This document shows positions 1 through 5,347 of a stretch of 5,347 nt of DNA, piece by piece. Source of the DNA: a virus (lineage: Duplodnaviria; Heunggongvirae; Uroviricota; Caudoviricetes). The DNA lies in the IMG/VR virus record IMGVR_UViG_2778261462_000003; one strand, written 5' to 3'. Made by a program: the position numbers and the translations under genes. The notes under the pieces are model-generated. The model made no database searches and had not been told where the DNA came from. It saw only the letters and a list, made by a program, of their open reading frames with translations. Within the stretch, counting starts at the first letter, position 1. The number at the start of each line of letters is the position of its first letter.

Positions 1-62
1 CTGCGAAATTCAGGCGAATGCTGTTTACGGGGTTTTTTACTGGTTGATACTGTTTTTGTCAT

Positions 63-93
63 GTGAGTCACCTCTGACTGAGAGTTTACTCAC
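63..93. promoter_or_regulatory. Cluster of overlapping dyad symmetries, operator-like, upstream of the first gene
   Basis: GTGAgTCAC palindrome at 63-71; AGTCA-cctc-TGACT at 66-79; GAGT-tt-ACTC at 82-91; GTGAGT (63-68) is the reverse complement of ACTCAC (88-93). Density of symmetry in a non-coding leader suggests repressor or regulator binding sites. No protein partner is identified. Confidence 0.3.
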
Positions 94-111
94 TTAGCCG
101 CGTGTCCACTA

Positions 112-139
112 TTGCTGGGTAAGATCACTTCAGTATGAT
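112..139 (+). promoter_or_regulatory. Candidate sigma70-type promoter for the rightward operon
   Basis: -35-like TTGCTG at 112-117, 16-nt spacer, -10-like TATGAT at 134-139, about 50 nt upstream of the ATG at 192. Hexamer matching by eye only. Confidence 0.2.
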
Positions 140-191
140 CCCAAAGTTTATGATGAATATCGTAAGACGAAGCGGGCGGGGCGGTTGAACA

Positions 192-713
192 ATGAAAATC
201 ACTCCTGAACAGGCTCGTGAGGCTCTGGATGCCTGGATATGTCGACCAGGAATGACACAGGAGCAGGCGACGATATTAATCACTGAAGCATTCTGGGCTT
301 TGAAAGAGCGCCCGAACATCGATGTTCAGCGTGTCACATATGAAGGTGGCGCGATTGATCAGCGAGCGCTTGGCGTTAATCGAGTGAAGATATTTGAACG
401 CTGGAAGGCTATCGACACCAGGGATAAGCGTGAAAAGTTCACGGCGCTAGTGCCTGCAATTATGGAGGCTATCCGGATTAATGATTTCAGGTTGTATCGT
501 GAAATTACTGACGGAAAAAGCATCACGTGCATGATCGCCGGGTTAAACAAAGAATATGGCGATGTGGTGGAGTCCGGACTGCTTTTTGCTGATCCTGCCG
601 TAGTGGATCGTGAAACTGACGAACTTATAGAAAAAGCAATTGCTTTCAAACTTGCGTATCGACAGCAATACCAACAAAAAGCTGGATGGAATTATGAGCC
701 TTCTTTTTGCTGA
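192..713 (+). CDS. Phage early-region protein of unknown function, tentatively YdaT-like
   Basis: 173-aa ORF from the six-frame track, ATG start. Sits immediately upstream of the replication gene and overlaps it by 20 nt. The stretch RWKAIDTRDKREKFTALVPAIMEAI resembles my recollection of the YdaT family found just upstream of replication genes in Rac-like prophages; this is memory, not a computed match. Confidence 0.55.
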   Translation: MKITPEQAREALDAWICRPGMTQEQATILITEAFWALKERPNIDVQRVTYEGGAIDQRALGVNRVKIFERWKAIDTRDKREKFTALVPAIMEAIRINDFRLYREITDGKSITCMIAGLNKEYGDVVESGLLFADPAVVDRETDELIEKAIAFKLAYRQQYQQKAGWNYEPSFC

Positions 714-1659
714 ACGCCCACTGGTTATAAACACGCAGCTGGCAATGAAAATTGGCTTAAACGAAGCCATTGTTTTGCAACAACTGCACTACTGGTTGAG
801 AGATACCAACTCCGGCATGGAATGTGATGGTGTTCGCTGGATTTATAACACAACGGAACAATGGCTGGAACAGTTCCCATTCTGGTCAGAGTCAACGTTA
901 AAGCGCGCGTTTGCAAGTCTGAAAACGCTGGGGCTTTTGCGTTGTGAAAAGCTCAATAAATCAAAGCGCGATATGACCAATTTCTACACGATCAACTATG
1001 GGAGCGAGCTTTTAGATGGTGGCAAATTGAGCGAATCCATCGGTTCAAAATGCGCCGCTCCATCAGGTCAAAATGACACGATGGAAGAGGTCAAAATGAA
1101 ACGCTCCATTGGTTCAAAACGACCCAATGTCATCGGGTCAAAATGGCCTGATGATCTTACAGAGAATACAACAGAGATTACTACAGAGAATAAAAACACT
1201 TTTCGTCCGGAAGCTTCGCAACCGGACCCGCAGACGACTGAACAGGATTTTTTAACCCGGAACTCCGACGCGGTTGTGTTTAGTGCGAAAAAACGCCAGT
1301 GGGGTAGCAGGGAGGATTTGGCGTGTGCGCAGTGGATCTGGGGGCGGATCGTGGGTCTCTACGAACAGGCAGCCAGTGATGATGGCGAGATCATGCGACC
1401 AAAAGAGCCTAACTGGACTGCCTGGGCCAATGACGTGCGCACAATGCGGATGCTGGATGGCAGAAGCCACAGACAAATTTGCGAAATGTTTGGTCGGGTT
1501 CAGCGAGATCCATTCTGGGTAAAAAACATCATGAGCCCGTCAAAGCTCCGCGAAAAATGGGACGAACTGGTCATCCGCCTGGGACGTTCACCTGTACAGC
1601 GTTGTGTTAATCATATTTCTGAACCGGATACAGAAATTCCGCCTGGTTTCAGAGGATAA
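694..1659 (+). CDS. Phage replication initiation protein (lambda O-like replisome organizer)
   Basis: The track ORF is 640-1659; I place the start at the in-frame ATG at 694 (MSLLFAERPLVINTQLAMKIGLNEAIVLQQLHYWL...), which resembles the N-terminus of phage replisome-organizer proteins as I recall them. An iteron array lies inside the gene and encodes the repeated SIGSK / VIGSK linker, the same arrangement as lambda O and ori. Starts at 640 or 745 are not excluded. Confidence 0.75.
   Translation: MSLLFAERPLVINTQLAMKIGLNEAIVLQQLHYWLRDTNSGMECDGVRWIYNTTEQWLEQFPFWSESTLKRAFASLKTLGLLRCEKLNKSKRDMTNFYTINYGSELLDGGKLSESIGSKCAAPSGQNDTMEEVKMKRSIGSKRPNVIGSKWPDDLTENTTEITTENKNTFRPEASQPDPQTTEQDFLTRNSDAVVFSAKKRQWGSREDLACAQWIWGRIVGLYEQAASDDGEIMRPKEPNWTAWANDVRTMRMLDGRSHRQICEMFGRVQRDPFWVKNIMSPSKLREKWDELVIRLGRSPVQRCVNHISEPDTEIPPGFRG
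1036..1145. repeat. Iteron array (probable phage origin of replication) inside the replication gene
   Basis: Five direct repeats, consensus about tCCATCrGkTCAAAAyG: 1036-1052 tccatcggttcaaaatg; 1059-1075 tccatcaggtcaaaatg; 1082-1098 degenerate, core aggtcaaaatg; 1105-1121 tccattggttcaaaacg; 1129-1145 gtcatcgggtcaaaatg. Repeat ends fall at 1052, 1075, 1098, 1121, 1145, i.e. spacing 23, 23, 23, 24 bp. Confidence 0.7.
1159..1189. repeat. Three ACAGAGA direct repeats at 12-bp spacing flanking the iterons (possible unwinding or accessory element of the origin)
   Basis: ACAGAGA at 1159-1165, 1171-1177 and 1183-1189, in a relatively A-rich stretch just downstream of the iterons. Lambda ori has an AT-rich region next to its iterons; the analogy is an inference. 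Confidence 0.35.
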
Positions 1660-1699
1660 GTGTTGATTTCAGGTCATGAGGTAATTTTAAGGGGGACTT

Positions 1700-2122
1700 G
1701 TGGCAAAAGTTTTTACACAAGAAGAGCGGGAAAAAATTAAATGGCAGGTGGTGGAACTCGTGCGCCAGAGCGGCCGTGAGACGTTACGGCAACTGGAAGC
1801 TAAAACAGGTGCGACTAGATATCTGATGAGCGTTCTTGCCAGAGAGCTGGTAGCCAGTGGCGATGTATACAACTCCGGCTACGGGTTATTCCCCTCTGAA
1901 CAGGCGCGTAAGGACTGGCAAAACGCCCGCAAAAAACTCTCGAGGGCAAAGGTGAAGAAACCTGCTGTGGTTGATCCGGACCTTATCTGGTCATCACCTG
2001 ACGGAGAAATACGTCGCTACGACAGTCGCCTAAACATAATCTGTCGCGAGTGCCGGAAGAGCGAAGTTATGCAGCGCATACTGGCTTTCTATCAGGGTAA
2101 TTTTCAGGACGTGGCGCAGTGA
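1700..2122 (+). CDS. Hypothetical phage protein, 140 aa
   Basis: Track ORF with GTG start at 1700, preceded by the purine-rich aagggggac (1688-1696). Its stop TGA (2120-2122) overlaps the GTG start of the next ORF in a GTGA junction, indicating translational coupling. No Walker A motif, so it is not the expected helicase loader. Function unknown. Confidence 0.55.
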   Translation: MAKVFTQEEREKIKWQVVELVRQSGRETLRQLEAKTGATRYLMSVLARELVASGDVYNSGYGLFPSEQARKDWQNARKKLSRAKVKKPAVVDPDLIWSSPDGEIRRYDSRLNIICRECRKSEVMQRILAFYQGNFQDVAQ

Positions 2123-2565
2123 GTGCACCGGCAACCATTCTTGATATGTGCTGTGGCAGCCGCATGTTCTGGTTCGATAAGTCTGACGAACGGGCGATAT
2201 TCAGCGATATCAGAAAAGAAGGATACACATTACGCAATGGGAGACGCTTGATTATCAGCCCTGACATTATCGCAGATTTTCGTGCATTATCATTTGCAGA
2301 CGCATCTTTTTCGATGGTTGTATTAGACCCTCCGCATCTTGAGAGTGTTGGTGATAACGCCTGGATGGGAAAGAAATATGGACGGCTGAATAAAGATGCC
2401 TGGCGTGATGATTCGCGACAGAGATTTAAAGAAGCCTTTCGGGTGTTGAGGCCGCACGGCGTTCTGATTTTTTAATGGAATGAAACGCAAATACCGGTAA
2501 GCCAGATTCTGGCACTGACAGACAGAAAACCTGTTATCTGTCAACGAACAGGGAAAAAACGATAA
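2119..2565 (+). pseudogene. SAM-dependent DNA (adenine) methyltransferase-like gene, disrupted by an in-frame TAA and probably 3'-truncated
   Basis: The 118-aa track ORF (2119-2475) has a glycine-rich LDMCCGSRMFWF segment and DPPH (gac cct ccg cat, about 2326-2337), fitting the (D/N/S)PP(Y/F/W/H) motif IV of amino-methyltransferases. The TAA at 2473-2475 is followed in frame by 29 more sense codons (WNETQIPVSQILALTDRKPVICQRTGKKR) to a TAA at 2563-2565. A single change AAA to TAA would restore ...VLIFKWNETQ. The total is still too short for a complete enzyme. Confidence 0.5.
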
Positions 2566-2714
2566 AACCCACTGGATTATTTTTATGAAAGAGGCATCCA
2601 GTGAGTAGATTCGTAAGGCTACAGATACGTATATCTGAATAATTAAATTCAGTTCTGTAAATAAAATTTAATCCTTAACCGGATGGATTTCTGCACCCTC
2701 AGAACATCAGGAGG

Positions 2715-2730
2715 CCGCCCGAAAGGGCGG
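2715..2730 (+). promoter_or_regulatory. GC-rich hairpin with GAAA tetraloop between a Shine-Dalgarno sequence and a start codon
   Basis: CCGCCC (2715-2720), GAAA (2721-2724), GGGCGG (2725-2730): a perfect 6-bp stem. AGGAGG sits immediately 5' at 2709-2714 and the ATG at 2738, so the linear spacing of 23 nt is too long unless the hairpin folds. Confidence 0.35.
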
Positions 2731-2737
2731 TAGTGAA

Positions 2738-2920
2738 ATGCGAAAGTTCAAAATTATTATTGAAACGGGAATAGCTGGTGGAGATTTTGAGGATGTATTC
2801 GAAGTGGACGATGACGCAACACCTGAGGAAATTCATGACGGAGCATAAGAAATTTTCTTTAACTACTGCAATTACTCATACCACGAAATAAAAGACGATG
2901 AGGAAGAACAAAGTGGCTGA
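2738..2920 (+). pseudogene. Short acidic ORF interrupted by an in-frame TAA (ORF A)
   Basis: ATG at 2738, MRKFKIIIETGIAGGDFEDVFEVDDDATPEEIHDGA, TAA at 2846-2848, then 23 in-frame sense codons (EIFFNYCNYSYHEIKDDEEEQSG) to TGA at 2918-2920. Translated by hand; below the track's length cut-off. No recognised family. Confidence 0.3.
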
Positions 2921-3089
2921 TTTTTGTTCAGCTAAATATAACATCAGTTTTGAAGAGCGGGATGAACTATTAATGGACTATGGTGAGTTACGCGGTGGAA
3001 GTGCTGCTGATGTCGAATCCTAGCGTGATGACTATGAAGCGGGAAAAACTCCGGTCGAAGCATATTGTGATGAGTGGGGCGATGAATGA
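2898..3089 (+). pseudogene. Short ORF interrupted by an in-frame TAG (ORF B), coupled to ORF C
   Basis: ATG at 2898, MRKNKVADFCSAKYNISFEERDELLMDYGELRGGSAADVES, TAG at 3021-3023, then 21 in-frame codons (RDDYEAGKTPVEAYCDEWGDE) to TGA at 3087-3089. That TGA overlaps the ATG of the next ORF (3086-3088) in an ATGA junction. Confidence 0.3.
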
Positions 3090-3373
3090 GCGAGATTAAT
3101 TATCAGGAAGGGCATGAAACGGCGGGGCAAGCAAAACCAGTGGCATGGCGATATCGCTACGTGAAAAAAGGCGTTACGGACTTTCAGGGGAAGTAGTGGT
3201 CTGGTGACTGGAAATATGTACCGAAAAAAGAGGATTGTAACGACAGGCCGAACTATCAAATTCAGGCCTTATTCACTGCCTCACCAGTCCCAGTTACATC
3301 AGAAGAACTGGTTAAAGCTGTGCACTTTTATGAACAACTAAAACGCGAAAATCCACCAACATCCGGCAACTAG
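3086..3373 (+). pseudogene. 95-codon ORF interrupted by an in-frame TAG (ORF C)
   Basis: ATG at 3086, MSEINYQEGHETAGQAKPVAWRYRYVKKGVTDFQGK, TAG at 3194-3196, then 58 in-frame codons (WSGDWKYVPKKEDCNDRPNYQIQALFTASPVPVTSEELVKAVHFYEQLKRENPPTSGN) to TAG at 3371-3373. Looks like a real small phage protein with one nonsense codon. Family not recognised. Confidence 0.35.
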
Positions 3374-3627
3374 ATTAATGGATTAACTATGTCGGTTAAA
3401 CGACCAGCCAACTGAAAAAGCGGAAACCTGATTACAGGTTGCCAGATAAGGCAATGAGCTACCTGGCGCGGAACGGACTGATAAGTATGGGGAATGTTTT
3501 ACGATGAACCTTTAGACTAAAGAGTTTGTAACGCTATGTAAGTGATTTTTTCTGGTTTAGATATTTATATGTCCGGCCAAATTGAGGTGTGTTTAAATGT
3601 AATTGCACATTGATTGTAGGAGGAATA

Positions 3628-3807
3628 ATGAAAAACGCATTGCAGTTTTTGTTTGTTGCGTTCTGGTTGTTCGCATCATGTATGCCCATCATCTTCACAG
3701 CAAGGTATATGGAAAAAGTTGATGTTTTGATATTAATATTTGGATATATAAATGCCCTTTTTTTAGGGGTGTTCATGGCGGTCATGTGCATTGAATACTG
3801 GCGGTAA
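3628..3807 (+). CDS. Small predicted membrane protein, 59 aa, two hydrophobic helices
   Basis: ATG at 3628 is preceded by AGGAGG (3619-3624), a strong Shine-Dalgarno at good spacing; the track ORF 3589-3807 is in the same frame. Product MKNALQFLFVAFWLFASCMPIIFTARYMEKVDVLILIFGYINALFLGVFMAVMCIEYWR has two hydrophobic segments. Upstream 3540-3620 is strongly AT-rich, with TGTAAT at 3598-3603 as a possible -10. Confidence 0.5.
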   Translation: MKNALQFLFVAFWLFASCMPIIFTARYMEKVDVLILIFGYINALFLGVFMAVMCIEYWR

Positions 3808-3908
3808 ATACAGCGAACTCCATTGGTTTAGTTGGATATTTACTGTGCTGGACAAAAACGGTTTGCGGGGAAATCTTAGTTAAGTAGAATGACTGCGGGT
3901 GCTTGAGG

Positions 3909-3944
3909 CTATCTGCCTCGGGCATGGACACCAACGGCAGATAG
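3909..3944. repeat. Perfect 9-bp inverted repeat separated by 18 nt
   Basis: CTATCTGCC (3909-3917) and GGCAGATAG (3936-3944). The left arm overlaps a competing 5-bp stem, GAGGC (3905-3909) with GCCTC (3915-3919), so the two structures are mutually exclusive. Confidence 0.4.
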
Positions 3945-4037
3945 AGAAAAGCCCCAGTTAACATTACGCGTCCTGCAAGACGCTTAACATTAATCTGAGG
4001 CCAATTTCATGCTAGACACATGTAGGTTAGCCTCTTA

Positions 4038-4053
4038 CGTGCCGAAAGGCACG
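4038..4053 (+). other. Second GC-rich hairpin with GAAA tetraloop
   Basis: CGTGCC (4038-4043), GAAA (4044-4047), GGCACG (4048-4053). Same architecture as the hairpin at 2715-2730. Not followed by a T-tract. Confidence 0.3.
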
Positions 4054-4084
4054 GAGAAGCAGGCTATTGTTAACACCAAGCTGT

Positions 4085-4117
4085 AATGTCCCCTTTGAAC
4101 CATTCTAAAATGTCCCC
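4085..4117. repeat. Direct repeat AATGTCCCC (two copies, 24 bp apart) just upstream of the transposase; possible IS terminal or binding site
   Basis: AATGTCCCC at 4085-4093 and 4109-4117. No inverted copy (GGGGACATT) is present in 5261-5347. Confidence 0.3.
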
Positions 4118-4140
4118 AGACAATTCTCTGGGGGATTTTT
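4114..4140 (+). terminator. Terminator-like hairpin that sequesters the transposase ribosome-binding site
   Basis: CCCCAGA (4114-4120), loop caattc, TCTGGGG (4127-4133), then gATTTTT (T-run 4136-4140). The 3' arm contains GGGGGA (4130-4135), the only Shine-Dalgarno-like sequence for the ATG at 4142. Such folding is a known way IS elements block activation by read-through transcripts. Confidence 0.4.
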
Positions 4141-4141
4141 C

Positions 4142-5260
4142 ATGATCAAAGAGACTGTTACGATGAGTCATAAGGAACTCCACCGACTTCAGATTATTCA
4201 GGAACAAGCTGCGGCACGCATTGGCATTTCTATTCGGCAGGTTAAACGTCTGGTGCAACGGTATAGAAATGAAGGGCCTTCTGGTCTGGTTTCCCACCGA
4301 CGTGGAAAGCGTCCTAATAATTCCTTTTCTACTGAATTCAGAGCAACAGTAATTTCACTCCTCAAAGGCCGTTACGCTGATTTTGGACCTACGTTTGCGT
4401 GCGAAAAATTGCGCGAGATACACGGTTTATCTTTATCCGTTGAAACTCTCAGAAAGTGGATGATAGAAGAGGGGTTATGGCGTGAACGCCGTCGTAAAAT
4501 TGCCCGTATATATCAACGCCGCATGCGACGACCATCTTACGGTGAACTGATCCAGATTGATGGCTCACCTCATGACTGGTTTGAAAATCGAGGCCCCAGA
4601 TGTACACTGATCGTTTTCATTGATGATGCCACCAGTGCGTTGATGGCGTTGCGTTTTGTGCCTGCTGAAACAACCCGGGCTTACATGGAAACCCTCCGGG
4701 GTTACCTTAATGATCATGTCGTACCGCTCGCTCTCTACTCTGATAGACACAGTATATTCAGGGTAAATAACCCAGAGCGGGAAGGTGAGCTGACCCAGTT
4801 CACTCGTGCGATAAAGACACTGGGCATCGAGCCAATCCATGCCAACAGCCCGCAGGCAAAAGGGCGGGTAGAGCGCGCCAATCAGACACTACAGGACAGG
4901 CTGGTCAAAGAAATGCGGCTTCAGAATATCAGTGATATTGAAACAGCAAATGCATGGTTGCCGACCTTTATTGAAGCCTATAACAACCGGTTCGCTACGT
5001 CGCCTCGTACTACTGATAATGCTCATCTTGATGTGCACCATTCTGAAGAGGAACTGGGTTATATCTTCAGCCTACAGGCGAAGCGCGTTCTGTCTAAAAA
5101 TCTCACTTTCCAGTACAAAAGCAGTGCGTTTCAGGTACGCAGTGAGGGCCGGGGATATCGACTTAGGCATTCGGTTGTTACTGTATGCGAGAACTTTGAC
5201 GGTGAAATTAACGTTCTGTATGAACCGCCCCGGGTTTCCTGGAGAGTGTTTTATCTGTGA
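4142..5260 (+). CDS. DDE transposase with integrase-core (rve-like) catalytic domain, IS481/ISNCY-like
   Basis: 372-aa track ORF. N-terminal helix-turn-helix-like region (GISIRQVKRLVQRYRNEGPSGLVSHRRGKRPNN), then the catalytic triad in its usual contexts: IQIDGSPHDW, LALYSDRHSIF and KGRVERANQTLQDRL. Family assignment is from memory of ISNCY/IS481-type N-termini (MS.KEL.RL.IIQ...GLV..RGK.SN). The stop at 5258-5260 may be premature if homologs are longer. Confidence 0.75.
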   Translation: MIKETVTMSHKELHRLQIIQEQAAARIGISIRQVKRLVQRYRNEGPSGLVSHRRGKRPNNSFSTEFRATVISLLKGRYADFGPTFACEKLREIHGLSLSVETLRKWMIEEGLWRERRRKIARIYQRRMRRPSYGELIQIDGSPHDWFENRGPRCTLIVFIDDATSALMALRFVPAETTRAYMETLRGYLNDHVVPLALYSDRHSIFRVNNPEREGELTQFTRAIKTLGIEPIHANSPQAKGRVERANQTLQDRLVKEMRLQNISDIETANAWLPTFIEAYNNRFATSPRTTDNAHLDVHHSEEELGYIFSLQAKRVLSKNLTFQYKSSAFQVRSEGRGYRLRHSVVTVCENFDGEINVLYEPPRVSWRVFYL

Positions 5261-5347
5261 ACTCAGGCTGCCAGATCATCGTTTCCGATGGAAGCATAAT
5301 AAGCTTTTTCTGCTTCTGCCGGAGGAGTATGGCCCAGCCTTTCCAGC

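Follow-up and report, generated by a model that had tools for sequence, protein, structure and literature searches.

A DnaT-type C-terminal tail on the initiator of a lambdoid replication module that lacks a helicase-loader gene

Introduction

How does a lambdoid replication module that encodes an initiator, but no helicase loader, obtain DnaB? Of 314 lambdoid phages, 34 have such an O-only module according to a 2025 paper, in which the replication of these modules is termed "not yet understood" (PMC12315714). The question is raised here by a 5,347-nt stretch of viral DNA (the window), in which an O-like initiator gene is followed by a gene for a 140-aa protein and by the remnant of a methyltransferase gene. 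A sequence-only reading of the window had proposed that either the loader was lost, leaving a defective prophage, or the C terminus of the initiator or the 140-aa protein recruits the loader of the host.

Results

Gene content of the window

All genes of the module are on the plus strand. A gene coding for a 173-aa YdaT-family, or cII-like, protein (positions 192-713; Pfam YdaT_toxin, E 4.5e-5; PHROG 163, "CII-like", E 5.5e-40; RefSeq annotation at locus L001) is followed by the gene for a 321-aa O-like replication initiator (694-1659; PHROG 391, "replication initiation O-like", E 1e-91), a 40-nt spacer (1660-1699), the gene for a 140-aa DUF977, or "Ren-like", protein (1700-2122; Pfam DUF977, PF06163, E 5.1e-29), and a pseudogene of a SAM-dependent DNA methyltransferase (2119-2602; PHROG 954, E 6.7e-58, profile positions 52-165 of 229). 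The ORFs and their Pfam and PHROG matches bear out the order of initiator, 140-aa protein, and methyltransferase remnant previously read from positions 694-2565. The position and identity of the initiator also stand; its length is 321 aa and not the 322 aa claimed. The initiator has the same sequence as WP_000054512-type proteins and as the O protein of phage PhiR42_1. The start of its gene is overlapped by the YdaT/cII-like gene immediately upstream, and the two genes belong to one operon. The order dicA/dicC, YdaT/cII-like gene, initiator gene, seen in L001 and in phages PhiR42_1 and HannyBb, places the module in the rightward early operon, as in lambda-type modules.

Several signs of decay are evident in the window copy: an IS3 element in dicC upstream, a truncated ISNCY transposase gene, and the methyltransferase pseudogene. 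Because of the IS3 insertion in dicC, the window copy may not be expressed from pR. Three-frame translation revealed that the methyltransferase ORF (118 aa, 2119-2475) ends at an in-frame TAA (2473-2475), past which the reading frame resumes, and that a frameshift is present in an A-run near position 2553. Phage PhiR42_1 carries this same 118-aa methyltransferase ORF.

No helicase-loader gene in the window

The Walker A motif, [AG]xxxxGK[ST], was not found in any of the six frames of positions 600-2700, and no ORF of the window matched DnaC/IstB, lambda P, or DnaB in Pfam, PHROGs, or NCBIfam. A DnaC/IstB-like AAA+ loader (PF01695, ca. 245 aa, encoded beside the initiator) is thus absent from the window by both the Pfam search and the Walker A scan; in the PF01695 search, YdaV of Rac served as a positive control and was matched. 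These results confirm the earlier statement that the module is without a recognizable helicase loader. The comparison with Rac made in the same reading was also right: the Rac order is ydaU, ydaV (DnaC-like), DUF1627, DUF977, and the window, relative to Rac-type modules, therefore lacks the dnaC-like and DUF1627 genes.

Loader-less relatives

The module could be a deletion derivative that has lost a dnaC-like loader gene, so that the prophage would be incapable of autonomous replication. Comparison with relatives, as suggested in the sequence-only reading, provided the siblings that such a deletion would call for: among 60 loci with the window-type initiator, 30 contain a dnaC-like gene and DUF1627, and this cassette occupies exactly the place of the 40-nt spacer of the window. 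The loader-less form is as common (29 of the 60). These counts of DnaC-containing and solo modules are the sole use made of an alignment search with the C-terminal domain, which returned only relatives of at least 83% identity. Positions 1677-1699 of the spacer align to the last 8 nt of the dnaC-like gene and the adjoining intergenic region in locus L112, and the signs of decay listed above would also fit a deletion. The aligned stretch is, however, too short for significance and therefore constitutes weak evidence. The spacer was considered as a relic of a deleted dnaC gene and is not relied on as such, the resemblance being limited to ca. 8 nt and a shared ribosome-binding region.

The distribution of the loader-less form argues against a module disabled in this way. 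In a tblastn search, the initiator was 100% identical in PhiR42_1, 99.4% identical in HannyBb, and 98% identical in mEp460_ev081, and an identical or near-identical loader-less order, with the initiator gene leading directly to DUF977, is present in the deposited phage genomes PhiR42_1, HannyBb, mEp460_ev081, and Tritos. Among non-redundant viral contigs, 29-34 have the loader-less form, which is combined with two unrelated initiator bodies, and the 40-nt spacing is the same in all 34 loader-less loci in which DUF977 follows the initiator. Throughout the HannyBb genome, no homologue of DnaC, P, or DnaB was found, that is, neither a loader nor a helicase; its Walker A motifs belong to the large terminase subunit and to two short matches in ORFs located at the position of lysis genes. 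PhiR42_1, HannyBb, and Tritos are presumed viable, since each is deposited as a phage genome and has a named host. An O-only module is also present in LLS, a plaque-forming phage that was grown experimentally (PMC12315714). The proposal that the loader was lost and that the prophage is defective for this reason is therefore not sustained, and we consider it unlikely that the module is a deletion derivative incapable of autonomous replication.

Domains of the initiator

The N-terminal part of the initiator (approximately residues 1-103, positions 694-1002) is a winged-helix, DnaD-N/HTH_36-like DNA-binding domain, as judged by matches to PHROG 6493 (residues 2-168) and PHROG 11233 (residues 11-103). 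Pfam returned nothing above threshold for the initiator, including Phage_rep_O (PF04492), which is matched by both lambda O and Gifsy-2 O, and the only NCBIfam match was in the tail. The N-terminal half is 72% identical to that of a Klebsiella phage initiator, while the C-terminal halves of the two proteins differ. Residues 147-294 (positions 1132-1575) form a lambda-O-type C-terminal domain, which has 34% identity over 148 residues to lambda O (residues 135-270, E 1e-26) and a helical core at residues 206-295. The relationship to lambda O was established by pairwise BLASTP and a representative search. Pairwise comparison of this domain with DnaT revealed no similarity beyond the tail.

The tail, VQRCVNHISEPDTEIPPGFRG-COOH, comprises residues 301-321 (positions 1594-1656), is predicted to be disordered (pLDDT below 50), and matches the C-terminal 20-21 residues of DnaT from E. 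coli and Salmonella (pairwise E 2e-8). Residues 303-321, RCVNHISEPDTEIPPGFRG, conform to the motif R-D-V-N-x-I-S-x-P-D-x-x-I-P-x-G-F-R-G-COOH, with the stop codon directly after GFRG. When a profile built from 20 phage tails was compared with the PDB, DnaT was the sole match up to E=10 (E 2.5e-11). The three-helix ssDNA-binding domain of DnaT, PF17948, was not detected by Pfam in the window initiator; it is present in DnaT and in the initiator of phage SPN1S. Since only the last 20-21 residues match, and both PF17948 and the N-terminal oligomerization domain of DnaT are absent, the window initiator is not a member of the DnaT family and has the tail alone in common with it. At least 10 unrelated initiator bodies are capped by a DnaT-type tail. 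In the SPN1S initiator, which is not accompanied by a loader gene, the DnaT C-terminal domain is present in full (65% identity, E 8e-43). Judged by the refuting outcome named in the sequence-only reading, the comparisons of the initiator C terminus and of the 140-aa protein that it had put forward yielded a recognizable element of the helicase-loading pathway in the initiator, but no loader gene.

In the host, dnaT retains the tail across many Enterobacterales genera and is directly followed by dnaC in 68 of the 70 loci with enough flanking sequence. The host dnaC gene starts 2 nt after the dnaT stop codon, a synteny like that of phage O-DnaC pairs. Two points count against a role of the tail in DnaC-type loading: according to reviews, no interaction between DnaT and DnaC has been documented (PMC5778457), and earlier work credited DnaT residues 154-179 with no more than a modest contribution to the cooperative binding of ssDNA (PMC4132743).

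Tail type and loader type

To relate tail type to loader type, the gene next to the initiator was recorded in 104 non-redundant viral loci with a DnaT-type tail. A DnaC-like gene was next in 61 of them, at -4 to +6 nt from the initiator gene, no loader was found in 43, and P or DnaB was found in none. A degenerate-DNA scan for the lambda-type tail served as a control; here, P was next in 95 of 97 loci and DnaC in 0 of 97. No P homologue was present in the window or in 120 loci with the DnaT-type tail. Among the 60 loci with the window-type initiator, the tail was retained in every one, with or without a DnaC-like gene. The DNA that encodes the tail lies directly against the start codon of dnaC. 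Part of the covariation could therefore be due to the two being physically linked during mosaic recombination and not to function; in addition, the loci behind these counts are not phylogenetically independent.

Based on these sequence comparisons, the DnaT-type tail probably links the initiator to loading of the DnaC type, and the window module would use the DnaC of the host. The earlier suggestion that the C terminus of the initiator is coupled to the loader of the host thereby gains comparative support from the lambda-O-type domain, the DnaT-type tail, and the occurrence of this tail only with a DnaC-type loader or with none.

The tail might, on the other hand, dock the initiator on PriA and the restart preprimosome instead of on DnaB-DnaC directly. 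In that case, the opened origin would be treated in the manner of an abandoned fork, and PriA and PriB, perhaps with host DnaT, would bring DnaB from DnaB-DnaC. In a cryo-EM structure of the preprimosome, the DnaT C-terminal domain docks on PriA, and the interface between them is hydrophobic and highly conserved (PMC13377028). The IPPGF core of the tail is hydrophobic, no other part of DnaT is as conserved from genus to genus, and the initiator of SPN1S carries the entire DnaT C-terminal domain. The covariation of tail and loader is compatible with docking on PriA because DnaC is needed there too. However, the text of the structural paper neither places DnaT residues 160-179 at the PriA interface nor says whether they are resolved (PMC13377028), the crystal fragment fitted to the density stops at DnaT residue 153, and most of the tail-bearing initiators have the tail only, without the three-helix DNA-binding domain PF17948. 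The tight pairing of the tail with an adjacent dnaC gene in the 61 loci points more simply to DnaC. We regard docking on PriA as rather unlikely.

The DUF977 protein

The 140-aa protein matches DUF977 over its full length (residues 1-136 against profile positions 1-134 of 134). Its N terminus forms a winged helix like those of transcription regulators. The protein is weakly similar to lambda Ren and contains no ATPase motif. Were it a helicase loader or adaptor of a novel type, acting in place of DnaC or P, its location immediately after the initiator in all 34 loader-less loci of this order would be accounted for. Yet DUF977 is no less present behind modules with a DnaC-like gene (Rac, Stx phage 75/02, and ca. 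40 loci) and is missing from other O-only phages, which have a PerC-like gene (SfII and mEp460_4F5), DUF1064 (SPN1S), or a methyltransferase gene (LLS). We conclude that the DUF977 protein is a winged-helix protein and not a loader. The earlier proposal that the 140-aa protein recruits the loader does not survive this comparison, and a loader or adaptor of a new kind appears hardly credible.

A putative origin inside the initiator gene

A repeat search identified a family of five iterons at positions 1037-1153, with the core GG(T)TCAAAA(T/C)G at positions 1042, 1066, 1089, 1111, and 1135 (23-24 bp start to start). The repeats, which constitute a putative origin, are located in the linker-coding part of the initiator gene, in the same relative position as the iterons of lambda ori. 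Just to the right of them is an AT-rich stretch (1140-1199; 65-68% A+T versus ca. 50% in the flanks) that contains a TACAGAGAATA(C/A)AA direct repeat and is likely the unwinding region. The window contains no perfect DnaA box.

These features bear on the idea that no dedicated loader pathway operates at the phage origin and that initiation is recombination-dependent or DnaA-dependent instead. In line with such initiation, growth of LLS-type phages is reported to depend on host RecBCD/Chi recombination (PMC12315714). This dependence, however, concerns late concatemer formation, and DnaB loading would still be needed; moreover, a full iteron origin is present within the conserved initiator gene, and a perfect DnaA box is absent. 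Initiation of this kind is very unlikely.

Discussion

On balance, we favor the view that the O-only replication module in the window, which belongs to a lambda-like prophage of E. coli, is complete and intact rather than decayed, and that its initiator obtains DnaB from the host DnaB-DnaC complex through its DnaT-type tail. The initiator would bind the iterons and open the AT-rich region, and the tail would act as the coupling peptide that brings in DnaB from DnaB-DnaC, in parallel to lambda O, which couples to phage-encoded P via a different tail and domain. In siblings that carry a phage dnaC paralogue, the same tail would work with their own DnaC. Since the host already supplies DnaC, the phage gene may be dispensable, which would explain why about half of the relatives do without it. 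DUF977 would function outside helicase loading, as a positional counterpart of lambda ren.

A broader proposal, which we advance tentatively and with some doubt, is that the tail of ca. 20 residues is a portable peptide that recruits the helicase-loading machinery and that host DnaT has in common with at least a dozen unrelated families of phage initiators. On this proposal, the type of tail and not the body of the initiator would set the loader, with DnaT-type tails leading to DnaC of phage or host origin and lambda-type tails to P, and the replication of O-only lambdoid phages would be explained. It would further follow that the C-terminal tail of DnaT, and not the N-terminal domain proposed in 2026, brings DnaB-DnaC during replication restart. 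How DnaT recruits DnaB-DnaC in restart was an open question in both the 2017 and the 2026 literature, and one short, conserved, disordered peptide would tie it to the O-only modules found in about one-ninth of lambdoid phages. For annotation, the lack of a loader gene beside an initiator is no ground for classing a lambdoid prophage as replication-defective, and the label "Primosomal protein I" on phage O proteins reflects the shared tail only.

The window module resembles the lambda O/P module in that the initiator gene follows a cII-like gene, contains mid-gene iterons followed by an AT-rich stretch, encodes a homologous C-terminal domain, and has a small ren-like gene downstream. It differs in the absence of a P gene, in an N-terminal domain that is not Pfam Phage_rep_O, and in its last ca. 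25 residues, which are DnaT-type, whereas the lambda tail is ...DLTNTDWIYGVDL, the type followed by P in all but two of the control loci. Initiators with a DnaT-type tail are also encoded by modules of the initiator plus DnaC type, namely ydaU-ydaV of Rac, gp15-gp16 of Stx phage 75/02, and Gifsy-2 O with its DnaC-like gene. DUF977 lies downstream in modules of this type, and half of the window-type initiators are themselves found in the order O, DnaC-like, DUF1627, DUF977. The window, in contrast, has neither the dnaC-like gene nor DUF1627, and the initiator bodies of Rac, Gifsy, and 75/02 are unrelated to that of the window, with the exception of the tail.

Other O-only modules (LLS, SfII, SfIV, and mEp460_4F5) likewise consist of a single O-homologue gene without a helicase or loader, and their initiators end in an (I/V)PxGFRG tail (...DTKIPEGFRG in LLS O). 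They are of other initiator types, have PerC-like, Dam, and methyltransferase genes as neighbors, and their tails lack the upstream RDVNxIS. The host dnaT-dnaC operon shares with the window initiator the identical tail motif at the extreme C terminus, and with the phage O-DnaC pairs the immediate succession of dnaC. DnaT differs in having PF17948, in lacking an origin-binding domain and iterons, and in acting with PriA and PriB on forks. A further combination of O-like and DnaT-like parts is known from DopC/DopE, a domesticated pair resembling lambda O/P (Brezellec et al. 2017, PMC5509034). DopC has an O-like N-terminal HTH and a DnaT C-terminal motif, the latter replacing the usual O C terminus (PMC5509034). 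It is chromosomal, has no iterons, and is paired with a P-domain protein, whereas the window initiator retains the lambda-O-type C-terminal domain together with the tail.

Genes of the replication module

The initiator gene (ATG at 694 to 1659) encodes a protein of 321 aa, one residue fewer than in the sequence-only reading, which matches PHROG 391 "replication initiation O-like" with an E-value of 1e-91. After a 40-nt spacer it is followed by a 140-aa ORF (1700-2122) that matches Pfam DUF977 (E 5e-29) and a "Ren-like" PHROG, and then by an overlapping methyltransferase ORF of 118 aa (2119-2475), which aligns to positions 52-165 of a DNA methyltransferase profile 229 positions long; the gene layout described earlier was thereby confirmed. 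Translation of the methyltransferase frame revealed an in-frame TAA at 2473-2475 (LIF*WNETQIP...), beyond which reading resumes, and a frameshift in an A-run near 2553 (...QRTGK / NDKTHWIIFMKEASSE*). We therefore regard the remnant, 2119-2602, as a pseudogene. Phage PhiR42_1 is annotated with the same truncated methyltransferase ORF (118 aa) and can therefore do without the gene.

All six frames of 600-2700 lack a Walker A motif, and no ORF of the module matched the DnaC/IstB, lambda P or DnaB families in Pfam, PHROG and NCBIfam searches, in agreement with the earlier claim that 694-2565 contains no recognisable loader. The corresponding order in Rac is ydaU, ydaV (DnaC-like, PF01695), DUF1627, DUF977. 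Since ydaV lies between ydaU and DUF977 there, the window module is without a loader gene relative to Rac-type modules.

The loader-less module in other phages

One explanation offered from the sequence alone was that the loader had been lost because the prophage is defective. A tblastn search found the initiator in phages PhiR42_1 (listed host ECOR13; 100% identity), HannyBb (isolated from bird faeces; 99.4%) and mEp460_ev081 (98%), and in all three the O gene is directly followed by DUF977, with nothing between, which speaks against such a loss. Phage Tritos has an unrelated initiator body and the same DUF977, also 40 nt away. No loader or helicase is annotated in the complete genome of HannyBb, and searching it in six frames with DnaC, lambda P and P22 gp12 as queries gave no match. 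The Walker A motifs of this genome belong to the terminase large subunit, apart from two short matches within ORFs that occupy the lysis-gene position. An initiator without an adjoining loader was also found in the lambdoid phages SfII, SfIV, mEp460_4F5, SPN1S, KpF5, vB_EcoS-733R5 and Klebsiella phage ST147-VIM1phi7.2. In LLS, an experimentally grown phage, an O homologue is the sole content of the replication module (2025 Genome Research, PMC12315714), and the window module falls in the O-only class already noted in that paper. We conclude that the module is very probably loader-less by nature and not through decay. The solo form may well have arisen by deletion of dnaC, yet without becoming a defective replicon; positions 1677-1699 of the spacer are similar to the end of a dnaC-like gene and its intergenic region, although this similarity is too short to prove a deletion.

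The 140-aa protein had been suggested as a recruiter of the host loader. That DUF977 stands in for the missing loader is unlikely: it occurs both with and without DnaC, is missing from other O-only phages, has a winged-helix fold like that of transcription regulators, and is weakly similar to lambda Ren.

Putative origin and domains of the initiator

Five iterons with the core GG(T)TCAAAA(T/C)G, spaced by 23-24 bp, are located at 1037-1153, in the linker-coding part of the initiator gene, and are followed by a 60-nt stretch with an A+T content of 65-68%, versus about 50% nearby. Lambda gene O has four iterons and an AT-rich region in the same relative place. The N-terminus of the initiator (residues 1 to about 103) matches winged-helix initiator PHROGs and gave no match to Pfam Phage_rep_O. 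Residues 147-294 align with residues 135-270 of lambda O (34% identity, E 1e-26), which fall in the C-terminal part of lambda O, held to contact P. This C-domain is common, with matches at E<=1e-3 in 2947 representative proteins, and residues 206-295 form a helical bundle in the AF2 prediction.

The final 21 residues of the initiator (VQRCVNHISEPDTEIPPGFRG) are predicted to be disordered and match E. coli DnaT at its extreme C-terminus, as seen in a PDB sequence search and in NCBIfam. Pairwise BLASTP against Salmonella DnaT gave 14 identities in 20 residues (E 2e-8), with no alignment of the rest of DnaT beyond the tail, and PF17948 is absent from the initiator, which therefore does not belong to the DnaT family. 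A profile built from 20 distinct initiator tails of phages and prophages, with DnaT excluded, was searched against all PDB sequences and matched the three DnaT entries alone (E 2.5e-11 to 1.3e-10), with no other match up to E=10.

A degenerate-DNA scan of IMG/VR with the pattern P-D-x-x-I-P-x-G-F-R-G-stop returned at least 120 loci. Among the matches listed, every one was the end of an ORF, complete tail-bearing ORFs were mostly 260-400 aa long, and all but two contained the longer motif R-[DCQ]-x-N-x-[IV]-[SP]-x-P-D. This DnaT-type tail is carried by at least 10 initiator bodies without mutual alignment, among them the window type, the type shared by Tritos and Stx 75/02, Rac YdaU, the Gifsy O type (Phage_rep_O), the SPN1S type and several others. 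The SPN1S-type initiator includes the DnaT C-terminal domain in full, at 65% identity over 94 residues (E 8e-43). A tandem double tail motif (...IPKGFRG...EIPHGFRG) was observed in one representative initiator, P0194. The last 19-20 residues (RCVNHISEPDTEIPPGFRG) are identical in the window initiator (1615-1659) and in the otherwise unrelated initiators of Tritos (locus L008, 3001-3063) and Stx 75/02 (locus L009, 3001-3060). Identical tails on unrelated bodies, together with the 40-nt spacer and DUF977 of Tritos, suggest a mosaic recombination joint inside the tail-coding DNA.

Tail type and loader type

Genes following the DnaT-type tail were tabulated, among the matches listed, for 104 non-redundant viral loci in which the sequence extends 900 nt or more beyond the tail. 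A DnaC-like gene began -4 to +6 nt from the initiator stop in 61 of them; DUF977 was found at +40 nt in 34, whose fetched loci contained no homologue of DnaC, P or DnaB; and nine had other genes and no loader. A P or DnaB-like gene was seen in none of the 104. A control scan was made with the lambda O tail, D-x-x-N-T-D-W-x-Y-G, which sits on the same kind of C-domain. A lambda P homologue overlapped the O stop by 4 nt in 95 of 97 non-redundant loci, P was still somewhere in the locus in the remaining two, and DnaC was next in 0/97. An independent sample, the best 80 relatives of the window C-domain picked regardless of tail, yielded 60 usable non-redundant loci, all ending in EPDTEIP(P/Q)GFRG: 30 had a DnaC-like gene next, then usually DUF1627 and DUF977, and 29 had DUF977 directly after the initiator. 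The counts from these 104, 97 and 60 loci, which are non-independent samples, show that tail type tracks loader type, and the covariation is strict. Physical linkage could account for part of it, because the tail-encoding codons directly adjoin the start codon of dnaC.

Of the two tail types compared, solely the DnaT type also occurs without a phage loader, as expected if the partner of the tail is host-made. Enterobacteria make DnaC and a same-tailed DnaT, not P, which fits a host-supplied partner. The tail core, or a variant of it, was present in all O-only phages examined: LLS ends in ...DTKIPEGFRG, SfII and mEp460_4F5 in ...DYSQIPAGFRG, SPN1S in ...PDSEIPPGFRG, HannyBb, PhiR42_1 and Tritos have the full motif, and Klebsiella-type initiators have a looser ...PxGFRS/T.

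At the ends of representative proteins with the lambda-O-type C-domain (P0121-P0269), a few tail motifs recur and exclude one another: ...IPxGFRG; the lambda type, ...D(F/L)xNTDWxYG..; ...HWNSxEAWENTL / ...EWNTEEGWRGML; ...DYxxGVxxDGSF; and ...GIxVPxxEVxL. A partner was linked for the first two only; the remaining motifs may signal additional loader or helicase specificities. DUF1627 nearly always accompanies the phage dnaC-like gene, in the order O, DnaC, DUF1627, DUF977 (locus L012, 2741-3517; L009, 3833-4603; many IMG/VR loci). Among the matches listed, it was gone whenever dnaC was gone, bar two loci with DUF1627 directly after the initiator, and three or four loci had DnaC without it. DUF1627 may be an accessory of phage DnaC.

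Host DnaT and the proposed mechanism

A bacterial scan for the tail pattern, with one genome per species, gave matches almost exclusively in Enterobacterales, about two thirds of them host DnaT (179-181 aa). The DnaT tail is kept across many genera, while the residues immediately before it vary, and dnaC directly follows host dnaT in 68/70 loci with enough flank. Host dnaT-dnaC (locus L013, 1024-2303) has a 2-nt junction and the same tail, as in phage initiator-DnaC pairs. These shared features, and the entire DnaT C-terminal domain of SPN1S, fit a joint domestication of dnaT and dnaC from a phage replication module.

We consider it rather probable that this module replicates through a tail-coupled initiator drawing on DnaB-DnaC. 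The initiator would assemble on the iterons and then open the AT-rich region, its tail would couple to a DnaB-DnaC complex, which in the loader-less form would be the host's own, and the phage dnaC paralogue with DUF1627 would be an optional cassette. For the DnaT-type tail as the coupling element itself, we put the chances at about even. The tail could instead dock on PriA, to which the DnaT C-terminal domain binds through a conserved hydrophobic surface in the preprimosome cryo-EM structure (PMC13377028); the text of that paper is silent on any part of DnaT residues 160-179 in PriA contact, and we think this alternative improbable. Its authors speculate that the DnaT N-terminal domain recruits DnaB/DnaC, a 2017 review describes a DnaT-DnaC interaction as undocumented (PMC5778457), and loss of DnaT residues 154-179 was reported in 2014 to lower cooperative ssDNA binding modestly (PMC4132743). 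If coupling of the tail to DnaB-DnaC holds, it would explain O-only replication and point to the part of DnaT that brings in DnaB-DnaC.

The DnaT C-terminal motif has been noted once before on an O-like protein, the domesticated DopC (PMC5509034), and the same similarity accounts for the RAST-style label "primosomal protein I" given to phage O proteins. In the searchable literature we found no description of the tail alone as a shared unit, of its presence on many unrelated initiators or on O-only initiators, or of its pairing solely with DnaC-type loaders or none.

Prophage setting

The window derives from a Qin-like lambdoid Escherichia coli prophage (dicA/dicC immunity) and is shared, at 99-100% identity, with hundreds of E. 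coli chromosomes. In strain cq9, the region is flanked by ynfF/rspB and Qin late genes, and the order is int, xis, exonuclease, dicB, dicA, dicC, a YdaT-family gene, a 321-aa "hypothetical protein", the DUF977 gene, methyltransferase, pseudogenes and a truncated ISNCY transposase. Positions 1-127 are the exact left end of IS3 (minus strand), including the first transposase codons (MTKTVSTSKKPRKQHSPEF...), inserted 64 nt before the start of the YdaT-like gene, inside the cro-like gene dicC. The insertion thus severs the replication genes from their usual rightward early promoter, and they may be silent in this particular copy. Annotations in all relatives mark the ISNCY-family transposase gene (4142-5260) as incomplete at its C-terminal end. 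The final 124 nt (5224-5347) are missing at this site in cq9 and USDA-ARS-USMARC-50748, and so a further insertion probably adjoins there. A G+C-rich hairpin (GGCCGCCCGAAAGGGCGG) at 2700-2740, which separates the methyltransferase remnant from a run of small broken ORFs (DUF7167 pseudogene), looks like a terminator or a REP-like element.

What the first reader, a model, noticed from the sequence alone, without database searches (positions are those of the whole stretch)
1036..1189. Origin-like iteron array embedded in the replication gene
Five 17-bp repeats at a strict 23-bp spacing, followed by three ACAGAGA repeats, lie inside the initiator coding sequence. Because 23 is not a multiple of 3, the iterons fall in different codon phases; the SIGSK / VIGSK peptide repeat appears only where phase returns. 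This is the lambda O / ori-lambda arrangement, but the iteron sequence differs from lambda's as I recall it, so this would be a distinct initiator-origin specificity pair.
Basis: partly seen in the sequence, partly recalled or inferred. Interest (0 to 1): 0.45.

Follow-up and report, generated by a model that had tools for sequence, protein, structure and literature searches.

The report
Phage replication origin inside initiator gene
The repeats are almost certainly the replication origin of a common E. coli lambdoid prophage, sitting inside its own initiator gene as in phage lambda. The three short ACAGAGA repeats next to them recur with frozen spelling in related phage initiator genes from E. 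coli to Staphylococcus and Bacillus, and I found no paper describing them.

Summary
Six in-register 23-bp imperfect palindromes lie at 1015-1153 (five strong, one weak; consensus CATCGGGTCAAAATGACCCGATG; spacing 23,23,23,23,24). Three 12-mers ACAGAGAnTACn follow at 1159-1194, in the least stable DNA of the gene. Everything lies in the predicted disordered linker of an O-like initiator (694-1659). The lag-23 periodicity beat all 1000 synonymous-codon shuffles.

Relatives keep the array. One residue at the start of the recognition helix (S67 here) covaries with one iteron base: S with T, D with G, K with A. This supports a cognate initiator-iteron pair.

It works like ori-lambda but is not a lambda O family member. 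Only the C-domain is lambda-O-like. The N-domain matches no Pfam model. No loader gene follows, and the tail resembles DnaT.

The 12-mer word recurs in this initiator family across Gram-negative and Gram-positive phages. Its synonymous positions are fixed, it sometimes sits in other codon phases, and once it is non-coding. It follows unrelated iterons that keep a 22-24-bp period. I read it as a conserved unwinding or loading element.

No binding or replication was tested.

The parts
694..1659 (+). O-like replication initiator gene (321 aa). It is annotated 'DNA replication protein O' or 'replication initiation O-like' in phages PhiR42_1 and HannyBb, and 'hypothetical protein' by PGAP.
   Evidence: ORF. 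phrog_391 E 1.1e-91. 100% identical in PhiR42_1. 2797 of 5426 complete E. coli genomes have a match.
694..1020 (+). Codes the N-terminal winged-helix domain (aa 1-109), the presumed iteron-binding domain. It carries the family hallmark LxQxxYW. It has no Pfam model.
   Evidence: AF2 pLDDT 70-89 with wHTH topology. Foldseek neighbours are wHTH proteins, including plasmid initiator N-domains 4pql/4pt7/5kbj and DnaD-N 2v79, all weak. No Pfam hit here or in 10 diverse relatives. About 16,000 cluster representatives match the family profile.
889..930 (+). Codes the predicted recognition helix (aa 66-79). Ser67 (892-894) is the candidate specificity residue.
   Evidence: Helix H66-79. The residue two positions after FPFWS covaries with the third base of the half-site GGNCA: S with T 37/37, D with G 23/24, K with A 4/4. 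Close pairs with different iteron type always differ there.
1015..1037 (.). Iteron 0, a weak copy: GATGGTGGCAAATTGAGCGAATC
   Evidence: 14/23 to the consensus and in register. It is a better copy in mEp460_4F5 and Klebsiella phages.
1038..1060 (.). Iteron 1: CATCGGTTCAAAATGCGCCGCTC
   Evidence: 18/23
1061..1083 (.). Iteron 2: CATCAGGTCAAAATGACACGATG (good dyad)
   Evidence: 21/23; 16/23 positions self-complementary
1084..1106 (.). Iteron 3: GAAGAGGTCAAAATGAAACGCTC (left half-site only)
   Evidence: 15/23
1107..1129 (.). Iteron 4: CATTGGTTCAAAACGACCCAATG
   Evidence: 19/23
1131..1153 (.). Iteron 5: CATCGGGTCAAAATGGCCTGATG, the copy nearest the unwinding element
   Evidence: 21/23
1153..1158 (.). 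Junction GATCTT, containing a Dam GATC site (1153-1156)
   Evidence: Sequence. GATC lies within 12 nt upstream of the first 12-mer in 53 of 109 related unique ORFs.
1159..1194 (+). Three 12-mers: ACAGAGAATACA, ACAGAGATTACT, ACAGAGAATAAA. This is the proposed DNA-unwinding or loading element.
   Evidence: 1156-1195 is the least stable 40-mer of the ORF (dG -45.6 against -56.5 +/- 3.6). GC 0.33 and AT skew +0.45. The word is conserved across phyla.
1021..1218 (+). Codes the disordered inter-domain linker (aa 110-175). The origin occupies this stretch, where protein constraint is weakest.
   Evidence: pLDDT about 30 over aa 110-175
1231..1578 (+). Codes the C-terminal domain homologous to the lambda O C-terminal domain (the P-interacting half in lambda)
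   Evidence: BLASTP against lambda O: aa 147-294 aligned to 135-270, 34% identity, E 1e-26
1594..1656 (+). C-terminal tail ...VNHISEPDTEIPPGFRG, resembling the C-terminus of E. coli DnaT
   Evidence: NCBIfam NF002770 positions 160-179 of 179, E 0.002-0.006, far below the family cut-off. PDB DnaT chains 2ru8, 6aep and 9zbt, E 0.013-0.044.

Best explanation
Positions 1015-1199 are the replication origin of this Qin/Rac-type lambdoid prophage, embedded in the linker-coding part of its own initiator gene. Proposed mechanism: dimers of the initiator's N-terminal winged-helix domain bind the five or six 23-bp dyad-symmetric iterons. Ser67, at the start of the recognition helix, reads the third base pair of each GGTCA half-site. 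The in-phase array (about 2.2 helical turns per site) builds an O-some-like nucleoprotein complex. That complex stresses the adjacent, intrinsically unstable stretch made of three ACAGAGAnTACn 12-mers, which melts. The 12-mers are probably also read sequence-specifically as single strands, by a conserved surface of the initiator family or by a conserved host replisome protein. This would mark where the host DnaB helicase is loaded. The phage has no loader of its own, so the lambda-O-like C-domain and the DnaT-like tail presumably recruit host DnaB-DnaC or restart proteins. What is shown here: the repeats, their statistics, their conservation, the covariation, the DNA-level constraint on the 12-mers, the low duplex stability, the predicted domain layout, and the absence of a loader gene. 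What is inferred: binding, unwinding, single-strand recognition, and the helicase recruitment route.
For: The repeats are real and non-random. They fall in three codon phases, so selection acts on the DNA. They are retained in relatives at 78% nucleotide identity. A Pantoea phage has a different iteron (GGGCAAATTGCCC) at the same 23-bp spacing. Iteron type covaries with the recognition-helix residue: S/T 37/37, D/G 23/24, K/A 4/4. In 25 close but type-discordant pairs that residue always differs. In 231 close same-type pairs it differs once. The origin maps exactly onto the disordered linker between a wHTH domain and a lambda-O-like C-domain. 1156-1195 is the least stable 40-mer in the gene and is A-skewed. 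For the 12-mer, at least 120 viral contigs carry the exact triple. It always follows an iteron array, and those arrays are otherwise unrelated in sequence. Synonymous positions are fixed (102 of 120 hits to the degenerate pattern are strictly ACA/GAG), while the non-synonymous position 8 is free. In 71 loci chosen only by an N-domain peptide, 51 carry AGAGAnTAC in the ORF, where chance would give about 0.01 per ORF. Spacing is 12 in 66 of 74 cases, and 8 of 125 words sit in other codon phases. A non-coding copy with its own 23-bp iterons lies on plasmid pBSG3. The best period upstream of the word is 22-24 bp in 47 of 51 of those loci. The same gene is in isolated phages (HannyBb, mEp460_ev081, PhiR42_1) that have no helicase or loader gene between O and Q. 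Precedents come from the literature: lambda O binds iterons and single-stranded DNA, and the AT-rich tract is needed for unwinding (PMC7466680); DUE repeats are bound strand-specifically by Rep proteins and DnaA (PMC10797057).
Against: No experiment exists on this phage type, and I found no paper on its origin. Iterons 0 and 3 are poor palindromes. The covariation counts are not phylogenetically independent. The structure model is only moderately confident (mean pLDDT 60.5), and the Foldseek matches are weak (E 0.03 or worse). The 12-mer triple is not universal in the family: 20 of 71 unbiased loci lack an exact word. Lambda, SPP1 oriL and the TP901-1 rep gene lack it, so it is not required for this kind of origin in general. 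Which molecule reads the 12-mers is unknown. This window's copy sits in a prophage with an IS insertion, so it may not be firing here.
Confidence: 0.78

Rival explanations
1. The 12-mers are conserved because a conserved host replication protein reads them (replicative helicase, primase, SSB or another protein shared by Gram-positive and Gram-negative bacteria), not the phage initiator. The iterons still act as the origin.
For: The word is invariant while the iterons and recognition helices vary. It spans hosts with 29-63% GC. C-domains and loader types differ among carriers: 18 C-domain clusters.
Against: The word was found essentially only inside, or next to iterons of, this one initiator family. 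Origins of other initiator families in the same hosts lack it (lambda, SPP1, TP901-1). No known host factor has this site: my inspection found no DnaA box or IHF consensus, which is inference only.
Confidence: 0.25
2. The 12-mers are kept mainly as a recombination linker. They would be a short shared sequence at the junction between the exchangeable N-domain-plus-iteron module and the exchangeable C-domain module, promoting mosaic shuffling among lambdoid phages. They would not be an unwinding element.
For: One N-domain family is combined with 18 unrelated C-domain clusters. Nucleotide homology with the Klebsiella phages stops at window position 1192, the end of the third 12-mer. Homology with Pantoea AH07 covers little else but 1131-1227.
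Against: Second-order selection for recombination is unlikely to freeze synonymous sites from Staphylococcus to Burkholderia phages. A recombination linker does not predict the three-fold repetition at 12-nt spacing, the low duplex stability, the fixed position right after the iterons, or the non-coding copies with iterons but no gene. The two roles are not exclusive.
Confidence: 0.12
3. The 23-bp palindromes are operator sites for transcriptional autoregulation by a winged-helix regulator, not an origin. Several records call homologues 'transcriptional regulator'.
For: The N-domain fold resembles wHTH transcription factors. GenBank annotations of Klebsiella and Pantoea homologues say 'transcriptional regulator'.
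Against: The sites lie mid-gene, 320 bp or more downstream of the start, with no promoter-like site in 600-1800. The C-domain is lambda-O-like, DnaD-like or Phg_2220_C. The gene occupies the O position after cII. An easily melted repeat follows. Lambda and SPP1 have the same layout as proven origins (PMC7466680; PMC5737612).
Confidence: 0.05
4. The repeats are a by-product of a repetitive, low-complexity protein linker (SIGSK and TENTTE peptides) selected at the protein level or made by slippage.
For: The region codes a disordered linker, and the 12-mers are nearly always in one codon phase.
Against: The iterons occupy all three phases, so only three of six give the peptide. Synonymous shuffles that keep the protein destroy the periodicity. 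In the 12-mer, the synonymous positions are fixed and a non-synonymous position is free. The word occurs in other phases and in non-coding DNA.
Confidence: 0.02

Closest known systems
ori-lambda with the lambda O protein (Lambdavirus lambda; also Stx phages 933W and P27)
   Same: The origin lies inside the initiator gene, in the linker between the DNA-binding and partner-binding domains. The iterons are dyad-symmetric with a CAAAAYG centre (lambda TCCCTCAAAACGAGGGA; here GGGTCAAAATGACCC). Spacing is 20-24 bp. An A-rich, easily melted tract follows. The C-terminal domain is homologous (34% identity, E 1e-26) (PMC7466680).
   Different: The N-domain has no detectable homology: lambda O hits PF04492 at 6e-36, this protein not at all, and hhalign is not significant. 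There are five or six iterons instead of four. Three sequence-conserved 12-mers replace the irregular AT tract. There is no P gene. The tail is DnaT-like.
SPP1 oriL within gene 38 (G38P replisome organizer)
   Same: The iterons, followed by short AT-rich direct repeats, lie inside the initiator gene linker. In SPP1 these are three CAATGAWAA 9-mers (PMC5737612 for oriL function).
   Different: The N-domain, iterons and DUE repeats are different. SPP1 encodes its own loader (G39P) and helicase (G40P).
RepA_N plasmid initiators of Gram-positive bacteria (pSK41 and pTZ2162 RepA; PDB 4pql, 4pt7, 5kbj)
   Same: These are the nearest solved folds to the N-domain. From my own knowledge (Weaver 2009; Schumacher 2014), their iterated origin also lies centrally within the rep gene, and their N-domain resembles DnaD-N.
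   Different: The similarity is structural only and weak (E 0.03-0.2, 16-19% identity). No sequence homology was shown. I did not check plasmid RepA_N origins for the 12-mer.
Repeated DUE elements read by initiators: oriC 13-mers with DnaA, DnaA-trios, RK2 13-mers with TrfA, F plasmid with RepE
   Same: Short direct repeats in the unwinding element lie next to the duplex initiator sites. They are bound strand-specifically as single-stranded DNA by the same initiator (PMC10797057). This is the model I propose for the 12-mers.
   Different: Those repeats differ from replicon to replicon. Here one word (AGAGAnTAC, 11-12 nt apart) is shared by phages of distant phyla whose iterons differ. Binding is untested.
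E. coli DnaT (primosomal protein I)
   Same: The last roughly 20 residues match: SEPDTEIPPGFRG against SEPDSQIPPGFRG. Variants of the tail ((I/V)PxGFRG) end many relatives that have different C-domains.
   Different: The rest of the protein is unrelated to DnaT, and the match is far below the family cut-off. The 2026 preprimosome paper I searched says nothing on the role of the extreme C-terminus.

Membership tests
Lambda-type origin (ori-lambda with O and P) | Initiator binding repeats located inside the initiator's own coding sequence | tested here: met
   Six in-register repeats at 1015-1153 inside ORF 694-1659
Lambda-type origin (ori-lambda with O and P) | Iterons are inverted repeats suited to a dimeric initiator | tested here: met
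   The consensus is self-complementary at 18 of 23 positions. Units 2, 4 and 5 reach 16/23. Dimer binding itself was not testable.
Lambda-type origin (ori-lambda with O and P) | AT-rich, easily unwound tract immediately downstream of the iterons | tested here: met
   GC 0.33 and AT skew 0.45 at 1140-1199. It contains the least stable 40-mer of the ORF.
Lambda-type origin (ori-lambda with O and P) | Initiator N-domain belongs to Phage_rep_O (PF04492) | tested here: not met
   No Pfam hit even at E up to 10. Lambda O as a positive control scores 5.7e-36. hhalign probability is 1%.
Lambda-type origin (ori-lambda with O and P) | Initiator C-domain homologous to the lambda O C-domain | tested here: met
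   34% identity over 148 aligned columns, E 1e-26
Lambda-type origin (ori-lambda with O and P) | P-type (or DnaC-type) helicase loader gene following O | tested here: not met
   The next gene is DUF977/LygF/Ren-like, then a methyltransferase. No loader or helicase is annotated up to Q in HannyBb or in PhiR42_1.
Lambda-type origin (ori-lambda with O and P) | Initiator binds the iterons and the element supports replication | not testable with these tools
   Needs footprinting and a replication assay
PHROG 391 'replication initiation O-like' | Full-length profile match | tested here: met
   E 1.1e-91, aa 17-321 against profile positions 11-298 of 298
Class defined here: wHTH (LxQxxYW) initiators with 22-24-bp iterons plus AGAGAnTAC 12-mers | N-terminal wHTH domain of the LxQxxYW / FPFWS..T.KR family | tested here: met
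   Alignments A2-A4. The profile finds 15,998 representatives at E 0.001 or better. The second N-type is linked by hhalign at 96.7% probability.
Class defined here: wHTH (LxQxxYW) initiators with 22-24-bp iterons plus AGAGAnTAC 12-mers | Iteron array with a 22-24-bp period in the linker-coding DNA | tested here: met
   Window lag 23. 47 of 51 unbiased loci. All 21 diverse representatives at 23-24.
Class defined here: wHTH (LxQxxYW) initiators with 22-24-bp iterons plus AGAGAnTAC 12-mers | Two or more AGAGAnTAC words 11-12 nt apart directly downstream of the last iteron | tested here: met
   Window 1159-1194. 40 of 71 unbiased loci have two or more words.
DnaD-like / replisome organizer initiators (Pfam DnaB_2, Phage_rep_org_N) | DnaD/DnaB_2 C-terminal domain or Phage_rep_org_N N-domain | tested here: not met
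   The window protein has no Pfam hit. A Firmicute relative with the same N-domain and 12-mers does carry DnaB_2. phrog_6493 'DnaD-like helicase loader' matches aa 2-168 at 1e-36.
RepA_N plasmid initiators | RepA_N N-terminal fold and sequence family | tested here: inconclusive
   Foldseek top hit 4pql_B: E 0.031, TM 0.56 on the target, 19% identity. No sequence match to solved structures.
DnaT (primosomal protein I) | Full-length DnaT equivalog | tested here: not met
   16-18 bits against a cut-off of 201. Only the last 20 residues align.

The most novel reading that the evidence does not exclude
The ACAGAGAnTACn repeats would be an undescribed signature element of a very large phage initiator family that has no Pfam model. 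In that reading, a sequence-specific unwinding or helicase-loading word (AGAGAnTAC, 11-12 nt apart, usually three copies) is conserved at the DNA level from Enterobacteria to Staphylococcus, Bacillus, Acinetobacter and cyanobacterial phages. It is coupled to iterons of free sequence but a fixed spacing of about 23 bp. It would be read as single-stranded DNA by an invariant surface of the initiator, making it a phage counterpart of the DnaA-box plus DnaA-trio unwinding system. A simple recognition code (S, D or K at the helix start for T, G or A in the half-site) would set origin specificity.
Probability: 0.35. Interest if true: 0.75.

Novelty: new variant of a known kind. Interest (0 to 1): 0.55.

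Why it matters
As given, the finding is an expected feature. A lambdoid phage keeps its origin inside its O-like gene, and here it has its own iteron specificity.

It gains weight for three reasons.

- This initiator is very common. It is present in about half of complete E. coli genomes, and its N-domain family has roughly 16,000 representatives at 50% identity. Yet RefSeq labels it 'hypothetical protein', Pfam has no model for the N-domain, and I found no experimental work on it.
- The comparative data give a directly testable one-residue, one-base-pair recognition rule. That rule would predict which phages and prophages share origin specificity, and therefore which ones cross-replicate, interfere or exclude each other.
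- The 12-mer word lets origins of this class be located by sequence alone in phages of many phyla. It also poses a clear question: what reads a DNA word that stays fixed while everything around it changes? The answer bears on how origins are melted and how the host helicase is recruited when the phage has no loader. The word also occurs outside its gene on a small Bacillus plasmid, which hints at origin decoys or hitch-hiking.

Tried and rejected
**Literature**
- Seven full-text searches found no paper describing these repeats in a phage origin. They covered the 11-mers on both strands, the TEITTE-type peptides, and keyword sets on iterons, O protein and replisome organizer. Hits for the words were primers or unrelated text.
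- The library lacks most subscription journals, so earlier description cannot be excluded.
- The Obolenskvirus paper only notes unspecified repeats in the replication gene.

**Searches that gave little**
- The search of the large non-redundant protein database (search for homologous proteins) with the N-domain alone returned only fragments shorter than 200 aa, useless for linker analysis.
I redid it with 8 sequences.
- My first peptide regex for the motif was too strict: it matched 48 of 140 representatives. Inspection showed one or two copy variants in most of the 30 unmatched linkers I printed.

**Tests on experimentally studied origins**
- Lambda, SPP1 oriL and TP901-1 rep do not contain the 12-mer, so no validated origin of this exact class was found.

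**Structure and RNA**
- Foldseek against the PDB gave only weak wHTH matches.
- The DnaT preprimosome paper says nothing on the extreme C-terminus.
- Rfam found nothing in the origin region. There is no promoter-like site in 600-1800.

**Rejected by eye only (inference, not a tool result)**
- DnaA box, IHF consensus, DnaA-trio register, and primase CTG/CTA start sites as explanations of the 12-mer.

**Not followed up**
- The Hfq, CsrA or RNA-level reading of the repeats. The non-coding plasmid copy and the DNA context argue against it.
Full report
**Context.** The window is the early-right region of a Qin/Rac-type lambdoid E. coli prophage. It is 99.9-100% identical to phage PhiR42_1 (induced from ECOR13) and 97-98% identical to the phage genome records HannyBb and mEp460_ev081. 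The gene order is:
- a cII/YdaT-like gene (192-713);
- an O-like initiator (694-1659; phrog_391 E 1e-91);
- a DUF977/LygF/Ren-like gene (1700-2122);
- a truncated methyltransferase (2119-2475);
- a hok/sok locus;
- an IS transposase.

The initiator gene matches 2797 of 5426 complete E. coli genomes, where PGAP calls it 'hypothetical protein'.

**Checking the observation.** The SIGSK/VIGSK peptides appear only at phase 0. The real unit is a 23-bp imperfect palindrome with consensus CATCGGGTCAAAATGACCCGATG.
- Six in-register copies lie at 1015, 1038, 1061, 1084, 1107 and 1131. They match the consensus at 14, 18, 21, 15, 19 and 21 of 23 positions. No other site in the window reaches 14/23.
- Self-match at lag 23 is 0.586. 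Synonymous-codon shuffles that keep the protein give 0.44 +/- 0.023, and none of 1000 reached the observed value.
- Three 12-mers follow at 1159-1194 (ACAGAGAATACA, ACAGAGATTACT, ACAGAGAATAAA).
- They sit in the most AT-rich, A-skewed stretch of the gene, which holds its least stable 40-mer (dG -45.6 against -56.5 +/- 3.6).

**Where it sits in the protein.**
- An AlphaFold2 model (mean pLDDT 60.5) gives a winged-helix N-domain at aa 1-109, with pLDDT 70-89 and a recognition helix at 66-79.
- The segment aa 110-175 is unstructured, with pLDDT about 30.
- The C-domain (aa 180-295) is helical.
- The origin DNA codes exactly the unstructured segment.
- The C-domain is homologous to the lambda O C-domain (34% identity, E 1e-26).
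- The N-domain shows no similarity to lambda O or to PF04492. Lambda O itself scores 6e-36 against PF04492, and hhalign between the families is not significant.
- The N-domain's nearest solved folds are wHTH proteins, including plasmid initiator N-domains (4pql, 4pt7, 5kbj) and DnaD-N. All these matches are weak.

**Conservation and covariation of the iterons.**
- mEp460_4F5 (78% nucleotide identity) and several Klebsiella phages keep the array.
- The Klebsiella phages share only the N-domain plus origin and carry a different C-domain (Phg_2220_C). Nucleotide homology stops at the end of the third 12-mer.
- Pantoea phage AH07 has five iterons at the same 23-bp spacing but a different core (GGGCAAATTGCCC), followed by identical 12-mers.
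The residue two positions after the FPFWS motif is Ser67 in the window, at the start of the recognition helix. It tracks the third base of the half-site GGNCA: S with T in 37/37 typed cases, D with G in 23/24, K with A in 4/4.
- Among N-domain pairs at 75% identity or more, 25 pairs differ in iteron type, and all of them differ at this residue. Of 231 same-type pairs, one differs.
- These counts are not phylogenetically independent. The rule nevertheless recurs in several sequence backgrounds (ES, GS, DS, VS, KS against SD, VD, ED, PD, ID, KD). This is the best available evidence that the N-domain reads these repeats and that each type is a cognate pair.

**The 12-mers are the widely conserved part.**
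- In 122 of 123 loci with the exact pattern it lies in codon phase 0 of a long ORF. In the 109 unique complete ORFs analysed it sits mid-protein.
- It directly follows an iteron array, and those arrays differ completely in sequence between contigs with GC from 0.29 to 0.63.
- A degenerate pattern that allows any Thr and Glu codon still returns strict ACA/GAG in 102 of 120 hits. Fifteen of the other 18 deviate at one or two bases, and 3 are unrelated protein repeats.
- In 336 units the synonymous positions 3 and 6 are fixed. This is partly by ascertainment, which the degenerate search addresses. Position 8, a second codon position, is free (A 137, T 135, C 37, G 27). Position 12 is only A or T.
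- BLAST of a 44-nt consensus finds 112 phage records, under genes called O-like, DnaD-like or primosomal protein I. They include Acinetobacter 34, Bacillus 17, Klebsiella 12, Staphylococcus 11 and Stx phages 17. Erwinia, Pseudomonas, Xanthomonas, Vibrio, Burkholderia, Geobacillus and Synechococcus phages are also hit. The same query finds 58 plasmids, mostly Bacillus.

**An unbiased sample.** I retrieved 80 genome loci using only the peptide [LV][NS]EAI[VI][LV]QQ. They range from Enterobacteria to Bacillus, Staphylococcus, Lactobacillus, Campylobacterales and Chloroflexi MAGs.
- 25 carry a perfect triple.
- Of the 71 with a unique N-domain and a full ORF, 51 carry at least one AGAGAnTAC word in the ORF and 40 carry two or more. 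Chance would give about 0.01 per ORF.
- Spacing between words is 12 nt in 66 of 74 cases and 11 nt in 4.
- 8 of 125 words lie in another codon phase, and six loci have the word in two phases. One example is Staphylococcus ...T-R-D-Y-T-E-T-T-T-E-T-T....
- The best period of the DNA upstream of the first word is 22-24 bp in 47 of 51 loci. Shuffled sequence spreads over 27 different lags.
- The 8.4-kb Bacillus plasmid pBSG3 carries three CCTACAGGGAAAG repeats about 23 bp apart, then three perfect 12-mers. No initiator ORF spans them. The only ORF across them reads them in another frame.
- Several Neobacillus and Bacillus loci have a degenerate copy upstream of the gene, before a terminator-like hairpin.

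Together this shows selection on the DNA word itself.

**What travels with what.** I grouped the 105 of the 109 unique carrier proteins that were long enough to split at the motif. The N-domains fall into three BLAST clusters of 90, 14 and 1. The second cluster is linked to the first by hhalign (96.7% probability, E 4e-10). The C-domains fall into 18 unrelated clusters. The word therefore goes with the N-domain family, not with a particular C-domain or loader type. Ten diverse members have no Pfam match for the N-domain. A profile of the domain finds 15,998 representatives of 50%-identity clusters. Lambda, SPP1 oriL and the TP901-1 rep gene lack the word. SPP1 has three CAATGAWAA 9-mers in the equivalent place.

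**Mechanism.** I conclude that 1015-1199 is the phage origin. The initiator's wHTH dimers would bind the 23-bp iterons in phase and destabilise the adjacent 12-mer tract. This parallels the lambda O-some and its AT-rich tract (PMC7466680). The 12-mers are too well conserved to be merely AT-rich. By analogy with DUE repeats bound strand-specifically by DnaA, TrfA and RepE (PMC10797057), I propose that they are read as single strands by an invariant surface of this initiator family. A conserved host factor is the main alternative reader. A role as a recombination junction between modules could add to the conservation.

No helicase or loader gene lies between O and Q in the phage genome record HannyBb. 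Helicase recruitment must therefore go through the lambda-O-like C-domain or the C-terminal tail. That tail matches the last 20 residues of DnaT. All binding, unwinding and recruitment steps are inferred.

**Comparison and novelty.** It works like ori-lambda and meets four of the six sequence-testable features of that system. It fails on N-domain homology and on the P-type loader, so I do not file the protein as a lambda O family member. It is an O-like chimera: a different DNA-binding domain joined to a lambda-O-like C-domain. As a finding in this window it is an expected element with its own specificity. As a class it looks like an undescribed variant of the iteron-plus-DUE origin, with a spacing of about 23 bp, an invariant 12-mer word and a simple recognition rule. 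I found no description of it in the searchable literature, but older subscription papers were not searchable.

Noticed in passing
window 1594-1656: The initiator ends in ...VNHISEPDTEIPPGFRG, almost the same as the C-terminus of E. coli DnaT (...SEPDSQIPPGFRG). Variants ((I/V)PxGFRG) end many relatives, even ones with an unrelated C-domain. The tail may be a host-protein docking peptide that replaces a phage loader.
   Followed up: partly
window 1660-2475, and L227 (HannyBb) 7060-11870: No helicase or helicase-loader gene follows the initiator. The next genes are DUF977/LygF/Ren-like and a methyltransferase. HannyBb has none up to the Q gene either.
   Followed up: partly
L224 (plasmid pBSG3, NC_014104) 745-845: A small Bacillus amyloliquefaciens plasmid, whose only gene annotated in the stretch I fetched is a 'protein rep' gene, carries an origin-like cassette with no initiator gene around it: three CCTACAGGGAAAG repeats about 23 bp apart plus three perfect 12-mers. 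It could be a phage-origin decoy or a way to be replicated by an infecting phage.
   Followed up: partly
L189, L190, L191, L195, L198, L199 at about 1200-1330: In Neobacillus and Bacillus prophages a degenerate copy of the 12-mer tract (CCAAAGATTACTnCAAAGAnTACTACAGGATAT) lies upstream of the initiator gene. The DNA there is apparently non-coding, and a terminator-like hairpin follows.
   Followed up: partly
window 1153-1156: A Dam site (GATC) sits exactly at the junction between the last iteron and the first 12-mer. GATC lies within 12 nt upstream of the first 12-mer in 53 of 109 related ORFs, mostly enterobacterial. This recalls the GATC-starting 13-mers of oriC.
   Followed up: partly
window 3897-4068: Rfam sok antitoxin RNA (RF01794, 104 bits), part of a hok/mok/sok-type toxin-antitoxin locus.
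   Followed up: no
window 2119-2475 and 4142-5260: The DNA methyltransferase ORF is truncated: 118 aa covering positions 52-165 of a 229-position PHROG profile. An IS transposase with HTH and rve_3 domains (372 aa) lies downstream. This prophage copy is rearranged.
   Followed up: no
window 192-713: The upstream gene matches both PHROG 'CII-like transcriptional activator' (5.5e-40) and Pfam YdaT_toxin (4.5e-05). It overlaps the initiator start by 20 nt. Some database entries fuse it to the initiator (448-aa proteins P0121, P0122 and P0124 carry PF06254).
   Followed up: no
proteins P0241-P0258: The best-scoring family representatives are 390-880 aa long and match the N-domain profile in two separate stretches. 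This suggests tandem duplicated winged-helix domains in some relatives.
   Followed up: no
proteins P0001-P0120, P0035, P0285: Many database homologues are under 200 aa and stop or shift frame inside the repeat region. For example, some read the 12-mers as LQRIQQRLLQRI. The repeats may cause assembly or gene-calling breaks, or real frameshifts.
   Followed up: no
L143 (lambda) 735-819 compared with window 1038-1153: Lambda iterons and these iterons share the central CAAAAYG between their inverted arms, although the N-domains show no detectable homology. This may reflect convergent use of a bent A-tract, or very remote common ancestry.
   Followed up: partly

Follow-up and report, generated by a model that had tools for sequence, protein, structure and literature searches.

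Ordinary pseudogene decay very probably accounts for the run of four interrupted genes at positions 2119-3507 (+) of the window, i.e. of the whole stretch of 5,347 nt that was analysed (IMG/VR record IMGVR_UViG_2778261462_000003). This part of the window lies in the early-right region, on the dicC side, of a Qin-type lambdoid cryptic prophage in the E. coli chromosome. The four consecutive genes belonged to the early-right operon and encoded a DNA methyltransferase, a DUF7167 protein (ORF A) and two small proteins (ORFs B and C). The region carries five nonsense codons, an insertion of 1 nt, deletions of 4 nt and 90 nt, and a changed start codon. The genes are dead accessory genes of an old defective prophage, and their decay is routine and already known.

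Location and neighbouring features of the prophage segment

Prophage DNA was found to span positions 128-5223 of the window. This interior differed from the chromosome of E. coli B379 at a single position (99.98% identity), and near-identity was also seen with many further E. coli chromosomes. PGAP annotation of the matching chromosomes gave the order dicA, dicC, YdaT-family gene, O-like gene, DUF977, methyltransferase, small ORFs, ISNCY remnant, ydfW, flxA. According to the PGAP annotation of B379, dicA and dicC are located on one side of the segment, and ydfW and flxA on the other; the same four genes were found in PhiR42_1. At least 80% of positions 2119-3420 was present in 377 of 5426 complete E. 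coli genomes, and 470 records matched this region with at least 99% identity. The haplotype was carried by natural isolates of human, frog, fish, duck and soil origin, collected on several continents.

The Qin cryptic prophage of strain K-12 (dicA-dicC-dicF-dicB, relBE-hokD, ydfW, flxA region) has the neighbours dicA, dicC, ydfW and flxA in common with the window, and both are alike in the layout of the lambdoid early region and in their degenerate, IS-ridden state. Unlike K-12 Qin, the variant in the window keeps the ydaT-like, O-like, DUF977 and methyltransferase genes and ORFs A, B and C between dicC and the hok locus; K-12 MG1655 has presumably lost most of this accessory segment. In the window, hok has been removed by insertion of an ISNCY element at its start codon, whereas hok adjoins relBE in K-12. 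Qin-type prophages have been reported in about 48% of E. coli and Shigella genomes; their content varies strongly, and they carry numerous mutations (PMC6379469). Degeneration of Qin has already been described in the literature (PMC6379469, PMC3105296), and the decay in the window is consistent with it.

Three IS elements interrupt the 5.3 kb window, one in dicC, one in hok and one in the ISNCY element itself. The two ends of the window (1-127 and 5221-5347) each consist of exactly 127 nt of IS3-family elements, one being an IS3 left end inserted in dicC and the other an IS3-family end that interrupts the gene of the ISNCY transposase. The strain thus carries two additional IS insertions that are absent from B379 and from the other aligned members of the clade carrying all four stops. 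The 127-nt ends look like a break or overlap of a short-read assembly at repeats, with k=127. The ISNCY-family transposase ORF (IS1202-like, ISEsa1-type; 4142-5260, +) contained HTH domains and a sub-threshold match to rve_3. This element was found at one site in the whole four-stop clade; it is truncated in other genomes and cut by the IS3-family element at 5223 in the window.

A complete hok/sok leader RNA was identified at 3897-4068 (+) (Rfam RF01794, 104 bits, E=1.3e-23). Homology to an intact hokD locus (L012) stops exactly at the hok start codon, at about 4067/4068, where the ISNCY/IS1202-like element begins; the ORF of the hok toxin is gone, and the antisense/leader region has been kept. 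An unannotated hydrophobic ORF of 59 aa (MKNALQFLFVAFWLF...) was located at 3628-3807 (+) in an AT-rich stretch, preceded by a strong AGGAGG ribosome-binding site. It was intact in all 72 homologous loci examined and had no match in Pfam or PHROG. It is probably a real small membrane protein (moron) missed by PGAP. The 'hornerin' ORF that some phage records show on the opposite strand (3534-3791) contained stops in many loci. Upstream of the interrupted genes, the YdaT-family, O-like and DUF977 genes (192-2122, +) are free of lesions, both in the window and in the majority of clade members.

Lesions of the four genes

An intact version of the gene string was found in related (pro)phages with 88-93% nucleotide identity; the first two products have 60 and 58 aa, and that of the ORF C family has 119-171 aa. 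Carriers include vB_EcoS-640R1, 689R5, 606R7 (with a TAG in ORF B), ArgO145, a Rac-type fragment and vB_Apl-pPE4. In functional or less decayed lambdoid (pro)phages such as vB_EcoS-689R5, ArgO145 and vB_Apl-pPE4, the DUF7167 gene is followed by the 58-aa ORF and the ORF C family with overlapping starts and stops, in the same order as in the window; unlike the window, they have sense codons at the four stop sites and encode full-length products. Searches against Pfam and PHROG gave a functional match for the methyltransferase only, and no function for ORFs A, B and C.

The initial annotation had reported four in-frame stops, namely TAA at 2473-2475 (methyltransferase), TAA at 2846-2848 (ORF A), TAG at 3021-3023 (ORF B) and TAG at 3194-3196 (ORF C). 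Translation of the window confirmed all of them, together with open frames of 29, 23 and 21 codons past the stops of the methyltransferase, ORF A and ORF B. The frame of ORF C stays open until TAG 3371-3373, in agreement with the 58 codons claimed. The ATGA overlap between the extended frame of ORF B and the start of ORF C was also recovered (ATG 3086, TGA 3087-3089). Alignment to the intact homologs placed sense codons at all four sites (AAA, AAA, TGG and CAG/CCG). The homologs aligned codon for codon throughout, and the frames downstream of the stops are thus homologous coding sequence, not chance open frames.

The methyltransferase pseudogene is located at 2119-2608 (+) and corresponds to a phage SAM-dependent DNA methyltransferase of 157 aa. 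An intact homolog matched PHROG phrog_954 'DNA methyltransferase' (E=1.7e-86). Lesions were read from an alignment with the intact O157/O111 prophage copies. The TAA at 2473-2475 replaces AAA (Lys) of the intact homologs. A GGG run at 2551-2553 stands in place of GG, at which site the intact reading is ...RTGKNDKTHWIIFMK; because this extra G shifts the frame at the C-terminus, the methyltransferase frame closes 29 codons past the stop. The homologous C-terminus (…GKNDKTHWIIFMK) runs in another frame to 2606-2608. In strains E105 and BL12, the PGAP label of this stretch was 'frameshifted; internal stop'.

ORF A (2738-2920, +) is a pseudogene of the 60-aa DUF7167 protein, and the TAA at 2846-2848 is its single lesion. 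Each of the 28 distinct intact proteins has Lys (AAA) at this site. The repaired protein matched Pfam DUF7167 (E=9.9e-14) and PHROG phrog_1997; the PGAP label was 'internal stop'. Four further replacements were found in ORF A at positions invariant or nearly so in the 28 distinct intact proteins.

ORF B (2913-3089, +) is a pseudogene of a 58-aa protein (phrog_519) with the nonsense codon TAG at 3021-3023, a site occupied by TGG (Trp) in 26 of 26 distinct intact proteins. Its native start is the codon 2913-2915, which is ATG in the homologs and GTG in the window. The ATG at 2898, which the initial annotation had used, is not the native start and owes its existence to a lineage-specific substitution at 2899. 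Eight more replacements were found at positions that do not or hardly vary among the 26 distinct intact proteins; two of them, W16R and H17D, abolish the conserved Trp-His pair. On the lineage branch, 11 non-synonymous changes stood against 4 synonymous ones in ORF B, close to the neutral ratio of about 3:1.

A change of the same Trp codon from TGG to TAG was also observed in phage vB_EcoM-606R7 (L004, 1777-1887), in an unrelated, otherwise typical intact-type background with different flanks. It looks like an independent TGG>TAG event at the site. Either the shared TAG is due to chance, TGG being prone to nonsense changes, or it hints at selection.

ORF C (3086-3507, +) is the pseudogene remnant of a gene for a protein of 171 aa (phrog_660). 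Four lesions emerged when it was aligned with intact homologs of this length (loci L019, L057, L029, L136 and L138). The first nonsense codon, TAG 3194-3196, is CAG, CCG, ATG or CTG in the intact homologs. A 90-nt in-frame deletion has its junction at 3349-3358 (about 3349/3350), between two AATCC(A/G)CCA (AATCCACCA-like) repeats. The TAG at 3371-3373 is a second nonsense codon and corresponds to CAG of the intact homologs; it had earlier been taken for the native stop, which is TGA 3505-3507. A 4-nt deletion at 3404-3405 (TGGT in the intact homologs) shifts the frame of the tail. PGAP gave equal bounds with the label 'frameshifted; internal stop'. A reading of this label as a fusion to the 3' end of another gene was rejected, the 171-aa homologs showing one gene with the 90-nt and 4-nt deletions inside.

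The A6 run at 3164-3169 in ORF C varied among loci (5, 6, 7 or 8 A) and is a hotspot at which frameshifts recur. When lengthened by 2 nt, the run yields an out-of-frame ORF of 85 aa, which is annotated as a normal gene in some phage records.

In E. coli chromosomes that were 99-100% identical to the surveyed stretch, PGAP pseudogene labels were found on the methyltransferase, ORF A and ORF C; ORF B was without any PGAP annotation in the records examined. All classes of lesions in the window match those of ordinary bacterial pseudogenes (PGAP 'internal stop', 'frameshifted'), and there is no difference in kind. The view that formerly translated genes decay as pseudogenes is thus retained from the initial annotation. 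Its proviso that decay proceeded by point mutation without frameshifts did not survive the alignment, which revealed the additional nucleotide in the methyltransferase and both deletions in ORF C; frameshifts were the very finding that the initial annotation had named as speaking against it. The description of one stop per gene fails for ORF C. On comparison with intact homologs, the 'nonsense only' pattern that looked special falls.

Age of the haplotype, continuing decay and constraint

The survey of loci comprised two pattern scans of IMG/VR plus fetched records, giving 166 loci. The TAA/TAA/TAG/TAG haplotype was present in 24 of these, and L141 carried it with the TAG of ORF B changed to TAA. 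The stops of the methyltransferase, ORF A and ORF B were restricted to one clade; TAG 3194-3196 of ORF C was distributed more widely, i.e. in 55 of 140 surveyed loci. Since 28 of these loci have intact ORFs A and B, the lesions of ORF C are older or were spread by recombination. Inactivation of ORF C across prophages was varied and included the TAG, A-run lengths of 5, 7 and 8, and several deletions.

The initial annotation had offered a short period since inactivation as one alternative. The four-stop haplotype proved to lie at the root of a clade that has diverged internally by about 1% and is present in hundreds of E. coli chromosomes, and it carries the four replacements in ORF A and the eight in ORF B at otherwise (nearly) invariant positions; a short period has no support from these findings. 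Decay continues in sister strains. Three independent indels were found in ORF C of clade members, namely -1 in the A-run 3164-3169 (7 loci), +2 at the same run (L109) and -1 at 3212 (one locus). Single-strain lesions were also found upstream, with a 22-nt deletion at 987-1008 in the O-like gene of one locus and a new TAG (CAG>TAG at 1745) in DUF977 of another. With further indels and stops in sister loci, the reading frames are therefore not preserved.

Relaxed constraint was evident in ORFs A and B from replacements at positions that are (nearly) invariant in 26-28 distinct intact proteins, and constraint on both ORFs has clearly been lost. Polymorphisms downstream of the ORF A and ORF B stops were few within the clade. 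The within-clade ratio of non-synonymous to synonymous changes was about 1:1 for dead genes and intact upstream genes alike, a figure based on too few events to show neutrality directly, confounded by recombination or ancestral polymorphism, and left out of the evidence.

Comparison of the window with the nearest intact alleles gave 89 differences, of which 35 were synonymous, 50 changed an amino acid (non-synonymous) and 4 were nonsense. The stop-creating share of random substitutions in these sequences was 3.4-6.3% at a transition/transversion weight of 2. If all 89 differences were neutral, about 4.0 stops would be expected, and 4 were observed; the expected number is an upper bound, as some of the differences arose under selection. 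There was no excess of nonsense codons over the neutral expectation, and none that was significant under stricter assumptions either. A common mutational signature, such as deamination, was sought in the four stops and was not found, the changes being A>T, A>T, G>A and C>T.

Explanations for the inactivation

The identity of the lesions, the ancestral sense codons, the wide vertical distribution and the ongoing decay in sister strains were observed directly. The cause we infer to be loss of purifying selection rather than selection for silencing. The four genes were formerly translated, their overlapping ORFs being coupled into one string; after selection had lapsed, ordinary disabling mutations would have piled up, with the three IS insertions in 5.3 kb adding to them. 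A counterpoint to decay is provided by ORFs A and B, each of which has one stop and no indel and is, by sequence, one reversion away from being intact. That these single stops are non-neutral, whether by recurrent selection for silencing in lysogens or by leaky read-through at trace level, is improbable.

Selection for silencing would mean that early accessory genes harm the lysogen, e.g. by leaky toxic small proteins or an unwanted methyltransferase, so that knock-outs are favoured. The inactivation of four adjacent genes next to three upstream genes (ydaT-like, O-like, DUF977) that are intact in the window would fit this explanation, as would the many ways in which ORF C has been knocked out across prophages and the recurrence of TGG>TAG in a second sequence background of ORF B. 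However, ORFs A and B were intact in about 130 of about 160 surveyed prophage loci, so that general counter-selection does not apply to them. The stops are as many as expected under neutrality, the upstream genes are damaged in sister strains as well, and lesions following the first stop bring no benefit and still accumulate. Silencing by selection is considered unlikely, and it is not needed to explain the pattern. Functional stops, by which slight read-through at the one stop of each of ORFs A and B would yield their products in very small, regulated amounts, appear less likely still. The single stop without indel in each ORF and the persistence of the haplotype through about 1% divergence could be read in this way, but the replacements at (nearly) invariant positions with loss of the Trp-His pair of ORF B, the degraded start of ORF B (ATG to GTG) and the destruction of neighbours in the same translationally coupled string by frameshifts and deletions argue against it. 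The stop of ORF A is moreover TAA, and at no other stop codon is termination more efficient in E. coli. For many bacterial genes, in-frame stops have been claimed to be conserved, with dN/dS below 1, and low-level read-through was proposed for them (Belinky et al. 2021, PMC7918605). The stops in the window have likewise persisted over some evolutionary time; unlike the published cases, the window shows loss of conserved residues, frameshifts and deletions, and a signal of purifying selection was not detected among the few polymorphisms.

Passage through a suppressor background, the other alternative of the initial annotation, belongs with the possibility that phage or host decodes TAA and TAG as sense codons, as recoded phages do with suppressor tRNAs, or as happens when laboratory amber/ochre mutants are propagated in suppressor strains. 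Its only favourable point is that a single ochre suppressor could read both codons. ARAGORN detected no tRNA gene within the window, and the Rfam scan of the window gave the hok/sok RNA and no recoding element. Two genes of the window normally end in TAA, namely the O-like gene, which is intact (1657-1659), and the conserved ORF of 59 aa (3805-3807). The stops replace three different amino acids (Lys, Trp, Gln/Pro), frameshifts coexist with them, and reading frames have since been lost in some clade members; the haplotype is carried by natural isolates from many hosts and countries. Stop-codon reassignment or dependence on a suppressor is the least probable of the explanations, close to negligible, and is effectively refuted as far as the window allows. 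Ordinary decay of the four accessory genes remains the preferred explanation.

The finding has little importance beyond annotation hygiene. A 'clean' run of pseudogenes with nonsense codons only can stem from reading a sequence without its homologs, and alignment then reveals the usual mixture of lesions. The true gene models follow from the intact homologs: the methyltransferase has 157 aa, the DUF7167 protein (ORF A) 60 aa, ORF B 58 aa and ORF C 171 aa. For the prophage itself, the loci form a small dated series of decay, in which ORF C is the oldest, with lesions common to several prophage types.

What the first reader, a model, noticed from the sequence alone, without database searches (positions are those of the whole stretch)
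2700..4141. AT-rich accessory segment between the phage replication module and the IS: small membrane protein plus structured non-coding region, function unassigned
This stretch is visibly AT-richer than the flanking replication and transposase genes. It holds the only apparently intact gene there, a 59-aa two-helix membrane protein with a near-consensus Shine-Dalgarno. That gene is followed by about 330 bp with no convincing ORF but many stable hairpins, ending in a terminator. Small membrane protein plus adjacent structured RNA is the layout of type I toxin-antitoxin loci and of some prophage exclusion or abortive-infection modules. I cannot assign it to any described system from sequence alone.
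Basis: partly seen in the sequence, partly recalled or inferred. Interest (0 to 1): 0.6.

Follow-up and report, generated by a model that had tools for sequence, protein, structure and literature searches.

The report
Orphaned hok/sok leader split by transposon
The "structured non-coding region" is the regulatory front half of a known hok/sok toxin-antitoxin locus in the E. coli Qin prophage, cut off from its toxin gene by a transposon that carries the relBE toxin-antitoxin genes and that repeatedly lands on the start codons of hok-family toxin genes.

Summary
The features are real. [quoted passage not shown] It keeps its promoter, the mok start and a predicted antisense Sok gene. Similarity to intact loci stops at the "AT" of the hok ATG (4067). 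At 4068 the left inverted repeat of an IS1202-family element begins, so the reported "terminator" (4113-4134) lies inside that element.

In syntenic genomes the element is 3.3 kb: transposase, flxA, ydfV, relB, relE. It has 26-bp terminal repeats and a 15-bp target duplication (GGAGAAGCAGGCTAT), and hokD follows directly. This explains the K-12 relB-relE-hokD operon.

Related copies always keep the relBE right end. Twelve of 20 distinct insertion sites are hok-family translation start regions, including pndA on an IncI plasmid.

The 59-aa ORF is not the toxin of this locus. It is probably a genuine small membrane protein that RefSeq does not annotate. A second clade of the same length shows dN/dS of about 0.2, and that clade also lies next to a hok remnant. 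Window 2738-3507 holds three nonsense-mutated phage genes.

The parts
2738..2920 (+). DUF7167 gene, a pseudogene with an in-frame TAA at 2846-2848
   Evidence: Pfam PF23768 at 50 bits and phrog_1997 at 99 bits, with the stop masked. RefSeq marks it 'internal stop' in the identical ATCC 8739 sequence. An intact 60-aa homologue is present in MLI114.
2913..3089 (+). Small phage gene (homologue of WP_000753064), a pseudogene with an in-frame TAG at 3021-3023 where the intact form has Trp
   Evidence: Frame translation compared with the intact 58-aa gene of L002.
3086..3507 (+). phrog_660-like gene, a pseudogene with several stops and a frameshift
   Evidence: PHROG hit for the N-terminal 36 aa. 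RefSeq marks it 'frameshifted; internal stop' in both L001 and L002. Translation.
3628..3807 (+). ORF59: a 59-aa predicted two-helix membrane protein (SD AGGAGG at 3618-3623). Probably a genuine gene that RefSeq does not annotate; function unknown.
   Evidence: ORF listed. No family hit. Found only in E. coli and Shigella. A second clade has 41% aa identity, the same length and no gaps. dN/dS is about 0.2 with saturated synonymous sites. The antisense ORF is not conserved in clade 2. Predicted as a two-helix hairpin at pLDDT 74. Caveat: all 7 within-clade substitutions are nonsynonymous, and truncated variants exist.
3863..3890 (+). Putative hok promoter: TTGCGG (3863-3868), 16 nt, TAGAAT (3885-3890), with +1 near 3897
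   Evidence: Read from the sequence. A -10-like hexamer sits 6-7 nt upstream of the conserved GGGTGC start in the other hok leaders (alignment A4). It falls below the threshold of the consensus scan, so it is inferred.
3897..4067 (+). hok mRNA 5' leader (hokD type): the 5' hairpin, the mok SD GAGG (3997-4000), the mok ATG (4009-4011), and the hairpin and SD upstream of hok. It ends at 'AT' of the hok ATG.
   Evidence: Rfam RF01794 at 104.1 bits (cut-off 59), full model 1-157. 96-98% identical to intact loci up to 4067. Fold z = -4.66. Compensatory pairs in the 5' hairpin across 9 leaders.
4009..4086 (+). Truncated mok/hok reading frame: 19 codons of the ancestral 70-codon ORF (MLDTCRLASYVPKGTEKQA), then 6 transposon-encoded codons and a stop
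   Evidence: Translations. The intact Shigella allele reads MLNTCRLASYVPKGKEKQA-MKQQKAM..., 70 aa, Pfam HOK_GEF.
3941..4018 (-). Predicted Sok antisense RNA gene. The 5' tail is complementary to the mok start region, followed by a terminator hairpin (3950-4002) and then UUUCUCU.
   Evidence: Minus-strand fold at -32.5 kcal/mol, z = -5.48. The position matches Sok of plasmid R1 (recalled from established knowledge, not tested here). There are no expression data.
4024..4052 (-). Predicted Sok promoter: -10 TAACCT (reverse complement of 4024-4029), 17 nt, -35 GTGCCT (reverse complement of 4047-4052). Uninterrupted alleles have TTGCCT.
   Evidence: The TAnnnT pattern is conserved in all 13 aligned leaders. 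The A-to-C change at 4052 is seen only in copies that carry the insertion. Inferred.
4053..4067 (.). Left copy of the 15-bp target-site duplication GGAGAAGCAGGCTAT (the hok SD through 'AT' of the start codon)
   Evidence: The second copy directly follows the right inverted repeat in ATCC 8739 (L001 10868-10882) and in Shigella. The intact loci L002 and L082 have a single copy.
4068..4093 (+). Left terminal inverted repeat (IRL) of the IS1202-family transposon: TGTTAACACCAAGCTGTAATGTCCCC. A second ATGTCCCC motif lies 24 bp further in.
   Evidence: This is the point where the window diverges from intact hok loci. The unique best inverted match in 13.7 kb (19/26) abuts the second duplication copy. 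An 84%-identical IRL is found in a multicopy Hahella IS that makes 15-16-bp duplications.
4113..4140 (+). Hairpin and T-run inside the transposon's left end, just before the transposase ATG. It probably shields the transposase gene from read-through coming from the hok promoter (inferred).
   Evidence: Terminator-like site. Fold of 4068-4165 gives z = -3.36. It lies downstream of the IRL, so it is part of the element.
4142..5223 (+). Transposase gene (ISNCY/IS1202 family, ISEsa1-like), cut at about 5224 by an IS3-family insertion
   Evidence: NCBIfam NF033594 at 449 bits against a cut-off of 250. An intact 437-aa ORF is present in ATCC 8739. The sequence from 5224 on matches IS3-family elements.

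Best explanation
The segment belongs to a decaying stretch of the Qin-type lambdoid prophage. It holds three dead small phage genes (2738-3507) and one surviving small membrane-protein gene (ORF59, 3628-3807). [quoted passage not shown]

In the ancestral locus the hok mRNA leader folds so that hok can be translated only through the overlapping mok frame. The short-lived antisense Sok RNA pairs with the mok start region and triggers mRNA decay. This mechanism is established for plasmid R1 and is inferred for this locus.

An IS1202-family transposon inserted at the hok SD/ATG. Its parts are IRL, transposase, flxA, ydfV, relB, relE and IRR, 3.3 kb in syntenic genomes. The insertion duplicated 15 bp (GGAGAAGCAGGCTAT). 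The leader, mok start and Sok stayed on the left side, which is this window. The 51-codon hokD ORF, with a regenerated SD and ATG, ended up directly behind relE on the right side. That produced the relB-relE-hokD operon known from K-12.

The leader now runs into the transposon end and a terminator-like hairpin. As a toxin-antitoxin unit it is most likely non-functional. Sok may still be transcribed, but in this allele its -35 carries a T-to-G change.

Shown here: family membership of the leader, the breakpoint, the terminal repeats and duplications, and the independent copies. Inferred: transcription, Sok activity, and the function of the hairpin.
For: Leader identity:
- Rfam sok/hok-leader model at 104 bits. 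In intact relatives the same model ends at the hok ATG on the same strand.
- Stable fold and compensatory pairs, and a Sok-like terminator on the minus strand.

Breakpoint:
- Similarity of 96-98% to loci with an intact 51-aa or 70-aa Hok ORF stops at 4067.

Context:
- Window 2500-4200 is 100% identical to the ATCC 8739 Qin prophage.
- There the HokD protein behind relE (WP_000813254.1) is the same accession as in the uninterrupted IR53017 locus, and rem and ydfU follow in both.

Transposon ends:
- 26-bp terminal repeats matching 19/26. This is the unique best match in 13.7 kb and it abuts the second copy of the 15-bp repeat.
- Both ends start with TGT, and a 15-17-bp duplication is typical of the ISTde1 subgroup of the IS1202 family.
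- A Hahella relative is a multicopy IS with 15-16-bp duplications and a TGTCAAC right end.

Mobility:
- Copies of 2.6-6.1 kb in other genera share IRL plus transposase and relBE plus IRR. Each has its own 14-16-bp duplication.
- A 99%-identical 3.3-kb copy sits in pndA on an IncI plasmid, with the duplication TGGAGGGGCTATGAT.
Against: - There are no transcript or protein data for any part.
- The window ends inside an IS3-family insertion at about 5224. The right half of the transposon and hokD are therefore seen only in syntenic genomes, not in this genome.
- The consensus scan finds no promoter in 3400-4250. Both the hok and Sok promoters are assigned by position and by conservation among relatives.
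- The terminal repeats are imperfect (19/26).
- ISfinder lists the relative ISEsa1 as a 1609-bp IS without a target duplication, which conflicts with my boundaries unless that entry is incomplete.
- The A-to-C change at 4052 may be a neutral polymorphism. 14 of about 50 insertion-bearing prophage copies keep the A.
Confidence: 0.85

Rival explanations
1. One reading: ORF59 is the toxin (or effector) of a new type I toxin-antitoxin or abortive-infection module, and 3808-4141 encodes its regulatory RNA.
For: ORF59 is small, hydrophobic and predicted to form two helices. It lies next to structured RNA. In two diverged clades it sits immediately upstream of a hok locus or hok remnant.
Against: The RNA is a full-length match to the hok leader. 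It has its own promoter, and in intact relatives its own toxin ORF. No antisense RNA overlapping ORF59 is evident. ORF59 survives intact in 1045 genomes in which the neighbouring hok leader is deleted, so it does not need that RNA. There is no PADLOC or PHROG hit.
Confidence: 0.05
2. The leader remnant is kept because it still works as an orphan antitoxin locus. Sok made here would repress other hok mRNAs in the cell that have a similar target, for example on incoming plasmids or prophages (an anti-addiction role).
For: The whole predicted Sok gene, with its -10 and terminator, lies to the left of the insertion and is intact. The leader is 98% identical to functional-looking alleles. E. coli genomes carry a median of 2 and up to 9 related leaders.
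Against: The -35 is changed from TTGCCT to GTGCCT in this allele. K-12 lost the whole segment without known consequence (matches in K-12-type genomes begin only within ydfW). There are no expression data. Sok-target specificity among hok loci was not examined.
Confidence: 0.15
3. The 15-bp repeats and terminal repeats are incidental. Under this model relBE reached hokD by recombination between two hok loci or by plasmid integration, and the IS is an ordinary 1.6-kb ISEsa1 that happens to lie nearby.
For: ISfinder lists ISEsa1 as 1609 bp with no target duplication. Many copies share similarity only up to about 1.6 kb from the IRL. Earlier authors described the relBE integration without naming a vehicle.
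Against: No inverted match to the IRL exists near 1.6 kb. Nine or more copies of different length have the same right-end tip followed by a duplication that matches their own left flank. Duplications of 15-16 bp are also produced by the plain Hahella IS of the same family.
Confidence: 0.07
4. ORF59 is not a gene. It would be a chance ORF in T-rich DNA, which tends to encode hydrophobic residues.
For: All 7 distinct substitutions within the clade are nonsynonymous, and the ORF diverges no less than its flanks. Frameshifted and IS-cut variants are common. PGAP never calls it. One phage record annotates the opposite strand.
Against: A second clade at 59% nt identity keeps exactly 59 codons with no gaps and 19 invariant residues. 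pS is 0.70 against pN 0.35, giving dN/dS of about 0.2. The opposite-strand ORF is not conserved there. The ORF has a strong SD.
Confidence: 0.2

Closest known systems
hokD (relF) locus / relB-relE-hokD operon of the E. coli K-12 Qin prophage
   Same: It is the same prophage and the same locus. In syntenic genomes the window's leader is the missing upstream half of hokD. It has already been noted that relBE integrated into an ancestral hokD ORF of about 70 codons (Ramisetty and Santhosh 2016, as cited in PMC6379469).
   Different: K-12 has deleted this segment. There only ydfX, ydfW, flxA, ydfV, relBE and hokD remain. The leader, Sok and the left junction are therefore not visible in K-12. The papers I could search name no vehicle for the integration.
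hok/sok (parB) of plasmid R1, with Rfam RF01794 and Pfam PF01848
   Same: The leader architecture is the same: a 5' hairpin, the mok start, a hairpin before the hok SD, and an antisense RNA with a terminator hairpin opposite the mok start.
   Different: No toxin ORF and no 3' fbi element follow the leader in this window. In this allele mok and hok are in the same frame, forming a 70-codon ORF. The locus is on a prophage, not a plasmid.
hokW-sokW of Stx2 prophage Sp5 (PMC8621323)
   Same: It is a hok/sok locus carried by a lambdoid prophage. That locus has been shown to work as a toxin-antitoxin system and to aid phage release.
   Different: hokW-sokW is intact and functional. The locus here is split by a transposon.
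IS1202 family: ISTde1 subgroup, ISEsa1, and the dif-targeting ISAba32/ISAjo2 subgroup (bioRxiv 10.1101/2022.12.17.520857; PMC10132070)
   Same: The transposase family matches (NF033594). The ends start with TGT and the duplication is 15 bp. Target-specific, orientation-specific insertion is already known in this family, for dif/XerCD sites.
   Different: These elements are 2.6-6.1 kb and carry several passenger genes plus a constant relBE module at the right end. Family members are normally 1.3-2.0 kb. The preferred target is the hok-family translation start region, not dif. ISEsa1 is catalogued as 1609 bp with no target duplication.
IS-associated inactive chromosomal hok loci of E. coli K-12 (hokA, hokC and hokE with IS150/IS186; Pedersen and Gerdes 1999, recalled from memory and not checked here)
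   Same: These are hok loci in E. coli chromosomes disrupted or flanked by insertion sequences.
   Different: Those elements lie downstream of hok and carry no cargo. The element here inserts at the start codon, carries relBE, and re-expresses hok as the third gene of the relBE operon.

Membership tests
[quoted passage not shown] | hok mRNA 5' leader with the conserved sequence and structure (Rfam RF01794 at or above its gathering score) | tested here: met
   104.1 bits against 59, full-length model, window 3897-4068. Fold z = -4.66. Compensatory pairs.
[quoted passage not shown] | Hok toxin ORF of about 50 aa (Pfam PF01848) directly after the leader | tested here: not met
   The frame is cut at 4067 and ends after 6 transposon-encoded codons. 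Intact relatives have the ORF. In syntenic genomes hokD lies 3.3 kb further on, outside this window.
[quoted passage not shown] | mok reading frame whose start region is the target of Sok | tested here: met
   GAGG at 3997-4000 and ATG at 4009. 19 codons match the N-terminus of the 70-aa mok/hok ORF of the intact allele.
[quoted passage not shown] | Antisense Sok RNA gene with its own promoter and terminator | tested here: inconclusive
   A terminator hairpin (z = -5.48) followed by a U-run on the minus strand. A conserved TAnnnT -10. The -35 is GTGCCT where intact alleles have TTGCCT. No expression data.
[quoted passage not shown] | 3' fbi element that pairs with the 5' end of the full-length mRNA | tested here: not met
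   The 3' end of the locus is absent from the window, since the transposon follows at 4068.
[quoted passage not shown] | Toxicity of Hok and its repression by Sok (post-segregational killing) | not testable with these tools
   Needs expression and plasmid-loss experiments.
IS1202 family (ISNCY), ISTde1-like subgroup | DDE transposase of the family | tested here: met
   NF033594 transpos_ISNCY_2 at 449 bits against a cut-off of 250. RefSeq names it 'IS1202-like element ISEsa1 family transposase'.
IS1202 family (ISNCY), ISTde1-like subgroup | Imperfect terminal inverted repeats of 24-29 bp that begin with 5'-TGT | tested here: met
   IRL at window 4068-4093. IRR at L001 10842-10867. 19/26 match and both begin with TGT. 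Family rule taken.
IS1202 family (ISNCY), ISTde1-like subgroup | Target-site duplication of 15-17 bp | tested here: met
   15 bp in Qin and in the IncI plasmid, and 14-16 bp in seven other copies.
IS1202 family (ISNCY), ISTde1-like subgroup | Simple IS of 1.3-2.0 kb with the transposase as its only gene | tested here: not met
   The elements are 2.6-6.1 kb and carry passenger genes, with relBE constant at the right end. This is therefore a transposon-like derivative, not a plain IS.
   Small and hydrophobic: yes. The adjacent RNA belongs to hok. ORF59 persists without it. Toxicity was not tested.
DUF7167 (PF23768) | Match to the domain model over its full length | tested here: met
   50 bits against a cut-off of 24.4, with the internal stop masked. 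The gene is a pseudogene.

The most novel reading that the evidence does not exclude
The element abutting the finding belongs to an undescribed group of IS1202-family transposons. They carry relBE as a fixed right-end module with variable cargo, and they preferentially insert, mostly in one orientation, at the Shine-Dalgarno/ATG of hok-family toxin genes (hokD, R1-type hok, hokE-like, pndA). Each insertion uncouples the toxin from Sok/mok control and places it behind relE. This would be one toxin-antitoxin system travelling on a transposon that targets and rewires another. It would explain the K-12 relBEF operon and the 'no target duplication' entry for ISEsa1. A second point: ORF59 may be an overlooked small membrane protein that is an ancestral partner of prophage hok loci.
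Probability: 0.6. Interest if true: 0.75.

Novelty: new variant of a known kind. Interest (0 to 1): 0.6.

Why it matters
The segment itself is a relic of a well-known toxin-antitoxin family, so the original finding is largely explained. Its value lies in the junction it preserves, for four reasons.

1. It shows how the textbook relB-relE-hokD (relBEF) operon arose: by transposition into the hok start codon. K-12 cannot show this because it has deleted the left junction.

2. It suggests that ISEsa1-type elements are mis-delimited in IS catalogues. The unit that moves appears to include cargo and relBE.

3. It points to a second target-specific lineage in the IS1202 family. The known lineage targets dif sites. 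This one prefers hok-family start regions, with 12 of 20 distinct sites found here.

4. The relBE right-end module is present in 784 PLSDB plasmids; the one examined in detail, an IncHI2 plasmid (L086), also carries metal-transporter cargo. The element is therefore relevant to plasmid biology and to how toxin-antitoxin modules spread and interfere with one another.

In addition, ORF59 and its paralogue, which is present in 1045 of 5426 complete E. coli genomes, are candidate small membrane proteins missing from RefSeq annotation.

Tried and rejected
- tRNA genes in the hairpin-rich region: none found.
- Consensus promoter scan of 3400-4250: 0 hits. Promoters were therefore assigned by homology only.
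- ORF59 against Pfam, PHROGs, NCBIfam, PADLOC and PDB sequences: no hit.
- The word-indexed protein search found only E. coli and Shigella copies at 74% identity or more. From that, and from the all-nonsynonymous polymorphisms, I first concluded that ORF59 was probably not a gene. The exhaustive HMMER search then found the 41%-identity clade, and I reversed that conclusion.
- Searched for a right inverted repeat about 1.6 kb from the IRL, the ISEsa1 length given by ISfinder: no match.
- Tried to read Ramisetty and Santhosh 2016 (FEMS Microbiol Lett, fnv238) to see whether a transposon had been proposed. The paper is not held, and one search failed on term format.
- Rfam on the clade-2 ORF59 locus: no hok leader remains there.
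- A fold search of the two-helix model was not run, because helical hairpins give non-specific matches.
- A GCAA-like motif just 5' of the duplication is suggestive but too weak to call a recognition site.
Full report
**Observation**

The window is a piece of an E. coli Qin-type lambdoid prophage. Positions 2500-4200 are 100% identical to E. coli ATCC 8739 and many other chromosomes. There the segment lies between dicA/dicC, a YdaT-like gene, a replication gene, a DUF977 gene and a methyltransferase gene on one side and an 'ISNCY family transposase' on the other.

- GC is 0.428 for 2700-4141, against 0.48 on either side. The low values are confined to 3541-3896. The structured part, 3897-4067, is 0.51.
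- A 59-codon ORF lies at 3628-3807, with AGGAGG 4 nt upstream of the ATG.
- It has two hydrophobic stretches and a predicted two-helix hairpin at pLDDT 74.
- The region downstream holds no ORF of 60 aa or more and folds far better than shuffled sequence (z = -4.66).
- A hairpin followed by a T-run lies at 4113-4134.

**The structured region is a hok leader**

Rfam RF01794 ('sok antitoxin') matches 3897-4068 on the plus strand over the whole model, at 104.1 bits against a gathering score of 59, E = 1.3e-23. No tRNA is present.

In the intact relative MLI114 the same model ends exactly at the ATG of an annotated 51-aa Hok toxin on the same strand. The Rfam model therefore describes the hok-sense leader, and Sok itself is its antisense.

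The elements that can be placed on the sequence:
- A -10-like TAGAAT (3885-3890) lies 6 nt upstream of the conserved GGGTGC start, as in other hok leaders.
- The mok SD and ATG are at 3997-4000 and 4009-4011.
- The minus strand of 3950-4030 forms a long terminator hairpin followed by UUUCUCU (z = -5.48). Its 5' tail is complementary to the mok start. This is the arrangement of Sok in plasmid R1, which I recall from established knowledge and did not test.
- Nine diverse leaders share the 5' hairpin, with compensatory changes: AU to UA in 4 of 9, and CG to UA.

That criterion is not met, so the region is a conserved RNA element. It belongs to a known family.

**Where the toxin went**

Similarity to uninterrupted loci runs at 96-98% up to 4067, the 'AT' of the hok ATG, and then stops. 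The loci compared were MLI114, IR53017 and a Shigella flexneri contig.

The intact allele encodes a 70-codon ORF, MLNTCRLASYVPKGKEKQA-MKQQKAM.... The window keeps the first 19 codons and then reads IVNTKL-stop from foreign DNA.

In ATCC 8739, similarity to the intact locus resumes 3.3 kb further on, directly after relE, at GGAGAAGCAGGCTATG-AAG... That is hokD. Its protein accession, WP_000813254.1, is the same as in the uninterrupted IR53017 locus, and rem and ydfU follow in both.

**The intervening DNA is a transposon**

The 15 bp GGAGAAGCAGGCTAT occur on both sides of the 3,299-bp insert, at window 4053-4067 and at L001 10868-10882.

- The insert begins TGTTAACACCAAGCTGTAATGTCCCC (window 4068-4093).
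- Its reverse complement has a single best match in the whole 13.7-kb locus, 19 of 26. That match ends exactly at the second repeat copy.
- Both ends begin with TGT.
- The transposase (437 aa in ATCC 8739) is an ISNCY/IS1202-family enzyme (449 bits).
- The IS1202 family has a subgroup that makes 15-17-bp duplications and has TGT ends.
- A 62%-identical transposase in Hahella belongs to a plain 1,449-bp multicopy IS. Its IRL is 84% identical, its right end reads TGTCAAC, and it makes 15-16-bp duplications.

Between the ends lie the transposase gene, flxA, ydfV, relB and relE. The 'ydfW' of K-12 is only the 3' end of the transposase ORF. I infer that it blocks read-through from the hok promoter.

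**Is the element really mobile, and does it prefer hok?**

A scan of one genome per species found copies with 88-98% identical transposases in Klebsiella, Enterobacter, Citrobacter, Kluyvera, Leclercia, Pseudocitrobacter and other genera. They share the first 1.6 kb or so and the last 0.7 kb or so (relBE promoter, relB, relE, IRR). The middle cargo varies, for example a cytochrome b561-like protein plus a cation diffusion facilitator, or DMT-like membrane proteins plus a LysR regulator. Sizes range from 2.6 to 6.1 kb.

| Evidence | Result |
|---|---|
| Each complete copy has its own 14-16-bp duplication | Found, including in a 70%-identity Scandinavium relative |
| 99%-identical 3.3-kb copy on IncI plasmid pSA20064858.1 | Inserted at the pndA start region, duplication TGGAGGGGCTATGAT |
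| relBE-IRR module in PLSDB | 784 plasmids, mostly large conjugative ones |
| IncHI2 example | Followed by a Hok-family toxin gene |
| Distinct left flanks among the Enterobacteriaceae elements | 12 of 20 are hok-family translation start regions; 11 of those 12 are in the same orientation |
| Rfam hok-leader model | Abuts the IRL in five of the loci |

The 12 hok-type targets include hokD-type, two R1-type variants, hokE-like and pndA. A weak GCAA motif lies just 5' of the duplication, and a CAA motif sits there for the Hahella IS as well.

The transposons are far more similar to each other than the hok leaders are, so independent insertions are the parsimonious reading. Retention bias cannot be excluded: insertions into hok may simply be tolerated more often than insertions elsewhere.

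**Consequence of the insertion**

The duplication regenerates the SD and the ATG in front of the 51-codon hokD. The toxin gene becomes the third gene of the relBE operon. It loses the mok start and the Sok target, which remain in this window.

It has already been noted that relBE integrated into an ancestral hokD of about 70 codons (Ramisetty and Santhosh 2016, as cited in PMC6379469), and that relBEF is cotranscribed. I found no paper that names a transposon as the vehicle or reports hok targeting. The 2016 paper itself is not held. ISfinder lists ISEsa1 as 1,609 bp with no target duplication. That is what one would expect if the true right end lies beyond the cargo.

**State of the orphan leader**

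The leader is 98% identical to uninterrupted alleles. In this allele the predicted Sok -35 reads GTGCCT, whereas uninterrupted alleles have TTGCCT (A to C at 4052). Among IMG/VR prophage copies that carry the insertion, 35 have C and at least 14 keep A. The change therefore arose after the insertion. It could be decay or a neutral polymorphism.

As a toxin-antitoxin unit the remnant is most likely inert. Residual Sok expression is possible but untested.

**ORF59**

It has no match in Pfam, PHROGs, NCBIfam, PADLOC or PDB sequences. Close homologues occur only in E. coli and Shigella, and many are truncated. All 7 distinct within-clade substitutions are nonsynonymous. PGAP never annotates it, and one phage record annotates the opposite strand. 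On that basis I first doubted that it was a gene.

An exhaustive HMMER search then found a second clade. It is 59 aa long, aligns without gaps at 41% identity, and shares 19 invariant residues: W13, SC17-18, PII20-22, T24, FG38-39, NAL42-44, E56 and WR58-59 among them. Between the clades nucleotide identity is 59%, pS is 0.70 and pN is 0.35, giving dN/dS of about 0.2. The opposite-strand ORF is not conserved in the second clade.

That clade lies in a prophage remnant at the ttcA (Rac) attachment site. It is present in 1045 of 5426 complete genomes and is never annotated in RefSeq. A hok C-terminal remnant follows it 55 nt downstream.

ORF59 is therefore probably a genuine small membrane protein gene and an ancestral neighbour of a prophage hok locus. 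It persists where the hok leader is gone, and some hok loci lack it (IR53017). It is not a required part of hok/sok. Its function is unknown.

**The rest of the segment**

2738-2920 (DUF7167), 2913-3089 and 3086-3507 are homologues of small phage genes, each disabled by in-frame stops or frameshifts. The methyltransferase gene upstream also carries a premature stop at 2473. The window starts and ends inside IS3-family insertions. This is a decaying cryptic prophage.

**Verdict**

ORF59 is not its toxin. The 'terminator' and the 'IS' are parts of a relBE-carrying transposon whose insertion orphaned the leader.

The finding as given is largely explained by known biology. The transposon and its apparent preference for hok start regions is the part that looks new, and it is worth testing.

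Noticed in passing
window 4068-5223; L001 7569-10867; L003-L021, L034, L074, L086, L087: The 'IS' is a 3.3-kb IS1202-family transposon (transposase, flxA, ydfV, relBE) with a 15-bp target duplication. Relatives of 2.6-6.1 kb in many Enterobacteriaceae keep relBE plus the IRR as a constant right end and vary in their cargo. 12 of 20 distinct insertion sites are hok-family SD/ATG regions, including pndA on an IncI plasmid. The relBE-IRR module is in 784 PLSDB plasmids.
   Followed up: yes
L150 4001-4180 (also L149 829-1008): A paralogue of ORF59 (59 aa, 41% identity) lies in a prophage remnant at the ttcA/Rac attachment site in 1045 of 5426 complete E. coli genomes. RefSeq never annotates it. 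A hok C-terminal pseudogene fragment follows it 55 nt downstream.
   Followed up: yes
window 4052: An A-to-C change converts the predicted Sok -35 from TTGCCT to GTGCCT. It is seen only in copies that carry the insertion (35 with C and at least 14 with A among IMG/VR prophage contigs). One strain (L084) has a 1-nt deletion at the same spot.
   Followed up: partly
window 1-127 and about 5224-5347: The window begins inside one IS3-family element, which cuts the prophage upstream of the YdaT-like gene. It ends inside another IS3-family element inserted in the IS1202-family transposase gene. ATCC 8739 lacks both.
   Followed up: partly
window 2119-2610: The SAM-dependent methyltransferase gene has a premature TAA at 2473-2475. 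The frame continues as recognisable sequence with further stops, so it is another decaying gene just outside the finding.
   Followed up: partly
Rfam RF01794, as matched at window 3897-4068 and L002 5358-5528: The Rfam family named 'sok antitoxin (CssrC)' matches the hok-sense strand and ends at the hok ATG. It therefore models the hok mRNA leader and not the antisense Sok RNA. Strand calls based on it can mislead.
   Followed up: partly
one IMG/VR locus among L089-L148 (left flank ccgccggaaggcaatggaggggctatgatg): One prophage copy has a pnd-like left flank but the hokD-type right flank. The duplications do not match, which suggests recombination between two copies of the transposon sitting in different hok-family loci.
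   Followed up: no
L014 4837-4950 (minus strand): In a Kluyvera genome the transposon's left end abuts a match to the isrO Hfq-binding sRNA (Rfam RF01397, 58.8 bits). This is a non-hok target that is also a small-RNA locus.
   Followed up: no
L088 3407-3658 (PV340562.1): The phage record PhiR42_1 annotates the ORF antisense to ORF59 as a gene and two other phage records label the spot 'hornerin'. The antisense ORF is not conserved in the second ORF59 clade, so these annotations are probably wrong.
   Followed up: partly
L018 6527-7927; L023 4929 and 6395: Tandem insertions occur. In Leclercia a second, 70%-identical IS1202-family element sits directly after the first element's right end, and in Hahella two copies lie head to tail. 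This suggests that element ends, or the regenerated target, attract further insertions.
   Followed up: no

Follow-up and report, generated by a model that had tools for sequence, protein, structure and literature searches.

Our comparative analysis indicates that the Shine-Dalgarno (SD) sequence and the GC-rich hairpin found ahead of an ATG at position 2738 of the window (the whole 5,347-nucleotide stretch of Caudoviricetes DNA analysed here) form, judged by alignment of related copies, the 3' terminus of an intergenic cassette of about 100 nt that is conserved among lambdoid prophages of E. coli. The hairpin of this cassette most likely represents another natural case, the second after phage T4, of a hairpin-bridged translation start. 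To our knowledge, hairpin-bridged SD sites have been known essentially from two T4 genes. Unlike the split SD of T4, the putative lambdoid site recurs as a portable cassette. With moderate confidence, we regard SD, hairpin and start codon as a split translation initiation region bridged by the hairpin; comparison with the T4 gene 38/25 type of split site supports this as the best reading of the element.

The features of the window on which the analysis is based are listed in Table 1. The original prediction, made from the letters of the window, had placed an AGGAGG at 2709-2714, a hairpin and the ATG at 2738 in this order, had counted 23 nt between SD and ATG, with 16 nt in the hairpin, and had pointed to T4 gene 38 as a comparable case. 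All of these coordinates and distances proved exact and the T4 precedent is real (PMC3014915). The anatomy was thus described correctly, while the wider unit, a widespread portable cassette of which this anatomy is the end, was missed. The bridging function that had been proposed gained support from the occurrence of the same SD-hairpin ahead of at least six unrelated gene families, with a register of 6-9 nt unless the gene has an SD of its own; on the other side, the gene behind it in the window is a pseudogene and no covariation was found in the stem.

Table 1. Positions of the cassette, its parts and associated features in the window.
Feature	Position	Strand	Remarks
Whole conserved cassette	2635-2737	+	Begins stop-rich and AT-rich and runs up to the base preceding the ATG; 56 distinct copies aligned
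Inverted repeat CTGAAT-AATTAA-ATTCAG	2635-2652	+	Carries TGA/TAA/TAA/TAG; predicted to be fully paired
Near-invariant core AATCCTTAACCGGA(G>T)GGATTTCTGCACCCTCAGAACATC	2670-2708	+	Invariant columns of the 56-copy alignment
Shine-Dalgarno sequence AGGAGG	2709-2714	+	Duplex with the 16S rRNA 3' end, -9.2 kcal/mol
All-GC 6-bp stem, CCGCCC (2715-2720) / GGGCGG (2725-2730)	2715-2730	+	GAAA loop, 2721-2724
Spacer TAGTGAA	2731-2737	+	7 nt, A/U-rich; no SD-like sequence; anti-SD duplex -0.4 kcal/mol
DUF7167 start codon ATG	2738-2740	+	Same N-terminus (MRKF/MRRF/MRKI) in cassette-free homologues
DUF7167 pseudogene	2738-2920	+	60 codons; in-frame TAA at 2846-2848
Second hairpin CGTGCC GAAA GGCACG	4038-4053	+	Stem-loop of the Rfam sok/hok match

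The accepted working range between SD and start codon in E. coli is about 5-13 nt, and the linear spacing of 23 nt lies outside it. Folding of the hairpin, which is located wholly between SD and start, brings the distance to 7 nt. The isolated 16-mer CCGCCCGAAAGGGCGG has a fold energy of -12.4 kcal/mol. In ViennaRNA predictions the hairpin was kept in both the minimum free energy and the centroid structure, and a G2714-U2731 wobble extended the stem to 7 bp (centroid, -15.5 kcal/mol); in a context of 156 nt the predicted probability of being unpaired was near 0 for the stem bases. Perfect hairpins with a 6-bp stem and a 4-nt loop occur four times on the + strand of the window, against 1.38 expected. 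When the window was shuffled 2000 times with its dinucleotides kept, 131 of the shuffles had at least one perfect hairpin with a GNRA loop, 16 had at least one with an all-GC stem, and a single shuffle had one that combined both. Over its full length, the 71-nt region had an unremarkable folding z-score (-1.73). The spacers hold no further SD (anti-SD affinity of -0.4 and +0.4 kcal/mol, versus -9.2 kcal/mol for AGGAGG). The one other SD-like string is the weak GGGCGGU of the 3' arm, which would reach -5.9 kcal/mol at an ideal distance of 7 nt if the stem opened, and which the predicted fold locks in the stem. The predicted folds also sequester the SD in part, through the upstream CCCUC or UCCU, and leave it with a probability of being unpaired of about 0.4.

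In T4, folding shortens the spacing from 22 to 5 nt in gene 38 and from 27 to 11 nt in gene 25, and mutations that destabilize the stem reduce initiation, as established by mutational and probing experiments (PMC3014915). The arrangement studied here shares with these two genes an SD that is too far from the start in linear sequence, a hairpin lying entirely in between and a workable folded spacing, as well as the placement between two cistrons of a phage operon and the conservation among close relatives (PMC3014915). The two systems belong to different phage groups, temperate lambdoid phages as opposed to T-even phages, and have no sequence relationship. Each of the T4 sites is tied to one gene, whereas the cassette is repeated in front of at least six unrelated genes and in about half of the E. 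coli genomes; moreover, the T4 cases have been proven by mutation and probing, whereas the lambdoid cassette is a candidate from sequence comparison. A folded hairpin inside a ribosome binding site is also found in the "split ribosome binding site" of E. coli thrS, where the 30S subunit accommodates the operator hairpin without melting it (PMC3936740). In thrS, however, the hairpin precedes the SD, is flanked by two single-stranded regions of ribosome contact and serves as the operator for ThrRS, while the hairpin of the cassette occupies the interval between SD and AUG.

By analogy, the 16-nt GC/GAAA hairpin would fold locally and very stably in the polycistronic early mRNA, and its closing pair would set AGGAGG 6-9 nt (7 nt in the window) from the AUG. 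The anti-SD of the 30S subunit would then pair with AGGAGG and the AUG would enter the P site, with the hairpin bulging from the path of the mRNA. We infer that ribosomes initiate in this way and that the hairpin helps initiation beyond being merely tolerated. An added benefit would likely be insulation, as a self-contained stem would keep the SD and the A/U-rich start free from long-range pairing. Such insulation, whatever gene recombines behind the stem, would be an asset to a cassette that moves from gene to gene.

The cassette has the general layout [stop codons] CTGAATAATTAAATTTAG...AATCCTTAACCGGAGGGATTTCTGCACCCTCAGAACATC-AGGAGG-CCGCCCGAAAGGGCGG-TARTGAA(AA)-ATG. The 56 distinct copies aligned came from blastn searches of phages, from inspection of loci and then from a pattern scan of IMG/VR. 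Partial matches in the phage blastn search were of two kinds: in the first, identity extended up to the ATG and was followed by different genes; in the second, it began only from about position 2707. When 5426 complete E. coli genomes were searched with a 77-nt query (2664-2740), 2604 of them gave matches, 4249 in all, at 84-100% identity; a single genome had as many as seven, and O157:H7 strains have three copies. The cassette is also present in the viable phages ArgO145, mEp460 and PhiR42_1. At least 10 different gene ends precede it, and at least six unrelated families follow it, including DUF7167, DUF4014 (a 72-aa membrane protein), MLTLK and MQEIKE/MQDIKE proteins, two or more families starting with MTELTK/MAELTK and a homologue of the Q antiterminator (PF06530). 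A short form lacks the upstream 60-100 nt and consists of an upstream TAA, TGTC only, and then AGGAGG, hairpin and start; it stands ahead of four different genes. The short form keeps TCAGGAGG, the hairpin and the start right after a stop codon, and therefore SD, hairpin and start represent the minimal travelling unit.

All three frames are closed by stop codons in the inverted repeat at the 5' end of the cassette. The upstream gene of relatives terminates within this repeat (...ACT GAA TAA), and the stops lie 59-130 nt before the SD. Its first bases are overlapped by a perfect hairpin with a 6-bp stem and a 4-nt loop (CAGATA CGTA TATCTG, 2622-2637, + strand). Two cassettes may occur about 1 kb apart in one operon, the short form before DUF7167 and the long form before DUF4014, as in loci L002 (at 1508 and 2556), L024 and L048. 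Paired cassettes of this kind are direct repeats and could drive deletions; one locus, L036, carries a fusion of two start regions. A near-identical E. coli-type cassette followed by DUF7167 was also found in a metagenome-assembled genome (MAG) labelled Collinsella sp. (L193) and in the Actinobacillus phage vB_Apl-pPE4 (H22); in these two records, E. coli prophage DNA is probably a contaminant or was binned wrongly. One further occurrence of TCAGGAGG+CCGCCCGAAAGGGCGG, at 11452-11476 of an unrelated environmental viral contig (L154), was rejected as a coincidence: it is situated inside a 218-aa ORF (reading QEAARKGG) directly 3' of a 401-aa ORF. This coincidental occurrence means that the motif alone is not diagnostic.

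The register between stem and start was maintained across families with unlike spacer sequences. The distance from the stem to the start codon is 6 nt in DUF4014, 7 nt in DUF7167, 8 nt in MLTLK, 8-9 nt in MTELTK and 9 nt in MQEIKE proteins; the folded spacing in these five families thus falls between the 5 and 11 nt of the T4 genes. The sole longer case is the Q homologue, with 11 nt, and this gene carries a separate GGAG at 7 nt from its ATG. Further information on the start codon comes from DUF7167. A protein search of genome contigs gave three loci, too small a set to compare genes with and without the cassette broadly, and tblastn against phages was used in its place. Cassette-free homologues that share the N-terminus occur in Klebsiella phages, Enterococcus phages and a Bacilli MAG. 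Those of the Klebsiella phages have GGAGG or GGGAG 7-8 nt upstream of the same MRKF/MRRF start codon.

The copies vary in the SD, the loop and the stem. The SD reads AGGAGG in 131 cases, AGGAGA in 16, GGGAGG in 10 and CGGAGG in three, with three singletons, in a sample that was partly ascertained with RGGAG. The loop reads GAAA, GGCA or TAAA. Pairing of the stem was kept in 96.7% of the cells of the 56 distinct copies, with 13 cells unpaired. One-sided changes that keep the pair account for 31 cells, 23 of which are C>U substitutions on the 5' side of the stem (alleles CCGTCC, CCGCCT, CCGTCT and CTGCCC), and one C>U was seen in the 3' arm (GGGTGG). These C>U alleles keep G-U pairs on the + strand only. 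The alternation of G and A at 2714 likewise keeps pairing with U2731 (G-U in 44 copies, A-U in eight). The excess of C>U could in part be due to a mutation bias of the coding strand (deamination), and by minimal count of events the difference, about five C>U versus three G>A, was not significant. A covariation test of the 56 copies found no double changes and did not exceed the column-shuffle control. Since the copies are 84-100% identical, the conservation of the cassette could reflect recent spread. Three weakened stems were encountered, namely CCGCCA/GAGCGG (-4.6 kcal/mol), CCGTTC/TGGCGG (-3.3 kcal/mol) and CCACCC/AGGCGG (-2.6 kcal/mol). The ORFs behind them are intact, no link between a weakened stem and a dead downstream gene was seen, and a strong stem is consequently not obviously indispensable.

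The near-invariant core upstream of the SD raises the question of regulation. It contains UCCUUA (2672-2677), which is identical to the 3' end of 16S rRNA, and CCCUC (2696-2700), both able to pair with the SD; RNAalifold paired the UCCU of the core with the AGGA of the SD, and folds of single sequences paired CCUC with GAGG. No covariation supporting a pairing of the core with the SD was found among the copies. The helices that UCCUUA, CCCUC and GGAGGG could form with the SD would exclude one another, and on these predicted pairings the core may act as a translational switch. In the window, a private G>T change at 2684 converts the consensus GGAGGG of the core to GGATGG; it creates the ATG of a 16-codon upstream ORF, MDFCTLRTSGGRPKGR (2683-2733, + strand), which has no SD, reads through the SD and the hairpin and stops at the TAG just past the stem. 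The consensus reads AGG at this place and has an in-frame TAA upstream. A leader peptide was therefore rejected on grounds of conservation: the ORF is absent from nearly all other copies and is probably meaningless.

An extended form of the bridging model, which we put forward tentatively from the pattern of sequence conservation, takes the cassette of about 100 nt as a self-contained mobile "translation plug". It would combine a hairpin-bridged SD with an SD-sequestering switch or a binding site and would co-regulate unrelated accessory genes across prophages. The cassette would be exchanged by recombination and would offer its hairpin-bridged SD to any accessory gene behind it, and the switch or binding site would lie in the near-invariant core (UCCUUA, CCCUC, GGAGGG).

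Regulation might, however, be the whole purpose of the hairpin. It could be an element of mRNA processing or stability, or a translational operator bound by a protein or RNA, its position serving regulation and not bridging; it could, for example, be a barrier to exonucleases that protects the upstream cistron and is combined with an RNase E cut in the spacer, or a part of an SD-sequestering switch with UCCUUA and CCCUC. The core is more invariant than the arms of the stem and holds two anti-SD-like tracts predicted to pair with the SD, an A/U-rich single-stranded spacer adjoins the stem, and the several copies per genome, with two per operon about 1 kb apart, would allow co-regulation. We nevertheless consider this explanation unlikely, as a stabilizer or an operator needs neither a position between SD and AUG nor a fixed register of 6-9 nt; the short form would appear to work without the upstream core, and the variable loop argues against a loop-specific binding protein. 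Such a role is in any case compatible with bridging and does not exclude it.

Equally doubtful is the proposal that the cassette is a recombination linker or a recently spread hitch-hiker and that its hairpin has no specific role, weak initiation taking place downstream of it through the A/U-rich leader or through the GGCGG of the 3' arm after breathing of the stem. Conserved boundary sequences in the mosaics of lambdoid phages have been proposed before. This explanation agrees with that proposal and with the joints of the mosaic, which are found exactly at both ends of the cassette next to many different neighbours. It would also account for the identity of the copies, which is similar to that of the flanking genes, for the absence of covariation among the 56 copies, for the weakened stems with intact ORFs and for the deletion that fused two start regions (MRKF-RKNK..., L036). 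It leaves unexplained, however, why a perfect SD abuts the stem in nearly all copies and why the register of 6-9 nt is held across independent junctions with different spacers. In addition, a stem of -12 to -15 kcal/mol between the sole SD and the start should be strongly deleterious for the many intact genes behind it unless it is accommodated.

A role in transcription, as a boxB-like N-utilization hairpin, as a pause hairpin of RNA polymerase at the start codon or as the remnant of a terminator, is highly improbable. A GNRA-type loop on a GC stem resembles the boxB of lambda, and the hairpin shares with it a short GC stem, a purine-rich loop of this type and the location in an early phage transcript; yet no boxA-like sequence was seen by eye, the genomic position does not fit (in several operon contexts the element has distal accessory genes on both sides, and is not found just past an early promoter), the loop is a tetraloop and not a pentaloop and varies to the non-GNRA GGCA, and the register with the start codon is fixed. 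The GG at the end of the stem and the UG of the AUG fit by eye the consensus pause motif (G-11G-10...Y-1G+1) with a spacer of 7 nt only, whereas the spacers range from 6 to 9 nt. As for a terminator, the identical 16-mer followed by a T-run forms the stem of typical intrinsic terminators in many unrelated viral contigs, but here the hairpin is followed by UAGUGAAAUG on the + strand and by CCUCCUGAUG on the - strand, with no U-tract on either, and a gene starts 7 nt further on. Scanning of 2400-3000 for promoters and terminators revealed no promoter in the cassette and did not call the hairpin a terminator. The cassette had no Rfam match either: at E<=1, a cmscan of the whole window returned nothing at 2635-2740, and its hits were a sok match (3897-4068) and two chance-level matches elsewhere. 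Identity with known prophage small RNAs was also rejected, in view of their location; AgvB and AsxR map 3' of PR', and the Pas genes lie among late or structural genes, unlike the sites of the cassette. A full-text search of the literature found no description of the sequence of the 16-mer or the cassette, or of DUF7167.

If the bridging model is correct, the tolerance of the 30S subunit for a folded spacer is exploited more widely than has been thought, and the example comes from temperate phages, where the site is reused before many genes and resides in about half of the sequenced E. coli. For annotation, gene callers and ribosome binding site models that score the linear SD spacing will mis-score or mis-start DUF7167, DUF4014 and other genes. 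For phage evolution, the cassette provides a concrete sequence at which the joints of lambdoid mosaics cluster. It would furthermore offer synthetic biology a naturally insulated and portable ribosome binding site.

The window, itself an IMG/VR contig, is 100% identical to a stretch of many E. coli chromosomes, including those of ATCC 8739, W and LY180, and represents a decayed Qin-like lambdoid prophage. In ATCC 8739 the order of the prophage genes is dicA, dicC, a YdaT-family gene, a replication-region gene, DUF977, a truncated SAM methyltransferase, a gene labelled by RefSeq as "DUF7167 family protein (internal stop)", a frameshifted hypothetical gene and a partial ISNCY transposase, followed by ydfW, flxA and relBE-hokD. 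The gene behind the cassette in the window matches Pfam PF23768 (E = 8e-14; 51.9 bits, with a cut-off of 24.4) and PHROG 1997 (E = 2e-29), and the TAA within its frame makes it a pseudogene member of DUF7167. The ORF of 36 aa (2738-2848) that the original prediction had called ORF A is accordingly a mechanical ORF, which comprises the first 36 of the 60 DUF7167 codons and is ended by this TAA. With a nonsense codon in the gene behind it and the prophage decayed, the element in the window is a relic of a functional design, rather than a site at which translation of a 36-aa protein starts.

Further pseudogenes are represented by fragments downstream, the short ORFs at 2898-3023, 3086-3196 and 3204-3341 (+ strand, in a run of 2898-3370). 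The first of these matches the tail of the 66-aa MRKFRKNK... fusion protein of L036, and 3086-3370 is similar to the C-terminal portion of proteins of the MTELTK family, which elsewhere lie directly 3' of the cassette. An unannotated hydrophobic ORF of 59 aa (MKNALQFLFVAFWLF...) was noted at 3618-3807 (+ strand). It had no match in PHROG and is preceded by a canonical AGGAGG 4 nt 5' of its ATG (3628), that is, by a normal start, unlike the split one.

The recurrence of the hairpin architecture at 4038-4053, which had also been predicted, turned out to be superficial. There the hairpin is located 5' of its GGAG (4053-4056), instead of separating an SD from a start codon, and falls within a full-length match to the hok/sok family of Rfam (RF01794; 3897-4068, + strand; 104.1 bits against a gathering threshold of 59, E = 1.3e-23, model positions 1-157), where it corresponds to the final conserved stem-loop of the model. 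The hairpin at 2715 is unrelated to it, the likeness being confined to a GC stem and a GAAA loop. The hok/sok match is not annotated in the RefSeq record of ATCC 8739. The AUG of the model reads AUU in the window (4066-4068), and an ISNCY-family insertion sequence comes next, with its transposase at 4142-5260. The insertion sequence thus appears to have inactivated a type I toxin-antitoxin locus at 3897-4068.

Follow-up and report, generated by a model that had tools for sequence, protein, structure and literature searches.

Does the 59-codon open reading frame (ORF) lying directly upstream of a hok/sok locus in this prophage DNA encode a protein, and if so, of what kind? The window, by which we mean the whole stretch of DNA analyzed, is 5,347 nt long; coordinates refer to it, and features lie on the plus strand unless otherwise stated. 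The ORF (3628..3807) starts with an ATG at 3628 and ends with a TAA at 3805-3807. The start codon is preceded by an AGGAGG Shine-Dalgarno (SD) sequence at 3618..3623, with a spacer of 4 nt (AATA), and the 59-aa product reads MKNALQFLFVAFWLFASCMPIIFTARYMEKVDVLILIFGYINALFLGVFMAVMCIEYWR. The first-pass annotation had recognized this SD sequence, the ATG, and the length of the product, all of which we found in the sequence, and its description of the peptide as mostly two hydrophobic segments is confirmed by hydropathy and by an AlphaFold2 model with two helices.

As judged from its sequence, the window is a cryptic lambdoid prophage of the Qin type (DicA/DicC): between 128 and 5223, it matches the Qin prophage region of Escherichia coli ATCC 8739 at 99.96% identity. 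Upstream of the ORF, this strain carries, in order, dicA, dicC, a YdaT-family gene, an O-like replication gene, DUF977, a methyltransferase gene, and decayed small genes. The ORF is followed by a partial ISNCY transposase gene, ydfW, flxA, ydfV, relBE, hokD, rem, ydfU, and a Q-type antiterminator gene (ydfT). We take this middle part of the prophage to be missing from the Qin prophage of E. coli K-12. The ORF family occupies the rightward early ("nin") region, where it comes after the replication genes and DUF977 and immediately before hok/sok. The accessory prophage setting proposed in the first-pass annotation agrees with this location and with the base composition, as the ORF lies in an AT-rich patch (36-37% GC vs. 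46%). The GC content is 0.355-0.385 across 3500-3899 and 0.372 in the ORF itself, compared with 0.46 for the window.

Several other features of the window were recorded. Positions 1-127 and 5221-5347 are the ends of IS3-family elements, which are absent from these sites in ATCC 8739; the right-hand one truncates the ISNCY transposase gene, and the source genome is IS-rich. The O-like replication gene contains five iteron-like repeats at 1022-1153, spaced by 23-24 nt and with the core TCAAAATG, followed at 1159-1194 by three 12-nt repeats ACAGAGAATACA. Together, the repeats at 1022-1194 resemble an origin of the lambda type lying within the initiator gene. Between 2738 and 3400, small nin-type genes, including a DUF7167 family gene, are broken by stops and frameshifts, as judged by comparison with phages 640R1 and 813R8 and with strain S1-IND-02-A; the adjoining 59-codon ORF is intact. 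A tRNA scan of the window found none.

The first possibility to be weighed is that the frame is open by chance, within the T-rich, AT-rich spacer between the nin-type genes and hok. Several properties of the window are compatible with it. The motif AGGAGG-N3-9-ATG occurs once in the window, for a mean of 0.30 in shuffled sequences, at least one occurrence being found in 51 of 200 shuffles; by itself, the SD-ATG motif is therefore not significant in this test. Neither is the length of the ORF in such an AT-rich stretch (P = 0.08). Hydrophobic "proteins" come free from T-rich sequence. Against a chance origin, the grand average of hydropathy (GRAVY) of the product is 1.27, above the 0.54 +/- 0.33 of shuffled sequences with the same bases and no stops (P = 0.011); T occupies 52% of the second codon positions of the ORF, compared with 38% overall. 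A longer form of 72 codons, starting from GTG at 3589, lacks an SD sequence, and we consider it unsupported, as the reading frame of the paralogue described below is closed by a stop five codons before its own ATG. The evidence from the window alone leaves the ORF unproven, and the proof of a gene rests on the comparison with this diverged paralogue.

An exhaustive HMMER search and a profile search identified a second subfamily, represented by the proteins P0037 and P0102: MRKILMYLCISIWIVISCVPIILTSEYLTEASIMALMFGHANALCIGVFISIIYIECWR. These are also 59 aa long and are 41% identical to the window protein in a gapless alignment, with start and stop shared. The second subfamily is present in 1,045 of 5,426 complete E. 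coli genomes, among whose listed carriers are the B2-type ATCC 11775, NU14, ABU 83972, NC101, and ST131, and there too the gene is unannotated in RefSeq. Its site is a prophage remnant between ttcA and uspF; a C-terminal remnant of DUF977 precedes the gene, and a hok 3' remnant follows it after about 70 nt. The two subfamilies share the gene order DUF977, ORF, hok. In many B2-type E. coli, this ttcA-uspF locus (L165-L172) is a strongly eroded lambdoid remnant in the Rac attachment region. It contains an integrase fragment, the DUF977 remnant, the 59-aa ORF, the hok 3' remnant, and fragments of an ABC-3 permease gene, and among these five frames solely the paralogous ORF is still complete. We rejected the idea that the diverged homologue (L162, L163) belongs to a degenerate symbiont; it is instead this widespread E. 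coli prophage remnant. We infer that the indel-riddled L163 is an error-rich assembly.

The two loci also share a 13-nt palindrome, CTTTAGACTAAAG at 3510..3522 in the window, just past the TGA (3505-3507) that ends the upstream gene of intact prophages. At the paralogous locus (L165, about 7877-7889) it reads CTTCAGTCTGAAG: both arms have changed and the symmetry is kept. Position 3510 is polymorphic. This palindrome may form a small hairpin or serve as a binding site for a protein.

The comparison of the two subfamilies provides the main evidence for coding. Their nucleotide identity is 59%, distributed as 58%, 70%, and 48% at codon positions 1, 2, and 3, respectively. At this divergence, the paralogue keeps the frame, the length, the start, and the stop, and of all frames the +1 frame alone is open in both subfamilies. 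We estimated pN at 0.35 and pS at 0.70 (Fisher p = 1.9e-4), which corresponds to a dN/dS of ~0.24, a rough value as it derives from just two independent lineages with saturated synonymous sites. Under simulated neutral divergence, the probability of encountering no stop was 0.023 and that of reaching an amino-acid identity at least as high as observed was 0.004; both conditions together had a probability of 3.5e-4. The flanks of the two loci require roughly 14 gap openings in ~340 nt, compared with zero in the 180-nt ORF (P ~6e-4). Hydropathy and T-rich second codon positions are retained in both subfamilies.

Polymorphism within each subfamily gives a more nuanced picture. Among the Qin-type loci, 8 of 180 sites of the ORF are variable, compared with 20 of 206 in the flanks; for the second subfamily, the figures are 0-2 of 180 and 14 of 600, respectively. 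In both lineages, the ORF thus varies less than the flanking DNA, which speaks for a gene. Seven of the eight variable sites of the Qin-type ORF are nonsynonymous and a single one is synonymous (37 distinct haplotypes from 161 loci), with conservative changes such as A16V, V31I, I37M, and Y40H among the variants. This ratio is compatible with a chance frame, and it also fits relaxed or absent selection in the present cryptic prophages, or young polymorphism. The lack of a RefSeq annotation and the confinement of the family to one species complex likewise speak for a chance frame. However, the shared frame, length, start, and stop of the paralogue, the dN/dS ratio, the neutral simulation, and the indel-free ORF amid indel-rich flanks argue that the frame has been held by selection on a protein. 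We therefore regard a chance frame as unlikely. The sequence comparisons indicate that ORF 3628-3807 is, or recently was, a selected coding gene, and we estimate at about 0.7 the probability that it is a real gene encoding a small membrane protein, a figure that covers no particular activity.

A different gene has been annotated at this site. The phage records PV340562, ON470612, and ON470619 annotate an antisense ORF of 85 codons, running from 3791 to 3534 on the minus strand, which is named "hornerin" twice and "hypothetical protein" otherwise. The antisense frame is open in the window, and a weak terminator-like hairpin is found on the minus strand at 3440-3425. However, no SD sequence precedes its ATG, and in the paralogue the frame contains two stops and shows a lower amino-acid identity than the plus-strand frame (18 vs. 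25). It is extremely unlikely that this ORF is the true gene of the locus, and its annotation is almost certainly a misannotation. The name "hornerin" is, in our judgment, an automatic mislabel.

DNA of the Qin-type ORF was found in 1,569 of the 5,426 complete E. coli genomes, every match being at least 95% identical. The ORF is dispensable for the host. The species representatives of GTDB yielded it from E. coli and Shigella only, and a tblastn search of phages and plasmids retrieved the same two subfamilies and no others. From these searches, the ORF defines a small family without a name, composed of two subfamilies and found only in E. coli and Shigella. It is present in records of inducible or complete phages (640R1, 813R8, and PhiR42_1) and is identical in one Shigella flexneri locus. 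Intact alleles dominate, four exact intact ORF sequences being each found on at least 1000 contigs. A homopolymer tract, T7-A-G4, at 3758..3769 within the ORF is a recurrent site of frameshift; the variants P0019, P0022, P0024, P0025, and P0028 end in ...GGVHGGHVH and are rare compared with the intact alleles. These frameshift alleles are either true slippage variants or assembly errors. Insertions of IS1, IS2, and IS3-family elements into the ORF also occur and are rare. As the loci were retrieved by peptide match, broken alleles are undersampled in these counts. No RefSeq record inspected carries a RefSeq/PGAP call of the ORF, and submitters to GenBank have occasionally named its product "hypothetical protein" or "membrane protein". 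A full-text search of the literature retrieved no mention of the peptide, and a recent preprint surveying Hok does not mention the upstream ORF.

The "downstream structured region" of the first-pass annotation, which had asked whether the gene always travels with it, corresponds to a hok mRNA leader with the sok region (3897..4067). It matches Rfam family RF01794 at 3897-4068 (104.1 bits, E = 1.3e-23). The inferred hok promoter, read from the sequence as TTGCGG and TAGAAT separated by 16 nt, lies at 3863..3890, outside the ORF module. In the intact locus of phage vB_EcoS-640R1, 89 nt separate the ORF from the hok leader, and the Hok coding sequence that follows is identical to HokD. The window leader aligns with this locus up to the hok ATG, where an ISNCY-family IS remnant (4068..5220) begins and severs the Hok coding sequence at its start codon. 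In ATCC 8739, the HokD coding sequence is found 3.3 kb downstream, after IS'-ydfW-flxA-ydfV-relB-relE. The 15-nt sequence GGAGAAGCAGGCTAT is present at both ATCC 8739 junctions (L001, 6654-6668 and 9967-9981), which identifies the window leader as the detached 5' half of the hokD locus. Conversely, the 3' half of the same locus seems to survive as hokD (relF), parted from its leader and from sok.

This proximity raises the possibility that the ORF is part of the hok/sok module, for instance, as a regulatory leader or a helper of Hok. Of the fetched loci, 130 had enough downstream sequence for hok adjacency to be judged, 128 of them with an intact ORF. Hok/sok adjoins the ORF in all but two of these 130, and the paralogue likewise lies beside a hok remnant. 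Downstream of the ORF, the fetched loci carry an intact hok in 71 cases, an IS-cut hok in 56, and another arrangement in two. The association is thus close when viewed from the ORF, but it does not hold in the other direction. About 2,750 E. coli genomes contain related hok loci (86-98% identity) without the ORF, in which homology begins only at 3850-3894, that is, at the hok promoter. Their upstream neighbors vary: a DUF551 gene lies directly upstream of hok in O157 prophages and a different 1-kb spacer is found in strain a15. In the ORF-less prophages L175 and L176, we found no positional analogue of the ORF upstream of hok. Furthermore, the hok mRNA begins ~90 nt past the stop codon of the ORF, from its own promoter. 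The ORF-less hok loci and the start of the shared sequence at the hok promoter indicate that the ORF and hok are separate modules, and a role of the ORF within hok/sok is very unlikely. The two happen to adjoin in this phage lineage; Hok is the known membrane toxin here.

The selected frame encodes a peptide with a simple design. Hydrophobic segment 1 (residues 4-24; 3637..3699), defined by hydropathy and the AlphaFold2 model, is either a first transmembrane (TM) helix or the h-region of a signal peptide. It is followed by the short polar loop ARYMEKVD (residues 25-32; 3700..3723), which is replaced by the acidic SEYLTEAS in the paralogue, and by hydrophobic segment 2 (residues 33-55; 3724..3792). 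AlphaFold2 places helices at residues 2-26 and 28-58, with a mean pLDDT of 74. The positions conserved between the subfamilies are W13, S17, C18, P20-I-I, T24, and Y27 in the N-terminal half. In the C-terminal half, they are L36, F38, G39, N42-A-L44, and G47-V-F49 of segment 2, together with I55, E56, W58, and R59. The positive N-terminus and the neutral-to-acidic loop suggest, by the positive-inside rule, a topology with N-terminus in, loop out, and C-terminus in. The conserved Asn and the spaced Gly residues of helix 2 suggest helix-helix association. We accordingly predict a protein of the cytoplasmic membrane, probably folded as a helical hairpin; the precursor of a lipoprotein is the possible alternative.

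The latter reading stems from a lipobox-like motif, L-F-A-S-C, at residues 14-18 (3667..3681), in which S17 and C18 are invariant between the subfamilies. Residues 1-17 would then be a signal peptide, signal peptidase II would cut before a lipidated Cys18, and a lipidated peptide of 42 residues with one hydrophobic helix would be left. PROSITE PS00013 asks for a Cys at 15-35 behind an N-terminus with K/R and an uncharged stretch. Both subfamilies satisfy it, with Cys18 and a K or R within the first seven residues, and the -2 position is limited to the allowed residues A, V, and I. Conservation is lower in the N-terminal 17 residues (5/17) than in the remainder (19/42). The lipobox of the paralogue (VIS-C) also passes the stricter G+LPPv2 and DOLOP rules. 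A lipoprotein precursor is therefore a real rival to the hairpin, PS00013 being satisfied by both subfamilies and the stricter rules by the paralogue. Nevertheless, PS00013 is matched by chance in ~5.5% of composition-matched random first helices. The window protein, with F at -3 (FASC) and Q6 in the h-region, fails the stricter rules, including the pattern [LVI][ASTVI][GAS]C, which VISC passes. The stretch after the lipobox Cys is usually polar in known lipoproteins, and the MPIIFT following Cys18 is hydrophobic. No match to the lipoprotein families of Pfam or NCBIfam was found. On balance, we regard the lipoprotein as rather unlikely and favor the helical hairpin.

How would such a protein be expressed? 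A crude consensus scan of 3300-4150 found no sigma-70-like promoter on either strand, and no plus-strand terminator was found around the ORF. Apart from the hok leader, Rfam contains no RNA family matching over or beside the ORF or its 5' untranslated region (UTR). The fold of 3505-3665 is no more stable than expected from shuffled sequences (z = 0.15), so a structured 5' UTR masking the ribosome-binding site was not found. A moron in the strict sense, the category raised in the first-pass annotation, is therefore not supported, a promoter and terminator of its own not being found; the base composition of the ORF does differ from that of its neighbors. Given the lack of a flanking promoter or terminator and the unstructured 5' UTR, read-through of the early-right operon on induction is the simplest route of expression. 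The ORF would be transcribed with this operon upon prophage derepression and translated from its good SD site. Strong translation, as proposed in the first-pass annotation, is inferred from this SD sequence. Position 3621 is polymorphic (A/G), the site reading AGGGGG in 14 of 37 haplotypes, where G-U pairing is still possible, and the SD sequence of the paralogue is weaker (AGGGA). In the membrane, the product would then adopt an N-in/C-in helical hairpin, its short loop facing the periplasm. Helix packing, either by self-association or by binding to a host membrane protein, may be mediated by the conserved polar or small residues: S17, C18, P20, and T24 of helix 1, G39, N42, and G47 of helix 2, and the E56-x-W-R end.

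The first-pass annotation had further proposed that the product is a membrane-depolarizing toxin or a superinfection-exclusion protein. Like type I toxins (under about 60 aa), the product is small and hydrophobic, at 59 aa and with the GRAVY value given above. A good SD site, the location in an AT-rich patch within a prophage, and the conserved Asn and Gly residues of helix 2, which could drive oligomerization, are also in line with such a role. T4 Imm, a small early protein with two helices by which superinfecting phage is excluded, provides a precedent. However, sequence searches gave no support to this proposal. Neither the window protein nor its paralogue matched any toxin, holin, exclusion, or defense family in Pfam, PHROGs, NCBIfam, or PADLOC. 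The only hit to any family in these collections, DUF4212 (E = 0.076, 13.9 bits for a cut-off of 30), was dismissed as generic helix similarity. A profile search of the PDB returned no match, and Foldseek against viral structures (BFVD) retrieved generic hairpins only (E >= 0.9), the best holin having an E value of 3. The antisense RNA and folded 5' UTR of type I systems were likewise not found, the hok leader being the only Rfam match at or near the ORF, in a search that would miss a new RNA family, and no promoter of its own for expression in the lysogen was found. Finally, thousands of genomes retain an intact ORF and show no obvious antidote, and its disruption by IS elements is rare. A toxin or exclusion function is accordingly improbable.

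Comparison with known small phage proteins leads to likenesses of design and not of sequence. T4 Imm (83 aa), like similar small exclusion proteins of the inner membrane, is a small phage product of the early genes with a pair of hydrophobic helices, but it belongs to another type of phage and shares no sequence or profile similarity with the ORF product. The class II holin or pinholin S21 of phage 21 (68-71 aa) is similar in size, with two helices and probably an N-in/C-in hairpin. Unlike holin genes, the ORF lies outside the lysis cassette, upstream of hok, ydfU, rusA, and Q; its C-terminal tail comprises four residues (EYWR) without a charged domain, and no holin of Pfam or PHROGs was matched. 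Hok/Gef proteins are small hydrophobic membrane peptides of prophages, and the ORF adjoins a hok locus. Hok has one TM helix and a periplasmic tail containing a Cys, whereas two helices are predicted for the ORF product; the Hok_Gef profile (about 50 aa, one TM helix) gave no match in Pfam or NCBIfam at E <= 1. Neither coupling of the mok type nor a folded leader was found at the ORF, and Rfam showed no antisense RNA resembling sok.

Among the small lipoproteins of phages are Cor (phi80/N15) and Llp (T5), which act in exclusion, and the spanin Rz1; the ORF product resembles these by its lipobox-like Cys18 after a positive N-terminus and a hydrophobic stretch. In contrast to these proteins, its would-be mature part is mostly hydrophobic and it matches none of their families. 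Its gene position also differs, Cor being encoded in the tail region and Rz1 in the lysis cassette. YdfD and DicB are small accessory proteins of the same prophage type and are annotated in the same locus, but they are unrelated in sequence to the ORF product; they are toxic, have described targets, in contrast to the ORF product, and are encoded on the other arm, in the dicB operon.

Our best guess is that the product is a membrane-acting accessory phage factor. A more specific proposal would make it the founder of a new class of prophage membrane effectors, combining a lipobox with two hydrophobic segments and missed by RefSeq in more than 2,500 complete E. coli genomes. Such an effector would act at the membrane as a modulator or antidote of the neighboring Hok, or independently as a new exclusion or toxic factor. 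We consider this proposal doubtful and unlikely to hold in that form.

Small membrane proteins are routinely missed in genome annotation, and this ORF is a good small-protein candidate. Together, its two subfamilies cover about half of the complete E. coli genomes searched (1,569 + 1,045 of 5,426); the reference pipeline leaves the gene uncalled, and phage records label the wrong strand. The reading of its neighborhood is also corrected, the structured region being a hok/sok leader separated from the HokD coding sequence. If the product truly acts on the membrane or on incoming phages, it would represent an added accessory function of Qin-like prophages.

Follow-up and report, generated by a model that had tools for sequence, protein, structure and literature searches.

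The closest described relatives of the locus studied here are the hok/sok (parB) locus of plasmid R1 and the hok family to which it belongs (RF01794; PF01848). In R1 the nascent leader forms a 5′ hairpin first and later refolds into the native structure, and the full-length hok mRNA cannot be translated before its 3′ end has undergone processing. Sok base-pairs where translation of mok begins, which leads to RNase III decay, and Hok is made only once the unstable Sok is gone. In E. coli K-12 the IS copies at hokA, hokC and hokE sit just downstream of the hok ORF. These three loci were reportedly inactivated by IS150 or IS186, as Pedersen and Gerdes are said to have found in 1999. A different fate has been described for hokD (relF), part of the relBEF operon of the Qin prophage: relBE integrated into an ancestral 70-codon hokD, in an account whose relevant passage names no transposon (PMC6379469, citing Ramisetty and Santhosh 2016). 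The IS1202 family of insertion sequences is characterised by long target duplications (16–28 bp in some groups) and sequence-specific targeting; its ISAjo2 group targets pdif/dif sites, and ISEsa1 is catalogued as a 1609-bp IS without target duplication (PMC10132070). The literature searched gave no account of the vehicle that brought relBE to hokD, of the ends of that element, of the duplication it makes or of any preference for a target.

The window analysed here is a stretch of 5,347 nucleotides from a virus record, in which the region 3808–4141 had been flagged as hairpin-dense and as a possible small RNA or regulatory 3′ UTR. The Rfam hok/sok leader model RF01794 matches positions 3897–4068 on the plus strand with 104.1 bits (gathering score 59, E 1.3e-23), and the match spans the full model, positions 1–157. 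Intact hok/sok loci of prophages and plasmids, annotated as hokD or Hok/Gef, can be aligned with the window leader base by base, and the alignment ends at 4067, the 'AT' of the hok start codon, where the hok CDS of the intact loci begins. Conservation with the intact loci starts at ~3850, and in plasmid relatives the module starts at ~3893 (window numbering), independent of the upstream ORF. The region 3897–4067 (plus strand) is thus the leader of a hok mRNA; it comprises a 5′ domain, the region targeted by Sok, the start of mok and the hok Shine-Dalgarno (SD) at 4053, and is severed after the 'AU' of the hok AUG. It folds at –64.5 kcal/mol against –46.2 ± 4.0 kcal/mol for 200 dinucleotide shuffles (z –4.6), none of which folds as well. 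The RF01794 family bears the name 'sok', yet the strand matched at 3897–4068 is that of the hok-sense leader. Other Rfam families gave chance-level matches only over the window (ceN48 at 23 bits, a minus-strand 'sok' at 19 bits), and no tRNA or tmRNA is present in it.

No Hok/Gef toxin ORF lies directly 3′ of the leader in the window, as the homology ends at 4067 and IS sequence follows. In near-identical genomes the toxin ORF lies 3.3 kb away as hokD, and the region is therefore a fragment of a locus and not a complete member of the hok/sok family. The 3′ fold-back (fbi) element that pairs with the mRNA 5′ end is likewise absent at the window locus, since it belongs to the 3′ part of the mRNA, beyond the displaced hok ORF (hokD in ATCC 8739). 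We put at roughly 90% the probability that the region is the leftover control half (promoter, folded leader and antisense gene) of a hok/sok locus split by a transposon. The original prediction was therefore right that the region is structured, non-coding and most likely specifies a small RNA; given the RF01794 match, however, it is neither a novel sRNA nor a 3′ UTR, and the small RNA to be expected, Sok, lies on the opposite strand. Its further suggestion of an IS left end holds for 4068–4141, whereas 3808–4067 belongs to the hok/sok side. While the hok/sok kind is already known and the element itself is ordinary, being the remnant of such a well-known locus, the window locus is unannotated: its junction allele is present in about 510 complete genomes, and RefSeq leaves such remnants blank in about 500 complete E. 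coli genomes.

The two competing stems that had been read as a structural switch are both present. In the first, CTATCTGCC (3909–3917) pairs perfectly with GGCAGATAG (3936–3944), and a repeat search extends this 9-bp inverted repeat to 20-nt arms (3898–3917 with 3936–3955). In the second, GAGGC (3905–3909) pairs with GCCTC (3915–3919), which folding extends to an 11-bp hairpin (3899–3909 with 3915–3925). This early 5′ hairpin (3899–3925, plus strand) is the structure into which the first 34 nt of the leader fold (–18.8 kcal/mol, z –4.5), and it competes with the native 5′ domain (3897–3955, plus strand; –26.8 kcal/mol), which contains the 9-bp stem and is closed by pairing of the 5′ GGGUGCUU with AAGCCCC. 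Both of these mutually exclusive folds are kept in relatives. In an alignment of eight diverse leaders, 90.9% of cells in the early hairpin are paired, compared with at most 47% when the partners are slid by 1–3 columns, and the closing helix of the native domain is paired in 95% of cells. In the native stem itself 97% of cells are paired and 3 of the 9 pairs show compensatory changes; such two-sided changes were seen in the native stem and not in the early hairpin. We take the two stems to correspond to the alternative 5′ folds of hok mRNA.

The smaller motifs noticed earlier are also in place and fall into the same architecture. A second GAGGC/GCCTC pair lies at 3997–4001 and 4030–4034, the short stem GCGTC-ctgcaa-GACGC (3968–3983) is flanked on either side by the direct repeat TTAACATTA (3958–3966 and 3984–3992), and a GAAA hairpin, CGTGCC-GAAA-GGCACG, occupies 4038–4053. 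With R1 hok/sok and the hok family the window locus shares its leader architecture and conserved 5′ GGGUGCUUGAGGC start, the early hairpin competing with a native stem, a predicted antisense gene overlapping the mok start, a mok start within a GAGGC/GCCUC-closed stem and a hairpin preceding the hok SD. It differs from R1 in lacking the toxin ORF and the 3′ fold-back element, because the locus was cut after the 'AU' of the hok AUG, and its prophage subfamily differs in having mok in frame with hok, which yields a 70-codon long form. In comparison with plasmid relatives, the alignment shows a longer Sok hairpin in the subfamily of the window. The 25-codon ORF at 4009–4086 (plus strand, translation MLDTCRLASYVPKGTEKQAIVNTKL) that had been reported for the region does exist, but its identity is that of a truncated mok: the first 20 codons are those of mok, followed by 5 codons and a stop from the transposon end. 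In intact loci the ATG equivalent to 4009 begins a reading frame of 70 codons that is continuous with Hok (Pfam HOK_GEF, 3e-23), and 17 of the first 20 mok residues are identical to those of an O157 locus; identity to the prophage hok loci of O157 is 93%.

Folding and homology predict a sok antisense gene of ~70 nt on the minus strand (3946–4016), with a single-stranded 5′ tail, a long hairpin (3957–3993) and a U-rich 3′ tail, its putative ends being set by homology to R1 Sok. The corresponding 72-nt segment folds at –30.3 kcal/mol on the minus strand versus –19.5 kcal/mol on the plus strand, and at –15.3 ± 2.9 kcal/mol in shuffles of the antisense 72-mer (z –5.3). The stem flanked by TTAACATTA folds better on the minus strand, as expected of an antisense Sok terminator, and positions 3958–3992 are identical in four loci that otherwise diverge. 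While the minus-strand terminator-like hairpin with its U tail is strong, the predicted sok promoter (4024–4052, minus strand; –35 GTGCCT at 4052–4047, –10 TAACCT at 4029–4024) is placed by position and homology and carries a change in its –35 element, which reads TTGCCT in intact loci. This change, C4052, is derived, as intact loci and many transposon-carrying alleles have A at this position; it corresponds to T-to-G on the sok strand, so that Sok may be poorly made. A putative hok promoter lies at 3862–3890 on the plus strand (–35 TTTGCG/TTGCGG at 3862–3868, –10 TAGAAT at 3885–3890), its –10 element 6 nt before the first leader base, and is suggested by its distance from the base that matches position 1 of the Rfam model and by conservation. 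A strict sigma-70 consensus scan of 3560–4260 returned no sites and called neither promoter, and both are therefore assigned by homology only; transcription and the Sok ends should likewise be read as predictions.

From 4068 onwards the sequence changes character. The segment 4068–4141 is the left end of an element of the ISEsa1 family (IS1202 family), a boundary that is common to element copies in more than 40 distinct flanks. Its left terminal inverted repeat (IRL), TGTTAACACCAAGCTGTAATGTCCCC (4068–4093, plus strand), agrees with the right inverted repeat (IRR) of the ATCC 8739 locus (positions 9782–9807 there, outside the window) at 20 of the first 28 nt, and over 60 nt the two ends share 27 matches versus 15.0 ± 3.3 in shuffles. 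A repeat search further identified two subterminal direct repeats, ACCA..CT.TAATGTCCCC, at 4075–4093 and 4099–4117 (plus strand), and ATGTC-type motifs near the right end lie at distances close to those at the left end; the subterminal repeats are probably transposase-binding sites. The terminator that had been thought to close the region does consist of a hairpin plus T-run (4113–4140, plus strand), but it lies inside the IS left end and directly before the transposase start, with its 3′ arm GGGGGA overlapping the likely ribosome-binding site. It is the sole terminator-like site from a pattern scan and comprises 8 pairs, 5 of them G–C, followed by ATTTTT (fold z –2.1). The hairpin and T-run probably stop or occlude read-through into the transposase gene, a role suggested with due caution, as the hairpin is weakly conserved in diverged relatives and shows no covariation.

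The transposase gene (4142–5221, plus strand), assigned by RefSeq annotation and alignment, starts with an ATG at 4142 and is a pseudogene, having a 27-bp in-frame deletion after ~4198 and being cut at 5222. RefSeq names for such transposases are 'IS1202-like element ISEsa1 family transposase' or 'ISNCY family transposase', and an intact homologue carries HTH (HTH_28/HTH_32) and rve_3 Pfam domains. An intact allele of the transposase, WP_004196353.1, comes from a plasmid. Inserted into this gene is the end of an IS3-family element (5222–5347), which matches multicopy sequence at 100% and is annotated elsewhere as 'IS3 family transposase'; homology to ATCC 8739 stops at 5223. With its transposase gene decayed at this locus, the mobility of the element is something we infer from sequence comparison.

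Such a comparison is offered by related genomes, where the inserted element measures 3.3 kb and carries flxA, ydfV, relBE and the matching right end. The left copy of a 15-bp target-site duplication, GGAGAAGCAGGCTAT, occupies 4053–4067 of the window and covers the stretch from the hok SD to the 'AT' of the start codon. ATCC 8739 shows 99.96% identity to the window; its IRL is at position 6509 and GGAGAAGCAGGCTAT lies on both sides of the element. There, and in a second locus of this type (L021), GGAGAAGCAGGCTAT recurs immediately after the IRR and right in front of the hokD ATG, which in ATCC 8739 completes the right copy. The displaced toxin ORF in these near-identical genomes is hokD, 3.3 kb away, and from them we would place outside the window the toxin ORF of its locus, together with the right end of the element and the second copy of the target. 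In strain EC07 the locus is uninterrupted: this empty-site allele has GGAGAAGCAGGCTAT in single copy and lacks exactly the IRL-to-IRR segment, its flanks being 96% (left) and 99% (right) identical and overlapping in one target copy. A 27-bp target duplication, guessed from IS1202, was rejected in favour of the 15 bp found, which also differs from the catalogue entry for ISEsa1 ('none detected'; PMC10132070). We also rejected a right inverted repeat at the distance from the IRL expected from the ISfinder length (~1.6 kb), the best match there being 11/26.

The same two ends were found around other contents. Units of 2.6, 3.3, 4.3, 6.1 and 12.8 kb share them while differing in cargo, and each has its own duplication, 15–16 bp long in five independent insertions. 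They include a 6.1-kb version on a Citrobacter plasmid, with the duplication GGAGAAGAAGGCCAT before a Hok ORF, a 12.8-kb version with ncr nickel-resistance genes on a K. oxytoca plasmid, and a 4.3-kb version in Scandinavium in a target other than hok; a second E. coli hok locus was also hit, with the duplication GGAGGGGCTATGATG. Among 45 distinct 22-nt left flanks of exact IRL copies, a crude signature classed 27 as hok-like leaders, and by eye about 35 are hok-like, all of them ending at the SD-ATG. Both orientations of the element occur in the same target (L025). The idea that one shared ancestral insertion lies behind the hok-like plasmid flanks was rejected, as identical element ends are found together with widely different flanks and duplications. 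The putative hok target sequence of the element is GGAGAAGNAGGCYAT.

The transposon appears to home to hok loci, and the classic relBE-hokD operon seems to be its work. We consider it likely that ISEsa1-type elements are cargo transposons, built of IRL, transposase, variable cargo, a type II TA module and IRR, which duplicate 15 bp on insertion and have as their preferred site the 15 bp from the Shine-Dalgarno to the start codon of hok genes; each hit would uncouple Hok from Sok and fuse Hok behind relBE, and the region in the window would be the missing regulatory half of hokD, possibly with an orphan Sok antitoxin. The variable cargo may consist of nickel-resistance or CDF transporter genes, for example. 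Targeting of hok by a transposon seems to be undescribed, and the mechanism of target choice is one we infer from these insertions.

Comparison with known mobile elements sets this behaviour in context. The element resembles the IS1202 family in the HTH and rve domains of its transposase and in ends starting with TGT (PMC10132070). Unlike the ISAjo2 group of that family it appears to target the hok translation-initiation region and not dif, and this type of element carries cargo and a TA module beside its right end. With Tn7-like site-specific transposons it shares a logic only, that of a cargo-carrying DDE element which has repeated sites near its ends and a single conserved sequence as its target; it has a single transposase gene, no TnsABCD-type proteins and both orientations in the target, and membership is not claimed. 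Like hokA, hokC and hokE of K-12, the window represents a chromosomal hok/sok locus disabled by a mobile element, but here the element sits between SD and AUG, splits the regulator from the toxin, carries cargo and recurrently prefers exactly this site.

Several other explanations of the region can be weighed against this evidence. That all of 3808–4141 is terminal IS sequence might be suggested by its position directly upstream of the transposase gene, yet copies in other contexts are common only from 4068 on and the sequence left of 4068 is syntenic with the empty-site allele; this explanation is true for 4068–4141 and for the whole region has next to no probability. An independent small RNA containing a structural switch, or a regulatory 3′ UTR of the small upstream ORF at 3628–3807, would fit the dense, significant structure with its two competing stems as well as the end of that ORF at 3807. 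However, the full-length Rfam match and the homology to complete hok loci account for every stem, and the plasmid module starts at ~3893 whatever lies upstream, which makes this explanation very improbable. More weight can be given to a retained orphan sok, acting in trans as an antitoxin that dampens related hok mRNAs of prophages or plasmids, an idea that is compatible with a split hok/sok locus. The sok strand folds strongly, its hairpin region (3958–3992) is identical in loci that differ elsewhere, the junction allele is widespread among complete genomes, and near-identical Sok targets exist, as the region matches a median of 2 places per E. coli genome, with a maximum of 11. On the other hand, the derived –35 change from TTGCCT to GTGCCT in the window lineage should weaken the promoter, and the leader is mostly deleted in some lineages (E2865 type) and wholly in K-12, which argues against strong selection; we regard such a role as unlikely, if conceivable.

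The transposon itself could also be called into question, if relBE had reached hokD without IRL-to-IRR transposition, for example by recombination of a minimal TA cassette, which earlier authors have proposed. The similarity of the inverted repeats and the 15-bp repeat would then have arisen secondarily or by coincidence, and ISEsa1 would be just an IS of 1.6 kb inserted close by. This would agree with the relevant passage on relBE integration, which names no transposon (PMC6379469), with the catalogued length of 1609 bp and lack of target duplication (PMC10132070), and with one copy of the 3.3-kb unit (L120) whose flanking repeat is only 6 bp. It is at odds with same-ended units of five lengths that each have their own 15–16-bp duplication, with the agreement of the two ends at 20 of 28 nt and the similar placing of motifs inside them, with the poor best match (11/26) for an inverted repeat at ~1.6 kb, and with an empty site lacking precisely the segment between IRL and IRR. 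We therefore judge this route improbable and favour a hok/sok locus split by transposition.

For the split locus we propose the following history. The region holds a putative weak constitutive hok promoter, the structured leader from ~3897 and, on the opposite strand, the predicted sok gene (~70-nt RNA). A transposon of the ISEsa1 group severed the locus between SD and AUG, duplicating 15 bp, and the relBE promoter would now serve the orphaned toxin ORF hokD (relF). Transcription of the leader probably continues and yields a dead-end RNA of ~245 nt, and Sok may still be made from the promoter weakened by its –35 change, while probably neither RNA controls the toxin in cis.

Recognising the hok/sok fragment avoids mistaking the region for a new sRNA or riboswitch and locates the missing regulatory half of hokD (relF), while the context indicates that the relBE-hokD operon was built by transposon insertion. 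If true, homing of a cargo transposon to hok would explain both how the classic relBEF operon of E. coli arose and the recurrent relBE-hok arrangements on enterobacterial plasmids. For a member of the IS1202 family, a family known for targeting dif, it would suggest a second and very different target in the translation-initiation region of a toxin gene. It has a practical side as well, as on plasmids of Klebsiella, Citrobacter and Enterobacter the same element bears cargo that includes nickel resistance. Finally, the relBEF operon with hokD and the region in the window are the two halves of the same ancestral locus, the 5′ half being absent from K-12 and unannotated elsewhere; in MG1655 the leader was lost by a 4.8-kb deletion, which is why hokD appears leaderless there.

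Scanning the window against Rfam gave one strong match, to RF01794 ('sok antitoxin, CssrC'), whose full model aligns to plus-strand positions 3897-4068 (score 104.1 bits, gathering threshold 59, E 1.3e-23). As the final three positions of this model are AUG, the matched strand is that of the sense hok mRNA leader (3897-4067), containing the complement of the antisense RNA Sok. When 3808-4141 was compared with complete E. coli genomes by BLAST, ~510 genomes carried the whole stretch with no annotation beneath the match, and thousands had matches of 85-98% identity that all ended at query base 260 (window 4067), where hokD or a 'Hok/Gef family protein' is annotated. In three fetched loci, those of strain EC07 (L002), O157 (L003) and L004, the hok CDS begins on the last two matched bases, and GGAGAAGCAGGCTAT is followed by GAAGCAG where the window continues with TGTTAACACC. 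The ATG equivalent to 4009 opens in intact loci a 70-codon frame (mok) that continues in frame into Hok and whose product matches Pfam HOK_GEF (3e-23); the 25-codon ORF originally predicted at 4009-4086 (translation MLDTCRLASYVPKGTEKQAIVNTKL) is present and therefore consists of the first 20 mok codons plus five codons from inserted DNA. The region comprises the control half of a hok/sok locus (putative promoter, leader and predicted antisense gene), followed by 74 nt of transposon end; the suggested IS left end is correct for 4068-4141 and not for 3808-4067. The toxin ORF and 3′ element of a complete toxin-antitoxin locus are absent, which makes the region a hok/sok fragment. What most likely remains of its activity is transcription of the leader as a dead-end RNA, and perhaps also of the predicted Sok.

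The individual structural elements of the original prediction can be read off the sequence: the perfect 9-bp inverted repeat (3909-3917 with 3936-3944), the overlapping 5-bp stem (3905-3909 with 3915-3919), the GAGGC/GCCTC pair (3997-4001 and 4030-4034) and the GAAA hairpin (4038-4053). The GCGTC-ctgcaa-GACGC stem flanked by TTAACATTA (3958-3966 and 3984-3992) is likewise present, and a repeat search recovered this direct repeat and lengthened the arms of the 9-bp inverted repeat to 20 nt (3898-3917 and 3936-3955). The 171-nt leader folds at -64.5 kcal/mol compared to -46.2 ± 4.0 kcal/mol for shuffles (z -4.6), placing its structure above chance. The predicted RNA structure is real and significant, and the system to which it belongs, as the Rfam match and homology to annotated hok loci indicate, is well known.

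The initial 34 nt of the leader form an 11-bp hairpin (3899-3909 paired to 3915-3925; -18.8 kcal/mol, z -4.5), and the first 59 nt adopt an alternative domain (-26.8 kcal/mol) in which pairing of GGGUGCUU with AAGCCCC closes the 9-bp stem. Across eight diverse leaders, four of them from other genera, 97% of cells in the native stem are paired, with two-sided changes in 3 of its 9 pairs. For the competing hairpin the figure is 91%, versus at most 47% with the partners slid, and its changes are one-sided G-C/G-U only. The Gerdes, Gultyaev and Pleij groups have reportedly described two mutually exclusive, conserved 5′ folds in hok mRNAs, with a metastable 5′ hairpin during transcription. The structural switch originally proposed, which folding and the eight-leader alignment bear out as two such folds, is therefore real but of a known kind.

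On the minus strand the stem flanked by the direct repeat is far more stable: a 72-mer reaches -30.3 kcal/mol (z -5.3), compared to -19.5 kcal/mol for the same 72 nt of the plus strand. The predicted minus-strand fold, a single long hairpin between an unpaired 5′ tail and a U-rich 3′ tail, has the shape expected of Sok, and 3958-3992 is identical in an alignment of four loci that differ elsewhere. By homology to R1 we take Sok to run from ∼4016 to 3946 on the minus strand, with a promoter that is presumably formed by a -10 at 4029-4024 and a -35 at 4052-4047; a strict promoter scan returned no sites. Position 4052 is C in the window and A in the intact loci and many insertion-carrying alleles, altering TTGCCT to GTGCCT on the Sok strand. 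C4052 is a derived change and should weaken the predicted promoter; it also makes the GAAA hairpin longer. An orphan Sok serving as a putative trans-acting antitoxin is possible, an idea weakened by the -35 change and by lineage-specific deletions.

The left end of an inserted element begins at window position 4068; RefSeq labels its transposase 'IS1202-like element ISEsa1 family' or 'ISNCY family', and the intact protein has HTH and rve_3 domains. Copies from species-representative genomes, viral contigs and metagenome contigs show 45 distinct 22-nt left flanks and agree only from TGTTAACACC onward, which fixes the element boundary at 4068, the first base of the left terminal inverted repeat (IRL, 4068-4093). 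A repeat search of the left end returned two 19-nt direct repeats ending in ATGTCCCC (4075-4093 and 4099-4117). The predicted terminator, a hairpin and T-run at 4113-4140, is the sole site of a terminator scan (4113-4134 plus the T-run) and lies just before the transposase ATG at 4142, its 3′ arm overlapping the likely ribosome-binding site; as diverged relatives conserve this hairpin only weakly, we regard its role against read-through as putative. The window's own copy is defective: relative to plasmid and E2865 copies its transposase gene (4142-5221) has a 27-bp in-frame deletion after ∼4198, between TTCAGGA direct repeats, and an IS3-family element end (TGAACCGCCCCGGG..., 5222-5347) interrupts the gene at 5222. 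In viral contigs the transposon occurs at lengths of 3274 bp (with the deletion) and 3301 bp. The IS3-family end is multicopy in E. coli, with as many as 50 occurrences in one genome.

Up to 5223 the window and E. coli ATCC 8739 (L001) share 99.96% identity, and in that genome the order is leader, IRL, transposase pseudogene ('ydfW' being its C-terminal piece), flxA, ydfV, relB, relE and hokD. hokD is directly preceded by GGTGACACTTCTGCTTTGCGTTGACA, whose reverse complement agrees with the left end at 20 of the initial 28 nt; across 60 nt the two ends share 27 matches (shuffles, 15.0 ± 3.3), and both have internal ATGTC motifs at similar positions. GGTGACACTTCTGCTTTGCGTTGACA is followed by GGAGAAGCAGGCTAT and then by the G of the hokD ATG, and this 15-mer is the one that ends the leader at 4053-4067. 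In the uninterrupted EC07 locus the left flank is 96% identical to ATCC 8739 up to IRL and the right flank 99% identical from the base preceding the right 15-mer, the two matches overlapping by 16 bp, a pattern characteristic of a 3.3-kb insertion that duplicated 15 bp of its target. K-12 MG1655 is without ATCC 8739 locus positions 2913-7711 (a 4.8-kb deletion), including leader, sok and IRL, and hokD looks leaderless there for this reason. The deletion joins 'ydfX', a truncated ydaT-like gene, and 'ydfW', a C-terminal remnant of the ISEsa1-family transposase (L193, MG1655 1647174-1647636). E. coli E2865 (L005, 2440-2560) has lost ∼2 kb, roughly window 2060-4048, from GTGCCGGAAG in a DUF977 gene to GTGCCGAAAG in the leader hairpin, fusing that gene to the final 19 nt of the leader; this allele is common (>35 fetched loci).

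Transposon units with the same two ends and differing contents each have their own target duplication. A 6.1-kb unit on a Citrobacter plasmid carries cytochrome b, a CDF transporter and relBE (target GGAGAAGAAGGCCAT, then a 52-aa Hok ORF), and a 12.8-kb unit on a K. oxytoca IncF plasmid carries ncr nickel-resistance and other genes, then relBE (target GGAGTTGTATGGGTC(C), hok-like leader). A second E. coli hok locus has its two junctions on different contigs (target (T)GGAGGGGCTATGATG), a gut enterobacterium has a 2.6-kb unit with relBE (target GGATTCACGACGGAT, imperfect), and a diverged relative in Scandinavium spans 4.3 kb, with a GNAT/DUF1778 toxin-antitoxin pair, no relBE and target CATTAAGCTGCAAAT. 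Rfam 'sok' matches adjoin IRL in 6 of 20 species-representative loci scanned. By a crude signature 27 of the 45 distinct left flanks are hok leaders ending at SD-ATG, and inspection raises this to ∼35, adding among others tandem elements and one opposite-orientation insertion in the same 15-mer (L025). The ends are identical among copies and the flanking leaders differ by 20-30% plus indels, so these are separate insertion events. These comparisons suggest that the hok translation-initiation region is the homing target of an IS1202-family transposon carrying relBE and other cargo; insertion of such an element would explain the origin of relBEF.

In tandem elements (L026 2891-2930; L264) the right repeat is followed by a 10-15-bp target remnant and another IRL, so the duplicated target is still attractive after a first insertion. 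The diverged relative in Scandinavium hiltneri (L042, 2927-7201; 81% amino-acid identity) has GrpB-like and acetyltransferase genes, and its GNAT/DUF1778 (TacAT-like) pair replaces relBE beside the right end, and a toxin-antitoxin module at that end may therefore be a general feature. The same 3301-bp unit with both ends is also present at a non-hok site (IMGVR_UViG_2912051188_000002, 1345-4645), flanked by a 6-bp repeat (CGCCTT) only, instead of 15 bp. Genome 2534681836 (L149, L183, L141) has two copies in two hok loci with their flanks exchanged, pointing to recombination between copies or an assembly artefact.

A review citing Ramisetty and Santhosh (2016) already describes integration of relBE into a 70-codon ancestral hokD (PMC6379469; also PMC5120126). 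The paper defining the IS1202 family gives ISEsa1 a length of 1609 bp and 15/22 terminal repeats, lists no target duplication detected for it, and shows that other members target dif-like sites (PMC10132070). At ∼1.6 kb from IRL sequence comparison found no usable inverted repeat; inter-copy conservation ends there at a small hairpin, beyond which the cargo differs. Our literature search, of incomplete coverage, found no paper tying relBE-hokD to a transposon of the ISEsa1 type, to the ends of such an element, to duplication of 15 bp or to targeting of hok. We regard the transposon context as a more interesting result than the hok/sok fragment itself.

Directly upstream of the hok module a 59-codon hydrophobic ORF (MKNALQFLFVAFWLF..., 3628-3807) is conserved with the empty-site allele and unannotated in the ATCC 8739 RefSeq record; it had no Pfam match. 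In window 2119-3400 (L001 4560-5948) successive prophage genes are decayed and carry internal stops and frameshifts: a truncated SAM-dependent methyltransferase gene, a DUF7167 pseudogene and a hypothetical gene with a frameshift. In strains MB57 and CH459 an IS1 copy is also inserted inside the 3560-4400 stretch, which there matches in two pieces spanning ∼1.6 kb.

Follow-up and report, generated by a model that had tools for sequence, protein, structure and literature searches.

The window analysed here is a stretch of 5,347 nucleotides from the Caudoviricetes record IMGVR_UViG_2778261462_000003, and all positions count from its first letter. Its downstream part contains a complete hok/mok/sok-type leader that runs into the left end of an IS1202-family transposable element, followed by the transposase gene of that element and the end of an IS3-family element (Table 1). 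The leader spans the full length of Rfam model RF01794 (model positions 1-157 of 157), scoring 104.1 bits (E 1e-24) where the gathering threshold is 59, and the last three model positions are AUG. By comparison with the R1 hok mRNA, this model corresponds to the hok mRNA 5' leader, its first position to the hok transcription start and its AUG to the hok start codon. A second E. coli strain carries this leader at 98% identity with hokD directly downstream. The short open reading frame within the leader, which we liken to R1 mok, enters the transposon and ends at a TAA that falls within the outer subterminal repeat, 21 nt upstream of the hairpin described below.

Table 1 Features of the hok-transposon junction and the transposase gene.
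Feature	Position	Strand	Description	Basis
hok/mok/sok-type leader	3897..4068	+	complete	Rfam RF01794
mok-like frame	4009..4086	+	25-aa ORF	
Left target-site duplication	4053..4067		15 bp, GGAGAAGCAGGCTAT; holds the hok Shine-Dalgarno sequence and the AT of the hok ATG	
IS1202-family element, left end	4068..4141	+	starts TGTTAAC; equals the whole 74-nt transposase leader	
Outer subterminal repeat DR1	4075..4093	+	ACCAAGCTGTAATGTCCCC	direct-repeat search, conservation
Inner subterminal repeat DR2	4099..4117	+	ACCATTCTAAAATGTCCCC; contributes the hairpin's 5' arm with its 3' half, predicted anti-Shine-Dalgarno sequence	
Full hairpin	4107..4139	+	outer helix AAAAU/AUUUU, G4112 bulged, core 4113-4120/4127-4134, loop 4121-4126	
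Shine-Dalgarno sequence	4130..4135	+	GGGGGA, 6 nt before ATG 4142	sequence, anti-Shine-Dalgarno scoring
T-run	4136..4140	+	5 T, terminator-like in appearance; pairs with the A-tract in full-length RNA	
Transposase gene	4142..5223	+	IS1202 family (ISEsa1-like), defective	NF033594
Alternative ATG (Met8)	4163..4165	+	PGAP start of the Qin pseudogene; implied by the 439-aa ISfinder entry	
IS3-family element, end	5224..5347		junction ambiguous in 5221-5223 (shared TGA)	

Copies of the element in unrelated contexts become identical from T4068 onward, and once the right end is reverse-complemented the left end can be aligned to it, both subterminal repeats included. The two repeats, referred to as DR1 and DR2, lie about 24 nt apart, contain the core AATGTC and are kept even in relatives whose protein identity is as low as about 45%. 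The same pair is present at the true right end in inverted orientation. We infer that DR1 and DR2 serve as putative transposase-binding sites. The transposase itself was assigned via NCBIfam model NF033594 (449 bits with a cut-off of 250, E 1e-134), while the DDE-type core model Pfam rve_3 scored 24.7 bits, just under its cut-off of 26.5, on a gene that is truncated here. On the DNA level, the gene is 99.8% identical to intact copies of 446 aa that are named IS1202-like element ISEsa1 family transposase in RefSeq, a family also termed ISNCY, IS1202 group. Intact copies are carried, among others, by the Klebsiella plasmid NZ_CP057067.1 and the Phytobacter plasmid NZ_AP018757.1. The copy in the window has lost 27 nt in frame after about position 4197. 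It is further interrupted at about 5221-5223, where the end of the IS3-family element, a multicopy one, follows. As judged from this broken gene, the transposase copy is dead and the regulatory device described below is a fossil at this locus. At least 80% of positions 3900-5347 could be found in only 774 of 5426 genomes. Going by its gene order, E. coli K-12 may lack this left end.

The element sits exactly in the hok start codon. The 15-bp sequence preceding its left end is found again, in identical form, in the related locus L001 at the element's far right end, immediately upstream of hokD. A full leader ending at the first base of the element and in the same orientation was detected in 7 of the 20 related loci scanned, and further related loci show a GGAGAAG...AT(G) flank. 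Because of this exact placement, incoming transcripts would start at the hok toxin promoter, and the hok leader is the most likely source of transcripts entering the element. The first-pass annotation had referred to transcripts reading in from the prophage; this view holds in a more specific form, namely for transcripts of the hok leader.

A separate observation concerns the extent of the element. The 1609 bp known as ISEsa1 represent only the left part of a larger hok-targeting transposon carrying relBE. In Qin, a Phytobacter plasmid and a Klebsiella plasmid, the unit is organized as IRL-tnp-cargo-(relB-relE)-IRR. In the Qin copy and in the one from the Phytobacter plasmid, annotated relBE genes lie just within the right end; the Klebsiella plasmid copy has an ISEc52 at this place and no annotated relBE. 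These are three independent insertions. Each has its own distinct 15-bp duplication, ending directly before the G of a hok ATG, and the cargo ranges from flxA-ydfV through to nickel and chromate resistance genes. No terminal inverted repeat was found at the ISfinder-style right end (...GAGAAGCGGAC), which was rejected as a candidate; the real right end lies beyond relE. Going by these boundaries, insertion of the transposon accounts for the placement of E. coli relBE before a leaderless hokD. Integration of relBE at hokD has been noted earlier (PMC6379469).

Hairpin and start codon of the transposase gene

A hairpin covers the ribosome-binding site of the transposase gene, which confirms how the sequence had been read in the first-pass annotation. 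The stretch reads TCCCCAGA (4113-4120), the loop CAATTC (4121-4126), TCTGGGGG (4127-4134), an A, TTTTT (4136-4140), a C and the ATG at 4142. Seven Watson-Crick pairs (4114-4120 with 4127-4133) and a U4113·G4134 pair form the core stem, whose 3' arm includes the five G residues (4130-4134) of the Shine-Dalgarno (SD) sequence. RNAfold returned the hairpin in both the MFE and the centroid structure and added an outer helix in which AAAAU (4107-4111) pairs with AUUUU (4135-4139), thus also engaging A4135, the last base of the SD. Calculated energies are -12.8 kcal/mol for 4113-4134 and -13.6 kcal/mol for 4107-4139, with an overall range of -12.8 to -14.1 kcal/mol, and folding a 284-nt transcript that starts from the upstream hok leader gives the same hairpin. 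The predicted probability of the SD being unpaired is 0.07-0.12. The hairpin is also the top-listed site of a terminator scan of the window (8 pairs, 5 of them G-C, a loop of 6 and the tail ATTTTTCATG). Sequence read, terminator scan and RNAfold therefore agree on GGGGGA forming the 3' arm of a 7-bp stem with a T-run after it. Beyond what had been annotated before, the 5' arm of the hairpin belongs at the same time to DR2, the inner one of the two repeats at the transposon end.

Within positions -20 to -4 relative to ATG 4142, the best match to the anti-SD sequence is TGGGGGA (-8.4 kcal/mol, spacer of 6 nt). GGGGGA is the only good SD sequence for this start; the first-pass annotation had called it the only SD-like one. 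The functional SD of the likely start codon is consequently located inside a predicted stable helix, as would be expected of an IS200-like leader.

The transposase likely starts at ATG 4142, yielding a protein of 446 aa, rather than at ATG 4163 (Met8), because the seven additional codons evolve in a coding-like manner across relatives. Among 53 dereplicated relatives, the second base of codon 6, two codons before Met8, is a near-invariant T (entropy 0.14) flanked by fully variable bases, with the encoded residue being I, L, V or F. Further, the three-base periodicity upstream of Met8 equals that of a downstream coding control. Upstream of Met8, 87 of 91 relatives have an ATG, GTG or TTG in an open frame; starts were set here by a rule demanding an upstream start, since the unconstrained rule chose Met8 in many of them due to codons 3-4 (AAGGAG, GAGGAG) resembling an SD. 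Translation from ATG 4163 would place the hairpin upstream of the real ribosome site and make it a terminator at most. Such a start would agree with the length of 439 aa listed by ISfinder for ISEsa1, as quoted in PMC10132070, and with PGAP beginning the Qin pseudogene at the equivalent position, and distant relatives carry AAGGAG or GAGGAG 9 nt before Met8. However, the ISEsa1 upstream site reads AAAGAG (in the stretch AAAGAGA), a hexamer that scores about -2.9 kcal/mol in the relative L021 and thus falls far behind GGGGGA. For intact copies, PGAP gives the longer form, starting at the equivalent of 4142. In view of the coding-type conservation before Met8, we consider initiation at 4163 highly improbable; the first-pass annotation had itself named a true start at this downstream ATG as the finding that would overturn its proposal.

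Predicted occlusion of the ribosome-binding site among IS1202-family relatives

Taken by itself, the ISEsa1 hairpin is statistically unexceptional. Only one hairpin in the window combines a perfect stem of 7 bp or more with a loop of 3-8 nt, compared with 2.1 +/- 1.8 in shuffled sequences, and the chance of such a hairpin being placed on the SD is of the order of 1%, which speaks only modestly against coincidence. The local fold of 61 nt has a z-score of -1.15. Owing to two C4 runs in the ISEsa1 leader, shuffled versions of it hide the G5 run with nearly equal success (empirical p 0.19 and 0.42). ISEsa1 alone thus rises only modestly above expectation, and it is its relatives that provide support beyond chance.

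We therefore weigh the relatives against a simple objection to the occlusion model, namely that a G5 SD beside two C4 runs would pair with or without selection. More generally, a C-rich repeat and a G-rich SD located 10-30 nt apart would always pair and the hairpin would be a by-product without a selected function, which fits both the shuffled ISEsa1 leaders and the weak single-sequence z-score. In a set of 158 related loci from genomes and metagenomes, dereplicated at <80% identity to 69 leaders, the mean probability of the SD being unpaired is 0.20 compared with 0.34 in dinucleotide shuffles of the upstream leader. The SD is less accessible than the respective shuffle mean in 59 of the 69 leaders, with an empirical p <= 0.05 in 17 of them where 3.5 would be expected. 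The same pipeline applied to 40 neighbouring non-transposase genes gave 0.42 compared with 0.435 for shuffles, with 16 of the 40 below their mean. This occlusion excess over both shuffles and control genes argues against a mere by-product, as does the co-variation of DR2 and SD.

DR2 is the region that most often pairs with the SD, being its main partner in 43 of 67 leaders. Co-variation was assessed through per-lineage folding and duplex energies, because a MAFFT alignment of ten enterobacterial leaders put the ISEsa1 and L036 arms out of register. Duplexes between DR2 and SD of the same lineage have a mean energy of -10.2 kcal/mol compared with -8.5 kcal/mol for cross-lineage mixes (permutation p 2e-4), and it should be noted that this p-value, like those of the other family-wide tests, is inflated by treating related lineages as independent. 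Examples of matching partners are CCCC...GGGGG(A) in ISEsa1, CCCCG...CGGGG with 12 continuous pairs in L036, L039 and L095, CCCCUUUUG...CAGGAGGGG in Hahella/Chromatiales elements and CCGC...GCGGAUAUUU (CCGC/GCGG) in L129 and L147. SD variants thus track repeat variants even where this results in a poor SD, as with GGCGGA facing CCGC, and the extensions of the stem past the core vary by clade (AGA/UCU, G/C, UUUUG/CAGGA). Two ISEsa1 variants differ in 8.2% of their coding DNA and show no change in the 74 nt of the leader (0/74). All of these observations are difficult to reconcile with unselected pairing, which we regard as improbable. The right-end repeats read TGTCACC and TGTCATG, which implies that being such a repeat does not require the C-run.

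Alternatively, the complementarity could reflect a feature on the DNA level, where the 3' arm and the T-run would make up an inverted copy, the third, of the putative transposase-binding repeat (AAAATGTCCCCAGA compared with TCTGGGGGATTTT) and the RNA hairpin would be incidental. The palindrome is almost perfect in ISEsa1 and reaches 12/12 pairs (one G·U) in L036, and arms that change along with the repeat type would likewise be predicted by a shared binding specificity. However, in most lineages the complementarity is limited to the C-run and the following T's and does not include the conserved AATGT half. Folding is also stronger for the sense than for the antisense strand (52 of 66 leaders; -13.5 compared with -10.3 kcal/mol), and most sense-strand mismatches are G·U, as would fit an RNA structure containing G·U pairs better than a DNA palindrome. 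In addition, some lineages hide their SD without DR2. In Massilia elements this is achieved by another hairpin, an argument for occlusion as such being what is conserved. A repeat copy of this kind is hence very unlikely, and so is a transposase bound to it that represses the transposase gene or contributes to the architecture of the synaptic complex.

Not all close relatives retain the structure. The Scandinavium group has a core stem weakened by one mismatch, and in L021 neither the core stem nor the SD is left. At the family level, an SD-hiding hairpin is nevertheless supported by the compared leaders as a conserved feature of these transposases. Reduced accessibility relative to shuffles and control genes, together with DR2-SD co-variation, bears out the suggestion of the first-pass annotation that the ribosome-binding site is occluded.

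Possible termination, candidate promoters and a proposed mechanism

The ISEsa1 hairpin had also been proposed to terminate incoming transcripts, a suggestion that is not borne out across the family. Stem, loop and the presence of 5 T residues fit the terminator consensus, and the A-tract/U-tract layout flanking the stem resembles that of a bidirectional terminator. However, the tract is short, with only 5 U preceded by an A, and a U-tract after the stem is confined to the enterobacterial clade, the start codon following directly on the stem elsewhere. Termination at the hairpin is therefore plausible for the enterobacterial clade only and would not be the conserved function.

A promoter of the transposase's own, starting inside or beyond the hairpin, had been predicted as well and stays a guess. 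A consensus scan of the 74-nt left end (4068-4141) found no sigma-70-like promoter, where a weak promoter could escape such a scan. This bears on a selective fold-back of the IS10/IS50 type, in which the transposase promoter would be located inside or after the 5' arm, leaving the SD free in the element's own mRNA, and only foreign read-through transcripts would be closed and terminated. Two candidates could serve such a scheme: the hexamer TAAAAT (4106-4111) in DR2, a TAnAAT-like sequence belonging to the conserved DR2 motif, would put the start near 4118 and thus just past the C-run, and TTGAAC (4096-4101) with a 17-nt spacer and GACAAT (4119-4124) would start near 4131. Yet TAAAAT is without a usable -35 element, the TTGAAC/GACAAT pair scores 8/12 and is unconserved in L036 and the Scandinavium relatives, and leaders from either start would only be about 11-24 nt long. 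With both candidates below threshold, an IS10-style distinction between own and foreign transcripts is unsupported, and we consider each half of this scheme, the free SD in the element's own mRNA and the closure restricted to foreign transcripts, unlikely though worth keeping in mind.

We favor, with some reserve, a leader design common to a subgroup of the IS1202 family in which DR2 closes the SD of the transposase. The left end would comprise two subterminal repeats, putative sites for the transposase, with the start codon 74 nt from the tip. In mRNA, the C-run of DR2 and the following bases would pair with the G-rich SD, and any transcript bearing DR2 would thus have a closed ribosome-binding site and yield little transposase. 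As the element inserts into hok start codons, usually in hok orientation, it would receive read-through from the hok promoter, and the hairpin may keep this read-through from yielding transposase. We infer here that occlusion lowers translation. In the enterobacterial clade, the stem with its A-tract and U-tract may additionally be a weak, possibly bidirectional intrinsic terminator, termination at the hairpin being likewise presumed from its layout.

A more far-reaching version of this design can be envisioned. DR2 would double as an anti-SD throughout the subgroup and, in the hok-targeting relBE transposon, would gate the access of a captured hok promoter to the transposase. The element would then be promoterless and live off toxin-gene transcription, with translation opening only upon disturbance of the hairpin. 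Processing of the chimeric hok-leader RNA might cause such an opening, as might excision that joins TTGACA of the right end to TGTAAT of the left end. We view this extended scenario as speculative and distinctly unlikely as a whole.

Comparison with known systems

The element resembles the IS1202 family as described by Harmer and Hall in 2023 (PMC10132070) with respect to its transposase match and to ends beginning with TGT. According to the accessible part of that article, some members of the family are strongly site-specific, with dif/pdif being the target of the ISAjo2 group, and target duplications measure 5 bp (ISAjo2 group), about 16-17 bp or about 28 bp. ISEsa1 is listed there with 1609 bp and no target duplication (PMC10132070). 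The element analysed here differs from this entry by its 15-bp duplication, by a right end beyond relBE and by its hok target, and the transposase start adopted above gives 446 aa instead of the 439 aa listed. The terms hairpin, promoter, terminator and ribosome do not occur in that part of PMC10132070, where leader structure is not discussed. Our literature search for IS1202 together with hok, or for the regulation of ISEsa1, returned nothing relevant. In ISPpu9, the structure of the 5'-untranslated region of the mRNA regulates transposase expression, and two small RNAs are also employed (PMC8450116). A structured 5'-untranslated region of the transposase mRNA is a feature shared by the ISEsa1 leader, for which regulation is predicted.

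By analogy, IS200 and IS10 appear to be the closest known systems to the ISEsa1 leader, with IS200 being nearest, so that the parallel to classic self-restraint of insertion sequences drawn in the first-pass annotation was apt and the type of control is a familiar one. Fold-back inhibition of read-through transcripts in IS10 and IS50 was reportedly described by Davis, Simons and Kleckner in 1985 and by Krebs and Reznikoff in 1986. As in those elements, a sequence near the transposon end of ISEsa1 is predicted to pair with the transposase ribosome-binding site in transcripts from outside. The promoter of IS10 and IS50 starts downstream of the 5' arm and their own mRNA escapes inhibition, whereas no such promoter was detected by our scan of the ISEsa1 left end.

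With these leaders, the IS1202 family would join the transposable elements that restrain their transposase via a hidden ribosome-binding site, which is a modest gain by itself, in a compact variant that takes one of its two pairing arms from a subterminal repeat at the transposon's end. The context outweighs the hairpin: because the element lands in the hok start codon, incoming transcription would be built into its life cycle, and this targeting makes the role of the hairpin directly testable. For IS200, it was experimentally shown that a stem-loop hides the SD AAGGGGGU and blocks 30S binding and that a rho-independent bidirectional terminator at the left end guards against impinging transcription (PMC4513863). 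The effects in IS200 are thus experimental while the ISEsa1 hairpin is known from sequence and predicted folding. Both systems place a G-rich SD in a stem-loop, AAGGGGGU in IS200 and GGGGGA in ISEsa1. The IS200 transposase is an HUH enzyme, whereas ISEsa1 encodes a DDE-type IS1202-family transposase and its hairpin draws the 5' arm from a subterminal repeat. Finally, IS200 relies on two separate hairpins for the two tasks, in contrast to ISEsa1, where a single hairpin may take on both.

Extent and cargo of the ISEsa1 transposon

What is called ISEsa1 makes up only the left portion of a longer transposon with the order IRL-tnp-variable cargo-(relB-relE)-IRR, whose whole length ranges from about 3.3 to 12.8 kb. 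Three independent insertions are each flanked by a different 15-bp target duplication (GGAGAAGCAGGCTAT, GGAGAAGTCAGCTAT and GGAGAAAAAGGCTAT). Immediately inside the right end, relBE is annotated in the Qin and Phytobacter copies, while the Klebsiella copy has ISEc52 at the right-end position, with relBE not annotated there; its right-end sequence agrees with those of the other two. The published ISEsa1 entry, as far as it is given in PMC10132070, lists 1609 bp, inverted repeats matching at 15/22 positions and no target site duplication, and its right end appears to have been wrongly placed.

Coordinates of the transposon, its insertion sites and associated features (L-numbers denote related loci)
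Feature	Locus	Position
Transposon parts or copies	window	4053-4141
	L001	8387-8461
	L166	517-13372
	L165	438-7533
hok-type insertion sites	window	3897-4068
	L006, L010, L013, L016, L022, L024, L039	left flanks
Resistance cargo, Phytobacter IncF plasmid	L166	2186-12523
Intact copy, Salmonella IncI plasmid NZ_CP030003.1	L005	1501-4185
Hairpin ending the conserved ISEsa1 block	L003	3090-3124
27-nt deletion in the transposase gene	window	~4197
End of IS3-family element	window	5221-5347
Left end compared between variants	window	4068-4141
Outward TTGACA at the right-end tip	L001	8438-8446
TGTAAT, left-end positions 15-20	window	4082-4087

The cargo of the Phytobacter IncF plasmid copy, located between the transposase gene and relBE, includes genes for resistance to nickel (ncrABCY) and chromate (chrBA). 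On the conjugative Salmonella IncI plasmid, the intact copy adjoins trbA and has the Qin cargo (flxA-like and ydfV genes) behind it; therefore, plasmids too carry the Qin-type unit from place to place. Copies with different cargo diverge at a hairpin, GTCCGC-TAAGAGCGAGAA-GCGGAC, preceded by TAGCCT, which marks the end of the conserved ISEsa1 block. This hairpin resembles the 3' part of a hok leader (TAGCCTCTTAC...GGAGAAGCAGGC); it may be what is left of a nested hok target, or else a site of recombination.

Insertion into hok start codons

In hok-type toxin genes the insertion point falls exactly in the start codon. The element usually has the same orientation as hok, and the target duplication re-creates the hok Shine-Dalgarno sequence and ATG at the right end of the element, behind relBE. 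Insertion of this kind would account both for the order relB-relE-hokD and for the lack of a leader before hokD in Qin. No report of hok target specificity for this element was found in the literature.

Left-end conservation, gene damage and a candidate junction promoter

The 74-nt left end, compared between the window and L007, L009, L013, L015, L017 and L090, shows no difference between variants that diverge by 8.2% in the bases of their transposase genes, and the six loop bases of the transposase leader hairpin are likewise invariant. Two Chromatiales-type relatives (L032 and L106) possess one subterminal repeat only and left ends about 24 nt shorter, yet retain the CCCCUUU/AGGAGGGG pairing with the Shine-Dalgarno sequence. 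Including the transposase leader hairpin, a scan of the whole window identified 15 terminator-like sites, compared with 5.0 +/- 1.9 in shuffled sequences.

Relative to intact copies, the Qin transposase gene lacks 27 nt, corresponding to 9 amino acids of the N-terminal helix-turn-helix region. Two 13-nt direct repeats, CAGATTATTCAGG and CATATTACTCAGG, lie on either side of the deletion. After codon ~360 the gene is interrupted by an IS3-family element, the end of which lies in the window; this element is multicopy, with a median of 3 places per E. coli genome among genomes with any.

The right end terminates in a perfect outward TTGACA. Joining the two ends through a 3-bp spacer would bring this hexamer and the left-end TGTAAT together as TTGACA-17-TGTAAT, a near-consensus candidate junction promoter, whose transcript would still include the entire hairpin. 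Such a spacer between joined ends is a feature of IS3-family circles and is assumed here for this transposon.
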